Part shown: positions 1 to 64,000 of the stretch, piece after piece
Layout: every line of letters begins with the position of its first letter
Position numbering within the stretch: position 1 is the first letter of the stretch
Origin: Eledone cirrhosa
Lineage: Eukaryota
Assembly (NCBI GenBank): GCA_964016885.1
Contig: OZ024743.1
Coordinates: 60,636,001-60,700,000 of the forward strand
Length of the DNA: 64,000 nt
Reading direction: 5' to 3'
The notes under the pieces: generated by a model
Database searches by the model: none
What the model saw: only the letters and a program-made list of their open reading frames with translations
What the model was told of the DNA's origin: nothing
Position numbers and translations under genes: made by a program

Positions 1-160
1 TATCTCAGTGCTTTAGTGGTACCTTTATTTAACAACCCTCCACAATGATGGGCTTGTACTTTATTTTTTCTCAAACCCTGGAGAATGAAAAGTAATGTTG
101 ACCCCGGCGGTATTTGAACTCAGAAACTAAATAGCCATAAGTAAATACCGTATGAGTTCT
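1..160 (-). mobile_element. Partial tRNA-derived SINE (Nin/Deu-like central domain)
   Basis: tggtac..tttattt..gaatgaaaag..gttgaccccggcggtatttgaactcagaa matches the fuller copies at 59945-61181. Confidence 0.6.
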
Positions 161-580
161 ATCGATTCTGAAATTCCAATAGAAAACTGAAAACCCTAAC
201 CACTAAGCCACTTCTCATCACCATATTTCGTACAGTTCTCAACGGATAGAAAAAAAATGGTACCATTAAGATTTCTAAAATTTGAGATAGAAATCTTATA
301 ACGTTTCCTATTTCCTGGATTTCTCGTATTTCAAAGATTCTTTTCTTGTATTTCAAAGATAAATATTGAAAGACTATTAGAAGGAAAATAAACGTAATAT
401 ATGTATTATCCGTGAGATAAGAATATGAAGAGGAATACAAATCATTCCCTGCAGATTCACAAATTATCTTGAGTGGAAAATGTGGTTAATGTCGAAAGGA
501 CATCACTATATTTAGATTTAATATATACATACACAAAACACACATACACGTGCGTATATATATATACACACACACATATG

Positions 581-675
<95 letters not shown>

Positions 676-831
676 ATAGTATATTATATTATACTGTGTT
701 ATATTTTATATAGTGAGAAGGTGTACAACATAACTAGAACTATTTCATTCGTACGAAGCCATCAGTAAATATTCTTTTCTATTATTGTATTGGGTACCGT
801 GTATAATATTTATATGTGCATGTATGCATGC

Positions 832-901
<70 letters not shown>

Positions 902-1073
902 ATATTTGGGGACGGTCATATTGTTGTAATAATATTGCCAGAAATAATAATAGAACACACTCACTGTTTGGTTTGGTTTGGTTTGGGTTGGTTTTCGCTT
1001 CTGTATATTTTATACCTCCATAGCTAATTTATCTGGCAATCAATGTTTATCATTGATTTACCAACGGTTAAAA

Positions 1074-1121
<48 letters not shown>

Positions 1122-1122
<1 letters not shown>

Positions 1123-1165
1123 ATCAAAGTTCTTTCGTCACGCATCTGTGACATCATCAGTGGTA
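1122..1165 (-). ncRNA. Minimal type I hammerhead ribozyme motif (same family as 14506)
   Basis: rc reads tacca CTGATGA t gtcac agatgc gtgac GAAA gaac TT|tgata; stem II gtcac/gtgac; abuts (TA)n. Confidence 0.6.
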
Positions 1166-2527
1166 CTATTATGCTTCCTCCCATTGTATTTTAATTCCTA
1201 AGCGATCTTTATTTTATTTATTTATTTAGTCTTGTCTCTGTCTCTGTTTGCGCATGCGTTTGCGTGTGTTTTCCCTGTTTGGTGTGTGTGTTCGCGTTTG
1301 AGTGTATGTGTTTTTGTATTCTATCTTTGTTCACAAGTGTGTTTGTTGTTATTGTACTTGTGTATGTATGTACTTGTGTATGTATTTATTTATTTATATT
1401 TCCCTTGGGTCAGTATTATGTGTTTGGGTATGGTTATTGTTGTTATTCTGTTCTTTCTGTTCAACTTTGGTTTTCTTAGTTCTATCTCAGTTGCTTCTCT
1501 GATTTGCTTACCTGTTGAGTTATTTCTATGCTTAGATATTATTTTAATTTCTATGCTCTCTATATACATGTATCTATCTAACTATTAAGTAAGTCCGTTC
1601 TTGAACACCGCTGTTCATGTAAGTCTGTACAATATGTTACGTGGTCGCGTCGTCGGTGACTAAACCGGAAATCACACCAAGTTTGCTTTGTGAGGAGAGT
1701 GAATTTTGAAAATCCTGTGGAATGAAAGCAAAACCTCTCAAAAAGGGCGCAGAAACCATTCAATTCTGTGTTTTAAAAAAATGCTAGACAGAGCCTATTA
1801 TCCATTGTTGGCAGCCTGTCGATGGGAAGGATTATTGTTACTCGAAAACTGGGGTGGTGAACTCTTTAGTCACCTTGAAAACCTTTGGAGTAACCAATAT
1901 ATTTATTCTTGATATAAATAGGCATAATCTGCAGCTCCATAACATGCTTGCTAAAAATGGACGAAGGTGGATTAGAGACCCACCTATGTCAATATTTCCC
2001 AATGAGAATCTCAAGTATGTAGCATCATAGAGATGATCATTGGTGCAATTGATCATGGTCAGCGAACCTGAGCTATGAGAGACTACACATCTATCTACCC
2101 ATCTCTCTATATATGTTTCTCTCACACACTCACTCTCTCTCACTCTCTCTCACTCTCTCTGTACGTGTGTGTGTGTGTGTGTGTGTGCATGCCTGTGTAT
2201 GTGTATTGATACACACACATACAATCACACACATGTGCGTGTGTGCTTGTAAGCATATATATGTATATTGATATACACACACACATACAATCACAAACAT
2301 ATATTCATGTATGTATATGTATGTTTTTCAAGTTATGGTGACTTTTTTTTCGTTTCTGCCACCTCCCATTCTCCTCAAACTTTCTATCGGATCAAGGACC
2401 AGCGTCCAAAAGTTTAAGACTCTTTTCCAGCTATATCAAGCCTAAAACTAATATATTTCTTTATAGTACTGTGTTATCGTTTTCTTTGTTATTTCTGTTT
2501 GCCTTTTGCATACATACCCCCCCCCCC

Positions 2528-2567
<40 letters not shown>

Positions 2568-2742
2568 ATAATAATAAATTTGAAGACTAAAATCCAAAGA
2601 GGGCTCGATAAGGATAAATATATATCAAATATATAAGAACCGTAGAGCAAATATTTGTTAGTTTCAGAAGATCCCATTAAGGGTGAAAGCAGCGATTCTT
2701 TGCTTAAACTTTAATCTGTTATTTTAATAAATATATATATAT

Positions 2743-2948
2743 AACGAAGCAAGTGTGGTAAAGAACTAGGTGGACCATAACGCACCATAGTACTCGATAC
2801 GTAAGGTGGTAGAGTGGGTAACAGGAAAAGAGCCAGGACCCCGACGGCTGAGCTCCGGCCGTTTCGACAGCTAGATCTGAACAGTTTTCAGAACTAGATC
2901 TCGAAACGGCCGGAGCTCAGCCGTCGGGGCCTTGACTCTTTTTTTTCC
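2743..2948 (-). mobile_element. Fold-back mini-element family B in (TA)n
   Basis: About 80-nt unique tail plus inverted arms 2824-2948; homologs at 10608, 36616, 44971, 56251, 58569. Confidence 0.8.
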
Positions 2949-3212
2949 TATATATATATAGACTAGAAAACAAAAAATCTCTCTTGTGAGAGAATATACT
3001 CCGAAATCATTAGCCGTGTCCGTCGAACCTGCAGGTCCAGAATCAGACAGATCCACACAATGATCACGCCGGCGAGACAATTTTAACACACAATAAAGTC
3101 AGTTCAGATGCATCACTAATTTCTCGTCTTCTATTCTATCATACTCTGCTCTGTAAGAACATAGAGTGCTCAACCGGCATACCGCCTATGGAAGCATCTT
3201 AGCTACCATTAG

Positions 3213-3261
<49 letters not shown>

Positions 3262-3263
<2 letters not shown>

Positions 3264-3764
3264 ATGACATATGTAGGGAATAGAAATGGTTGTGTAGTTG
3301 CTATTTAAGGTAAATTAAAATGCAGTGGGAATATGAAGAAAGCAAGAACGAGGGGGGAGTTTTTCTCATCAGTTGTCTACTGAGGGTCTCGGATATTTCT
3401 ACGCTTTAAAGACAAGATACCACTTCGCCCCAGGGCGTCAATAACTGGATAAGTTATGTGGAAAACGAAGGAAGGAGGGAAAGAAAGCAAAGGGGAAGAA
3501 AAGAGAAAACAGTAACAAAACAGCGAAAAAAAACAACCCCCTTACTTCCTCTCCCTTTCTCCCTCTCACTTTCACCTCCTCGTCTGACCGTTTAGCAGTT
3601 CTCTTCTCACTTACAACTGCGGCGATCGGACGTGTGTCTTGTTCCTCTCGACTACTCAGCCTTGAACTTAAGTTCTCTTATCGAGTGGTCTAGGATTTCC
3701 TACCTATAGTTGCTCGCACATTGCTCGGTGTGTTGTTTTTTCTCTCGCTGTCTTGTTACTGTTT

Positions 3765-3796
<32 letters not shown>

Positions 3797-4552
3797 TTCT
3801 TCGTTTTCCCAATAACTTATCCAGTTATTGACGCCCTGGGCGGTAGATATCTTGTCTTTAAAGCGTAGAAATATCCGAGACCCCCCGTAGACAACTGATG
3901 AGGAAGACTCCCCTCCCCCACCCCCGGTATTGCTTTATTCGTATTCCCACTGTATTTTAAGTTACCTTAAATAGCAACTACACAGCCATTTCTATTCTCC
4001 ATATATTTCATCATGTTTTTCGCTGTGACCATTTTTCTCTTCCCTTCTACCTACCTATTTCGCCTCTTTCTACTCTCACATCCTTCTTTCTTCCATTCCC
4101 TTTCTCCCTATCTACTCTTACCCCTATTTCTTCCTCTCCCTTTCTCCATCTCACTTTCACCTCCTCGTCTGACCGTTCAGCAGTTCTCTTCTCACTTACA
4201 ACTGCGGCGATCGGACGTGTGTCTTGTTCCTCTCGACTACTCAGTCTTGAACTTAAGTTCTATTATCGAGTGGTCTAGGATTTCCTACCTATAGTTGCTC
4301 GCACATTACTCGGTGTGTTGTTTTTTCTCTCGCTGTTTTGTTACTGTTTTCTCTTTCCTTCCCCTTTGCTTTCCTTCCTTCATTTTCCCCAAAACTTATC
4401 CAGTTATTGACGCCCTGGGGTGAAGTAGTATCTTGTCTTTAAAGCATAGAAATATCCGAGACCCCCAGTAGACAACTGATGAGGAAAACTCCCCCTAACC
4501 CCCACCCCCACCACCGTGCTTGCTTTCTTCGTATTCCCACTGCATTTTAAGT
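3262..4552. mobile_element. Partial-tandem and inverted repeat element cluster (PLE pseudo-LTR-like)
   Basis: Segment A at 3798-4015 and 4380-4552 (+) and 3262-3470 (-); segment B at 3538-3775 and 4120-4355; pieces bounded by (TA)n. Confidence 0.7.
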
Positions 4553-4573
4553 AATATATATATATATAAATAT

Positions 4574-4639
<66 letters not shown>

Positions 4640-4861
4640 TTGGTGACTTGTGTATAATAAAACATAAAAACAGCCAAACACTAGATGGATGATCACTCAA
4701 TATACAGAAGCAGGGTATAAATTGTATTTCACAAAGAATGTGGCAGTCACTTAACAGCACCGGTTGCAATAAGACACTTTGGAGGTTAATTACATAAGCA
4801 TGCATGTAAATACGTACGTATGTATGTAGGTAGGCAAGTACGTATGTACCCATGCATGCCC

Positions 4862-4958
<97 letters not shown>

Positions 4959-5074
4959 ACTAACTCTTTTGTTTTCATTGTTCAACATGACGCATACACA
5001 CAAATATATATACATATATATATGTGAGTGTATATATATATATATATGTAATATATATATATATATATTTAATA

Positions 5075-5190
5075 TAGGTTTTCTACAGGACTAGAATTCT
5101 TTCATTCGGGAGAAATCATCAGAAATCATCAGGAAGCGGGTTCCTGATGATTTCTCCCGAATGAAACAGCTCTTGTACTGTAGAAGCCTA
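5075..5190 (+). mobile_element. Fold-back mini-element family A with hammerhead motif (5141-5185)
   Basis: Inverted arms around gcggg; ttc CTGATGA tttctcccgaat GAA acag ctcttgta ctgt A|gaa. Confidence 0.7.
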
Positions 5191-5199
5191 GTAGATATT

Positions 5200-5706
<507 letters not shown>

Positions 5707-5707
5707 G

Positions 5708-5871
5708 TCCCAAGCTTCTGATACCATCAACATTATAAACACAGAGCTGGCATTTCTAAAGAACTGACTAACTGCCTGATGAGGTCATAGCCATTCAATG
5801 GCTATCATCGAAATATATATACCAGTAAATAAAGGATTATAAGTTCATGCAATTGACTTATGTTTCGTCAC
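5708..5871 (+). mobile_element. About 163-bp hammerhead mini-element family D, copy 1
   Basis: Same ends (tcccaag...gtcac) as 41211-41373; actgc CTGATGA..atagccat/atggctat..GAAA tatatata|ccagt; (TA)n on both sides. Confidence 0.8.
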
Positions 5872-5874
5872 TAT

Positions 5875-5937
<63 letters not shown>

Positions 5938-6093
5938 CCTGCCTCCTGTTCGTTAGAGTACACGATATTCTTTCACCACCGCCTTCCATATCTATTTATA
6001 CATTTAGTGGTTAATAATTGCTTGCTATCTTTTGAGTTAAACATCTCTCTCTCTCTCTCTCTTTCTCTCTCCCCCCTCTCTCTCGCTCTCCCC

Positions 6094-6133
<40 letters not shown>

Positions 6134-6179
6134 ATATATATATATATATATAAATATATATAAATATATATATATATAA

Positions 6180-6224
<45 letters not shown>

Positions 6225-6389
6225 ACACACACACAAACACACTCTCTCTCTCCTCTCTGACACTCTCTTTCTACCTCTCTGAAACCCTATACCCTTATCT
6301 CCCTTCCCCTTTCAAAGATACACACACCCCTAACACACAGAAGGGATTATATAATATAGTATCTCCGGCGTGGGAGGGTGTTAGCATTT

Positions 6390-6425
<36 letters not shown>

Positions 6426-6436
6426 CAGTATATATA

Positions 6437-6477
<41 letters not shown>

Positions 6478-6492
6478 TTTAATATACATTCA

Positions 6493-6523
<31 letters not shown>

Positions 6524-6535
6524 TAATATACATTC

Positions 6536-6727
<192 letters not shown>

Positions 6728-6750
6728 TCATATATATATCTATATATACA

Positions 6751-7192
<442 letters not shown>

Positions 7193-7974
7193 GTACATAT
7201 ATACATTCGACTGCACTATATGAACCTCATCAGGTGTCGCCCTAATCCACTGACAAGCAGATCAAATACAAAGCTCCATTCTAAAATACATTTGATTGTT
7301 TAACACTATACACACTTCCCACTTCCAACTACCCACCCAAACACACACACTCGTATATATGTGCGTGTGCGTGTGTGTGTCAGAGAGAGAGAGAGAGAGA
7401 GTTTGTTAGTTTGGTTTCTTTAGTTTTGTTCGTTTATAATAGTATACTTCCCAGTTTAGTCGGCATGTCTCTGTTGCACTCCGCAGTAAATGGGCGAATC
7501 GTTGCCCCTGCTGCTTCTCCATATCTGCCCCACATTGCTCCTTCCTCAGGTGGGTTGCACTCATCCTGACTTTGTGGAAGAAACGTCAGTTCAGAGTTGG
7601 TGGGCCCCAATGAGCTTTATTCAGACCGGCACAAAAGGTCTTACTTTAATTCCTGGCTATCATGAATGCCTTAATTTCATGTTCAAAGGAAATAATCTTT
7701 CTTGCCCACAATATAAATTTCGATGCCATATGCGCTTAACTCCAGAAAGATTCGTAGGAGCGCTGTTGGAACATTTAAAAACTGGCTGAATCTATTGCAC
7801 TCAAATTGGGAACACAGCCGGGAGAGTGAAAAAAGTGGTAGAAATAGTGAAAAATCGAATCCAGCATTGGGTAAAGCAGATCTTGAAAGACTGAAAAGCA
7901 AAGAAGACCGAGGCAGGATTTGAACTCAGAGCGGAGAAGGTCGGAACATGTCATGTCTACCATATAAATTGTTA

Positions 7975-8095
7975 ACTAAAAAGATGGTGTCACCATGGAT
8001 TCTCCTTTCGACCCGAGGTTTCTGATACTCTATATAGTGCCAATATAGTATATTGTGTTATATATACGTCGGATATATGGATGACAAACTCACCG
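7975..8095 (+). pseudogene. Highly decayed PLE-type reverse transcriptase fragment
   Basis: DGVTMDSPFDP (cf. GxAMGSPLxP) followed after a frameshift by YVGYMDD. Confidence 0.35.
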
Positions 8096-8398
8096 GAAAA
8101 TGCGAACAATAAACCATTATTTTTTTACCAACTGTGTTAACAATCCAGTATGATTTTGTGAAGATATTGCTATTTCTCGCAGCTTGGACACCGACGTGAA
8201 TAATAACTTGTTGCTTGCCGTTAGAGTACACAATATAGTTTCATATAGGAACTATTTATATAAATATTCAGCAGTGAATGTTTGTAGGGGGTGCCTTCAG
8301 TAATCTCTCCCCACCACTTTCTTAGTTTCTCCCACTCTCTAGGTCTCTGTCTATATCTCTATAAATCACTCTTTCTCTCTCCCTATATATATATATAG

Positions 8399-8870
8399 AT
8401 TCTTTCCTCACGCACACTTCAACCAGGTCGGATGGTCTTTATTCTCCCTCGTCTACGATTTCACAGAACTTATGTTCATCGATTTCAATGACTTGACTCC
8501 TTCTTCCTCCCGTTTGACCTGTGCGAAATTCTTTCCTTGCTCACATTTCGACCAGGTTTGATGGTCTTTATTCTCTCTCGTCCACGATTTCACAGAACTT
8601 ATGTTCATCGATTTCAGGGACTTGACTCCTTCTTCCTCACTTTTCGTTGCATTACCATCTTTGTTTGTTTACTATCTCGCTCGTCCCCCCTATTTACGTG
8701 TCCCAACGACTTTCTTTAGCCGTTGCTCGCAGCAACCGGAGGTATATGGTCTGTAAAGCGATGAAATACCAATGAAGGTTGGAAGAGCACTGATGACGGA
8801 CTAAATTTATTCATATGTATCCCAATTGCAACCACGCAGCACGCCGTGTTTTCATATTCATATATATATA
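8399..8870 (+). repeat. About 130-bp tandem duplication followed by a dispersed repeat shared with 13710-13910
   Basis: 8399-8510 resembles 8528-8638; 8680-8870 resembles 13710-13910. Confidence 0.7.
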
Positions 8871-9015
8871 TATATATATACGTATGTGAGCTAATAAACC
8901 TTTGTTTGTACTGCCTCTCTGTTTTGTTCCCATTCCATTTTTCACTATATATATATATATATATACATAAGTATATATATATATGTGTGTGTGTGTGTGT
9001 ATAAACATAATTATA

Positions 9016-9048
<33 letters not shown>

Positions 9049-9656
9049 GGTGGCTGCCAACTCGTTTTCGAGTACGGCCACTACTTTATATCCATGTAGG
9101 AGAACCCCTACCGTTGCGCTGAACGAGTGTGACTTTTTAGTCCAGCCAGCGACTTGAAAACTCTGGTACAAACACTACACCTGTGACAACTATTAACACA
9201 CAGTGCTGGGCCCATGGTACCATGTGATGACAAGTGCAGAGAGATCTCCAGATATAAAGCAATGCCTGTGCCGTGAAGCTTTTATAGTGAGCAAAGGCAC
9301 TGCACAAAGCCAGTCCCACTCTCTTAACCAAGATGATATTTACCAAAAAGAAGAACAAGTCAACATCATTGGATATCATCAGGGTTGCAGGTGTTATATC
9401 AGAGTTTTCCTTCTCCTAGAATTCTGCCTTGACAAAGGCTAAGGGGTCATCTCTCCCAGTGATTTGGGATGGCCATTGACTCTAAAGAGCTCCTTTGCCC
9501 TTTGACAGGTTTTGTTTTTAGTCCTGCAGGATGTCCAAAGTCACCCTCCTCACCAAGAAACCTTGGTGGGGTTGCCAGTTTAGTCGCCAACGACCCGACC
9601 ATGGGACAGGTTGTACTGGGATACATGTTACCAGTAGCACCAACTGGTGACCTGAC
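9049..9656. mobile_element. About 610-bp non-coding retroposon-like element (family E), copy 1
   Basis: Near-identical, same ends as 17656-18264; partial copy 37455-37633; microsatellite flanks. Confidence 0.85.
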
Positions 9657-9800
9657 ATATATATATATATATACATACATACACACATACATATCACTTG
9701 TCACGCTAATCCATAGACAAAGAGATCAAAACCAAAGCTTAAGTGCAAATACTACGTGTATGCATTCAAATATTTACATACTCTCACACGCACAAAGGTC

Positions 9801-9959
<159 letters not shown>

Positions 9960-10057
9960 CGAGAGAGAGAGAGAGGGTGAGCGAGAGACTTATTTATACA
10001 TATACATACATAGATCTCTCTATTTCTCTTTATGTATATATATATATATATTTGTGA

Positions 10058-10150
10058 AGGCGTGTGGCTGAGTCGTTAGAGAATAGGATTCGTAATCGTA
10101 AGTTTGTGAGTTCGATTCCTGGACCAGGCGATGCGTTATGTCCTTGAGCA
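10058..10150 (+). mobile_element. tRNA-derived SINE head
   Basis: A-box ggctgagtcgttag, B-box gttcgattcc, then gtccttgagcaagacactttatttcac. Confidence 0.7.
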
Positions 10151-10242
10151 AGACACTTTATTTCACGTTACATGGAGTTGCGACCGATAGATAGTACTAG
10201 CAATTGGAAAGACCAACGTTAACATTGTTTCCTCGGTCCGAT

Positions 10243-10526
10243 TTGACGAAAGTCGATCGATCAAAATATATATATATAAAGTAAGCTTGATTTAATATAT
10301 CCCACTCGGATAAATATATAGGGAAATGAAGTTGGAAATGCAATAGAAATATTTAAGAAGGTATATTTACAATGATATATCACTTTACCGGTTTCATATG
10401 TTTCATGATTTTCATAAGTTATGAGTGATTGAGAAATGCGTGGCTGTTATTCGCATGCGAGTAAAGTTATAAATTATTGTAAAGAAAGCACTTTTAATTA
10501 CTCTAATTGCATATCCATACATACAT

Positions 10527-10584
<58 letters not shown>

Positions 10585-10761
10585 CTGTGTGTCTGTGTGT
10601 GTGTGTGTAACAAAGAGGGTGTAGTAAGAAACCAGGTGGACCATAATGCACCAGAGTATTCGATATTTGGAGAAGTAGAGTGGATAATATAAAAAGATTC
10701 AGGACTCCGACGGTTCTAGTTGTCGAAACGCCCAGAGCTTAGCCGTTGGGGTCCTGAATCT

Positions 10762-10801
<40 letters not shown>

Positions 10802-10845
10802 TACCAAATATATATATATATATAACCAAATATATAAAAATATAC

Positions 10846-10882
<37 letters not shown>

Positions 10883-11008
10883 AAATTGACGTATATATAT
10901 ATTTCTATTGCATTTCCAACTTCATTTCCCTATATATTTATCCGAGTGGGATATATTAAGACAAGCTTACTTTATATATATATATTTTGATCGATCGACT
11001 TTCGTCAA
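10243..11008. repeat. About 110-bp inverted repeats flanking nested inserts
   Basis: 10243-10352 is the near-perfect reverse complement of 10899-11008. Confidence 0.8.
10608..10765 (-). mobile_element. Fold-back mini-element family B
   Basis: Homologous to 2743-2948 with a different fold-back point. Confidence 0.75.
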
Positions 11009-11432
11009 TTTAAATTTAAAGATAATGCCACCCACACCCAGCGCATCAGCAAGGAATCTTACTTTATTAGCAAATACGGACCTCGTCTAAACACTTCTCC
11101 CTAAGACGAACCCACAACATACACACGTCAACATACATACCTACATCAGCACACATCTCTACCCACATATAAACACAATCACATACGTAAACACACATGC
11201 TCTATGGTGCAACACAAAAAAAATATGTGTGTATATTTATATATATATATATATATATAGTGAATATATGTATATATATATATATATATAGTGAATATCA
11301 TTTCACACCTTTTATTGTTAAGATTTTTGATGTTCTATTAAGAGAACCGATTTTACTGAAAATATCGAATAATGTACACCGTTTTACCAGGGGAAAAAAA
11401 TACTGGTGCACCCACACACACACACACACATT

Positions 11433-11482
<50 letters not shown>

Positions 11483-11657
11483 CACACACACACACATACA
11501 CACGCGTACATTAACATACAAAGAGACTTATACACACACACACACACTTCTCCGTATAAGACAAAAGCTGAAAAATATCTTTTGACATGCTAAAATACCT
11601 CCCCACTGCTTACAGACACATTCCTACTGACCATCCCTCTACCATGAATTACTCTGC

Positions 11658-11692
<35 letters not shown>

Positions 11693-11789
11693 ATCTTAAT
11701 AGCCATTTGACACACATCCCTGCTAACCATTATCACAACATCAAACACTTTACTACTACTACTACACACACACACACACACACATATTT

Positions 11790-12416
<627 letters not shown>

Positions 12417-12574
12417 TCTGCGTCTATGTTTAAACTCTCTATATTAATGTACTTCCAGACTCTAGTTTAAATGTAGCAGAGGATGAGAGAAACGTATAAA
12501 TATCAAGATTCCATCAGTAGAACTATCATCTGTTAAAGATGGCAACATTACGAATAAAGATAACAAATTGAGAT

Positions 12575-12890
12575 AATAATGGTTTCTAATTTAGGCACGA
12601 GGTCAGCATTTTGATGGAAAGAGAGACAAACTATTACATTGACGCTAGATCTTGTCTAGTCCATTATATTTTCGACATTAAAAGGACGAACGGCAAAGTT
12701 GACCTCGACGTGATTTAAACTCAGAAAAGAAAAGTATAATGGTTTATAATTTACGCACGATGTCAGCATTTTGAAGGAAAGAGAGACTAATTATTAAATC
12801 GACCCTAGATATTGTGCATTATACTATCGACACTGAAAGGACAAACGGCAAAGTTGACCTCGGCGTGATTTAAACTCAGAAAAGAAAAAT
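12575..12890 (-). mobile_element. Two tandem partial Nin-type SINEs
   Basis: Repeated ggcaaagttgacctcg.cgtgatttaaactcaga blocks. Confidence 0.65.
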
Positions 12891-13186
12891 AACAACAAAA
12901 CGCATGGCTTTGTAGTCAAGGAATTCATTTTCCCAGCAAGAAATTTCAGGTTCACTTTTATTGTTACACTCTGGAAGTCTTCTATTAAATATTAACCAAT
13001 GGCGTATGAGTGAAATTTGGTAAACGGAAACTACAGAATCGCGTCAAATCTCTCTCTCTCTCTTTCTCCCTCTCTCTCTCTCCCCCCCTCTCTCTTTCTA
13101 TCTCTCTCTCTTTCTCCCTCTCTCTCTCCTCCCCCTCTCTCTTTCTATCTCTCTCTCTCTCTCTATCGTTAACAATCATATATATA

Positions 13187-13387
13187 TAGAAGTGGTTACA
13201 CAACAGTTAGTTCACCATACCGAGAACAATTGTTTCACCTTAGCGGATCCTCAGCTGAGGATCCGCTAAGGTGAAACAATTGTTCTCGGTATGGTGAACT
13301 AACTGTTGTGTAACCACTTCTACCTAACTCGTCCCATGGACTGAGTGATCTACCACTACGGATATTACCTTCCAGTGTTCTACCACT
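13187..13387 (+). mobile_element. Fold-back mini-element family C; perfect 136-bp palindrome with hammerhead motif
   Basis: 13187-13322 perfect 68-bp arms centred on cag|ctg; CTGAGGA t cc gctaa gg t GAA ac aatt gt T|ctc; 65-nt tail; homolog 52817-53029. Confidence 0.85.
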
Positions 13388-13517
13388 ATATATATATATA
13401 TAAAGGACGATTTCTTATGTCTTCATTATGTTTATGACGGTGTCGATAAAATAAAGTACCAGTAATGCACTGGGTAATTGCTGGCCTTGTGCCTAAAGTA
13501 GAGACAATTATGTTTAT

Positions 13518-13602
13518 GGTGACGCGCGTTTCGCTATTGATCAGCTCAAGGTTCAATCTGCATCGATTTGGCCCGACTCTGTAATAAAAAGCTCGTCGGA
13601 TC
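13518..13602 (-). ncRNA. Type I hammerhead motif with long stem II (family G)
   Basis: rc: gat CCGACGA gct...agc GAA ac gcgc gt C|acc; homolog 57357-57441. Confidence 0.65.
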
Positions 13603-14025
13603 TCTGCTGTGGTAATGAATTTAAACATCGAGTGTTCACCTGGGTGAACCTACAGTAATTGAACGTTACACTCCATGCATATATATATATATATATACGT
13701 ATATATATGTCTAGCTCGCTTCACCCTATTCTACGTGTCCCAATAACTTTTTTTTAGTTATTGCTCGCACCAGCCAGAGGTATATGATCTTCAATGCGAA
13801 GAAACACCAATGACGGCTGGAAGATCACTGATGACGGACGCCTTATCTTCTGTTCGAATTCTATTCATATGTATCCCATTTGCAACAACGCAGCACGCCA
13901 TTTTTCATATATATATATATATTTAAAGGTTAAACACGGTTCAATGAATAAATCAAAGAATGAGTTTTAAATAGATTGGAAGCACTCAACGGGTAAAGCT
14001 TTCCAGAGTTATTAATATTAATTCA

Positions 14026-14084
14026 TTATCTGATGAGGACGTACTGTTGAAGTTAACTCAGTACCTCTGAAATATGTATAATAA
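14026..14084 (+). ncRNA. Minimal type I hammerhead motif
   Basis: ttat CTGATGA ggac gtactg..cagtac ctct GAAA tatgta TA|ataa, in a 210-bp insert (13923-14135) between (TA)n. Confidence 0.68.
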
Positions 14085-14129
14085 AATATACTTGATCACA
14101 AGAATATCTATTTTGTTAATATTTTGAAT

Positions 14130-14202
<73 letters not shown>

Positions 14203-14204
<2 letters not shown>

Positions 14205-14756
14205 ATTGTTATACTTTGGGAGGGTCATGTTGCCAATAAGAAACACACGCACCTGTTGTTTCAATTCAATTTATTATAATAAATTTAGAAATTTATAAAT
14301 TTATAAATTTATAAATTTCCGGTTGGTTGGTTGGTTCCACAACCAGATGGTTGTTTATATATTGTCAAAGTTCTTTCGTAACACATTATATTACCTCTTC
14401 AGTGACTGGGGATTCTTTTCTTTGTTTTTGTGCCTCTCCACACAGAAACAAGATGGCGTAGGACAGAACAAAGGAGAGGCACAAAAACAAAGAAACGAAT
14501 CCCCAGTCACTGAAGTGGTCACAGAATGTGTGACGAAAGAACTTTGACAATATATAAACAACCATCTGGTTGTGGAACCAACCAACCAACCGGAAATTTA
14601 TAAATTCATAAATTTATAAATTTATTATATTAAATTGAAGTGAAAGCTACTGGTGCGTGTGTTTCTTATTGGCAACATAACCCTCCCAAAGTATAACAAT
14701 ATCGGTTTCAACACACGTTTTCAGATAAAGAATCTTGCTAAACAAATTCAGAAACG

Positions 14757-14760
<4 letters not shown>
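14203..14760 (+). mobile_element. Fold-back element with about 230-bp arms and hammerhead motif at 14506-14548
   Basis: 14206-14439 inverted versus 14473-14702, then about 58-nt tail; gtca CTGAAG(A/T) g gtcaca..tgtgac GAAA gaac TT|tgac. Confidence 0.8.
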
Positions 14761-14845
<85 letters not shown>

Positions 14846-15155
14846 TTGAAAATTAGAATTGGTGCTCTGAAATAGCTATATATATATGAATGTATATATA
14901 TAGTGTATTTTGCAATACACTGTATGTTTAATTAAAAGCATTTCGGAGACCTTATACTATTGTTTTAGAGTAGTGATAGACTCACTTACTTTAATTTCAG
15001 CAAACACGGGGAGATAAAGCGGGCAAGGCCTTGTTTCGCATTTATTGATGCTTATCAAAGCCAACTACTCCTCCTGTTTACTGAAATCATGGATGTTTGG
15101 TTCTTATAGAATTCTAGTAAATAATCAGGAACTGATTATACAGAGCGGTTGCCGG

Positions 15156-15204
<49 letters not shown>

Positions 15205-15606
15205 AAACAACAAGAATCGTAGATGGTCTGTGGCAACAATAACACCGAAATCATGGACCGTCTCCAAATCAAATATATTCTCTATTCGTGTTTGACGTAA
15301 TTCCTTTTACTGATTAACTAACTTTGGAACCCGTCCCTGACAATTTCGCCAAGTACTTGCGTAACTAGGCGATTGCAATATATATATATGGTATTTGTTT
15401 GTTTGTTTTTTGTTCTTGTAACAATTAAACTTTAAAGGCTTGTTTCTATTCTGGCCTCCTGCTGTTTTAATTAAATAAATATCTAACTTCGTTCCTACAC
15501 CAGCCACGGGATTCAACATTTACGACGGATGGGTTGCTTAACGTAGAATACTTTTATTACTAATACAACATGGTGAACCGCACAAATATATATATATATA
15601 TATATA

Positions 15607-16002
15607 TAAGATCAAAAGATGGTTAAAAGAGTTTCATGTATTTTATTATGCGCATTTCAAAAACAAATATCACATGCAATAACATTTGCGTTTTCGTCAG
15701 ATAAAATAGGGAGACATGATATGAAAGTTAAAATGATATGTCGATATGTTGATATGTTGATTTAAAACTGCACTAGTCACAAGTATGTTTTAACCTTCAT
15801 ATCATTTTATCTGACGAAAACGCAAATCTTATTGCATGATGATATTTGTTTTTGAAATGCGCATAATAAAATACATGGAACTCTTTTAACCATCTTTTGA
15901 TCTCATATATTATTATTTATACTCCAGTCCTACAAACTGTAGAGTGCTACTTATCCGATATCTGCATTGCTTTATTGTACTACAATAAAACTCACCTCCT
16001 AC
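15607..16002 (+). mobile_element. Fold-back element with hammerhead motif at 15805-15871
   Basis: 15608-15733 inverted versus 15788-15903; ttttat CTGACGA aaac..gtttt t GAA at gcgc at A|ataaaa. Confidence 0.8.
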
Positions 16003-16018
16003 ATATATATATATATAG

Positions 16019-17062
<1,044 letters not shown>

Positions 17063-17122
17063 AAGTATATGTATCTACGTATCTATGTACCTATGGATGT
17101 GTATGTCCATAACTATCGGTGG

Positions 17123-17170
17123 ATTTCTGATGATTCCATACAAATGGAATAGTTTTAGTCCAGTAGAAGC
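17123..17170 (+). ncRNA. Degenerate family A hammerhead copy
   Basis: attt CTGATGA ttccatacaaat GGAA tagttttagtccagta gaag aligns with 6850-6896; another degenerate copy at 731-770 (-). Confidence 0.35.
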
Positions 17171-17655
17171 CGTTTCTATATAAATCAAAGATATTCATAT
17201 ACATAATATTTATACAATCATACAGGCATTCGTACATAACATACATACCTAAATAAATACATACATACATACATACATACATACATACATACATACATAC
17301 ATACATACATACATACATACATACATACATACATACATACATACACTTAAAATTTTACATTCCATCGATATAGCGCGTAAAACAGAGCAATTTCTATCAA
17401 GCAGAAATCCCTAATTTATTTTATTCTAAAAATTCCCAATATTTTCTTTATATTTTGAATTCTATTGCCTCTGATTTCACCTGCTTTCTGTCTTCTCTTA
17501 CAAAAAACGACCCGCATTTTCAGCTGCAGCATTCCATGATGTATTGACTATAGTGTATATTTAGATACAAGTCTACAAAAATACTCGTTAACTATTTTTA
17601 CGTCATCTTAGCAAATGAAGCGCTACGGGTAATTGAAATACATTCATTCATACAT

Positions 17656-18264
17656 GGTGGCTGCCAACTCGTTTTCGAGTACGGCCACTACTTTATATCC
17701 ATGTAGGAGAACTCCTACCGATGCGCTGAACGAGTGTGACTTTTTAGTCCAGCCAGCGACTTGAAAACTCTGGTACAAACTCTACACTTGTGACAATTAT
17801 TGACACATAGTGCTGGGCCCATGGTACCATGTGACAACAAGTGCAGAGAGATCTCCAGATATAAAGCAATGCCTGTGCCGTGAAGCTTTTATAGTGAGCA
17901 AAGGCACTGCACAAAGCCAGTCCCACTCTCTTAACCAAGATGATATTTACCAAAAAGAACAAGTCAACATCATTGGATACCATCAGGGTTGCAGGTGTTA
18001 TATTAGAGAGAGTTTTCCTTCTCCTAGAATTCTGCCTTGACAAAGGCTAAGGAGTCATCTCTCCCGGTGATTTTGGATGGCCATTGACTCTTAAGAGCTC
18101 CTTTGCCCTTTGACAGGTTTTGTTTTTAGTCTTGCAGGATGTCCAAAGTCACCCTCCTCACCAAGAAACCTTGGTGGGGTTGCCAGTTTAGTCGCCAACG
18201 ACCTGACCATGAGACAGGTTGTACTGGGATACATGTTACCAGTAGCACCAGCTGGTGACCTGAC
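17656..18264. mobile_element. About 610-bp retroposon-like element (family E), copy 2
   Basis: Near-identical to 9049-9656; followed by (CATA)n. Confidence 0.85.
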
Positions 18265-18334
18265 ATACATACATACATACATACATACATACATACATAC
18301 ATACATACATACATACATACATACATACATACAT

Positions 18335-20200
18335 TACAGTTAGCTAAAGTCCCACAACCATTAGTAGCTGCTGTTGAACGCCTGACCAAGAACTGGTACA
18401 CCAATTTGATCCTTAGAGGTGAGAAGGAGCAGGTTAAGACTGATAGGATACATTACCAGAAGGGCATCTTTCAGGGTGATAGCTTGTCAGTACTACTCTT
18501 CGTTCTCTCACTGAATCCACTATCTTACCTACTCAGGAAACAAGGTGGACAAAGAAGTGGGCCCAGAAGTATCTCCCATCTTTTCTTTGTTGATGACCTG
18601 AAGTTGTATGGGCCAAATATCAATGACATCAAGAAACAATTGGACCTCATTACACAATTTTCAACCGACATCAAAATGAAATTTGGTGAGTCCAAGTGTG
18701 CATATTTGGCAGTAAAACGTGGAAGAGCTGTGCCCTCCTCTAGAAATCTAGATATGAACGGCCTGACAATACAACCTCTGCAGTCAGGTGACAACTACAG
18801 ATATCTTGGACAGGATGAGAATGTCAGATATGATGGACCCATAAATAAGGAGAGAACCAGAACTGAATACCTCAGAAGAGTAAAAAAAATATGGTCATCA
18901 GAACTGTCAGCATACAACAAATACATTGCCCACAATACCTATGCTGTGCCAATTCTAACGCCAACATTTGGCCTACTGAACTGGTCATTGCAAGAACTAA
19001 GTGAGATGGATGTTAGAACTCGAAAACTTCTCAGTGTTACTGGGAACTTTAACATCAATGGTGATGTGGATAGGCTATACTTCTCACGCAAGGAAGGTGG
19101 CCGGGGTCTAAAATCAATATTAACAACATATGAGACCCGGATAGTAACACTGAAGCAACACCTTCAACAGAGGAAAAAGGTTGGCGACCATCTTGCTCAG
19201 GTTTATGAGCATGAAAAAAGAAATATCATTAGAATAGCGACTGATCTGGAGGAGAGATATGGAATAAAGCCTGATATAAATCTCTCACCCAGAGAAATCG
19301 GAAGATCCTATTCAATGTTCAAACAAGAAAAAAAAATTGACCAATTTACAGAGAAAGTTGTGCATGGATACTTGAGGCGTAAAACACAGACCATAGAGGG
19401 GATAAACCACTCAAAAAGCCTGGCATGGAGTTCCGACAAGTTTATGACATCACACCTTGAGGGATATCTCTATGCAATACAGGAACAAGAACTCCCTACC
19501 AAATATCTGCTGCACAAAAGAGGAGGGCCAGCAGCTGACAATAAATGTAGGCTATGTAAAACAAAGATCAAGGATGTAAGCCACATTGTTGCCAGCTGCG
19601 AAAGAATGTCATCTCGCTACTACCTCCCCATGAGACACGATGGGGTAGCTAGAACTATCTGGAACGCACTTCGGAAAACAAAATTAACAACAAACGAGGA
19701 AGAATATATTGAGACAGATGGCACTAAGGAATACTGGTGGAACCTGAAAATAAAAACTGCCACCAAATTAAAGCACAACCGGCCTGATATTGTAGTTTGG
19801 GACCACACATTGAAAACGTGTTCTGTTGTGGAGATCAGCTGCCCACTTGATGTAAACGTTGTCAGAAAAATACAGGAGAAGGAGGACATCTACGGACCAT
19901 TGATGAGGAGCTTACAAATCCAGTATCCAAGATACACCTTTAGCTTCATACCCATCATTATTGGTGCTACGGGTTATATACCAACCCGCTTGGACCAAAG
20001 TATGACCGAACTTGGATTTGCGGGCAAAAAGCGCAGCTCCCTAATTCATAGTCTACAAATGGCTGCGATAGCTGGCACCTTCAAAATATGCAAAACATTC
20101 TTGCGATTCAAGGGATGACAATTTCTTTTCTTTTACAACCTTGCCACCAGGAAGGTGGCCGGTCAAAAAAATATACTCGAAATTAAGAGAAAGAGAAAAC
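18335..20200 (+). mobile_element. 5'-truncated R4/Dong-clade non-LTR retrotransposon inserted in (CATA)n
   Basis: Open RT plus REL ORF, about 80-nt 3' UTR, (CATA)n on both sides. Confidence 0.88.
18406..20118 (+). CDS. Reverse transcriptase plus restriction-like endonuclease (C-terminal 570 aa, frame open from about 18335)
   Basis: GIFQGDSLS, HLFFVDDLKLY, YRYLG, RLY..RKEGGRGL, CRLC..H....C zinc knuckle, RHD, NRPDIVV..E..C REL motif. Confidence 0.9.
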   Translation: MILRGEKEQVKTDRIHYQKGIFQGDSLSVLLFVLSLNPLSYLLRKQGGQRSGPRSISHLFFVDDLKLYGPNINDIKKQLDLITQFSTDIKMKFGESKCAYLAVKRGRAVPSSRNLDMNGLTIQPLQSGDNYRYLGQDENVRYDGPINKERTRTEYLRRVKKIWSSELSAYNKYIAHNTYAVPILTPTFGLLNWSLQELSEMDVRTRKLLSVTGNFNINGDVDRLYFSRKEGGRGLKSILTTYETRIVTLKQHLQQRKKVGDHLAQVYEHEKRNIIRIATDLEERYGIKPDINLSPREIGRSYSMFKQEKKIDQFTEKVVHGYLRRKTQTIEGINHSKSLAWSSDKFMTSHLEGYLYAIQEQELPTKYLLHKRGGPAADNKCRLCKTKIKDVSHIVASCERMSSRYYLPMRHDGVARTIWNALRKTKLTTNEEEYIETDGTKEYWWNLKIKTATKLKHNRPDIVVWDHTLKTCSVVEISCPLDVNVVRKIQEKEDIYGPLMRSLQIQYPRYTFSFIPIIIGATGYIPTRLDQSMTELGFAGKKRSSLIHSLQMAAIAGTFKICKTFLRFKG

Positions 20201-20220
20201 ATACATACATACATACATAT

Positions 20221-20390
20221 GTAGCTCCCTAATTCATAGTCTACAAATGGCTGCGATAGCTGGCACCTTCAAAATGTGCAAAACATTCTTGCGATTCAAA
20301 GGATGACAATTTCTTCTCTTTTACAACCTTGCCATCAGGAAGGTGGCCGGTCCAAAAAAGATATACTCGAAATTAAGAGAAAGAGATAAC
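20221..20390 (+). mobile_element. Second, heavily 5'-truncated copy of the same R4/Dong element
   Basis: Repeats 20035-20200 with a few substitutions; again ends in ac|atacatac. Confidence 0.85.
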
Positions 20391-20479
20391 ATACATACAT
20401 ACTCGTATGAAAGAATCATTCTGATGATTTCATCTACTTTGCAAAGTCGAATTCTTTGCCAGAAAATTGGTCTAGACAA

Positions 20480-20820
20480 AATACAGAATACATGTGACTA
20501 AACTAAGAAGATGGAAACTTCTACTCCTTAGAACGAAGGCGGTAGAGGTACGCTGAGATATACATATGGAAGCTCCAAGAAGGATTAGCACCAAACTTTG
20601 ATATTGGCAGCTGGACCAGCCCTGGAATAAGACAGCACTGTGTTGTGCCAACGATCCCGTCTTTCACATCTAGAGTAAGGAGTAGATATTGCAATAGCGT
20701 GGGTTTCAAAGGCCCCTAACTCTTTAATAAGCTGCGAAAACCCTTTAGAGATCTACATGGTGTAGACGTGGATGGTTTCAAGAAAGATCATGTCACTCTG
20801 CTATCCAGGATCTCAGTTGA
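20480..20820 (+). pseudogene. CR1-type LINE ORF2 C-terminal fragment
   Basis: YSLERRR*RYAEIYIWKLQEGLAPNF...FKGP*LFNKL...VDGFKK. Confidence 0.65.
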
Positions 20821-20997
20821 ATATATATATATATATATATTTATAAATGTATGTTGACACAAAATTAAACATTCCAATGTTTGCTTATTTGGCTGACATT
20901 CTGCGATGCTGTCGTATCCGCTCATTTTCTTTTTAGCCAGACAAAACGAAAACAAAATGGCTGTCACATGATCATGAAACTTATTATATTGTTATAC

Positions 20998-21054
<57 letters not shown>

Positions 21055-21315
21055 GTTAAGATGCGTGGGCTGGTGAGTAGCGTGTTCGTCTCATGAGTTC
21101 GAATCTAAGATCTGAAATACAGATTTTTGTTTTTATAGAGTATGTTCAAAAAAATTGTTTTCCATGTTAAAAATTACATATATCAGGTAGAACACACACT
21201 GGGTAGCCCTTCCCTCTCCCGTTCGGAACACAGCAGAGAGAAAGAAAGAGAGAGAGTGTGAGTGAGAGAGAGAGAAAGAAAGAGAGAGAGTGTCAGTAAG
21301 AGGGAAAGAGTGAGC

Positions 21316-21375
<60 letters not shown>

Positions 21376-21871
21376 AGAAAGACAGACAGTGAAAGAGATA
21401 ATGAATGACAAAGGAAAGAACAACCTAGTACGGGGCCGGTACTTTATTTAATATGAATATTGCATATCTGGGATTACATTATTTATATAAATACCTTCTT
21501 TTTCTCAAGAGGAAAGGGTTTGATTACAGGGAAATTCAGCTACTATTTCTAGTATATCGTGTGGCTACTTAGAAGCTGCCTCCCATTGTCATTATATTAG
21601 TATAAGATTTAAAGTTCAACTTTAAATGATTGCTAACGTTCTGTTGAAGATTAAAAACATATTTTCCTAGAATCTGAACCTAACCTTGCACAGATCCTTC
21701 CATTTATCCCAAACAGGAAACAATCTATGTCATGCTTTTCTTTCTTTCTTTCTTTCTTTCCTTCCTCACTTCGTTTCTACACTTTTCCAGTTTAAAAATA
21801 ATCTATCAGCTAACCAGTCAGCATTCGCGAATTACAGCCACTCTATTGTATATCTACTACTACTACTACTA

Positions 21872-21909
<38 letters not shown>

Positions 21910-22104
21910 GTTTTATACAATTATTCCTTAAACAACCCTATCCAGTAATAAAATACAAGTCAAAACTAACCCGAAACAAACCCCACTAATTAGAATAACC
22001 CAGTTAAATAGAAACAAAATTAGAAACAGAATTAAAACCACAACAGGAAACCTCATTGTACTGTAAATGTCATACAAAAGTCTGGTGACTGATCATATGG
22101 TTAA

Positions 22105-22430
22105 TAACTGTTTCTACTTCAGGTACAAGGCGAGTAATTACTCCAGTGCATTACTGGTGTTTTATTTTATTGATCCCGTAAAGATGAAAGTCAAAGTTAA
22201 CCTCACTAGGATTTGAACTCTATGCTGCAAAGCAGGCACAACACCAGCAGTTTGGGATCGAGAAGTAAGGTTGATTGTGTAGACTCAGTACATGACTGGT
22301 ACTAAATGTTATCGAGCTTGAAAGGAAGAAACCAAAGTTGGGCATGATGGGATTTGAACTTAGAAAGTTAAGAGCAGAAGAAATATTGGGTAGTATTTCT
22401 TCCGACGCTCTAACAATTCTACCACCCTTC
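22105..22430 (-). mobile_element. Diverged Nin-type SINE copies
   Basis: Similarity to 59945-60530. Confidence 0.6.
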
Positions 22431-22639
22431 AGACGATTAATAAGTTAATAAGAATGTGAATTCTTTCTTTCCTGGACACTAGTTCCGGAATACAAAGTAC
22501 AATACAAATGGACAAGGACAGTGAGGATTTACGTTTAATTAATCGTGTAAACAAAGAAAAGAGGTACCACAAAATCAATGAATTAAAACAGATTCTGCGA
22601 TAGAGGGGAGCATCACCCGGGTGTAGTTTAGGAAGCAAG

Positions 22640-23550
22640 CAGATCTAAAACCACCCAAATCACCAAGAGAACCTTCCTTTGTCTCTGAACTCTCCAGTTT
22701 ATAAGTGTATGGTCAGTGTATGGCCATTCACTCGGCTCATCCTCACTGCAGACACCCACCTTTTAACAAATGCACCGAGGGGCAGTACTTCCCTCTCCAT
22801 CCCCAACTTACTTTCAAAAGTAAATTCTTTCAAGCGTAAAGCACTTCCGTGTCTGCACAATTTGTCTCAAACCAGCAATACCCTCCGGTAGCACTGCTAG
22901 GTCAGTGATTTCTGAACATTACCCATAGGCCGCGGACAGAAAGTGCTCTAGAGCGGACTGGCAAGTTCGTTCTCGTAGATGTCTAGAGTCTCCCCGAGAC
23001 GTCGTCGAACATTCCCGTCACGACTCGTCTAAAGAACGCTGACGACGCTATTGAAAGGCATAGATTTTCCTCTTTAAAGACCGAGCTTCAAATCCACCTA
23101 CTTTTTCGAGTTGATTTTTGCTCCCGTTAACGTATCATAAGGAGTTGCTGAGTACCTCGATTTCCGAAATCTTCGACACCGTCACGGTGAAGTCGTCCGC
23201 ATATGTCAACAGAGTCCTTTCACGTCTCAACTCGAACAGGGTGCCCTGCAACAGCTACAGATTCCGTAGTAATGGCTCGAGAGTCAGCAAATATTGGAGA
23301 AAGGAGAGAGGGCATCTTCAACAGACCGAATGGGTGAACTTAAAGGTTCTGATAAGTGGTCATTTACATTAACCACCGAGCATATGCCACTCCGCATTGC
23401 AGCGATCCAGTCGCTGAAGACAAGACCGAAAGCGACTACTTTGAGGATTGATCTAACTTAATCAGAGCCCCTCCGAAGCCAAATTTATTCACTACCATCT
23501 CTATGATGTATATCAAGTGGCGGAGGTTGTTCTGTATAGACCTGCTCGAA
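22640..23550 (-). pseudogene. Decayed L1/Tx1-clade LINE ORF2 fragment
   Basis: rc: IQNNLRHLIYII, CPLSPLQYLLTLEPLLR, TYADDFTV; homologous to 48365-50436. Confidence 0.7.
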
Positions 23551-26046
23551 AGCGATGCGGTAAAAATAAGGGAAGACTTTAGGAAGAAAAGAGAGAAAGA
23601 GAGAGAAATATAGAAAGAGAGAGAGAGAAAAAATATGTAAGAAAGGTTGAGACATGTTGGAGGAATGAAAGAGATTTGATAAATGTTGGCATGGGTATGT
23701 AGTAAGCGAGCTCGCTTCTCAACATCGTTGTTCTAGGTTCAGTTACACTCCACAGCACCTAGAAAAATTGTCTTATATTATAGTACAATTGTCATCGTAT
23801 ATATGTGATAGTGGAGGGGATAAGTGTGTGTGCGTGTTTGTGCATACGTGTGTGTGTCTATTTGGCTAGGCTGTGTCTTTGTTTATTTCCCACTAAATCA
23901 GCGGTTCGGCAAAGGAACCGATATAAAGACCAAACATGAAAAATAACTATTCGGGCTAATATGATTGACTCTAAAGCGATGCTCCTACTTGGCCGCAGTC
24001 TAATGATTCTATGGTGTAAAAGGAACTGTTAAAGTGTAGACAGTCAGCAAATCAGATTTCCTCTATTATTTGTTTCACTTATGAAATTCCATCTCGTAGA
24101 TCCTTAACTTTTGATACAATGGGCGACGTCAAAACATAAGGTGTGTCTTGGGCATTTGAACCTGGTGGACTCTATCTCTCCCCAGCCTTGATTACATGCC
24201 TCACTATATATTCCGGCTCATTACGTTCTGAGTTCAAATCTCCCAAAGGTCAATTTTGTCTTTCATCTTTTCATGGTCCATTAATAAAGTACCAGTCTAA
24301 GGAACAATAGATTGGCGAAATTATTAAAGAGTCGGAAGGGTGGCGTTGTGGTATATGATAGGAATCCTTGCCTTTTGAGTTCAATTACCGTCTCATACTG
24401 CCAGGAAATGCGAACAACAAATATTATCAGGAAGGTAAATGAAAATATTGTATATTTGGTCTTATATAATGATCGGGTCCACTCTATTTTTCTCTCTCTT
24501 CCTAACAAATCATTTAAAAGTAAATAAATACTGAGAACAGAATGGTTCGATTTTACGTGGTGCTAGTGGCTTGAACTTTATTGCCCGTTGTTCCAGCCCA
24601 CATGGCTAGTAAAACGAAGTTGTACGTGTATTTCAAAGACCAGACATGAAAAACACTGTCACTCTGAATCTCCCTAAGAATTATTCTAAAGGGACACGTA
24701 TCTGTGAAATGCTTAGTCACATGTGTGTTAATTTTACGAAACGGCTGTTCTGTTGTGTAAACAACTAGTTGTTTATGTGTATATATTTGTGTATGTATAT
24801 GTGCATGTGCATGTGTGTGTGTGTGTGTGTGTGCGTGTGTGCATATGCGCGCGCGCCAAACCATATATATTAGAATAACAAATGCTATAGTCCTAACATA
24901 TGTTGCCACTGGAAAGAAATCTTTGATAATTCATCTGAAATTTAACCCGTTCCCCTCTCATCACACAAACCATTGGCTGCGTTTCAACTACAAAATACTA
25001 AATATAAGTATTCTAAACAAGTCGCAGTCTAAACTCCCGACAGAATACCGCCATTGCAGCAAACTACTATTGCATGGCATGTCTACGAACATAAGCGTAT
25101 AAAATTATCCTTACTTTTCTGAAGAAGTATAGGATATATTGATTTATTCTATCTACAAGTACGAAGCTTTAGATCTAAACATATCACATATGGGAGACAA
25201 TGAATATTTTATATATGTCCGTCATATTGGCAGTCATACAACGTCATATATTTGAAGTAATACGTTATTACGGAGAAATGAATATGATACTAAACTTTGC
25301 GATAGTAAACTTTGGGTTATGAAACCGAATTTGACAGAAGAAAACTTTATCTAACATTGAGCCGATTCGAATGCAAGGTTTCAATCCTAAGTTTGGTTAT
25401 ATTTCCAATCTAAATCACGCTAACTTTACTAGAATTAAAGAGCAAGTCTCTATGTAGGCGTGCAATCTATTAGAGAAAACAGTCAAATCTCCTTCAAATC
25501 ACTCACTACTTACTTAATACATGCAAGAATGTGGTGGTCACAGCTTGAATGCCTTTAAACATAGCTCTGCTCGATTGGAGATTACCTACGATTGACAAAA
25601 ATGTTTTACAGCTCACATTTATGTAGATTTAGTTAGCCTCCTCAAAGAAAGGTATTTTAATGACGAGGACCCTGTCTTATCATGAAAAACAACGTGTAAT
25701 TAAAAGCTTACTCAAAAGCACAACAACCGCCCGATCCAAGAATCGCGCACAGGACTACACTATCGTGAACCAAACATCCCAATGTCTAGGCTACGTGTCT
25801 TCACTGATCTATGACTTGTCAATAACAATTGGTAAATTATAAACATCAAAAATCCCTTTCCTCCTAGATATGGATATGTATGGATAGTGAAAATTGTAAG
25901 AGTGTGGCAACATTTGGAGAAATGTTTTGATTTGGCGCAAATCCACAAATCACGAAGTATCGTCCAAACTGCCAAAATTGCAGAGGTGGTGGGAACAGAC
26001 ACAGACGTAAACAACAACTGATTTCATTGCATTGCTTCTCTCCTCT

Positions 26047-26113
<67 letters not shown>

Positions 26114-26366
26114 CTCTCTCTTTCTCTCTCTCTCTCTCCCTCTCTATCTCTCCTTCTCTCTCTCTCTTTCTCCCTCTTTTCTTCCCTCTCTCTCTTCATC
26201 TATCTATCTCTATTCTCATGTCTCTATTCATTTATCTGTTTAGCAATAGGATTCCCTTACATGTTCCATCTCAACTATGCATGCTTTCTTTTCTCCCCTT
26301 TCTTTCACTTATTTCTTTTTTATCATCTCATCTCTCTTCCTGTTTTCTTCTCACTTTTTCTGTATG

Positions 26367-26403
26367 ACTTCTGATGAAGGACTACCGTCTGAAACGTTAA
26401 GAC
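26367..26403 (+). ncRNA. Minimal hammerhead motif (family H)
   Basis: ctt CTGATGA a ggac tacc gtct GAAACGTT|aag; homologs at 44682 and degenerate 2385-2420. Confidence 0.6.
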
Positions 26404-26789
26404 GCTTATAAGCGTTATACCAATATATTATTATTGCTCTCGTGTACTGTGTTTTTTTTTTCGTGTCTTTTTTTTTTTACTTATCTTATATTTATCTATC
26501 TATCCATCTATTTAGCTAATTAGTTAACAAACAATCAAACACTCTTTTTATTCCCTTCCCATCTGATCACTAGACCGCTTTTAGCGTAAAAACAGATCTA
26601 AAACTAATTTCGGAATTGTACTTATCTGATAAGTGATTTGCTGTGAGACTGTGTATTGAAACTGAAGCGTTTACTTCGGTAAAAGTCATTTTAGCCATTC
26701 TAAATGAGATTAAAACGGTTACCTTTATTTTGCTTATATCATTTATTTTTTGGTATCAATATTTTTGTCGCCTTGTTTGCAGCCTATTC

Positions 26790-26925
26790 ATGGAGTTCCA
26801 TACAATGCATACAAGTGTTTAATCATGCTTTGCAACTAGAGGGAGTTGGCATCGCATTAGACATTAGAAAGGCTTCAGCCACATCTGACATGACAGCATC
26901 CTAATAAATTTCTCTAAATATAATA
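26790..26925 (+). pseudogene. Short decayed LINE RT fragment
   Basis: GIALDIRKA..HI*HDSIL resembles ALDISKAFDRVWHxGLL. Confidence 0.4.
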
Positions 26926-28532
26926 AGCTCCATATCTATCATATCTTTTGGTTCGATGATGATGATGATAATAAAATTAACAATGAATAATATTCTAAAT
27001 GTAATCTACGGTTCGTTATTCTTCCGGAGAAAGCAATCTTGCTTTTTCACTACAGACAAAGATATGTATATAAAGCAGTTTGAGTTTGGTTGTTCGCCTT
27101 CCGGTGGTTCCAACGAAGAGTATTCCAGATATATTCAAATAAAGGAACAATCCACTTGTGAGGTTAATATGCAAGTGGCTGAACATTTCACAGCCACGTG
27201 CATCCATAACGTATTTCTCTGGGAGATTCTGTATGACAGAGTGTGTGACAAAGCCGTTACTTTGAATTACATGTACAACACATGTTTGCGATTTGATCGG
27301 ACTGGATTAAAGTGAAATAAAATATTTTAGACTCGAGGCGCTGCCAGAAATTGAATTCATGACATTACTAATGTGAACCACCGAGCCATGCAACATAAAC
27401 AAATGTGTATATACTGGTAGCATGGAACATTGTTGAGATGGCTTCAATTAACTATTGGTGAAGCAGACAGAAGTCCACATTCCCTGTAACACTTAATATA
27501 TACCAATCAATTTCGTTATTCAATCTAATAGGCGTAAAACAAAAAAGGTTTGTACTGTCTCAAGCACATATGTCCTCCACCTCATCTGCAACGTTTTTAT
27601 TTTATACCCAGTTATTATTATTTATATTTCAAAGTTATTGGTATTTCTGAATATCGTTTTTTTTGTATTCAGTCATATTATATCAAAAAAATATCAGCGG
27701 AAAATTTGATATCATTTTTATCTCTGAAAATGATAAATGATCATTTTTATTCAAATTCCCAGCAAACGATACCCACAACATAATTAATGCTATTTTTATA
27801 CGTCAATATAAAATAGTTATTTTATTGAAATCGAAATAACCAAGCTATAAGTGTAGAGTTTTGTTTGTGTTAAACATTGTTAAATTTTAGAAGTTCTTTA
27901 TAATTATTAATAAAAACTCAAAATGAAAGAAACAATGTTCATAGAATCGGAACGAATTTCCTTAAGATATTAAACTAAATACAGAAACAACATGACTAAA
28001 ATATGTTTGTCCTGAATAAGCTGCTATAGATTTGTTGAGGCGTGAAACACCATGACATTGATATAATCTGTTGGGAGTCATAAATGTCCCCTTCGTCATA
28101 AAACATTGTTTTATTTATAGCTTATATATATAAAAACATACTTACCAATCTGTCTGTAGTGTAGTATACAAATTAAATTCTTGTCGGTTATGTAATCTAG
28201 CATTTGTTATTGCTTCTTACATAGTCTTTCGTGTTTCTTATTTTCTTATAGTTATAGATACAAAATATTTCAATATACACGTATGTATACTTTATATATC
28301 TCTATGTATCTTATTACTTCCTTTTCTAATTTTCAAAATCCACATAGGAGACAATTGTCAAAATTTTCATTTGTCTCTTGCTATTATTCTGGTTTATGTC
28401 ATAAGTGTTTATCCTGTAAGCTCCACCATTATTGCATCACGTCGGCAACATCAAGGAGAGAATTACATCCAATTTTCCATACATGTATGTATGTATATTT
28501 ACTTATTGATCGCTAAATTTTCCATTAAATAC

Positions 28533-28615
28533 CATCTCCGAGACTTCAATGGCTCCACCACATCTCAGGCAAGTCGACTTGCATCTCAATTTGGACGAAA
28601 TTCTACATCCGGTTC
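28533..28615 (-). other. Candidate 83-nt host exon
   Basis: Polypyrimidine tract plus cag acceptor, gtattt donor; single open frame TGCRISSKLRCKSTCLRCGGAIEVSEM. Confidence 0.3.
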
Positions 28616-28801
28616 CTGTTTGAATAAAACAAAAATGGAACTACGTTAATAATTTAACTTGTTCATAGGATTAATATACGATATTGAGTGTTCCAGTTGT
28701 TCGATGAAGGGAACAGCTTATTCATTAAATTGACATGCAAATGACTATACATTCCATTCACGCGTATGTGTATATATATACACATAAATACATACATACA
28801 T

Positions 28802-28837
<36 letters not shown>

Positions 28838-28846
28838 TACATACAT

Positions 28847-28901
<55 letters not shown>

Positions 28902-28929
28902 CGTGTGTGTGCGTGCGTGTGTGTGCGTG

Positions 28930-28969
<40 letters not shown>

Positions 28970-28976
28970 CGTGTAA

Positions 28977-29008
<32 letters not shown>

Positions 29009-29275
29009 TTGTATAAATATTCAGCCATGTAGAACCATAACTATTTTTTTTTAGTTATTTGAACATGGGAAAAACGGCCATTAATCGCTCGTATACATGA
29101 AACTGACAGGCCTATATGCTGATATGCAAATCTGGCTGAGCAGTGGATCTACTAATATGCAGATCTGACTGATCAACCAGTCTGCTAATATGCAAATTCA
29201 GGTCGATCAGTCACTGCATATTTTAGAAAATATCATATATTTTCACTATCTCTGACAGTTGGCAGGTGAAGAGTA

Positions 29276-29324
29276 AACTGCACTGATGAAGAGTAATCAC
29301 CCAGGAACATTAGTGTCTGCAGTT
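29276..29324 (+). ncRNA. Hammerhead motif with GAAA>GGAA change
   Basis: aactgca CTGATGA..GGA aca ttag tgt C|tgcagtt; 7-bp stem I. Confidence 0.55.
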
Positions 29325-29520
29325 CTGTTTATATGCCAATACAAGAGCAAGAATAGGGGGCGTCATTCTACTGACATGGTTTAAAAGAGGCTGTTTGCAT
29401 AATTGCAAACGAATCGAATATTATTATTTATATTCGAAAACCTCAGATTACATTTATTGTATTCAGTCATGTAGAGCGATATTTTCATTTTTAGTTATTA
29501 TATATGAATATATATATATT

Positions 29521-29583
<63 letters not shown>

Positions 29584-29584
29584 G

Positions 29585-29639
<55 letters not shown>

Positions 29640-29640
29640 G

Positions 29641-29695
<55 letters not shown>

Positions 29696-29696
29696 G

Positions 29697-29745
<49 letters not shown>

Positions 29746-29746
29746 G

Positions 29747-29799
<53 letters not shown>

Positions 29800-29806
29800 G
29801 TATATG

Positions 29807-29865
<59 letters not shown>

Positions 29866-29877
29866 GTATATATATAA

Positions 29878-29908
<31 letters not shown>

Positions 29909-29929
29909 AATATATATATAGATATATAT

Positions 29930-30589
29930 TAGAAACTCAAAATAGTCTCTTACAATAAATTAGTTCTAGGAAAGAGATTTTTCCGAGCCGTATAATATAA
30001 CTGAACAAAAAAGAAAAACGAACACAGACATATACATATATGTGTTCAAATCGCAAGGGACCAGATTCGCTAACGTGAAGAGAATACTAACTACAAATAG
30101 GGTTTTCCAGACTCAATTTAAGAATAAATCAAGAAAGTAAATACAAACCGGAATTGTGGTAACTACCAATCACCCTGACAGTTTTGATAATACTGTTTCG
30201 CAATATTAATTGTGAAGTGGAATACCAAATCTCATCAACGGCTGAAGAATTATTAGTATCCTGGTCACTTCTAAGTATATTAAAAAACTGGATAATGTGC
30301 GTATATATAACAACTCACATGGTATCAGATCTTAGCGTGTCTCGTAGAATCATACCACTAAAAATAGCAGCCGGGTTTACTCGACATTTGAATTAGTTCG
30401 ACGAATTAACGGAGCCGAATGTAGTTACCACAATTCTGGTTTGTATTTATTTTCTTAATTTATTCTTATATTGAGTCTGGCAAACCCTATTGTCTGCAGT
30501 TAGTATTCTCTTCACCTTAGCGAATCTGGTCCCTTGCGATTTGAACACATATATGTATATGTCTGTGTTCGTTTTTCTTTTTTGTTCAG

Positions 30590-30593
<4 letters not shown>
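29930..30593. mobile_element. Inverted-repeat element (about 170-bp arms, about 255-bp spacer, 65-nt tail) in (TA)n
   Basis: 29996-30166 inverted versus 30421-30593. Confidence 0.75.
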
Positions 30594-30657
<64 letters not shown>

Positions 30658-30669
30658 ATGTTGTGTTGT

Positions 30670-30783
30670 TATAGATTAGCATAACAACTGGTGGAAATCA
30701 CCTCCTCCATCTCGCTTTTGGCACACTATACCTCTCCCACAGGACACAATATCTCTTTTCAGTTGTTGAGTTTGAGATTCCTG
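30670..30783 (-). mobile_element. Partial MITE, same family as 33891-34209
   Basis: rc caggaatctcaaac...ggtgatttccaccagttgttatgct aligns with 33891-34005. Confidence 0.5.
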
Positions 30784-33179
30784 ATATAGAAGATGCACTG
30801 TGTGTATAGTACTGGAGATGCACTGTGTATATACTACTGGAATGTGAACCTTTAGCGCATGTATTGTGGGAGGTGTGTTATGTGTATCTGTATTGAGTGT
30901 GTTGCGTTTTAGCATTGACAGGTGATTATGTAGTATGTGTAGTGTTGTATTTAATTTTTACTGAGTGATATTTAGTTCCTGATGTTAGTTGCAATGGCGG
31001 CATTGGTCCCCCATGATATTCGCCGAAGTTTCTAATGCTTGTTTTGATGATTGTTTAACACAATTAACAACATAATAATTACATTTCAATTAATTAGACA
31101 CCTCTAAAGTTAATGACGAAATGTCAATTGAGATAATTAAAAGCATTGGACAACAACAACAAAATTAATAACATCAGTAGCATCAGCGGCAATACCAGCA
31201 TCAATAGAAACAATAACGGTAAAAAAAATACTAACAACATTAGTCACAACAACAGCAACAACAATATCAGTAGTAACAATAACAACATCAGTAGCATCAA
31301 CAACAACAGCATCAGTAGCAACAATAACGTCATAAAAAATACTAACACTATCAGTCACAACGATAGTAACAACAGCATCAGTAGCAACAACAGCAGCAAC
31401 AAAATACTAACAATATCAGTCACAACGACAGCAGCAACAACAACAATATCAGTATTTACAATAACAACAGTAGTAACATAACGACAAAAGCAATCCTACA
31501 ACTGCAGCATCAATGGCAACGATGAAATGGCAACAATAACAACAGCAACTGTATCAGCAACAATAACAATAACAATAACAAAAGACAACAACAACAATTG
31601 CACAAGAAGATAACTGCACAACACTGGAGAAACGTTAATCTGGAGGAAACCAAAGATGAGTGATGCACACGTGGAAAATAGAATTAATTAAACAAGAAAA
31701 AAACAAACATATGTAACCAAAGCAACGTAAACCAACTAATGTGGATGCAACATGGCCTAATACTTAAGATGTTCACTTTGCAATTATTAGTTCCAGAGTT
31801 CGATCCCACTGCGTCGCATCTAGGATAAGTGTCACTTAGTATAGACAGATAAATCTAATGGAGTCCAAGATAGCGTATCAGATACGAGGATGTCTTGATT
31901 ATATTTCTGCTGATTCGGATTTGACCTGGGGTTAAACAACTAAAGACCAACGATAGAACATAATCTAACACAATAACCGCCAGAAATGACATTAACCTTT
32001 ACATCACTATATCTCTAACAAAGTAGTATCAATGTGTGTTTCAATTAATTTTCGAAATAATCAACAACGTAGATATCGATTCACAATTTCTGTTTGCTCT
32101 TGACAAGTACAATGTGTCCGAACACGGAAGAGCCGAACTCCCACCGCCATCGCCCCCATCTCTCGCCTTCCCCATCTCTCTGTGTAGTGAGCAAATGGGG
32201 TCCCATGTGTTGACCACCCCACAGCCCCGGCAGACAGAATGGAAAAGGCGTTTCCCCGGAGGATGGTAAGGGAGATGCGCTGGAAGAGCTATCGTGTCGA
32301 CTCATAATATGTGAGTAAAATTGGGTTGGCGGAAATTGTTTTGAAGCCCGTTGATTGTATTGTGTCAGGGTGCAATAAAAAGGGATCGATAACATTAATG
32401 CTAAATATGAAATATGTCTGACTATATCCCCTTATTATTTTTCAGATTTTTCCAATCCTCTCGTCACGCTTATTAAATTTTGCTAATCTATCTCTGACGA
32501 AACTCTATTGTAAGTAGTAGCATTCCTGCGATAATTAATTTTCTTTATACGTTAAAAAACATTATACATGACAAAAAAGGGTACATTACAAGAAATCCCT
32601 TACGTTATAAACGTAATGGGTGTCTCCATATGTAAACTAAACGAATAATTTTTTTTTTTTTTTAAATCAACGAAGACAACCTAGAAAATTTACCGGTTTT
32701 CCTCAACACTCGCTTTATCCACCACTCAGCCCCGTTTGTTCCTACCACCATCTATTAGTTGGGAACCAAAAGTAGTAAAAGAGTAAAGAATGAGTCTTAT
32801 TTTTTGTTTGTTTTTAATTGTCTGTCTTTTTGCCGACGTAGACAAGGAGTGGCAGTAACATCTTTTTTTTTTATATCTGAAGACCACATTAAATTAAGTT
32901 ATAATCTAATAAATGCACATTGAAGAAAATTCCATTTAATATACGCAAAAATGTAATTACATTAATTGTGAAAATATAATTATACTTATTGAAGTACAAC
33001 ATAAAATGTAAGCTGACATTTTAATAACTTTCTTTAAGAATACAGTAGATAAGATATGTAGTAAATACAATATTGCTGTTAAACCACCTGAGGTTGCGAG
33101 GTCGTGTGTTACAGTGTGTTACACTATATCTCTGAACTTAACGTGCAAGTGGCTCAGCATTTCAAGGACACAGTTTCAT

Positions 33180-33730
33180 AACACAAGTTACACAGTACAT
33201 ACACGTAACACAGTACTATAACACAAATTACACGGTATATACACATTACACACTATATACACATTATACAGTACTATAAAACAAATTACGCAGTACATAC
33301 ACATTACACAGCACTATAACACAAATTACACAGTCCATACAAATTACACAGTACTATAACACAAATTACACAGTCCATACACATTACACAGTACTATAAC
33401 ACAAATTACACAGTCCATACACATTACACAGTACTATAACACAAATTACACAGTCCATACACATTACACAGTACTATAACACAAATTACACAGTACATAC
33501 ACATTACACAGTACTATAACACAAATTACACAGTAGTATAACACAGATTACACAATACTATAACACAAATTACACAGTACATACACATAACACTGTACTA
33601 TAATACAAATTACACAGTACATAAACATAACACAGTACATACACACAACACAGTGTTATAACACAGATTACACAGTATATACACATAACACCGTACTATA
33701 ACACAAATTACACAATGTACATACACATAA
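33180..33730. repeat. About 40-bp minisatellite (acacaaattacacagtccatacacattacacagtactata)
   Basis: Direct reading, at least 10 units. Confidence 0.9.
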
Positions 33731-33890
33731 CACACCTCATACAATACATATTCTATACAATCCTGCACCAGTACCATAACACACCTCGCACAATACATGT
33801 TCTACACATTCATACAACAGTACCATAACTTACCTCACAGTACATGTTCTAAACGATCACATTCCTATATACACAGTGTATATTCTACAT

Positions 33891-34209
33891 CAGGAGTCTC
33901 AAACACAAGAACTCAAAAGATATATTATGCCCGGGTGGAAGAAGCACAACGTAATAAACATGAGATGGGGTGGGGGGTGATTTCCACCAGTTATTATGCT
34001 TATCTCCAATACTTCTGAAAGTCTGCTTTTACTATGTTTCTTTTTTAACCAGAATGAATACATATGGTAGTAAGTGGGATTTGTGAATTGGTACAAAATG
34101 AAAGGAAACCAATCTTCCATATTACCAAGTCTTAAGAAAATAGTCACGAAAATTGTTCTGTTGCGAACCACAGAAAAGTAATTTGCGGACCGCATGTTTG
34201 AGATGTCTG
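33891..34209. mobile_element. hAT-like MITE
   Basis: Imperfect TIRs caggagtctcaaac / gtttgagatgtctg; second copy at 30670; no clear TSD. Confidence 0.5.
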
Positions 34210-34229
34210 ATCAACGGAATCAGCATACA

Positions 34230-34423
34230 CAGACCTGCCAACCTCCAAAAACACAAACGGGGAGTACATGAATAAAAGTGCCCCAAAACGGGTAGAAATG
34301 AGGCAAAATGGAGAGACTTTACATAATGAAAGCTATACCCATTTTCACAAGAAAAGACATCTCCCACTCACCCCAAAGTGGGTTGAAGATCTCCCCGTCG
34401 AACAGGGAGAGTTGACAGGTCAG
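34230..34423. mobile_element. About 195-bp MITE; second copy inverted at 50963-51157
   Basis: TIRs cagacctgccaac / gttgacaggtc; the two copies align end to end. Confidence 0.6.
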
Positions 34424-34869
34424 GTTTACAATACAATAAGACAATGTACACATCTCCCAAAATTATAGCCCAATGCTCTAACTCCCAAAATTATAGCACA
34501 AATTCTACAAAACATACTCTGCACAAATAACTTCAAATGCTATAACACCACACCATTAACGTAGCTCTCAAGGTGATTCAGCTTGACCTAGCATGGTATG
34601 TTAAATTATATTACAGTCACAGCATATATCTTTCCCAGCTGAATGGGCTGTTCCAACATGAAGTCATGTGTCTTGCTCAAGGGCACAATATGCCGTTGGC
34701 AATCACACCTATGACGTTACCGCAGATAGCCGCACACATACAACCTATTGACTCATGTGCCTTTACCAACAGAAATGAATTTATTTATGCAAAATTCATG
34801 TGTATATATGTGTATATGTGTATGTGTGGGTGTATGTACGCACAGGCGTGTGTATATATATATGCCTAT

Positions 34870-35131
34870 ATGGGCTTCGATTGGCAGTATCGGTAGAGGA
34901 TCGAACGCCATGCTTTGACGCATAGAGTTAAGGCCCTTGCCATTGTGAGTTCAAATCCGGCCGAGGTTAACTTTGCCTTTCATCCTTACGGGGTCGATAA
35001 AATAAAGTACCAGTAATACACTGGGTAATTGCTGGCCTTGTGCCAAAAGTAGAAACTGTTATTTCCATGAAGACAACATAGACACTTTTGTCTATGTTGT
35101 CTTCCTGGTCCCTCTTACCGCAGACACGCCT

Positions 35132-35165
<34 letters not shown>

Positions 35166-35360
35166 CACTGAGTACTATGGTTTGGCAGTATCGGTAGACA
35201 GTCAGTATCGATAGAGCTTTGCAGCACGGAGTTATGGCCCTTTACGTTATGAGTCCAAATCCGCCGAGGTTAACTTTGCCTTTCATCCTTACGGGGTCGA
35301 TAAAATAATGTACCAGTAATACACTGGGTATTTGCTGGCCTTGTACCAAAAGTAGAAACA
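34870..35360 (+). mobile_element. Two Nin-type SINE copies
   Basis: tggcagtatcggtaga..gagttcaaatcc..gcctttcatccttacggggtcgataaaat. Confidence 0.75.
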
Positions 35361-35379
35361 ATTATTATTATTATATATA

Positions 35380-35690
35380 TAAGACCCCCTTTGGTCACGA
35401 ATGACGATATGATTTTCACCTAGGAAGTTTCCCTCCGAGGCACAAGTCCGGGAAAGGTTGCTTTTGAGGAAGACCAGCAGTCGTCCATGCATACCAGTCT
35501 CCTATCTACCGATTATGTCCAATGAAAAGGCTAAGGCCGATACAGCTTGACACCAGTCACGCCGCAGTTCATTTATACAGCTGAAATAAAGCGTCTTGCA
35601 CAAGGACACAACGCATCACCAGGTCCGAGAATCCAACTCACAACCTTTCGATTGCAAGCCCAATGCTCTAACTACTAAGCCATACACTCT
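35380..35690 (-). mobile_element. tRNA-derived SINE of the second family, near full length
   Basis: rc head tggcttagtagttagagc..gttggattc..gtgtccttgtgcaagacgctttatttca. Confidence 0.7.
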
Positions 35691-35774
35691 TCATATATTT
35701 TATATATATATATTTATTTGTATATATGTACATACATATATATATGTGTGTATGTGTATATATATATATATGTT

Positions 35775-36525
35775 TTTTTCCCTGGATTTCACAAAATCAG
35801 TGGATAAAATCTCTGTCTTGATTTTTTTAATTGAGTTTGAAATATTTTCCCACATCTTACGTTAATTATTTTCCATTTTGACGTTATAGTCACTTATATA
35901 TTATGAAATACTGTTGGCTTCTTCCTCACATTAATTTCTATATTTTCATTTATATTTATACTCGGAATTTTTCCTAGAGTGTTTAAAATTATTTGTGACT
36001 AATCCCGGTCTTTTTTTTAAAAAAAGCGCGATAATATTGCTATTTTGCTGAACTCCTTACATTTCGTAGAGCTTTTTCGGAATGTTTTTGACTGCCGTTT
36101 CTTGTAAATAGACATTTGTCTCATTCTGACGTCACCAGCCATGTCTCTCCATGTGTGTTTATTTTCATAATTCCGCACGAGGTGAACTAGCCTGCTTTTA
36201 AATTCCCTTTTTGGCATATTTAGGTTATCGTGTTTGAGCTCTATTGGGGAACGATTCCAACTGTGACCAATCCCACTGAAAGGTTTCGTGAAATAGTCTT
36301 TTTAAGACTATATAGAGCATTTGTAGTTTTTCCAAATTGAAGGATGAGTATTTAAGCTTTATTTTATTCTGAATTAAGTCTCTATTGGATTTTTCCCTGG
36401 ATTTCACAAAATCTGTGGATAACATCTGTCTTGATTTTTTTGAATTGAGTTTGAATTATTTTCCATTTTGACGTTATAGTCACTTATATATTATGCAATA
36501 CTGTTGGCTTCTTGCTCACATTAAT
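35775..36525. repeat. Element with about 150-bp direct terminal repeats between (TA)n runs
   Basis: 35775-35935 resembles 36390-36525. Confidence 0.7.
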
Positions 36526-36615
36526 ATATATTTCTTAACTACGTATTTTACACATTTCACAATGCTTCAAGCAAACTTTAACACCCTCTTATCATATATA
36601 TATATATATATATAT

Positions 36616-36776
36616 AACGAAGGAATTGTGGTAAGGAACCAGATGGACCATGTCGCACCAAAGTACTCAATACTTAGGGTAGTAGAGTGGGTAATAGGAA
36701 CAAGTATGACCCCGACGGCTGAGCTCAACCGCTTCGTCGAAAAGGCTTGAGCTCTGCCGTCGGGGTTATACTTGTT

Positions 36777-36778
<2 letters not shown>
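36616..36778 (-). mobile_element. Fold-back mini-element family B
   Basis: Homologous to 2743-2948. Confidence 0.8.
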
Positions 36779-36809
<31 letters not shown>

Positions 36810-36844
36810 TGGTTGTCCATCGTAAAACATGATGACATCTTTAT

Positions 36845-37385
36845 TTTAGTTCCCTTCTGCCGTGGGCACGAAGGTGGCTGTGGCGGCCGATCATCGCCGC
36901 ATGGATTTGGGAGTGCACGCTAAAGGGCCAGTGCACAGTGACGGCCCTACCCACTCGACCGCAGAAGCCAGAATCCGGTGGTACGGAGGACCGTCACGAC
37001 CAGAGACTTCCTTGGCTGCAGTGGATGGCCACGATGTCTGTAGTGCCTTGCCGTGCCCTAGCGCTCCACACTGCTTGCCGTCGCCGCCTTCGTGACCGTT
37101 GGGACGTATTGTTCTCCTCCACTCACTCCGCCGGGTCCAGGCTTCGTATGCAGGGGCAGGAATCCTTTATCTAACTCACCGGGGGGATTTCAGACCCGTC
37201 CAGCTACCCTCAACCTGATTCGGCCTGCCAGCCAAGGCGGTTACACCACGATGTGTCCGCTGTCCCTTGCTACAGCTTCTTGGGGCCACAGGTGAGAGCT
37301 AAGTGTCAGGTGGGACCCAATACAGGACGAGCTGTCCTGAAAACAGCACGGCTAGCCCCACAGAGGTACATGCCCTTCCCTGACA
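36845..37385 (-). mobile_element. GC-rich segment, probable LINE (RTE-like) 5' UTR fragment
   Basis: Sharp GC/CpG-rich island; rc contains cacttagctctcacctgtggcccc, recalled as RTE 5' UTR-like (unverified). Confidence 0.35.
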
Positions 37386-37454
37386 CACAAGGCATATACA
37401 CACGTATATGCATACACATACATATGTACATGTGTATATACTTATTTACATATT

Positions 37455-37633
37455 TTTGGATGGCCATTGATTCTTATCACTTCTTCCGCCCTTTGTCAGG
37501 TTTTGTTTTTTGTCCTGCAGGGTGTTCAAAATCACCCTCCTGGTGGGGTTGCAAGTTTAGTCGCCGACGACCCGACTATGCGACAGGTTGTACTGGTTTA
37601 CATGTTACCAGTAGCACTCAAGCGTGACCTGAA
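37455..37633. mobile_element. Diverged partial family E copy
   Basis: Aligns with 9463-9656. Confidence 0.75.
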
Positions 37634-37758
37634 CATTTTATAAGCATCAGTAACACGTAATATATGTACGTATGTATGTATGTATGTATGTATGTATGTA
37701 TGTATGTATGTATGTATGTATGTATGTATGTACGTATGTATATATATATATATATATA

Positions 37759-38185
37759 TTGGTAAACGGAATAGAAAATGCTGACAAATTGTTCACAGTT
37801 GAAAAATGGTTTAATTAAGAATAAAAGAGTATTAGTGATTGTATGGGTTAGTATTCAGTTGTGGTTTTAAGTTTTTAAGTTTTTACCGGTTGCGCATTTC
37901 TAAATGCTTTTCAAAAATAATTTTGAGATAGAGTGTCCATGCTGTTTGCTCTGATCTGAGCAAACAGCACGGACACTCTATCTCAAAATTATTTTTGAAA
38001 AGCATTTAGAAATGCGCAACCGGTAAAAACTTAAAAACTTAAAACCACAACTGAATACTAACCCATACAATCGCTAATACTCTTTTATTCCTAATTAAAC
38101 CATTTTTCAACTGTGAACAATTTGTCAGCATTTTCTATTCCGTTTACCAATATATAATAACTTGTGTGTTACACCTCTATTCTTT

Positions 38186-38189
<4 letters not shown>
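37759..38189 (+). mobile_element. Fold-back element family F (about 190-bp arms plus about 35-nt tail)
   Basis: 37759-37951 inverted versus 37958-38150, few mismatches; (TA)n both sides. Confidence 0.85.
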
Positions 38190-38271
<82 letters not shown>

Positions 38272-38792
38272 AGTATCTAACTATCTATCTCTGTATATAT
38301 ACATATAGATATAGATATATATACATATATATATACATACATACATACATATATTACGTGTTATTGATGCTTATAACATTTTCTTCATTGAAAGATAAAC
38401 CAAGATAAAAAAAGATAAATCATATACGCTATATTACTAACCTATAGCCCAACATGACATGCGAAGTTCAAATTACTCCACTCAGTTTTAAAGTCATTAA
38501 CGAAAGGAAAGATATTTCTGTTACACTATGTTCACCGTAGAATACATTACATAGAGTAATGCAGCAAAACAGTGAATAAGAATACTATGACGTGGATGAT
38601 AGCAATATTTCGGTGTATCAGTATCTATTGCTTAATTGGACACAGTTATAGCAATAGTCATGAATATTTCTCCACATAGAGAAACACCAATTATAGTGAG
38701 CAAACCAACGACTAAATTTATGCATTTATGTGTAGGCATTCGTATGTACAGACACACATTCCCATGCATATATATATATATGTGTGTCTTAT

Positions 38793-38839
<47 letters not shown>

Positions 38840-38875
38840 CGTGTGTGTGTGTGTGTGTGAGAGTGTATCTATCTA

Positions 38876-38929
<54 letters not shown>

Positions 38930-38953
38930 CACATACATATGAATACACATACA

Positions 38954-38984
<31 letters not shown>

Positions 38985-39115
38985 TACACACATATATATA
39001 AATAAAGTATAAACATTTTATTCTAAACTTTCTTTAACAACGCATACTATACTGAATCTTTACTCTTAAATGGACATCTTATCATTTTGTGACACGTCAT
39101 ATATATATATGTATG

Positions 39116-39146
<31 letters not shown>

Positions 39147-40120
39147 TCAGCTCAAGCGACTCTGCGCAAATCACCGATTTAGTTGGAATCTATCTATTAC
39201 ATAACATCAGAGCTGAAATCCAACCCTTGCAAGGCGGAATATATAGGGACGACGCCCTATTTGCAGTCCACAATTGCACTAATCGAGACATTGACTTGCT
39301 CAAAAAACAATTACATAGATTTTTTTTTAAATAACGGTCTCTCTATCACCATCGAGCCGAACCATAAGGTAGTAAACTTCCTGGACGTTACCCTAGATCT
39401 TAACAACAACTTATATTACCCTTATCATAAACCAGGTGAAATACTTACATATATTAACCCACACTCTAACCACCCACCGGCAGTCATCAGAGCAGTCATC
39501 AAATATATCTCGTATAGGATCTCTATGGTATCCGCAAATGAGGAGATATTTATAAACCATGCGGCATATTATAATAAGGCTCTTTCTGAATCTGGTTATG
39601 AACAGTCCATTTACTACATACCTAAATGCCATAACACAGCACTTCACTGCAACCATAATAAACTTAACACTAGAACTAGAAATACTTTAGCATATAGCCA
39701 GATTCGCCGGTATTTTAGCAGTAATAGCACCTATACAGGGAACCGTACTGATGGCAGAGGCCTACCTCCCACTCCCAGTAGCAGACTCAAAATCAACCCT
39801 AGAATAGGAATGAGCAATGGGATGACAAATAACAAATGCCCAGGTAATAATAACCCTATGAAGGCCCCTGCCAACTCCACTAGAACCCCTAGAAGGAATA
39901 GGCCTAGAAATATCACCTGGCTTAACCCCCATTCTCATCTAACTTAGCGCCTAATATCCCTGAACGCTTCTTCTAGGACAGTATAACTCCCACACCGCGG
40001 TACCCCCCCCCCCCCATATACATCACGCCACTACACCAGTAATTACTCTAGTAGCATACCTCCCCATCTAATCGTTCTAGCACGCACCAACCACATAGTT
40101 TAAACAACCCTACTCTCACT

Positions 40121-40567
40121 AACCGCAGCAGTAACTGCAACTGCCGTTACCCTAATGCATGCCCACTAAACGGACAATGCCTTACACCCAATCTAGTTTA
40201 TAGGTGCACAGTTAAAACAGCATCGCATACCAGCTCCTATATTGGCTCTACCTCTAACCCTTTTAAGGTACGCTATAACGCGCACTCATTTTCCTTCCGA
40301 GACTCTAGCCATAGATGTTCGACATCTCTAGCTAGGCTCATTAAAAACCTTAAATTAACCAACATTGAACACTCACTAACATGGGATATCTTGGTTAGAG
40401 CCCACCCGTTCAATGGACGAAAAAACTCTTGTGATCTCTGTCTTACCGAAGCCTATTACATAACTCTATCACGACATCTACCGATTAATGATAGAACGGA
40501 GGTAACTATTAGCTGTCAACGTCGAAGGGCTAATTCCTTCGCCAACAGAATATTTGACCCAACGTAG
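40121..40567 (+). CDS. GIY-YIG endonuclease domain of the PLE (no ATG, absent from ORF track)
   Basis: Hand translation: CNCRYPNACPLNGQCLTPNLVYRC..SYIGSTSNPFKVRYNAHSFSF..WDIL..CDLCLTE..INDRTE..C, stop at 40565-40567. Confidence 0.85.
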   Translation, partial: NRSSNCNCRYPNACPLNGQCLTPNLVYRCTVKTASHTSSYIGSTSNPFKVRYNAHSFSFRDSSHRCSTSLARLIKNLKLTNIEHSLTWDILVRAHPFNGRKNSCDLCLTEAYYITLSRHLPINDRTEVTISCQRRRANSFANRIFDPT

Positions 40568-40929
40568 TCATCTAATTCCACTTTTTCTAATACCTAACAT
40601 GTTAAATAGTTATAGCTAACTTAGATAATTATAAGTTATATTGTCTCTCACTTAAACTCATTAGCACTTCTTAACTATAAACCACCTACAATTTCTAATT
40701 TCTCGAGGAGTTACTTCCTCTGAAACCAGTCTCTAATTAGTAAGGTAAATATGTCCTTTGGCGGCCATCTTGTTACCCATAGGCAGATCTCGCATAACGC
40801 AGCCTCGACAGAAGAATATTGCTCGGCTATGGCAGACAATAGATAGACCCAGGACACCATAGTCAAATACCAATATATGGAACATTACATTCATGTAACC
40901 ATCTTTCTTTAATTTATATTCCTTTTGAA

Positions 40930-41048
40930 GTTCCGATGAACTGCTCCAATTTTTCCTAAGTTAATTATCTTCAACTGAACCAGATCAATAATGATCTATA
41001 ATCATTTGATCCAGAAGCATTATATGGAGTAGCGAAACAATTGTAAAC
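40930..41048 (+). ncRNA. Hammerhead motif in the PLE 3' UTR
   Basis: gtt CCGATGA a ctgctcca...tggagtag c GAA ac aatt gt A|aac. Confidence 0.72.
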
Positions 41049-41168
41049 GGACATTATTAGTATTATTATTATTATTATTTACATTCCTTACATTAAAGTA
41101 CAACTATGTTGACAATCTTTAAATAATGTCTTCCTTGTGAAATTTGTGGTCTTGTTTTGATTACCTAA

Positions 41169-41210
<42 letters not shown>

Positions 41211-41214
<4 letters not shown>

Positions 41215-41373
41215 AAGGCTCTGATACCATCAACACTATAAAGACAGAGCTGCCATATCTAAGAACTGACTAACTGCCTGATGAGGTTAGAGCCATTCAA
41301 TGGCTATCATCGAAATATATATAGCAGTAAATAAAGGATTATGAGTTCATGCAATTGACTTATGTTTCGTCAC
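41211..41373 (+). mobile_element. Family D hammerhead mini-element, copy 2
   Basis: actgc CTGATGA..agccat/atggct..GAAA tatata TA|gcagt (5-bp stem I, 41273-41328). Confidence 0.82.
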
Positions 41374-41421
41374 TATATATATATATATATACATGTGTGT
41401 GTGCGTGTGTGTATGTATGTT

Positions 41422-41538
<117 letters not shown>

Positions 41539-41762
41539 TGAACAATGAAAACGAGAAAACGAAAGGCGAGCTTAAACAATGAAATATGTAAGCACTAAAC
41601 TTAGCCATTTGTTTTCATTGTTCATGATTCTGTATTTTGTTTACAATGCACAACGGAATTTGATATGATGAAATACTACAACAGAAATAGGAAATCTCAT
41701 AACATGATTTTGTTGTAATTACTACTTCTGGACTACATGTCTTAACATGTAGTCCAAAAGTA

Positions 41763-41860
<98 letters not shown>

Positions 41861-43292
41861 ATAATATGCATCTTTAATGCCGTCCAATTTCTCATCATTA
41901 AATATGTGTCTTTTCAAATAACTATACAACTATATGTATATATATATTATCGATCGACAAGATGTCAGACTTCATTCACTTTCCGAATAGTGTGGAACTC
42001 GTTACATCGGGCCAAGGAAACAATGTTCCATTGGATTTTCCATTACTGATACTCTCTATCGGTCGCATCTTCTGGCAGAAGGAGCAACGTTCAGAAATAG
42101 AACTTACGAATAGTTATTTGTAAACGCCAACATGATAATCATCAACCACATATTACGACTGTTATGATTGGTCAGTTGCTTTATCACGTGTTTGGTCAGT
42201 TGCTTTATCATGTGTTTGGATGTACAATCCGAATATACTAGTTTGTAAACCAATAAATAATAAATAGATATTTTTTTACACATAAATTTACAACTTTTAA
42301 CGATGGAGACAATAACATTTGAGATGTATGCAATATTCTAAAAATTACCATACATAAACTAAGTTGACCTCCCTCAGATATTTTGCACGAAAATGCAAGA
42401 TGAAATGAACTGAGAGAGGAACAGATATTACCTTGCAGGGAATCAGAATTTTATCAAGTATAAAATTATTGATTTATTTTCAACAATCGTAAATGTTTAG
42501 AGAATACTACAGTCGATATGATAAGCCCTAATATATTTCTGATGATTATCGATCATACAATGCTAAGCAACAAATCCTTTTTTATGAAAGTTCCATATGT
42601 ATTGAGAATGTAAAGGCATGTACTTAAATGCAGTAGTTTATGTAATCTGATATTTTACCTTTTTAAACAAACATTTTAATGTGAACTAGATGAAATATGG
42701 ACCCTGCTTGGCAAAATAGTTAAGGAGTTTGCTTCACAATCATTATATCCTGAGTTCAATATATGTAACATCTTGAGCAAAAGTAATTTAACATATCCTC
42801 ATATCGACCCATGCCTTGAGAGGGAGATTTGGTAGTCAAAAACTTTTTGGAGTCATGTCACATGGAGTGTACCTGTAATTCAAAAGACCACCCTTGTCAC
42901 ATATTGCCGAACTGACTCACATTGGGATTCTGTGGAATGCTCAGTCCCTTATATGTTAATTTCATAGGCCATCTGTTCCGCCGATCGAATTACTGGCATA
43001 GCCATCTTCGAAAGCGACGGAGCTCCGTCTAGAAGCTAAGATGAACATTTTTTGATAATAGAAAGCCTCTTGAGGTGGTAAAATCTATTATTGATTATGT
43101 TTATCCTTTAAATTCTCCGTTTGTGAATTCAAATCTCACTACACTCAATTTGTCTTTTATATATCTATTCTTAATAAAAAGTATTATATCTACAGTTTTA
43201 ATCTGAGCTGCCACATTCCAAAAGCTTGCATGACTGATTTAATATATTTAACGTAGTATGCCAAGAAATCTAATCATTATTGCACCAGTAGT

Positions 43293-43670
43293 AGGGCGGT
43301 GGTTTGGCAGAATCGGTAGAGCGTCGGACATCATGCTTAGCGGCATAAGATTACGGCCCATTAGGTTCAAATCTCGCCAAGGTTAGCTTTGCTTTTCATT
43401 AACACCATGATGTGTGGCAGCGTAGAGAAAAGATATTGTGTTGTTTAAAAAAATTGCATCTGATTTAAGCCCAAGGCCAACAATTTTTGGGGAGGGGAAA
43501 GTCGACTAAATCAACCTCAGTGCAATACTGGTACTTTATTTTATCGGCCCTCTAAGGATGAAAGGCAAAGCTAGCCTCGGCAAGATTTAAACTCGGATCG
43601 TAAAGGGGTGTAACCCTATTCCATAAAGCATGTCGTCCGATGCTCTACTGATGTTGCCAATCCACCACCC
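43293..43670. mobile_element. Inverted pair of Nin-type SINEs
   Basis: 43293-43400 (+) and 43460-43670 (-). Confidence 0.7.
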
Positions 43671-44681
43671 TTGTGTTGTGTTGTCAAAAATATCAAAATT
43701 TGTTGTACTTACTCTTTCAGTGCATCACTGTCGTTATCTTCCGGGATAACATTATTGTAATTTTGTCAGCAGGGACCTTGAGAGAAAATCCATCTGAAGT
43801 ATGGTTCTTCGGAGATAAAGAACGAGCGAATGAAAGAACGTGACAGCCTTTTATTGCTTAATTCATATTGTTACAGTGCAGGACCCCTTGGCATAATGAT
43901 TAGCGCACTCTGTCGGAATCCGAAGGAATCACAGTTCGATTTTTTCGGGCATCTTTGTCCGGGTTTTTATACATCAGCAGCGTTATTTTACCAATTTTTT
44001 AGTTCAGTTATCATTTATTGTAATTACCTATTACTACCGTTATCTATGCTGGTACCACGAAATATTCAAATTAAAAAATATTCCAAAACGCTTCTATGGT
44101 CAACTGAATGTTTACACACACACACACACGCACACACACACACACACACACATACATTTGTTTTCTTTTCTTTGTTTTCTTTCATCTTTCTATCTATGCT
44201 GTTTGTTTTATCACACACACATCATTCCAGCAGCAATATTTAATTATCTGTGGCACGATCCAGCATTTTAAAATGTTACTCTCAATTAAATCATGCGAAA
44301 CTATTTTGCTGATTTCAGAGCTGAAGAGGGTGTAGATGTGTGTAAACTTGTCTTCTACATCACCTTTCTATATTTCCTTCTTCCAGTCACTTCTATGCGC
44401 CAACACACTTATTCTCCTCCTCTCGTTTCTATATGTCATCTACGTGTCACCCATCTTGTGGATTGTTTTTCTGCTAATCACTGGCGGCTGGTCTCTGTCC
44501 TCTGATTCATGTTTGCACATCGCTGTCTTTGACAGCATTTAGCTGTTTTAACGGCTGTCTTGCGATGAGTTTTCTTAATATTAAGAGATGGCAACATGAA
44601 TGGACCTATTATTTTTATCTAAAGACATTTTTTCCAATTCCATCCCGCCCGTCCCCTTAATCTATTTTATTTCTCATTCTT

Positions 44682-44717
44682 TCTTCTGATGAAGGACTAG
44701 CGTCCGAAACGTTAAGA
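44682..44717 (+). ncRNA. Minimal hammerhead motif (family H)
   Basis: tctt CTGATGA a ggac tagc gtcc GAAACGTT|aaga; stem III only possible as a dimer through AACGTT. Confidence 0.68.
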
Positions 44718-44829
44718 CCCTCTTCCTGCTATATCAAGCGTTAACCTAATATATACCTTCCATATACTGTACCGATTGTGTTTTTATTTCTATTTACCTT
44801 TTACACACACACACACATATATATATATA

Positions 44830-44912
44830 GTTTTAATATAGATGAGATTCTACAGGACTAGAACTGTTTCATTCTTACTGTGGTTACCTTCGATTCAACC
44901 CGGAATAACTTA

Positions 44913-44914
<2 letters not shown>
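44830..44914. mobile_element. Family A insertion with 5' inversion joined to the terminal tail
   Basis: 44830-44876 is rc of 6867-6913; 44874-44910 matches 6944-6980 forward. Confidence 0.75.
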
Positions 44915-44970
<56 letters not shown>

Positions 44971-44972
<2 letters not shown>

Positions 44973-45185
44973 AAAAAGCTCAGGACCCCGACGGCCAACC
45001 TCCGGCCGTTTCGACAACTAGATCCGAACGTTCGGACCTCAGTCTCCTCTGTGCCACTCTTCGTTGTTGTAGCGGAATCTTTGCTGCTGTACGGGTCTGA
45101 GACTTGGACACTGACCAAGAAACTCCCTCAGATGGTGGATGAGTGCTACACGAGAATGCTGAGGATGGCTCTTAACATTAATGAG
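44971..45185. mobile_element. Family B arm fused to an RTE-type RT fragment
   Basis: 44971-45040 family B; 45050-45180 encodes VAESLLLYGSETWTLTKK..VDECYTRMLRMALNI. Confidence 0.7.
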
Positions 45186-45895
45186 TATATATATACACAC
45201 ACACAATATTCACACACACACAGATACATTGTAGGTCGTTTTACCCGTCTTTTATTATTCAAAAACCTTCTTGCCAATAAACATTAACCCTTTGTGCGCC
45301 ATTCATCTAAATGTAGACCGACAAATACCACCTAAACGGAGCGTTGACAAGAACGAAGGCAAATGAATCTTCGAGGTAAGCAGTTTCCTGCCGAGCTGTT
45401 AGTTCACGCGGGATTCTCTGCTACACCTTTTCGTAATAATACCGAACAACGTACTGCTGGTCACTCCTTCCTCCAAAATCCGTACAAAGCGGACATGTGT
45501 ATCGGGCAGATGGATCGGGTGCAAATCTACACCAGGCCTACGCGAGAAATTCGCAAGGGACTGCACTGAGATGGATAGAGAGAAAGAGTAACTTAGTGGA
45601 AAGCGTGCGAATGAATTTTTGAGGTAAGTAGCCTACGTCTTACTGCTATGACACTGGAACCTTCTGCCAACTTAACCTGTGACTTTCTATTTCACATTTA
45701 CTCCAATAGGCCAAAACAGAGTAGTATGAAAAGAGGGGGGGGTCAACAATATTTCTATGAACAATGCACGTAGACAGCTAAACTGTACTTTCAACTTCTT
45801 AATTTTCTCCAAATAAAACAAGTTTTCTGTCGGTATATTTACGTGAGTTTTTAACAGGCACTCACAAATAAACATTACTCCATTAACAATTTGCA

Positions 45896-46929
45896 ATGTC
45901 CATAGTATTGAAAAGAAAGTTCATAATAGAGAAGCATGAAAAAGGCCCGACTCCATCCGAGATATTTAAACTGGGGAAAATTCTTAAGATCAATAGAATG
46001 TTGATCAAAAGGACAATCGATCGATTTAAGGAAACTTCCTCGACCAAAGACAGATCTCAATCCGGGCGCCCTCGCACCTCAAGAACACCAAAACTCGTTA
46101 AAAGTGTGAGGGAAAAAATAAGGCGTAATCCAAGAAGGTCCATGTGAAAAATGGCAGAAGAAGCAGAAACATCGCCGAGAACTATGTGAAGAATATGTCG
46201 AGATGATCTGGGGATGTCACCCTATAAGTTCCAAAACAGGCAGCTTCTTTCTGCAGCCACAATTGAAAAGAGGCTCTCCAGAAGTAAACTGTTATTGAAC
46301 TGTGTCAAGGATGGCACGCTGCAAAACATCTTCTTTACAGATGAGAAGTTATTCCCTGTGCAGCAGTCTCACAATCATCAAAATGATCGACTACTTGCAA
46401 AAAGTCTCAAATCAATTCCTTCAAGTGTAGGAAAAGTGTTCAGAACACAGAAACCAGCATCAGTGATGGTTTGGGCAGCCATTTCTGAAAGAGGGAAGTC
46501 TCCTCTGATTTTGTGCCTCAATGAGTTAAAATTAACAAAGAACTTTACATAAAGGATATTTTGAAAGGAGCACTGATGCCATGGTGCACATCTGTTTATG
46601 GCGATGACATTTGGACTCTCCAACAAAATCGAGCGACGAGCCACACTGCTCGCATAACACAACAGTGGTGTAGAGACCATTGTCCTGCATGGATCAGTAA
46701 GGAAGAGTGGCCTCCCACATCACCAGATCTCAACCCTCTCGATTTTTCTTTATGGTGAATTCTTGCGAGTGAAGCCTGCTCTACTCCTAGCCAAAATATT
46801 GAAACTCTAATATCAAAACTGAATAAAGTATGGGAGAAAATACCCATGGAAACTGTTCGTGCAGCCATCGAAGACTTAACTGGAAGACTTCGAGCAGTAG
46901 TGAGAGCTAGACGTAAGCATTTCGAATAA
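45896..46929 (+). pseudogene. Tc1/mariner DD37D (maT-type) transposase, stops and frameshift
   Basis: SGRPR, FFTDEKLF, VMVWAAIS, QQ(N)RATSHT-37 aa-WPPTSPDLNPLD; right end ..ccccatcctg|TA at 47051. Confidence 0.85.
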
Positions 46930-47399
46930 ATTTTTGTGCAGTTGTTTAATACTATATTACTTACTATTTGTTGAAGTCAGATCTTGAAATAAATGTTTTT
47001 TTCAAGAAGTATTTGCATTTTATTTTGTAACAGTTTTTATGCCCCATCCTGTATATATAAGCATACATGCTGACATACATATAACACGTTGTGTAGCTTC
47101 TTATCATTTTGTTAAATAAGGATTACACTTTGTGCATTCGCATTGAATGTGTGCAATGTTCATTGTTGAAATAAATCAGGGATTATCATTAAATCGTTTA
47201 TACATTTAATCTGCAAGATTTTCCGATTACATATTAAACATATAATTGTTTTGTTTTTTTTTGCGTGGGGGTTGTTGTTGTTTCTTTATTATTTGAGTTG
47301 TTTTTAAGAGTGAACTTTTTTTAATTATATAGATTAAGTATGGGATATTGGAAATATTCTCTCTTGTTCGTAAAATAATGCATTGAAATGATTGTATTC

Positions 47400-47880
47400 A
47401 TAGGGTTTATGATGATGTTAACGATGATGATGATGATGGCGATGATGATAATGATGATGGTGGTGATGATAATGAAGATGGTGTTGATGATGATGATGAT
47501 GATGAGGGCGATGATGATGACTGCGACGATGATGATGTCTACGACGGTGATGATGCTGGTGATGATAACGACGACATTGATGATGATGATGTTGATGATG
47601 ATGATGTTGACGGTGGTGGTTATGATGATGACGACAATGAAGAGGATGATGATGATGATTATGATGATGATGAGGACGATGGTGATGATGCTTATGGGAA
47701 TGGTGATAATGAAAATTGAAGATGACTATGATGGTGATGACGACGGTGCTGCTGATGATTATGGGAGTGGTGATGATGAAGGTTGAAAATGAGGATAATG
47801 ATGATGATGAAAATCATCATCATAATCCTAATCATGATGAGCGTCATAACGGTGATGGTGAGGGTTGTGATGGTAAAGGT
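47400..47880. repeat. Degenerate (GAT)n microsatellite
   Basis: Direct reading. Confidence 0.9.
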
Positions 47881-48133
47881 GGGGGATAAAGCTGGAATAT
47901 TTAAAATCCTGAATAAAGTATGTCAAATCTGTTAAAATATTTCACTTTGCTTATAAAAAAAATTATTTAATAATGTGTATATAGATGATGAGTATATGTA
48001 TGTGTGTGCGTGTATGTATAGACACACACACAGACACACACACACATACATATACATATATATGTATATATAATATATATATACATATACATATTTTTTC
48101 ACACACATATAGTATATGATATATGTATATGTA

Positions 48134-48289
<156 letters not shown>

Positions 48290-48316
48290 TGTGTGTGTGT
48301 GTGTGTGTGTGGTGTG

Positions 48317-48364
<48 letters not shown>

Positions 48365-48365
<1 letters not shown>

Positions 48366-50436
48366 TTCTTTATTTGCCACAAGGGTGCACAAGAAAAGGG
48401 GACAATACAAAGACATATGCCGAGGATTTTACATACAGTCGTGTAAAAATATTGAAACAAACAATTATAACAATCGAAATCCCCAATAGTGGGTGACGCC
48501 ACAAATGGGTTGTTTAATACCCCGTCGATAGAACAACCCTCAACTTCAGGAGCATGTTCTGCAAGTGCTCCTTTCTTCCTTTTGTTCTCTTCTTTAACCT
48601 ACAGGCTTATAAACAGAGAAGGCCCAATCACTCAGGCCATTTTCGCTTCATTCACCCACCTTTCAGTAAATTTACTGGGGTGCAGTGCTTCTCTCTCCAC
48701 TCTGATTCTCCTTCTAAAGTGATACTTAAAGAAGAGAATCAATTGTTGTCCGGGGAGAAAGGCATCTGTGCTCAGTCTTCTCAATCTCGTCCACCATATA
48801 ACCTCTTTCACCATAGCCACTGTACAGAGGAAAACCGCTTCTCTTTCGTTTTTGAAAGAGGCTGGCGGTTTGATCCTTACTATGAACTCGGCAATCAACT
48901 GGATTTGTCCCATACGCGACAGCAGTTGTTCTGCATAGTTCCACAGGTCGCTTACGCCCGGGCAGTGTATAATTGCGTGCAAGGCGTTTTCAATGTCCTG
49001 CTCGCATCTTGGATATGTCCTCTTGGAAGGATCCCTGTCGGGGCGTCCGTGCCTGTATCTTATCTCGAACGGGTAGAGCTCCCCGGTAGCACTGCCAGAC
49101 CAGGGACCTCTGAAAATTTTCTATAGGTCCCGGGCGGAAAATCCAACCGAACAGACTGGTGAGCTCGTCGTCTTCGACGACTAGCGTCACTCCGAGCACG
49201 TCGTCGCACTTGTAAAGTACTAACCTTCTATAGAATGTCGAAGTGGAGTCTCCACTGATTGCTGTGCCCGCTTGACAGAGGACTGTGAGCGCCTGGGCGC
49301 ATTCAGTGTGCCAGGCGCCCATCTTCTTCGGTCTTCGCTTGACCCAGGACTGCAGCTCCGTCAGCGAAACAAGTTGTGGGAAGGCCTGTCTCACAAACGG
49401 TAGCCACACTGGTTGGTCGGTGAGGAATACCTGGAGATGCCGTAGGCTCAGCGCATGTTTGCGCATCATTAGCCACATCATGCCCAGCCCTACGTTGGAA
49501 GGGTGTTGACAGCAGACGGATCTCCTCACTAGTGGAGCCTGCTTCTTCCACAGGAACTGAAATAGCATCTGTTCCATCTTGGTGAGGTATTCACGGGGAC
49601 AAGGCACGACAGTCAGGCGGTAGTAGATGACGGACGCTATGAAAGTGTTCGCCACCTCCGCTCGACCTTTCAAAGACAGTTTCACCTCTGCCCACATCTG
49701 GGTGAGCGGAAATACCTTGGCCATGACCTGTTCCAGTTTTTCACCACCTGGAGGTTTGGATCGAACCAGACCCAGAGCAATTTCACTGGTTCTTCCGTCT
49801 AGCGTCCGACGACGCTGTCGGGCGGCATCGGTTTGCCTCTCCACGTTACGAGTTGCAAACCGACAGACTTGTCCGGGTTCAGTTTTGCTCCTGTTAAACT
49901 TTCGTATTCCTGTAGTAGGTTGCCGATTACCTCGATTTCCGAGGTTTTCGACCCCATTACCGTCACGTTGTCGGCATTAGCCGATGCCGCTTTTCGCAGT
50001 CCCGGTTTTAAAGGGATGCCCTGCATAAGCTCCAACTTCCGTAGTAGTGGATCTAGAGCAGTGTTTCTCAAGCTTTTTGACCCACGGGCCCACTTTTAGC
50101 TCCCGAAAAATGTCCGGGCCCACTTATTTTACAAGCGCAAACTAGTGCTCAAAACCTATTCCAGACTATAAGCCCCACATGATATATATACTAGTGCTTC
50201 TCAATCTTTTTGTTCTCCCGGCCCACTTTACTCCCTAGAAATTTCCAGGGTCAGTGCTCAAAGAGCATTCTGGAACACTTATTTAAATGTTGTGTGATCT
50301 TAAGTTCCAAGAAAGTCTGAAAAAATTTCCAGGCCCACTGAAATTTCTCCGGGCCAACTCAAAATTGTCCCGGGCCCACTGAGTGGGCCATTGATCCACC
50401 GTTGAGAACCACTGCTCTAGAGTCAATACGTACAGA
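48365..50436 (-). mobile_element. 5'-truncated L1/Tx1-clade LINE ending in (TCTA)n
   Basis: LEPLLRK, ANADNVTV, YESLTGAKLNPDKS, LSLKGRAEVANTF, FQFLWK, zinc knuckle ..HAIIHCP; aataaa then (AGAT)n at 48318-48364. Confidence 0.85.
50059..50414. mobile_element. hAT (Charlie/Buster-type) MITE inserted in the Tx1 LINE
   Basis: TIR cagtgtttctcaa / ttgagaaccactg; 8-bp TSD atctagag / ctctagag; LINE frame rejoins across it. Confidence 0.88.
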
Positions 50437-51417
50437 ATGCATATATAATATATGCAGGTGCATATATTATATGCACCTGCTTATGTGCTATATGTGTGTG
50501 TGTCTATGTGAGTGTGCCAGCACGAAAGCGGGTGAGCAAGAGTGAGTGTTTACAAACACATATATTTAATGTGAAATTAATGATAAGGTGGGTAGGCATT
50601 ATTTTCTCACGCTATTGTGTGTCGCGTTTATCGCTAATAGCTGACTGATAAATCTTGATAATGAGACTGACAACAGCAACAAATGAAAACACAAGGTTTC
50701 AGCTCGTTCAAAATTGTTGACTTCTTCAAATTGAAGGTGAAGATCAAAACATAGCATGTTAATATAATATTTCAAAAAGAATGATAAAAGGCACTTAACC
50801 CTTGCTGAGACCACAGGGGATCAATCCTGAAGCATGGCGTGTACAGACTATTTTATACCTGGTGGAGTTAATCTCTCTTCAGATCTAAATACAATCGATT
50901 TCTTCCAAAGTAAGAAAGATAATGAGAGTGAGGAAGAAGCGAGCGGGAGGATGACAATATTGCAGATCTGTCAACTCTCCTCGACCGACAGGGAGATCTC
51001 TCACTCATGTTGGGATTAGTGAGAGATGTTTTCTCTCGTGAAAATGCGTAAAGCTTCCATTATCTAAAGTCTCTCCATTTTGTCTCTTATCTCACGGTTT
51101 GGGGCACTTTTTTTTCATGGTGCTCCTCGTTTTGGTTTCTTGAAGTTGGTAGGTCTGAATTTTCTGTTAGCGGGATTTGTAAGCAAGGCCGCAGAGACCG
51201 AGAACACATACATAAATATTTATCTATACATGCAAACACATTTTATATCATCAATTTTCTTGCATTTGTCATATCTGACTCTGAATCGCTACTACATTAG
51301 CAGGCAACAAAAACAGAACAAAAATACATAGGTATGTACAAAGATACATATATAGACTTCGTATTGTGTTGATGAACACAAGCTGAGACCGCTTGGTATC
51401 ACGGTCGGGTCTCTCTC

Positions 51418-51452
<35 letters not shown>

Positions 51453-51815
51453 GTATGTATAAGATAGTGGTAGTAATAATACCAAATACAAAGTCTAAAT
51501 TCCAGGGAGGACTCCACAAAAGCTAGATATATATATGTGTGTGTGTGTGTGTGTATGTGTACGTGTGTGTGTGTGTGTGAATTCGTGCGTGTATAAACCC
51601 GTAGACCAAATAGCTATTATTAGTACAGATTAAAAGTTTACACAATTTCTATCTTCACTCTAAAGTCTCTCTCTCTCTCTCTTTGTGCGTGTGTGTGCCC
51701 TCAGTCACCTGAGCATTGGGAACGTGAAACTCTTTGTAGCAGCTTTGAGAGACTCTACGTAACGCCTTACTGAGTACATTTTTCGTTGCTTTGCAATTTA
51801 CACCTGTTTGAATGC

Positions 51816-51947
<132 letters not shown>

Positions 51948-52606
51948 TACGTATGCATGTATGTTTGTATGTTTGTATGTTTGTATGTTTGTATGTATGT
52001 ATCTATATCAAACCGTAATCTTGAAGAAATACGAAAGTCTGAAATATTTACACAAATCCCATAAAAGATTATAATTTCATAAAGATCGGCGGAATTCCAA
52101 GAACTATATATATTTAAGATCCTGTTTTTAAATCCTATGTAAATGGTGAGAGATAGCAAAAGAGACTCATAAGGTGTTGATGACGTAAACATTGCGATTA
52201 CATAAATCTTGGTATTTTCAATGGCTGTTTTTTTTATCTATCAAACTAACGTGATGCGCTGTCTTATATAGTTATTTATTCTGTTACCGCTTACACTCGA
52301 CAGACTGCGGCCATGCTGTGGCAACGCCTTAAAGGGATAAAATCCATCATATTAGCCACATTAACTAATTTCTCGATTGTCATTTTATAGAACTGCTTCG
52401 TCACACAAGGTCAACGTAAACACCGACATGGGCGCACACACACACACGTATATATTATGAAGAATCTTTGTCGTACGGTTAAGCTTCTGCCGATATATAT
52501 ATATATATATGTGTGTGTATGTATATATGTTTGTATATGCATATATATATGTGTGTGTGAGTGTGCGCGCTGCTCGTAGCAATCAATGCTTTGCACATAT
52601 AAACTC

Positions 52607-52695
52607 GCATATCTGACGAGATTTCAAATTAGAGTCGAGCCCCGTTACTTTGAGTGTACCCGGTGCTGATCGATATCGAAACAATTATAATATGC
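52607..52695 (+). ncRNA. Type I hammerhead motif with long stem II
   Basis: gcatat CTGACGA gat...atc GAAA caatta TA|atatgc; 6-bp stem I; stem II insert resembles family G. Confidence 0.72.
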
Positions 52696-52781
52696 CATTA
52701 AAGTTTGTACATATGCTACAACACTGACTTCGATTCTACTTATATATTCTCTCTACTCCTCGCTCTCTCTCTCTCTCTCCT

Positions 52782-53169
<388 letters not shown>

Positions 53170-53534
53170 ATGTATGTACGTAATGTATATATATATGCGC
53201 CAGAGTTCAGCAAATTACGTCCATCAAATTCCTCAAAAAATGTATTACGGCAACCGGAATCTAAAACAGCCAACACTTGCACAAGGTTCCCTGCAGTATG
53301 ACTAAATCCGAAACCATGTAGATACGGAACGAATTATTTAACCACACAGCCATGCTTTCACCAACTTTTATAATCCGGAAAATATTCCTTGTAAATGATA
53401 ACAGATAGTTACAGAGATTCGTATTGACGTTCATGACTTAGAGACCAAGATTATATAAATTTCTTATTTGAATAGTTTTACCTATGTATGCAGAATGATG
53501 CGGAGAATAACATAGTCATTAACATTGTGAATGC

Positions 53535-53845
53535 ACGTGGCTTAGAGGTTACGGGTTTTCGGCTCACAAGTTTAAGGTCATGGGTTCGATTCCCATCAGC
53601 GTATTGTGTCCTTGAGCAAGATATTTTATTTCACGTTTCTCCAGTACACCGAACTGGAAAGAATGTGTTGTATCTGTTATTCAAAAGCCAGCCATACCAT
53701 ACATTGTCATGCTTTTTCTCACTTAGCATTTTATTAAGTATACACGTGTCTGTGGAATGCTTTGCTATTTCCAAGTTAATTTCACGAGTGGGATGTTCCA
53801 TCCTTTGAACGACTAAAACACTCATCGTCGTAAACGACGGAGGTC
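53535..53845 (+). mobile_element. tRNA-derived SINE
   Basis: gtggcttagaggtt, gggttcgattccc, gtgtccttgagcaaga; related copy 42710-43030. Confidence 0.7.
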
Positions 53846-54149
53846 CAATAATACCTCTTTAACATATTTCTCAATCTGCTTATATTATTTATGACCAATG
53901 GGATTAGAGCGGATTTATTTAATCATGTCTGGTTAAACTAAACTTCGTTTACGGCTGTAGATTCCGAGATCCTTACCGCTGTATTATGTGATTGTTACTG
54001 TTGTGTTGGTGATATTGTTGTTGTTGTAATGGTTGTAGATGGTTTGTTACTGTTGTTATTGTTATTCATGCTGTTATTGTTGTTGTGGTGGTGGTATGGG
54101 TGTCGTTATTCTTGTTGCTATTCTAGCTGTTATCGTTATTGTTTTGTTA

Positions 54150-54520
54150 TTGTTGTCGCTATTGTTGTCTTTATTGTTGTGCCAGTTGTTTGTAGGGGTG
54201 TTTTTGTTGATGTTGCCGTTGTTGTTGTCTTTATTGTTGTGGCAGTTGTTTGTAGGGGTGTTTTTGTTGATGTTGTCGTTGTTGTTGTCTTTATTGTTGT
54301 GGCAGTTGTTTGTAGGGGTGTTTTTGTTGATGTTGCCGTTGTTGTTGTCTTTATTGTTGTGGCAGTTGTTTGTAGGGGTGTTTTTGTTGATGTTGCCGTT
54401 GTTGTTGTCTTTATTGTTGTGGCAGTTGTTTGTAGGGGTGTTTTTGTTGATGTTGCCGTTGTTGTTGTCTTTATTGTTGTGGCAGTTGTTTGTAGGGGTG
54501 TTTTTGTTGATGTTGCGGTT
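54150..54520. repeat. 60-bp minisatellite, about 6 nearly identical units
   Basis: Direct reading. Confidence 0.92.
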
Positions 54521-55461
54521 GCTGTGGTTGTTGTTTTCAGTGCAGTTTGGAGTGGGAATATTATTGATTTTGTTATTGTTGTTATTCTTATTGCAATTGT
54601 TGTTGGCGGAGGTGGTGGTGGTAGCGATTGTGGTGATGAGGTGGCAGGGTGGTTATTATTGTTATTATGGTAGTTGTAGATGCTGATATTATCGTTGGAG
54701 TTTTAGCAATAGTTGTTGCTGCTAGCGTTGTTGTTGGTGGCGGTGTTGATATTGTTCACTGTGTTGGTGGTCGTGATGGTGGTGCTGGTGGTGATCAAAC
54801 ATAGATTCGATTATTGTTTCTAGCAGATTGAACGTCTACGTAGAAGCTAATACATCGGGCTTTCTATAAACTAAGTGATCAGTTAGGGTGAACCGAATTT
54901 ACATATTAGTGGCTCTATTCTGCTTGCCTGTGCTATTTTCAATTCAGTTTCCCCAGTGAAGTTCCTGCCATACTTATTATTACATACTTCCTACTGAAGG
55001 CCTCAATTTACATAGAAGTTGATCAAATAACACGCCACCAACAAGTATATCCTTAAATGTTTGTTTCCTATTTATATATTCCCACGTCTTTCTCAAACTT
55101 TCACTTCATTTTAACAACTTCTACAAAATTCTGTAACCAATGTGTGGGCATAAACATCGAAATTCCTAAGTCAATGTGCCTGTTTGTAATGGGGGGAGTC
55201 ATAAGGGAGTCATTGATTGGGCAATAGCTGGAGGCCCCACATAGTTTATAGAGCCCCAATTTGTTTTTTCTAACAAATTCATGATGGAAGTTTACGCCAG
55301 GGGCCCCATGTAGGTTTAATCTATATTCTTTTATTCATTTAACCGTTCCAGACATGGAGCTATGTCCATACGGAGACACTGCCTTCGATTCGCCGTCAGT
55401 TCAGTAACCAATCATACACACATTTAACTTTGCAGGAATTCTAGTGGAACAGCTGCTATTT

Positions 55462-55495
<34 letters not shown>

Positions 55496-56250
55496 CGTGT
55501 ATGTGTGTGTGTGTGCGCGTGCGTGCGTGTGTGTGTGTGTGTGTGTGTGTGCGTTTGTGTGTGCGTGTGTGTTGAAAATGATGATGATGATGATGATGAT
55601 GATGATCTCGTGTTATAACCTCTGAACAGACATGTGTTCAAAAGAATGATATGAGAAAAAATTGGCTGCTATTTCTAACGTTATACTTAAAGAACTATGT
55701 GAGGCTGATTTGCTTAAATGTCTACGTCTAGTTTGGAAAAAAATGTTCTTGAATTACAAGAACTTTATAGCGAGAATGATATTAATTAATTGATTGTTTG
55801 TGAATAGTGAGGTGTTTATCAGGATTTGCTATAAACGGACGGAAAACTAGGTACATGAGAGTATATGTTGGTACCTGAGGGTTTGCTGCTAGTTCATTAT
55901 CATAACCTTCGGAACTCTGGGCTCCACAGCAGCAAGCTGTGGAGAGCTATCAAAGACAAGGTCGAATCATCAAAGAGAGCACCTTTATAGCTATGTCTGA
56001 AAGGTGGAGTCAGTATTATGTATGCGATTTAGACAGAAATTGAAACTTGATCAAATTGGATTTGGTCGGGGGACGAAGGTGTATGCTGTAAGACCCGAAA
56101 CTTCCAGTGACCCCAGGATACATTCTTGATGTGTTGAAAGTTTTCCATCCCTGGATGTATGAAGAACCTGTTACAATGTATTTAGATTTGTTGTCTGGAG
56201 TTGATATTTTTTATAGGTTACTAGTGTTGCTATATATATATATATATATA

Positions 56251-56448
56251 GGAAAATGTATGACCCCGACGGCAAAGCTCAAGCCGTTTTGACGGCTATT
56301 TCTGGACATAGCCGTCAGAAATAGCCGTCGAAACGGCTTGAGCTCTGCCGTTCGGGTCATATATTTTCCCATTACCAACTCTACTACCATAAGTGTTGAG
56401 TACTCTGGGGCGTTATGGTCCATCTGGTTCCTTACAACAACTCCTTTG

Positions 56449-56450
<2 letters not shown>
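56251..56450 (+). mobile_element. Fold-back mini-element family B
   Basis: Homologous to 2743-2948. Confidence 0.8.
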
Positions 56451-56523
<73 letters not shown>

Positions 56524-57171
56524 CGTAGAGCACGGAGCGTATGTGCATAAACACACATGTACCGTGTCGTATCTTGACAGTATTGTATAAGCTCAATGTA
56601 CGAGAACAGAGCCGTATGGGCCACGTAATTCAATTACCTACTAGTATACCTTGTTTATGTATACTATGGTGAGGATTAAAATTACTTTGGGCTTTCTGGA
56701 GGTACCTTAACAACCTCTTAGTACTTATATAACTATAAGTTACGGAGATCTTATTCACTTGTTATATATAGGGACCAGCGCTTAACTTCCGCTGGATTTT
56801 TATGTACTTAAACATTTTTTTTTTTCTTATTTATTTTTTTTTTTTTTTATTTATTTTTTTCCTTTTAAAATTTTTTAATCTTTTTTATTTATTTTTATCT
56901 CTTTATATTATTTCCTTTTTACTTTTTTATTATGTTTTAAGCATTGTTTATGCTTTTTGGTTTTGTGTGCCATCATTTGCATCAGCATCTTGTTAAAAAA
57001 ATTTGCCTGTACCCTTGCATTTAGCTGTAGTGCTTAATAACAACCCTAACATGTACTCTCTTCTTATTCGCCATCTCCGATCTCCCTATTTTTATCCTCT
57101 ATTGTATTCCTATTGTTTATGTGACTAAGTTTGGTAGAGCTTATACTCAGCACTGTGTTTTTGTTAATTAA

Positions 57172-57216
57172 GCTCTGGTGATTCCTGGCCAACGGTATGG
57201 ATGAAACATTGTCAGC
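57172..57216 (+). ncRNA. Hammerhead motif with A6>G change at the 3' end of a 740-bp insert (56521-57260)
   Basis: gct CTGGTGA ttcc..ggat GAA ac att gt C|agc. Confidence 0.5.
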
Positions 57217-57254
57217 AAATAAAAACTGTTTGAGTATGTAAGCGTTCTTTGATT

Positions 57255-57304
<50 letters not shown>

Positions 57305-57356
57305 AAATAAAATAAAACAAAGACGATTGCTTACTCCTTCATTACGTTTATTGGTT

Positions 57357-57441
57357 GGTGACGCGCGTTTAGCCACTGATCAGCTCAAGGTTCTATCTGT
57401 ATCGATCTAGCCCGACTCTGTAATCCGCGGCTCGTCAGACC
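57357..57441 (-). ncRNA. Family G hammerhead motif (G12>T)
   Basis: rc: ggt CTGACGA gcc...ggc TAA ac gcgc gt C|acc. Confidence 0.6.
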
Positions 57442-57465
57442 CCTTACAATGGTAATGGAAAAATG

Positions 57466-57508
<43 letters not shown>

Positions 57509-57611
57509 ATAAATATAATTACTCTTGCTATATGTATGGTGTTGGTATATATAGCTAGTGTTGCAATATATTTACAGTTGCCAAATGTCTCTCTCTCTCT
57601 ATATATATATA

Positions 57612-58302
57612 CAAGGTGCATTCCAGAAGCTTTGAGACTTTTTGAGGAGAGGCAGTTATTTTGTGGTAAACTGGGCCAAAAATGTCATGGAAAATTTATG
57701 AAATGCTTCAGACTGCTTATGAATTAATATGTATGAGCCGAGCATGGTAGGCAGGAGATGAGAGACAATGCGAGGTGTGAGAGAGTGAGTTAGAACACCA
57801 ACGTTGATTGAGAAAATTCACAATATTCGGGATGAAGACTGGTGTGTGTCTTTAAAGATAATCAGCATATACTTTGGAGTTGGTGTGGTAAATGTGCATA
57901 GAATTATTCATGAAGATCTGAACATGCGCAAAATGTTTGCAAAGTTTGTTCTCAGGGTGCTTAGTGACAAAGAGAATGAAGGACAGGGATTGGCAAAAAA
58001 CTGTCCACTCACCCCCCAACAATCAAGATCTTGCTCCCAGTGACATTTGGTTGTTCCCCAAGCTGAAGGAGAACCTCAAGAGCAGTTGATGTGAATAAAG
58101 TAAGAAAGTGAAGGAAGCTATGAGAAAGGAGACCGTTAATTTGGAGGACTTTCATGGGCCTTCAGTAAGTGGTTGGGGCAAATCAACAAGTGCTTTGAAG
58201 TCAAAGTATCCTACTTTGAAAGAGATTAGAGTTTTGTACTTTGCTAAAATGAATAAAAAATGGCTCATTTGAAGAAGTCTAAACATTTCTTGAATGCCCC
58301 TC
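57612..58302 (+). mobile_element. Internally deleted mariner remnant
   Basis: HRIIHEDLNMRKMFAKFVLRVL and DLAPSDIWLFPKLKENL; degenerate TIRs. Confidence 0.72.
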
Positions 58303-58498
58303 CATCCCAATTCTACTTTTGGAAAGCATAAGAACTGTGAAACCGGTAAAGGAAATAAATAAATATTCTTAAAAGGACTCCAGTTGCATTTTCGATTTCT
58401 TTTCCTAATACTTTCACTCGTGTAGGACATCTGGTTTTTTTATTCATAAAAACCTTATTTTCTTATATATACATATATATATACACACACACACACAC

Positions 58499-58568
<70 letters not shown>

Positions 58569-58570
<2 letters not shown>

Positions 58571-58746
58571 AAAATGTTTAAACCCGACGGCAGAGCTCAA
58601 GCCGTTTCGGCGGCTATTTCTGGACGTCGAAACAGCTTGAGCTCTGCCGTCGGGATTAAACATTTTCCTATTACCCACTATTACCCTAAGTATTGAGTAC
58701 TCTGGTGCGTTATTGTCCCTCTGGTTCCTTACTACACTTCCTTCGG

Positions 58747-58747
<1 letters not shown>
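58569..58747 (+). mobile_element. Fold-back mini-element family B
   Basis: Homologous to 56251-56450. Confidence 0.8.
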
Positions 58748-58832
<85 letters not shown>

Positions 58833-59944
58833 TACATATATATATATGGTATTGCTATATATATATGGCGTTATATATACTTACTGTTATTATACATATA
58901 TGGTGTTATATATACCTTGTGCTAGTATATACGTATGGTGTTGTTATATATTATCTGTCGCAGTGTAATTGACGTTGTTAAGGTTGTCAGTGTTAAAATA
59001 AAAGTCGTTATTCTGCAAGATTATAGGAATATTACACATAATAAAACTCTTCCGGTAGACATTAAACATCAGGTCTCGGCCTCTACTACTACTATTACTA
59101 CTACTACTTTTGCTGATGGTGAGAAGAATAATGATGGAACCACCACCACCACCACCACCACCACCACCACTACTACTATCAACATTTAAAAATATAACAA
59201 TGCGAGTTAATGTAACGGAAAATTGTAATAGCAGCAACGTTATCAACAACAGTTAACAACGACGGCAAGAACAGTATGTATCATTAGCAACACCCGTTTG
59301 CATCGACAGCAACAACAGCTCTCAACAACAGTGAGAACAACTTAAAACATTAGCAAATCAGGTTGCAAGAATAGCAACAACATTTTAGAAATGTAGCAGC
59401 GATACGCTACATGGTTAAAGGTAAGTAGTTTCAGCAATAGTAATAACTGGCGACAAGTTGACAACCATAGCAATGAGATATTCCAACTTTAGCAATAAGA
59501 GTTTACACAACAGCAAAAACAGCTTACACTGATAGCAACAGCAGTTTGCAACATTGGCAAAAAGGTGTTACAACGATAGCAACAACAACCATGCGCAACG
59601 GCAATAACAGGTCACAACGGTTGCAGCAACGGCTATTAGCAGTAGCAAAAACGGTAGCAACAACCGTTTGCAACAACACTATCAATATACTCCAAAGATA
59701 GCAATAACATCTAACGTTAACAACAACCAGAACAATGTGTTGCAACAATTGAAAAACATGTTTGTACGCTAGCAACATGTCCAAAAGATAGCAACGATAG
59801 CAAGCATCTATAGCGTGGGAAACTTACAGCGATAACATCAACAGGTGGCAATACAACAATAACAACAACAGTTAGCCGCAATAGCAAGATCAACTTTGAA
59901 TGATAGCATTGTAACGATAGTTTGTAACAATAGCCTTTTGTAAT

Positions 59945-61181
59945 AATTGTTTCTACGTTAGGCACAAGGCCAGCAATTACCAGTGCATTACTGGTACTTT
60001 ATTTTATCGACCCCGTAAGGATGAAAGGTAAAGTTAACCTTGGTGGGATTTGAACTCAGTTTGTAATAATGGTGTCTAATTTAGGCAAAAGGCCAGCAAT
60101 CTGGGGAGGAGGGGAAAGTCGATTAAATCGACCCCAATACAAAATTAGTACTTTATTTTATCCACCCCGTAATGATGAAAAGCAAAACTAACCTCGGCAA
60201 CTCAGAATGTAAAAAGCCGTAACTCTATGTCGCAAGGCCGGGTGTCCGACGCTCTACCGATTCTGCCAATCCACCGCCTTACCCTGTTGTAATAATGATT
60301 TCTACTATAGGCACAAGGCCAGCAATTTTGGGAGAGGGGAAAGACGATTAAGTCGAACTCAGTGTATTACTTGTGCTTTATTTTATTGATTCCGTAAGGA
60401 TGAAAGGCAAAGCTAACCTCGGAGGGATTTGAACTCAGATCAAAAAGGGGCGTAACTCTATACTGCAAAGCATGGTGTCCGACGCTCTACCGATACTGCC
60501 AATCCACCGCCTTACCCGGTTGTAATATTGCCAACAATTATTTGCAATATTTACATCAGAATATTCAGAGATAATGACAGCAAGCGACCATACCAATTTA
60601 CTGTGAATACCCCATTACTGTGAATAATCCATTTTCTAAATACTTCATTACACACTTTCAATTAATTAAGATTGTTAAATCCAGACGAAATTAACAGGAA
60701 CATGACTTCAACAGTTTATTTATTGGAGGGAAACGGATCTGTTAAATTATCAATAGAGATAAGCTGCTGTGATTGGTGCTGCAAGTATTGATGAATCATA
60801 TCAATAGATCTAGTGCAGTATCCATATAATTGAAGCGGCGGTGCTGCAAAGTCATAAATAAATTTTATTCTGGACTGGCTATTGAACTTCTAAAGTGAAG
60901 CCAGCTGCAGACACTCCTTTTCTATGACACACCTAATGTGTAGTTATTAAGTGTGCTGAATTAAGGTTTCTGATTTAGACACAAGGCCAACACTTTTAGG
61001 AGGAGGGGAAAGTCGATTAAATAAACGCCAGTACGTTACTGGTATTACATTTCATTGACCCAGTAAGGATGAAAGGCAAAGCTAACCTCCCCGGGAGTTG
61101 AACTCAGAACGTAAAGGGACGCAGCTCTATGCCACAAAGCATGTTGTCCGACGCTCAACCGATACTGCCAATCCACCTCCC
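59945..61181 (-). mobile_element. Cluster of Nin-type tRNA-derived SINEs (3 tandem at 59945-60530, one at 60962-61181)
   Basis: rc head ggcggtggattggcag.atcggtagagc..gagttcaaatccc..gcctttcatcctt.cggggtcgataaa. Confidence 0.8.
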
Positions 61182-62369
61182 TTAAGTGTGCTGCCTAATA
61201 ACATCATTTATAGCAAATAATTCCAATGCAGATACTGCAAGACAACATCAGCAACACCGCAATACGACAACATAACACCATAAAAATACAGCACAGCTCC
61301 CTAGCAATACAATTCAAAACAACGCAACACAGTGCACTACGTAAAACACAACACAGTTCAGAGCAACACAAAATCACAACACAACAACACGTGACATACA
61401 ACGCACCACTCAGCAACATAACTCAATAACAACAGAAACAACACACAACACAACAGAACCAACACACAAAACAACTACAACAACAACAACCATAACAAAA
61501 ACCTGAACCACAACCACAACTGCAACAACAACAGTTTAGTTATTAAACTATAACAACAACAATAACAATAACTACATATTTAACTATATATTTACTGGAG
61601 TTGTGTTAACCTAGAGTTAAACCATGGCAACAACAACAACAACAGAATCATTACGCCATAATAGAATTCGGAGCTTGAGTGACTGACATCCCTATAACTG
61701 AATCAGCACAATCACAACACGCTGACAACAACTAGAGTGTCACAATTACAATACACCAACAACAACTACAATAACATCACAATCACAACAGACTAACAAC
61801 AACTACATCACAATTACAACAGCGACAAGATCACAATACAACACACGAACAACTACAGCATTACATTCACAACACGCTAACAACAACTACAACACCATCA
61901 CAATTACAACAGCTACAAGATCACAAATACAACACACCAACAACTACAGCCTTACATTCACAACACGCTACCAACAACTAAAACAGCATCACAATTACAA
62001 TACACCAACAACAGCTGCAATAACAACACAATCACAACATTCTAACAACTACAACACCAACACAAATAACGTTACAATCAAGGCAACAACAGCAACTACA
62101 ACACCACAATTACACAACAATATTAACACCAACAAATAGAAAACCACAAGTACACTGACGTGACAACTACAACACAAATAACCACCCCAAGAATAACATC
62201 ATAATTATATCAGCAATATCACATCTATAACAACAGCTACTATTACAAATATATTACAATAACAATATTCACATCACAATTCCAAGAAAAATACTAACAG
62301 CCACATTACAACCAGAACTACAATACTAACAACATCACCATTTCAAAAATATTAAATATCAACATCACA

Positions 62370-63410
62370 GGACACGTTTTCCGCCTCCAACTTAGTCGCT
62401 TCAGTCACAAAGACCCCCATACCGCGGTCCATAAAGCAGACGACAGGAAGACAAGCAAATACCAGGGTTTGTCCGGTCGCTTCCTTTTTGCACCAGTCGC
62501 CGTCAAGATCTCAGGCGTCCTCGGAGCCCGTACAGCTGAGCTCCTCCACAGAATCGGAACGTTAGCAGCCTGTCTGAAGAAGGAGCCCCCGCGAAGTGGG
62601 GTGGCTGTTGCAGCGAGTGTTGTTGGCCATTGCCCGCAGAAATGTCTTTGCAGTTTCGTCGACGGGGTGCAGCCGAAATACCGCCGCGACCTAAGCACAG
62701 AATCTGTCACCTCTCCCTTTTCTCTACTCTTCTCCCGTTGCCTTATAGTCCTTGCTCTTTCCCTCCTTTTCTTTACATTTATGTCATTCATAGTCCTTTC
62801 CTTTACTTTACTACACAGCCAGATCTGCCCTTCTTTAACCTTTCCACTTTCTATTTCTATTACTCAATTTTGTTTTTGTTTGTTATATATATATATTTCT
62901 ATCTTTGTATAACTTTTGTCTGTAAAATATAGTTGACATAATATGTTTATGTATTACAGATAACAAAATATTTCCACCATTGTATAACTTCTGTTTGTAA
63001 AATATAGTTGACATATGTTTATGTATTACAGATAACAAAATATTTCCACCATTGTATAACTTCTGTTTGTAAAATATAGTTGACATAATATGTTTATGTA
63101 TAACAGATAACAAAATATTTCCACCATTGTATAACTTCTGTTTGTAAAATATAGTTGACATAATATGTTTATGTATAACAGATAACAAAATATTTCCACC
63201 ATTGTATAACTTCTGTTTGTAAAATATAGTTGACATAATATGTTTATGTATAACAGATAACAAAATATTTCCACCATTGTATAACTTCAGTTTGTAAAAT
63301 ATAGTTGACATAATATGTTTATGTATAACAGACATCAAAATAAAATAAAGGACAAAATCTTACATAAAAGATTTTCTGGCATTTAGCCTCATGTTTTTAT
63401 GTTAAAAAAA
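62370..63410 (+). mobile_element. 5'-truncated CRE-clade non-LTR retrotransposon (REL endonuclease C-terminus plus 3' UTR)
   Basis: DTFSASNL..ADDRKTSKYQGLSGRFLFAPVAVKISGVLG..IG..EP(fs)REVGWLLQRVLLAIARRN resembles the CRE REL tail. Confidence 0.7.
62907..63333. repeat. 75-bp tandem repeat, about 5.7 units
   Basis: Direct reading; 25-aa periodicity in the ORF track. Confidence 0.92.
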
Positions 63411-63679
63411 TACAATATTATTCATAACATCACAATGACGACAACACATTTAACAACATTTCTACAATAACAACGACAATATTAACAAAGACATTATTAA
63501 GATGCACATCATCATGATAACTTCAAGAACACCAAAAACAATTTTGACATACGTAACTCCACAGCTTCAACATTCACAACATTCACATCACAATACTACC
63601 ATTTATAAATGGCATCAGTAACATTAGCAAACACTACAATAAAGCCTCACAACAACTGCAACAACTCAACAACGTTAAC

Positions 63680-64000
63680 CATGTCAACACACACTGACAC
63701 AACATCATAGCTACGACATCACAACAACAACTGCAACCATATCAACACAAACTGACACAACATCATAGCCACGACATAACAACAACTGCAACCATATCAA
63801 CACAAACCGACACAACATCATAGCCACGACATCACAACAACAACTACGATATCAACACAAACTGACACAACATCATAGCCACGACATCACAACAACAACT
63901 GTAACCATATCAACACATACTGACACAACATCATAGCCATGACATCACAACAACAACTACGATATCAACACATACTGACACAACATCATAGCCACGACAT
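63680..64000. repeat. 57/60-bp CAA-rich minisatellite running off the window end
   Basis: Repeated ctgacacaacatcatagccacgacatcacaacaac. Confidence 0.88.

What the first reader, a model, noticed from the sequence alone, without database searches (positions are those of the whole stretch)
13187..13387. Perfect 136-bp spacerless palindrome centred on the hammerhead CTGA core
Seen: zero-mismatch 68-bp arms with the axis at cag|ctg, immediately 5' of CTGAGGA. The second copy (52817-53029) turns 9 nt away, and family A copies also turn just 5' of CTGATGA. Inference: reverse transcription stalls or switches template at the ribozyme, and the insertion is very young.
Basis: partly seen in the sequence, partly recalled or inferred. 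Interest (0 to 1): 0.7.

Follow-up and report, generated by a model that had tools for sequence, protein, structure and literature searches.

The report
Penelope palindrome marks capped RNA start
This perfect mirror-image sequence is two short end-pieces of a common Penelope-type jumping gene joined head to head, and hundreds of sister copies stop at one base just before the element's predicted self-cutting RNA, often with an extra G, which likely marks the capped start of the copied RNA rather than a stall at the ribozyme.

Summary
The palindrome is real: 68-bp arms, no mismatch, no spacer, 13187-13322. It is a 201-bp head-to-head stub of a Hydra-type Penelope-like retroelement (PLE) in (TA)n. 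Numbering from the C of CTGAGGA as +1, one arm starts at +68 and the other at +133.

In 154 copies sampled without regard to the join, arms end 13 times more often per base at -13..+10 than further upstream.

The cause is probably not the ribozyme. The modal end is -7. There, 49 of 100 arms carry a G where the element has C (control 9 of 59). A second family shows 83 of 100, 30 nt downstream of a TATA box. The predicted cut site shows no peak.

Best reading: two cDNAs, one primed from each target strand, run to the capped RNA 5' end and are joined. This copy is spacerless because the join fell on the self-complementary AGCT. It is young for its family; polymorphism could not be tested.

The architecture is known. 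The cap evidence was not found in my literature searches, but the scan reported it in other genomes.

The parts
13187..13254 (-). Short arm: element positions +1..+68 (C of CTGAGGA = +1) in inverted orientation; its outer end is the inner of two inferred reverse-transcription start sites
   Evidence: 52 of 53 classifiable partner arms of +133-anchored copies end near +68
13255..13387 (+). Long arm: element positions +1..+133; its outer end is the outer inferred start site
   Evidence: 100% identical over 133 nt to L001 on another contig; 1398 exact copies of this end plus TATA
13253..13256 (.). AGCT, element positions -1..+2: self-complementary 4-mer shared by both arms, the microhomology at the join
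   Evidence: the element reads ...ACGAG CTGAGG in long copies; same join in 3 of 81 unbiased joins including a second subfamily (L204)
13255..13295 (+). Minimal type-I hammerhead-like motif: CUGAGGA, 2-bp helix II closed by U-U, GAAA, palindromic helix III AACAAUUGUU, predicted cut 13284|13285, helix I 3' strand. In this copy the 5' strand of helix I is cut back to 2 nt and the motif is buried in the 68-bp hairpin, so it is probably inactive
   Evidence: read from sequence; no Rfam hammerhead match; activity not tested
13323..13387 (+). 65-nt 'tail' between the two start sites; in full-length copies it continues into the leader and ORF
   Evidence: L178 layout
13178..13188 (.). Left (TA)n target; the last TA is shared with element positions +67/+68
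13386..13402 (.). Right (TA)n target; shares TAT with element +133..+135; a target-site duplication cannot be read inside (TA)n
52817..53029 (-). Second, older head-to-head copy of the same family (+133 arm ends at -2, +68 arm at -9)
6786..6985 (+). Family A head-to-head stub (a different hammerhead-bearing family), used as an independent test

Best explanation
The palindrome is a head-to-head pair of 5'-truncated ends of a Hydra-type Penelope-like retroelement, likely made by two cDNAs that were primed from the two cut strands of a (TA)n target at two fixed internal RNA sites (+68 and +133), ran to or near the capped 5' end of the RNA at -7, and were joined through the self-complementary AGCT. 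Shown: element identity, the two fixed outer ends, their almost strict 68/133 pairing, the peak of inner ends at -7 in both arms, the extra G, and microhomology or short insertions at joins. Inferred: that -7 is a transcription start and the G copies the cap; that both target strands prime; that priming on the 5'-most pLTR copy of the transcript explains why so many arms are stubs; that one protein dimer on one RNA does both. The join sits beside the ribozyme because the RNA likely begins inside the ribozyme's helix I.
For: (1) Both arms peak at the same template position although they start 65 nt apart: hazard at -13..+10 is 23 per kb (+133 arms, 28 of 88) and 18 per kb (+68 arms, 22 of 66), against 1.5 per kb upstream of -35. 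(2) Mode at -7: 14 of 235 ends; 281 genome-wide pattern hits at -7 vs 59 at -4. (3) The base before -7 is G in 49 of the first 100 rows, where the element has C; controls are 13 of 100 one base further out and 9 of 59 at -4 (hand counts; Fisher P 5e-8 and 2e-5). By script, 11 of 18 in the unbiased loci. (4) Family A: G in 83 of the first 100 of 1332 rows (hand count) and 23 of 30 by script; TATAAATA lies 30 nt upstream of that base, with CCAAT further up. (5) Joins in which both arms end at the same base, each with G: 4 and 6. (6) Pairing: 52 partners near +68 vs 1 near +133 among 88 +133-anchored copies; 26 vs 0 among 66 +68-anchored copies. (7) In 29 of 81 joins the +68 arm reaches more than 5 nt further 5' than the +133 arm, so neither arm contains the other. 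(8) Arms of one insertion share variants 7 times more often than shuffled pairs (44 of 3975 sites; above all 2000 permutations). (9) In vitro, a PLE protein cuts and extends both strands, starts at two internal sites that bound the tail, and uses uncleaved RNA (PMC11167929). In L1 an extra 5' G reflects capping (PMC11702581).
Against: No RNA data: the 5' end at -7 was not observed (one search listed no RNA holder). Some of the Gs can be templated. About 10 of the 49 in family H may come from the partner arm. In family A, helix I complementarity (AGATTC/GAATCT-C) lets a short partner arm or a cDNA fold-back supply G or TG, and rows ending TCATCAG take G from the partner. Only a minority of arms end exactly at -7; ends spread from -35 to +30, and hazard stays raised at -14..-35 (12.5 and 6.6 per kb), which needs extra starts or another cause. 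Family H has no TATA box 30 nt above -7. 35 of 88 and 40 of 66 copies had no partner or an unclassified partner; one long copy (L182) pairs +67 with +67, and L001 pairs +133 with +133. Most shared variants are subfamily markers, so the data do not separate one RNA from two RNAs of one subfamily. PMC11167929 saw no strand difference in start sites in vitro.
Confidence: 0.75

Rival explanations
1. Reverse transcriptase stalls at the folded hammerhead and switches template or folds back.
For: Ends are enriched across the motif: hazard 8.3 per kb at +11..+30 for +133 arms, above background. The -7 peak lies near the 5' strand of helix I.
Against: The peak is 5' of the core, after the enzyme has passed helices I', III and II. 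The region folds no better than shuffles (z 0.13 to 0.74, and -0.28). A stall does not predict an extra G or a TATA box at -30 in family A. +68 arms show no excess at +11..+30 (3.3 per kb).
Confidence: 0.08
2. Self-priming or fold-back of one strand makes the inverted arm (antisense self-priming proposed in PMC3846280).
For: Arms share subfamily variants; 10 of 81 joins are spacerless; in family A, TG before the arm fits fold-back on helix I.
Against: 29 of 81 joins have arms that each hold sequence the other lacks. +68 is also the outer end of long and solo copies. Both arms can carry the G independently.
Confidence: 0.08
3. The spacerless palindrome is a small non-autonomous master that is copied as a unit.
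For: 16 exact copies of the join; L062 is almost identical to the focal copy. A scan note on this genome reports edited fold-back copies fixed in DNA (e1-8671701, not tested here).
Against: The same join occurs in different subfamilies (L204 vs L162; +94 A vs C among L061-L075) with differing outer ends. Only 3 of 81 joins are of this kind; the rest are nearly all different.
Confidence: 0.05
4. Ribozyme-cleaved RNA is the template, so copies end at the cut.
For: Two unbiased arms end at +31 (L050, L200).
Against: 2 of 154 anchor arms end at +29..+32. Among the first 100 of 421 ends in +22..+35, 2 end at +31 and about 19 at +29..+31, which is no excess (hand count). The focal copy retains +1..+30 on both arms.
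Confidence: 0.02
5. Assembly or sequencing fold-back artefact.
For: Perfect palindromes can arise from fold-back reads (general knowledge); no read or contig spanned this locus.
Against: The palindrome stops at the family's fixed +68 end and does not extend into flanking DNA. Diverged copies with the same join exist. Junction words occur in short-read contigs.
Confidence: 0.02

Closest known systems
EN+ PLE insertions with inverted 5'-truncated pLTR and optional tail (PMC8557442 passages; PMC3846280 passages)
   Same: Head-to-head inverted arm, tail on one side only, partial tandems in long copies, hammerhead in the pLTR, microsatellite target.
   Different: Tail is 65 nt, not 30-40. Many insertions are ORF-less stubs. 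The passages read describe the tail as optional and do not report fixed short/long pairing, an end peak or an extra G.
Hydra clade PLEs (PMC8557442, section 11 read in full)
   Same: Unit about 2.6 kb, RT then C-terminal EN, DKT, CxCX5C linker, CxxC and CxH, (TA)n target, hammerhead.
   Different: RWR instead of RWK in 5 of 5 copies read; no phylogeny was run.
PAc (Poseidon of Anolis) internal initiation in vitro (PMC11167929, parts 1-2 of 4 and passages)
   Same: Two internal start sites bounding the tail in an AC-rich stretch, AT-rich target, both strands extended, uncleaved RNA as template.
   Different: Here the ends share 1-3 nt with the target repeat, and the two sites are used one per side. 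The paper reports no homology and no strand difference, and does not treat inverted insertions.
L1 twin priming and cap-derived 5' G (PMC11702581 passages)
   Same: A second cDNA primed from the reciprocal end gives an inversion joined with microhomology; an extra G marks full-length 5' ends.
   Different: L1's two cDNAs copy adjacent, nearly non-overlapping parts of the RNA from a variable second site. Here both copy the same stretch from fixed sites, giving a palindrome.
Minimal PLE hammerheads (PMC4209133 passages)
   Same: Type I, short helix I, palindromic helix III, U after position 9.
   Different: No G10.1-C11.1 pair; helix II is only 2 bp plus U-U.

Membership tests
EN+ Penelope-like element | Single ORF with RT followed by a GIY-YIG-type endonuclease | tested here: met
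   RT motifs (FDIVDFYPSI, YRDD) and a C-terminal EN-like region (VIYEA...YVGMAE...FKERF) read by eye in linked long copies; Pfam gave no RT or GIY-YIG hit, so domain names rest on motif reading
EN+ Penelope-like element | pLTR partial tandem, inverted 5' copy and tail | tested here: met
   L178, L180, L182, L183, L189
EN+ Penelope-like element | Target-site duplication | tested here: inconclusive
   both flanks are (TA)n
Hydra clade | Short (<3 kb) unit | tested here: met
   2577 bp between successive +133 positions in L178
Hydra clade | DKT in place of DKG | tested here: met
   LSDKTNN in L178 and L179
Hydra clade | CxCX5C linker; CxxC and CxH around the conserved E and N | tested here: met
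   CSCRKPEAC, CGLC..E..N..CPH
Hydra clade | RWK motif | tested here: inconclusive
   RWR at that place in 5 of 5 copies; conservative change
Hydra clade | (TA)n insertion preference | tested here: met
   (TA)n flanks predominate in the 30 loci, which were not selected on flanks
Hydra clade | RT phylogeny groups with Hydra families | not tested
   no reference sequences fetched
Minimal type-I hammerhead | CUGANGA, GAAA and UH core in type-I order | tested here: met
   sequence; subfamily changes fall on N7 (+5) and loop II (+13) and keep CGAG/CUCG
Minimal type-I hammerhead | Palindromic helix III | tested here: met
   AACAATTGTT at +21..+30
Minimal type-I hammerhead | G10.1-C11.1 pair closing helix II | tested here: not met
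   U-U then CC/GG; no Rfam hammerhead match
Minimal type-I hammerhead | Self-cleavage | not testable with these tools
   no assay; no genomic end peak at the predicted cut

The most novel reading that the evidence does not exclude
PLE inverted repeats arise by fixed-register double priming. One protein dimer on one capped, uncleaved RNA primes one target strand at +68 and the other at +133; both cDNAs copy the same stretch to the cap and are joined end to end. Because transcription starts inside helix I, the 5' copy of the hammerhead lacks its distal helix and only the 3' copy is complete. The stubs then map each family's transcription start to the base from DNA alone.
Probability: 0.5. Interest if true: 0.65.

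Novelty: new member of a known kind. Interest (0 to 1): 0.45.

Why it matters
The locus itself is an ordinary dead stub. The population around it bears on an open question: how PLEs build inverted pLTRs and tails (left open in PMC8557442 and PMC11167929; antisense self-priming proposed in PMC3846280). The end peak, the extra G and the 68/133 pairing favour two sense-templated cDNAs. They give predictions that the existing in vitro system can test directly. They also suggest that the ribozyme neither blocks copying nor defines the template end.

Tried and rejected
Rfam: no match at gathering threshold in the window; no hammerhead at E up to 10 on a full copy. Pfam: no relevant family for 3 ORF pieces. 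The repeat finder was swamped by (TA)n. RNA folding gave no stable hammerhead fold. No RNA holder listed, which is no evidence on expression. Reads and contigs could not show presence or absence at this locus, because flanks are microsatellite or high-copy repeat; a few joints near 13167/13386 rest on simple repeats and were not used. The 30 loci were not used for end statistics because the query selects copies reaching +1. Six loci were dropped as duplicates or overlaps (L039, L098, L144, L145, L151, L154) before all counts on the 160 anchored loci. All 160 come from the first 247 Mb of contig C1. L035/L137, L046/L095-type re-sampling was avoided by position, but segmental duplicates other than those six were not screened. 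PMC6431247 passages held nothing relevant. Literature searches that found no report of a cap G or fixed pairing in PLEs. The library lacks most subscription papers, and I read no supplements (Frangieh Figs S1-S2 and Craig files S1-S2 may bear on this).

Full report
Observation. The palindrome is as described: 68-bp arms, no mismatch, no spacer, 13187-13322, axis cag|ctg, then a 65-nt extension to 13387, with (TA)n on both sides. Below, +1 is the C of CTGAGGA (13255).

What it is. The window lies in a 3.0-Gb genome. The +133 end followed by TATA has 1398 exact copies, the +68 end followed by TATA 1600, and the core 23-mer 2985. Upstream of the core, long copies continue through ...CCATTACGAG into a 3' UTR and an ORF. 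L178 holds a pLTR, leader, ORF and pLTR with a 2577-bp unit, and +69..+133 runs on into the leader. The protein has RT motifs, DKT, a CxCX5C linker, CxxC and CxH, and RWR where Hydra has RWK. These match the Hydra clade description in PMC8557442 (section 11). Pfam named nothing and I ran no phylogeny.

Why this copy is spacerless. The element reads ACG-AGCT-GAGG, and its reverse complement CCTC-AGCT-CGT. The join CCTC-AGCT-GAGG therefore uses a 4-nt self-complementary overlap. The exact 24-mer occurs 16 times. In the unbiased set 3 of 81 joins are at AG|CT, one of them in another subfamily, and 10 of 81 are spacerless. Of 81 joins, 29 overlap by 2 nt or more, 17 by 0-1, and 35 carry an insertion. 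The axis is a microhomology hot spot inside a broader end zone.

Where arms end. I sampled by outer end only: 90 copies anchored on +133 and 70 on +68, the first listed on contig C1; 6 duplicates dropped, leaving 88 and 66. Truncation hazard per kb for +133 arms: 1.9-4.1 at +105..+31, 8.3 at +30..+11, 23.4 at +10..-13, 12.5 at -14..-35, and 0-2.9 beyond. For +68 arms: 3.3-4.2, then 18.0, 6.6 and 1.4-1.7. Pooled, 20.7 vs 1.5 per kb. The peak follows template position, not distance copied. The mode is -7 (14 of 235 ends).

What sets the end. Arms ending at -7 number 281 by pattern, and the next base is G in 49 of the first 100 rows (T 28, A 23) where the element has C (hand count). Controls are 13 of 100 at the next base out and 9 of 59 for ends at -4; P 5e-8 and 2e-5. 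A script found 11 of 18 in the unbiased loci. Family A (15,677 exact hits) has CCAAT and TATAAATA upstream, the latter 30 nt before the A at -6. Of 1332 arms ending there, 83 of the first 100 rows have G (hand count) and 23 of 30 by script. Several rows are plain (TA)n-G-arm. Ten joins have both arms complete, each with G. An extra G at full-length 5' junctions is the cap signature in L1 (PMC11702581 passage), and Penelope transcripts start within the upstream pLTR (PMC2377424 passage). Against this: part of the G excess can be templated by the partner arm or, in family A, by helix I; the pattern excludes one (TA)n register; many ends are not at the mode; and family H has no TATA at -30. It has a conserved TGCGCATGCGC about 45 nt upstream, whose NRF1-like label is recalled and untested. 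No RNA run was available. The predicted cut site (+30|+31) shows no peak: 2 of 154 anchor arms and 2 of the first 100 of 421 rows (hand count). This agrees with uncleaved RNA as the dominant substrate in vitro (PMC11167929).

Two cDNAs. Among +133-anchored copies, 52 have a partner ending near +68, 1 near +133, 13 other and 22 none. Among +68-anchored copies, 26 have a +133 partner, none a +68 partner, 8 other and 32 none. Long copies follow the rule in both polarities, with L182 and L001 as exceptions. In 29 of 81 joins the +68 arm reaches further 5' than the +133 arm, so neither is a copy of the other. Arms share variants more often than shuffled pairs (1.1% vs 0.15% of sites), mostly subfamily markers, with 5 private ones. 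One source is indicated; one RNA molecule is not proven. The PAc protein extends both strands from two internal sites that bound the tail and is predicted to be a dimer (PMC11167929). PMC3846280 instead proposed self-priming on an antisense template. The sense-strand G on both arms and the non-nested arms argue against that for these families.

Age. Arm-to-arm divergence averages 5.6% (221 of 3975 sites), and 1 of 47 pairs of 45 nt or more has no difference. The focal copy has none and equals L001 over 133 nt. It carries A at +94, where about 93% of reads have C, marking a minor young subfamily. It was picked for being perfect, so this only places it among the youngest copies. Polymorphism is untested.

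Comparison and verdict. The architecture is the known PLE inverted pLTR plus tail, in a probable Hydra family. The -7 peak with extra G and the fixed pairing were not found in six literature searches; supplements were not read. Papers seen: PMC11167929 parts 1-2 of 4 and passages; PMC8557442 passages and section 11; PMC3846280, PMC4209133, PMC2377424, PMC11702581 and PMC6431247 passages; 10.64898/2026.07.22.740005 part 1 of 5. My reading was fixed before the scan look-up. The scan had reached the same cap reading in other genomes; those are unchecked notes and not counted as support. Interest 0.45: an ordinary locus with a useful, testable mechanistic signal.

Noticed in passing
L057, L100, L113, L124 (also L010, L011, L020, L023, L027): A (CT)n run lies between the element end (TTCT) and the outer (TA)n in 4 of 52 short arms. 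It may come from slippage during priming, so the RT may add microsatellite sequence.
   Followed up: partly
L064 (G000:C2:166114564): Spacerless AGCT palindrome with both arms to +133, each carrying the same internal (TA)n insert at +65; perfect for about 200 bp. Possibly later homogenisation or a fold-back artefact.
   Followed up: partly
L189, L178, L180: Full-length cDNAs run past the 5' pLTR to -625, -226 and -129, so some templates are tandem, read-through or circular RNAs.
   Followed up: no
window 1133-1160 and 14374-14402 (-), 5776-5813 and 41278-41315 (+), 26371-26394 and 44686-44709 (+), 15655-15857: At least four further hammerhead-core families in the window; 15655-15857 is an inverted pair.
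   Followed up: no
window 5144-5200 and 6854-6985: Family A has the same U-U pair at the base of a very short helix II, and its helix I 5' strand begins exactly at the inferred transcription start.
   Followed up: partly
G000:C1:143338024-143785347: Seven copies of the family end at 47-59 kb spacing on one strand, suggesting a large tandem segmental duplication.
   Followed up: no
window 13437-13510: A very high-copy repeat begins about 50 bp right of the insertion (read depth about 30 times that of the PLE end).
   Followed up: no

What the first reader, a model, noticed from the sequence alone, without database searches (positions are those of the whole stretch)
39140..41172. Candidate driver: Penelope-like element with RT, un-annotated GIY-YIG domain and 3' hammerhead, inserted in (TA)n
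Seen: RT motifs, an open GIY-YIG frame (40121-40567) missed by the ORF track, and a hammerhead whose stem III (GAAAC-AATT-GT) matches family C and nearly matches 52607. (TA)n flanks both ends. Inference: PLEs of this type supply the RT and endonuclease and have a TA-repeat target preference; the short inserts are their 3' ends or parasites.
Basis: partly seen in the sequence, partly recalled or inferred. Interest (0 to 1): 0.75.

Follow-up and report, generated by a model that had tools for sequence, protein, structure and literature searches.

The report
Dead Hydra-clade Penelope retrotransposon copy
This is a broken, front-truncated copy of a known kind of jumping gene (a Hydra-clade Penelope-like retrotransposon) sitting in a TA microsatellite; it is ordinary, and it cannot itself be the engine that likely moved the short ribozyme-bearing repeats around it.

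Summary
Window 39138-41172 carries the C-terminal part of a reverse transcriptase (YRDD at 39242-39253), a stop-free GIY-YIG frame (40055-40567) and a hammerhead-shaped motif (40933-41045). It lies between two (TA)20 tracts.

It is a Penelope-like element of the published Hydra clade: CxCX5C linker, CxxC, (TA)n target, and DKT in longer copies. This copy is dead. It starts at residue 331 of an 806-aa homologue, has frame shifts, a stop and a private 125-bp deletion. All family copies I translated are broken, and its RT is only 49-53% identical to the ten other PLE lineages sampled here. It is not a driver.

The genome does hold many stop-free 805-866-aa Hydra-clade ORFs. One short hammerhead family beside this copy (41213-41366) is the 3' end of a different PLE family.

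The "hammerhead" has C instead of U at core position 4 (CCGAUGA) and an ~76-nt insert in helix II. Rfam finds nothing. The same C4 core is fixed in two other sampled lineages with intact ORFs. Cleavage is untested.

In 22 of 29 further copies the 3' end abuts (TA)n, against a 6.4% background.

This scan has already reported the same system elsewhere in this genome. It is a new member of a known kind, of low to moderate interest.

The parts
39099..39139 (.). 5' flanking (TA)n microsatellite, about 20 units
   Evidence: Tandem Repeats Finder. Homology to other copies starts at 39138/39139.
39138..41172 (+). 5'-truncated, decayed copy of a Hydra-clade Penelope-like element (short 3'-end form)
   Evidence: 86-94% identical to other genomic copies over long alignments. 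Other copies continue upstream into RT motifs A/B and the DKT motif.
39152..39322 (+). RT, end of motif B to motif C (YRDD at 39242-39253), reading frame 2
   Evidence: tblastn of P0002 residues 331-387, 49% identity. Motif coordinates.
39324..39650 (+). RT motifs after YRDD and the thumb-like region (FLDVTLD 39378-39398; KP..Y..SNHP 39423-39476), reading frame 3, so a frame shift lies near 39322-39324
   Evidence: tblastn of P0002 residues 387-494, 54% identity. Motif coordinates.
39651..39947 (+). Decayed RT-EN linker (NITWLNP at 39909-39929), ending in a stop codon at 39945-39947
   Evidence: ORF 39183..39947. The linker pattern matches P0002 'VTWFNPPFS'.
39973..39974 (+). Site of a private 125-bp deletion in the linker
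   Evidence: Eleven other sampled copies show the extra ~125-130-bp segment here as a split alignment, and it was read directly in seven of them. L002 and L003 have different deletions in the same region.
40055..40567 (+). GIY-YIG endonuclease frame with the CxCX5C linker (40136-40162), GIY, YIG, R..H and CxxC..E; the family's CxH reads CQR here (40511-40528)
40933..41045 (+). Hammerhead-derived three-way junction: core CCGAUGA (C at position 4), helix II 40941-40948 with 41025-41032 around a ~76-nt insert, GAAA, palindromic stem III ACAAUUGU, predicted cut after A41045
   Evidence: Structure scan gave 5 hits in the window against 0.04 in Markov controls. Layout compared with hammerheads of other PLE lineages. 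Rfam silent.
41046..41172 (+). 3' tail ending ...AATGAATAT, fused to (TA)n (short-form 3' end)
   Evidence: Alignment of 3' ends; tally.
41172..41211 (.). 3' flanking (TA)20 microsatellite

Best explanation
Window 39138-41172 is a dead, 5'-truncated copy of a Hydra-clade Penelope-like retrotransposon lying inside a (TA)n microsatellite, likely put there by target-primed reverse transcription.

Shown: the copy keeps the C-terminal half of the RT, a decayed linker, a stop-free GIY-YIG frame, and a 3' untranslated region with a hammerhead-derived motif whose core reads CCGAUGA. It has lost the first ~330 codons, changes frame, and carries a stop and a private 125-bp deletion. The family has on the order of a thousand or more copies. 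Most of them are short 3' ends.

Inferred: a once-active master encoded RT and endonuclease. The endonuclease nicked (TA)n. The freed TA 3' end paired with AU-rich sequence at the RNA 3' end. That would give two preferred 3' ends, ...AAUGAAUAU and a form 185 nt longer ending ...GAACUG. Reverse transcription usually stopped early or switched strand, leaving 5'-truncated copies and inverted 5' pieces.

The hammerhead-derived motif likely processed tandem transcripts as a dimer in live relatives. Whether the C4 core still cleaves is untested. This copy drives nothing today.
For: Identity:
- tblastn to the intact 806-aa homologue P0002 gives E 2e-37 and 2e-21.
- The protein family has 12,109 library hits at E<=0.001.
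- The family profile hits retron RTs across motifs A-C (E 0.0059), and Pfam RVT_1 hits 3 of 29 members.
- In alignment A1 the Hydra-clade signature of Craig et al. 2021 (section 11 read) is present: RW(R/K), DKT in 21 of 26, CxCX5C in 29 of 29, CxxC in 28 of 28, CxH in 28 of 29. The window has CNCRYPNAC and CDLC.
- GIY-YIG fold: model pLDDT 84; Foldseek ranks 1-7 are all GIY-YIG nucleases.

Dead copy.

Family behaviour:
- At least 2808 and 1718 first-look candidates.
- Copy lengths range from 250 to over 2900 bp in 29 copies.
- 3' junction at (TA)n in 22 of 29 copies, plus 2 imperfect, against a 6.4% background.
- 5' junction at (TA)n in 9 of 26.
- Inverted 3' pieces lie upstream of copies in L010, L012, L014 and L016.

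Hammerhead homology:
- The layout and stem I/III boxes match the canonical CUGAUGA hammerheads of related PLEs (L030, L032, L033, L028) and the C4 hammerheads of L029/L034 and the 808-aa family.
- Helix II sequences all differ but still pair, and stem I reads GCU/AGC in five other lineages against GUU/AAC here.
Against: - Pfam gives no RVT_1 hit for this family's RT. GIY-YIG is only sub-threshold. No Pfam RT or GIY-YIG hit at E<=0.1 was found for 7 intact ORFs of the genome.
- Foldseek E-values are weak (0.18 or worse).
- No full-length copy of this family was found, so its size and N-terminus rest on longer truncated copies and on a 52%-identical homologue.
- Phylogenetic placement against reference PLE clades was not done.
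- For the hammerhead: Rfam is silent, the core has C4, the 10.1/11.1 pair is A·C in this copy, stem I has 3 pairs, and the fold z-score is -0.57. In the minimum-energy fold the core nucleotides pair with the 3' strand.
- My structure scanner was written after I had seen the motif, so its control is partly circular.
- The TPRT steps are inferred from junctions, not observed.
Confidence: 0.9

Rival explanations
1. One reading: this element is a candidate autonomous driver that supplies RT and endonuclease to the short hammerhead inserts of the window.
For: RT and GIY-YIG motifs and a hammerhead-like 3' motif are present. It shares the 12-nt stem III box with family C and the 52607 type. It sits in (TA)n like the short inserts.
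Against: The copy starts at residue 331 of 806 and has a frame shift, a stop and a 125-bp deletion. All 4 translated family copies have stops in every frame. The window copy is 86-94% identical to other copies over long alignments. blastn found no homology to mini-families A, C or 52607 beyond the box. Mini-family A belongs to another PLE family. Stop-free 805-866-aa ORFs exist in other lineages, which are better candidates.
Confidence: 0.02
2. The 3' motif is a working hammerhead. The U4-to-C core is a tolerated natural variant that still self-cleaves, probably as a dimer through the palindromic stem III, and processes PLE transcripts.
For: The C4 core is fixed in three sampled lineages: 26 of 29 copies of the window family (the other 3 are truncated, deleted or read CCGATGC), 19 of 19 in the 808-aa family, and 8 of 8 compact motifs. 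Two of these lineages have stop-free ORFs and pseudo-LTRs about 98.7% identical. Helix II and stem I pairing is kept through sequence change. Perreault et al. 2011 state that a U4C variant lowers activity in vitro but still permits viroid infectivity (passage read).
Against: U4 is otherwise near-invariant. The same motifs also lack the usual G10.1-C11.1 pair (A·G, U·U or A·C). Stem I is short. PLE hammerheads cleave poorly in vitro even with consensus cores (Cervera and de la Pena 2014, passage read). Naiad PLEs proliferate without hammerheads (Craig et al. 2021, passage read). No RNA data could be obtained.
Confidence: 0.4
3. The 3' motif is a catalytically dead relic of a hammerhead, kept for its shape (for example as a recognition or priming structure for the RT) or simply not yet eroded.
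For: The core change, loss of G10.1-C11.1, the ~71-76-nt inserts in helix II in two lineages, the 3-bp stem I, Rfam silence and a non-significant fold energy.
Against: The rest of the core (C3, G5, A6, G8, A9, GAAA) and the palindromic stem III are conserved across lineages only ~50% identical in protein. That is more than neutral drift would leave.
Confidence: 0.5
4. It is not a PLE at all: a different retroelement, or a free-standing GIY-YIG homing endonuclease gene next to unrelated sequence.
For: Pfam does not call RVT_1 here, and GIY-YIG is sub-threshold.
Against: RT-like and GIY-YIG parts are colinear in one 806-aa ORF in P0002 and in stop-free 805-866-aa ORFs of this genome. The clade-specific motif set is present. 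Pseudo-LTR partial tandems and inverted 5' pieces occur, as described for PLEs.
Confidence: 0.02

Closest known systems
Hydra clade of Penelope-like elements (Craig, Yushenova, Rodriguez and Arkhipova 2021, PMC8557442; section 11 read in full, other passages by search; supplements not seen)
   Same: Single ORF with RT then C-terminal GIY-YIG. DKT instead of DKG, an RW(K/R) motif, a CxCX5C linker, CxxC and CxH around the conserved E and N, a divergent RT motif B, insertion into (TA)n, and a hammerhead in the terminal repeats. The nearest Atlas clusters are recorded from Cnidaria, Mollusca and Arthropoda, the phyla named in the paper.
   Different: The paper calls the clade's hammerheads canonical; this family and two other sampled lineages here have a C4 core, and two of the three have a long helix II insert. 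The paper describes elements as generally under 3 kb and reports 'a small number' of families outside cnidarians. Here hammerhead-to-hammerhead units of intact relatives are 3.5-4.8 kb, and the genome gives 82,012 first-look protein candidates with many stop-free ORFs. Tree placement against the paper's families was not tested.
Minimal, dimer-type hammerheads in PLE pseudo-LTRs (Cervera and de la Pena 2014, PMC4209133; passages read)
   Same: Located in the terminal repeat. Long helix II (7-8 bp), short helix I, 2-bp stem III with a palindromic loop (ACAAUUGU) that would allow dimers. Many sequence families with compensatory changes.
   Different: C at core position 4; the paper's reported core variant is U3-A8. 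An insert of ~76 nt in helix II. G10.1-C11.1 is not kept in most copies.
Animal non-LTR retrozymes and their derivation from PLE termini (Cervera and de la Pena 2020, PMC7229834, listing and abstract start only; Li, Clavereau and Pollet 2026, bioRxiv 10.64898/2026.07.22.740005, abstract and passages read)
   Same: Short hammerhead-bearing repeats coexist with PLEs and match PLE termini. Here mini-family A is the last 154 bp of a PLE 3' UTR.
   Different: The element under review is coding, so it is not a retrozyme. Mini-family A occurs as dispersed single units in (TA)n with variable 5' ends, that is, as truncated PLE tails rather than tandem arrays.
Natural U4C hammerhead variant of a viroid, as cited by Perreault et al. 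2011 (PMC3088659; passages read, original reference not seen)
   Same: The same core position carries C instead of U in a natural, biologically maintained hammerhead.
   Different: A plant viroid rather than an animal retrotransposon. Activity of the present motif is untested.

Membership tests
Penelope-like elements, C-terminal EN+ architecture | One ORF with a reverse transcriptase followed by a C-terminal GIY-YIG endonuclease | tested here: met
   The window aligns colinearly to P0002 residues 331-494 and 628-798. P0002 and the genome's stop-free 805-866-aa ORFs carry both parts. In the window the ORF is broken.
Penelope-like elements, C-terminal EN+ architecture | The N-terminal part is a reverse transcriptase | tested here: met
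   The family profile hits retron RTs through motifs A-C (E 0.0059). RVT_1 hits 3 of 29 members (best E 3e-4). YRDD is invariant in 29 of 29. Support is weak: Pfam finds no RT in P0001, P0002 or 7 intact ORFs.
Penelope-like elements, C-terminal EN+ architecture | The C-terminal part has the GIY-YIG fold and catalytic residues | tested here: met
Penelope-like elements, C-terminal EN+ architecture | Pseudo-LTRs from partial tandems, and inverted 5'-truncated pieces | tested here: met
   Met at family and relative level only. L018 has 1297-bp direct repeats at 98.7%. Inverted 3' pieces lie upstream of copies L010, L012, L014 and L016. The window copy itself is a single truncated unit with neither feature.
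Penelope-like elements, C-terminal EN+ architecture | RT groups with PLEs (sister to telomerase RTs) in a phylogeny | not tested
Hydra clade of PLEs (Craig et al. 2021) | Linker Zn-finger modified to CxCX5C | tested here: met
   CNCRYPNAC at 40136-40162. The three cysteines are invariant in 29 of 29 and 33 of 33 sequences.
Hydra clade of PLEs (Craig et al. 2021) | DKG motif modified to DKT, and an RWK motif near the N-terminus | tested here: met
   Not in the window copy, which is truncated. A longer copy, L016, reads SDKTKN. In A1, T is at the DKT position in 21 of 26; W in 24 of 25, followed by R in 11 and K in 10.
Hydra clade of PLEs (Craig et al. 2021) | [quoted passage not shown] | tested here: inconclusive
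   CxxC (CDLC, 40430-40441) is present. CxH reads CQR in the window but CQH in L014 and L016, and is present in 28 of 29 members. Absence of CCHH was judged only by eye, without an alignment to CCHH-bearing PLE endonucleases.
Hydra clade of PLEs (Craig et al. 2021) | Insertion into (TA)n | tested here: met
   (TA)20 on both sides of the window copy. 22 of 29 further 3' junctions abut (TA)n, against 6.4% background.
Hydra clade of PLEs (Craig et al. 2021) | Short element (generally under 3 kb) | tested here: inconclusive
   No full-length copy of this family was sampled; the longest is about 2.9 kb and lacks ~85 residues. Intact relatives have hammerhead-to-hammerhead spacings of 3527, 4199, 4181 and 4849 bp.
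Hydra clade of PLEs (Craig et al. 2021) | Canonical hammerhead readily detected | tested here: not met
   The core is CCGAUGA in 26 of 29 and in all 13 full 3' ends sampled first, never CUGAUGA. Rfam is silent. Canonical CUGAUGA hammerheads do occur in other related lineages of the same genome (L028, L030, L032, L033).
Hammerhead ribozyme, type I, PLE/dimer form | Conserved core C3 U4 G5 A6 N7 G8 A9 ... G12 A13 A14 A15.1 ... U16.1 H17 | tested here: not met
   All positions fit except U4, which is C (40934).
Hammerhead ribozyme, type I, PLE/dimer form | Three helices around the core, with helix III short and palindromic | tested here: met
   Helix II is 7-8 bp (CUGCUCCA with UGGAGUAG). Stem III is ACAAUUGU. 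Stem I has only 3 bp (GUU with AAC). Helix II also appears in the unconstrained minimum-energy fold.
Hammerhead ribozyme, type I, PLE/dimer form | Self-cleavage at the predicted site | not testable with these tools
   No RNA run holding the sequence was listed.
Animal non-LTR retrozymes | Non-coding, short hammerhead-bearing unit, typically in tandem | tested here: not met
   The element carries RT and EN coding remnants and is a single unit. This family was considered only for the neighbouring short inserts.

The most novel reading that the evidence does not exclude
Some Hydra-clade Penelope-like elements in this genome have fixed a hammerhead with C instead of the near-invariant U at core position 4 (CCGANGA). 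This was seen in three sampled lineages: this dead family and two with stop-free ORFs and near-identical terminal repeats. In two of the three lineages, helix II also carries a 71-76-nt insert. If these motifs still cleave, they are a natural animal U4C hammerhead class that standard descriptors and Rfam miss. If they do not, active PLEs keep the three-way junction for a non-catalytic job in retrotransposition.
Probability: 0.35. Interest if true: 0.5.

Novelty: new member of a known kind. Interest (0 to 1): 0.3.

Why it matters
The practical value lies in annotation. Pfam recognised neither the RT nor the endonuclease in this copy, in its 806-aa homologue, or in seven intact ORFs of the same genome. 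A large, apparently live population of Hydra-clade PLEs would therefore be missed by domain-based pipelines. The clade was published as rare outside cnidarians. Here one 3-Gb animal genome shows at least ten lineages only ~50% identical in protein, many with stop-free ORFs, all tied to a genome in which (TA)n covers 6.4% of this window.

The copy also helps to explain the swarm of short hammerhead repeats. At least one such family is simply the truncated tail of a PLE. The fixed C4 core across lineages gives a direct test of whether hammerhead catalysis is needed for PLE transposition. None of this changes the class: the element is a known kind, and this copy is dead.

Tried and rejected
- **Rfam.** I ran gathering score over the whole window, E<=10 over the whole window (150 of 302 rows shown, all microsatellite-driven miRNA look-alikes, no hammerhead), and E<=10 on 40560-41370. 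No hammerhead appeared, not even for the canonical CUGAUGA motif at 41278-41315, so Rfam's silence is weak evidence here.
- **Intron idea.** The ~125-bp segment missing at 39973/39974 is not bounded by GT..AG on either strand, so it is not a spliced intron. I first noted the deletion as shared with L002 and L003; a closer alignment showed those copies have different deletions.
- **Pfam** on the window ORFs, P0001, P0002 and 7 intact ORFs: no RVT_1.
- **The search for homologous proteins** (longer lengths) gave 1 hit only, P0002.
- **Earlier notes by place:** none for this place.
- **RNA evidence:** no RNA holder listed.
- **Covariation.** MAFFT of hammerhead regions from 8 sources aligned the 5' and 3' boxes but not helix II, so no formal covariation count was made. 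My L012 coordinates in that call and missed part of the motif, and that row is not used.
- **Inverted 5' flanks.** By eye, at least 9 of the 17 'other' 5' flanks are reverse complements of parts of the element. That number is not computed.
- **The 52607-type family.** Its link to a PLE parent stays open. Two of 19 loci have PLE coding sequence within 1.5 kb, both in inverted orientation.
- **Bias in counts.** All genome counts are lower bounds and come from the best-scoring candidates only (40 to 56 scored per search), which biases samples toward well-preserved copies.
Full report
**What is at the coordinates**

The region 39099-41211 reads (TA)20, then 2.03 kb of unique sequence, then (TA)20. 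Stop-to-stop frames include 39056..39334, 39183..39947 and 40055..40567 on the plus strand.

An intact 806-aa homologue from the public protein collection (P0002) aligns to the window in three colinear pieces:
- residues 331-387 to 39152-39322 (frame 2; contains YRDD at 39242-39253);
- residues 387-494 to 39324-39650 (frame 3);
- residues 628-798 to 40055-40549 (frame 2).

The copy, however, begins in the middle of RT motif B and changes frame. It runs into a stop at 39945-39947. It also lacks about 125 bp at 39973/39974. Eleven other sampled copies show this segment as a split alignment, and I read it directly in seven of them. Two further copies have different deletions in the same linker, so the window's deletion is private among the copies sampled. 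P0002 hit no other place in the 64-kb window.

**What kind of element it is**

Pfam is nearly blind to it. The only hit is a sub-threshold GIY-YIG match (E 0.0098). There is no RVT_1 for a read-through RT of a longer copy (P0001) or for P0002.

The protein family is nevertheless large, with 12,109 library proteins at E<=0.001 and 445 at E<=1e-30. A profile of 29 members hits retron reverse transcriptases across motifs A to C (E 0.0059). RVT_1 is found in 3 of 29 members and GIY-YIG in 3 of 29.

Craig et al. 2021 (PMC8557442; section 11 read in full) define a Hydra clade of Penelope-like elements by these features:
- a C-terminal GIY-YIG;
- DKT in place of DKG;
- an RWK motif;
- a CxCX5C linker;
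- no CCHH;
- CxxC and CxH around the conserved E and N;
- a hard-to-align RT motif B;
- insertion into (TA)n;
- hammerheads.

In my alignment, DKT is present in 21 of 26 sequences, and W of the RW(R/K) motif in 24 of 25. CxCX5C is in 29 of 29, CxxC in 28 of 28, CxH in 28 of 29, and YRDD in 29 of 29. The window copy shows CNCRYPNAC (40136-40162) and CDLC..E (40430-40450). Its CxH has mutated to CQR. A longer copy of the same family reads SDKTKN.

The AlphaFold model of the window's 170-residue frame has pLDDT 84, with the order strand-strand-helix-helix-strand-helix. Foldseek ranks 1-7 are all GIY-YIG nucleases (I-TevI, T4 EndoII, UvrC N-domain), although only at E 0.18-0.49. The nearest Atlas clusters are recorded from Cnidaria, Mollusca and Arthropoda.

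I therefore file the element as a Hydra-clade PLE by motif signature.

**The family in its genome**

The window lies in a 3.0-Gb assembly. The 2-kb query gave 2808 first-look candidates, and the last 242 bp gave 1718. These are lower bounds, with only 40 scored each time.

Other copies continue upstream of the window's start into RT motifs A and B and the N-terminal region, with different 5' ends. In 29 further copies the length runs from 250 to more than 2900 bp. All four copies that I translated in three frames are full of stops.

Inverted 3' pieces sit directly upstream of truncated copies in L010, L012, L014 and L016. This is the arrangement drawn for PLEs by Craig et al. (figure 2 legend).

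There are two 3' ends. The short form ends ...AATGAATAT. The long form is 185 bp longer and ends ...GAACTG.

Of the 29 further copies:
- 11 short forms run straight into (TA)n, and 2 run into imperfect TA-rich sequence;
- 13 are long forms, of which 11 run into (TA)n;
- 3 end in other sequence.

That makes 22 of 29 clean (TA)n junctions. By comparison, 6.4% of window positions lie within 6 nt of a (TA)4 or longer tract. At the 5' side, 9 of 26 copies abut (TA)n.

**Is it a driver?**

No. Apart from the damage listed above, the family's RT is only 49-53% identical to each of the ten other PLE lineages I sampled in the genome. No intact member of the family was seen.

The genome does hold plausible drivers. 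A search with P0002 gave 82,012 first-look candidates. Among the 56 scored places, most are stop-free frames of 805-866 aa. One such lineage (808 aa) shows classical pseudo-LTRs, with 1297-bp direct repeats 98.7% identical.

An 886-bp 3' fragment of another such lineage lies in this window at 16004-16889 on the minus strand. It is 99% identical to copies with an intact ORF and is also flanked by (TA)n.

**The short inserts**

Mini-family A (41213-41366) sits immediately after the downstream (TA)20. It gave 40 of 40 scored hits covering positions 1-3 to 154 at 95-98% identity.
- In 10 of 19 loci it starts at one point next to (TA)n.
- In 9 of 19 loci it continues upstream for variable lengths, one with an inverted piece.
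- In two loci the extension reaches GIY-YIG coding sequence about 1.1-1.25 kb upstream in the same orientation.

Family A is therefore the tail of a PLE, but of a family other than the one under review. blastn of the window against all sampled PLE loci found no match between this PLE and families A, C or 52607.

The 52607-type unit has at least 1562 candidates. It is older (84-89% identity), often occurs in inverted pairs, and is flanked by (CT)n or (TA)n. PLE coding sequence lies nearby in 2 of 19 loci, inverted in both. Its parent remains open.

The idea that short hammerhead repeats derive from PLE termini is already in print for vertebrates (Li et al. 2026, passages read).

**The hammerhead**

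The 12-nt box shared with family C and the 52607 unit is real (9 matches against 1.0 expected). There is no CUGANGA box upstream of it.

What is there, in every full copy examined, reads: GUU-CCGAUGA-(A or G)-CUGCUCC...~76 nt...GGAGUAG-C-GAAAC-AAUU-GU-A|AAC.

Other Hydra-clade lineages of the genome place a compact motif of the same layout 170-255 nt upstream of the ORF and again in the 3' repeat:
- UGCU-CUGAUGA-...-GAAAC-ACU-GU-U|AGCA in three lineages;
- UGCU-CCGAAGA-AUCCAAAC-CUCG-GUUUGGAG-GAAAC-AGCU-GU-A|AGCA in the 832/826-aa lineage;
- a long-helix-II CCGAAGA form in the 808-aa lineage.

The C4 core is found in 26 of 29, 19 of 19 and 8 of 8 motifs of the three C4 lineages. Helix II sequences all differ but still pair. 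Stem I reads GCU/AGC in five lineages and GUU/AAC here.

So the motif is homologous to PLE hammerheads and has one fixed core change. Perreault et al. 2011 note that a U4C variant lowers activity in vitro yet still supports viroid infectivity (passage read). Cervera and de la Pena 2014 report another PLE core variant, U3-A8 (passage read).

Two literature searches turned up no paper on C4 cores in PLEs, which is weak evidence of absence.

The case for activity is limited. Rfam is silent. The fold is no more stable than shuffles, and the minimum-energy structure pairs part of the core. Cleavage is untested.

**Mechanism**

Shown: the domain content, the damage, the variable 5' ends, the inverted pieces, the two preferred 3' ends and the (TA)n junctions.

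Inferred from what is established for PLEs and other target-primed elements: the endonuclease nicks (TA)n, and the TA 3' end primes on AU-rich sequence at the RNA 3' end. Reverse transcription stops early or switches strand. The 5' join uses TA microhomology. In live relatives the terminal hammerhead likely trims tandem transcripts.

**Earlier notes of this scan**

Notes on other pieces of the same genome describe the same system of hammerhead repeats in (TA)n next to PLEs (e1-8665226, e1-8665350). They also describe variant-core hammerheads in its Hydra-clade PLEs (e1-9564315, e1-9598942). My results agree with them. I did not test those notes on their own DNA.

**Verdict**

This is a correct sighting of a Penelope-like element, of the published Hydra clade. 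The copy is a fossil, not a driver. It is a new member of a known kind. The one less ordinary trait is the family-wide C4 hammerhead core with an expanded helix II.

Noticed in passing
window 16004-16889 (minus strand): An 886-bp 3'-terminal fragment, 98.5-99.2% identical to PLE copies elsewhere that have stop-free 826/832-aa ORFs (L034, L029). It carries a compact hammerhead with core CCGAAGA at 16226-16264 and has (TA)n on both sides. It looks like a recent 5'-truncated insertion of a live-looking lineage.
   Followed up: partly
window 41213-41366 and about 5700-5880: A 154-bp hammerhead unit (canonical CUGAUGA, palindromic stem III AUAUAUAU). It is the last 154 bp of the ~1.1-kb 3' UTR of a different Hydra-clade PLE family. 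Ten of 19 genomic copies start at one fixed point next to (TA)n, and 9 of 19 extend further upstream.
   Followed up: yes
window 13170-13400 and 52820-53030: 'Family C': a palindromic unit, with an inverted partial copy joined head-to-head to a direct copy. It carries CUGAGGA...GAAACAAUUGU, lies between microsatellites, and is also present beside a PLE copy in L012.
   Followed up: no
window 52561-52745: The 52607-type unit has a canonical CUGACGA core, a 6-bp stem I and a ~52-nt helix II insert. It has at least 1562 genomic candidates at 84-89% identity, is often in inverted pairs, and is flanked by (CT)n as often as by (TA)n. This may point to a different target preference.
   Followed up: partly
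G000 genome-wide (loci L017-L034): There are many stop-free 805-866-aa Hydra-clade PLE ORFs in at least ten lineages about 50% identical to each other. Seven intact ORFs tested against Pfam gave no RVT_1 or GIY-YIG hit at E<=0.1, so domain-based annotation would miss them.
   Followed up: partly
window 35250-35380, 59940-60066, 13437-13517, 22101-22220, 34879-35064, 43459-43672, 60064-60515, 60959-61184: A very abundant short repeat also lies inside or beside several PLE loci. One end reads ...GTAGAAACAATTATTATT, which resembles the hammerhead stem III box and explains two of the nine box matches. Its nature (possibly a SINE) was not examined.
   Followed up: no
window 37905-38004: A near-perfect 100-nt hairpin scores 76-77 bits for the mir-3913 model on both strands, below the gathering score of 100. 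It is probably an inverted repeat of a mobile element.
   Followed up: no
window 26371-26398 and 44686-44713; L055: A compact canonical hammerhead (CUGAUGA-A-GGAC-UAGC-GUCC-GAAAC-GUU...) occurs twice in the window. The same type lies about 100 nt upstream of the coding part of the PLE copy whose 3' end is mini-family A.
   Followed up: no
whole window: (TA)n of four or more units covers 6.4% of the window (118 tracts of six or more units). CTGATGA...GAAA patterns occur 12 times against 1.15 expected.
   Followed up: partly
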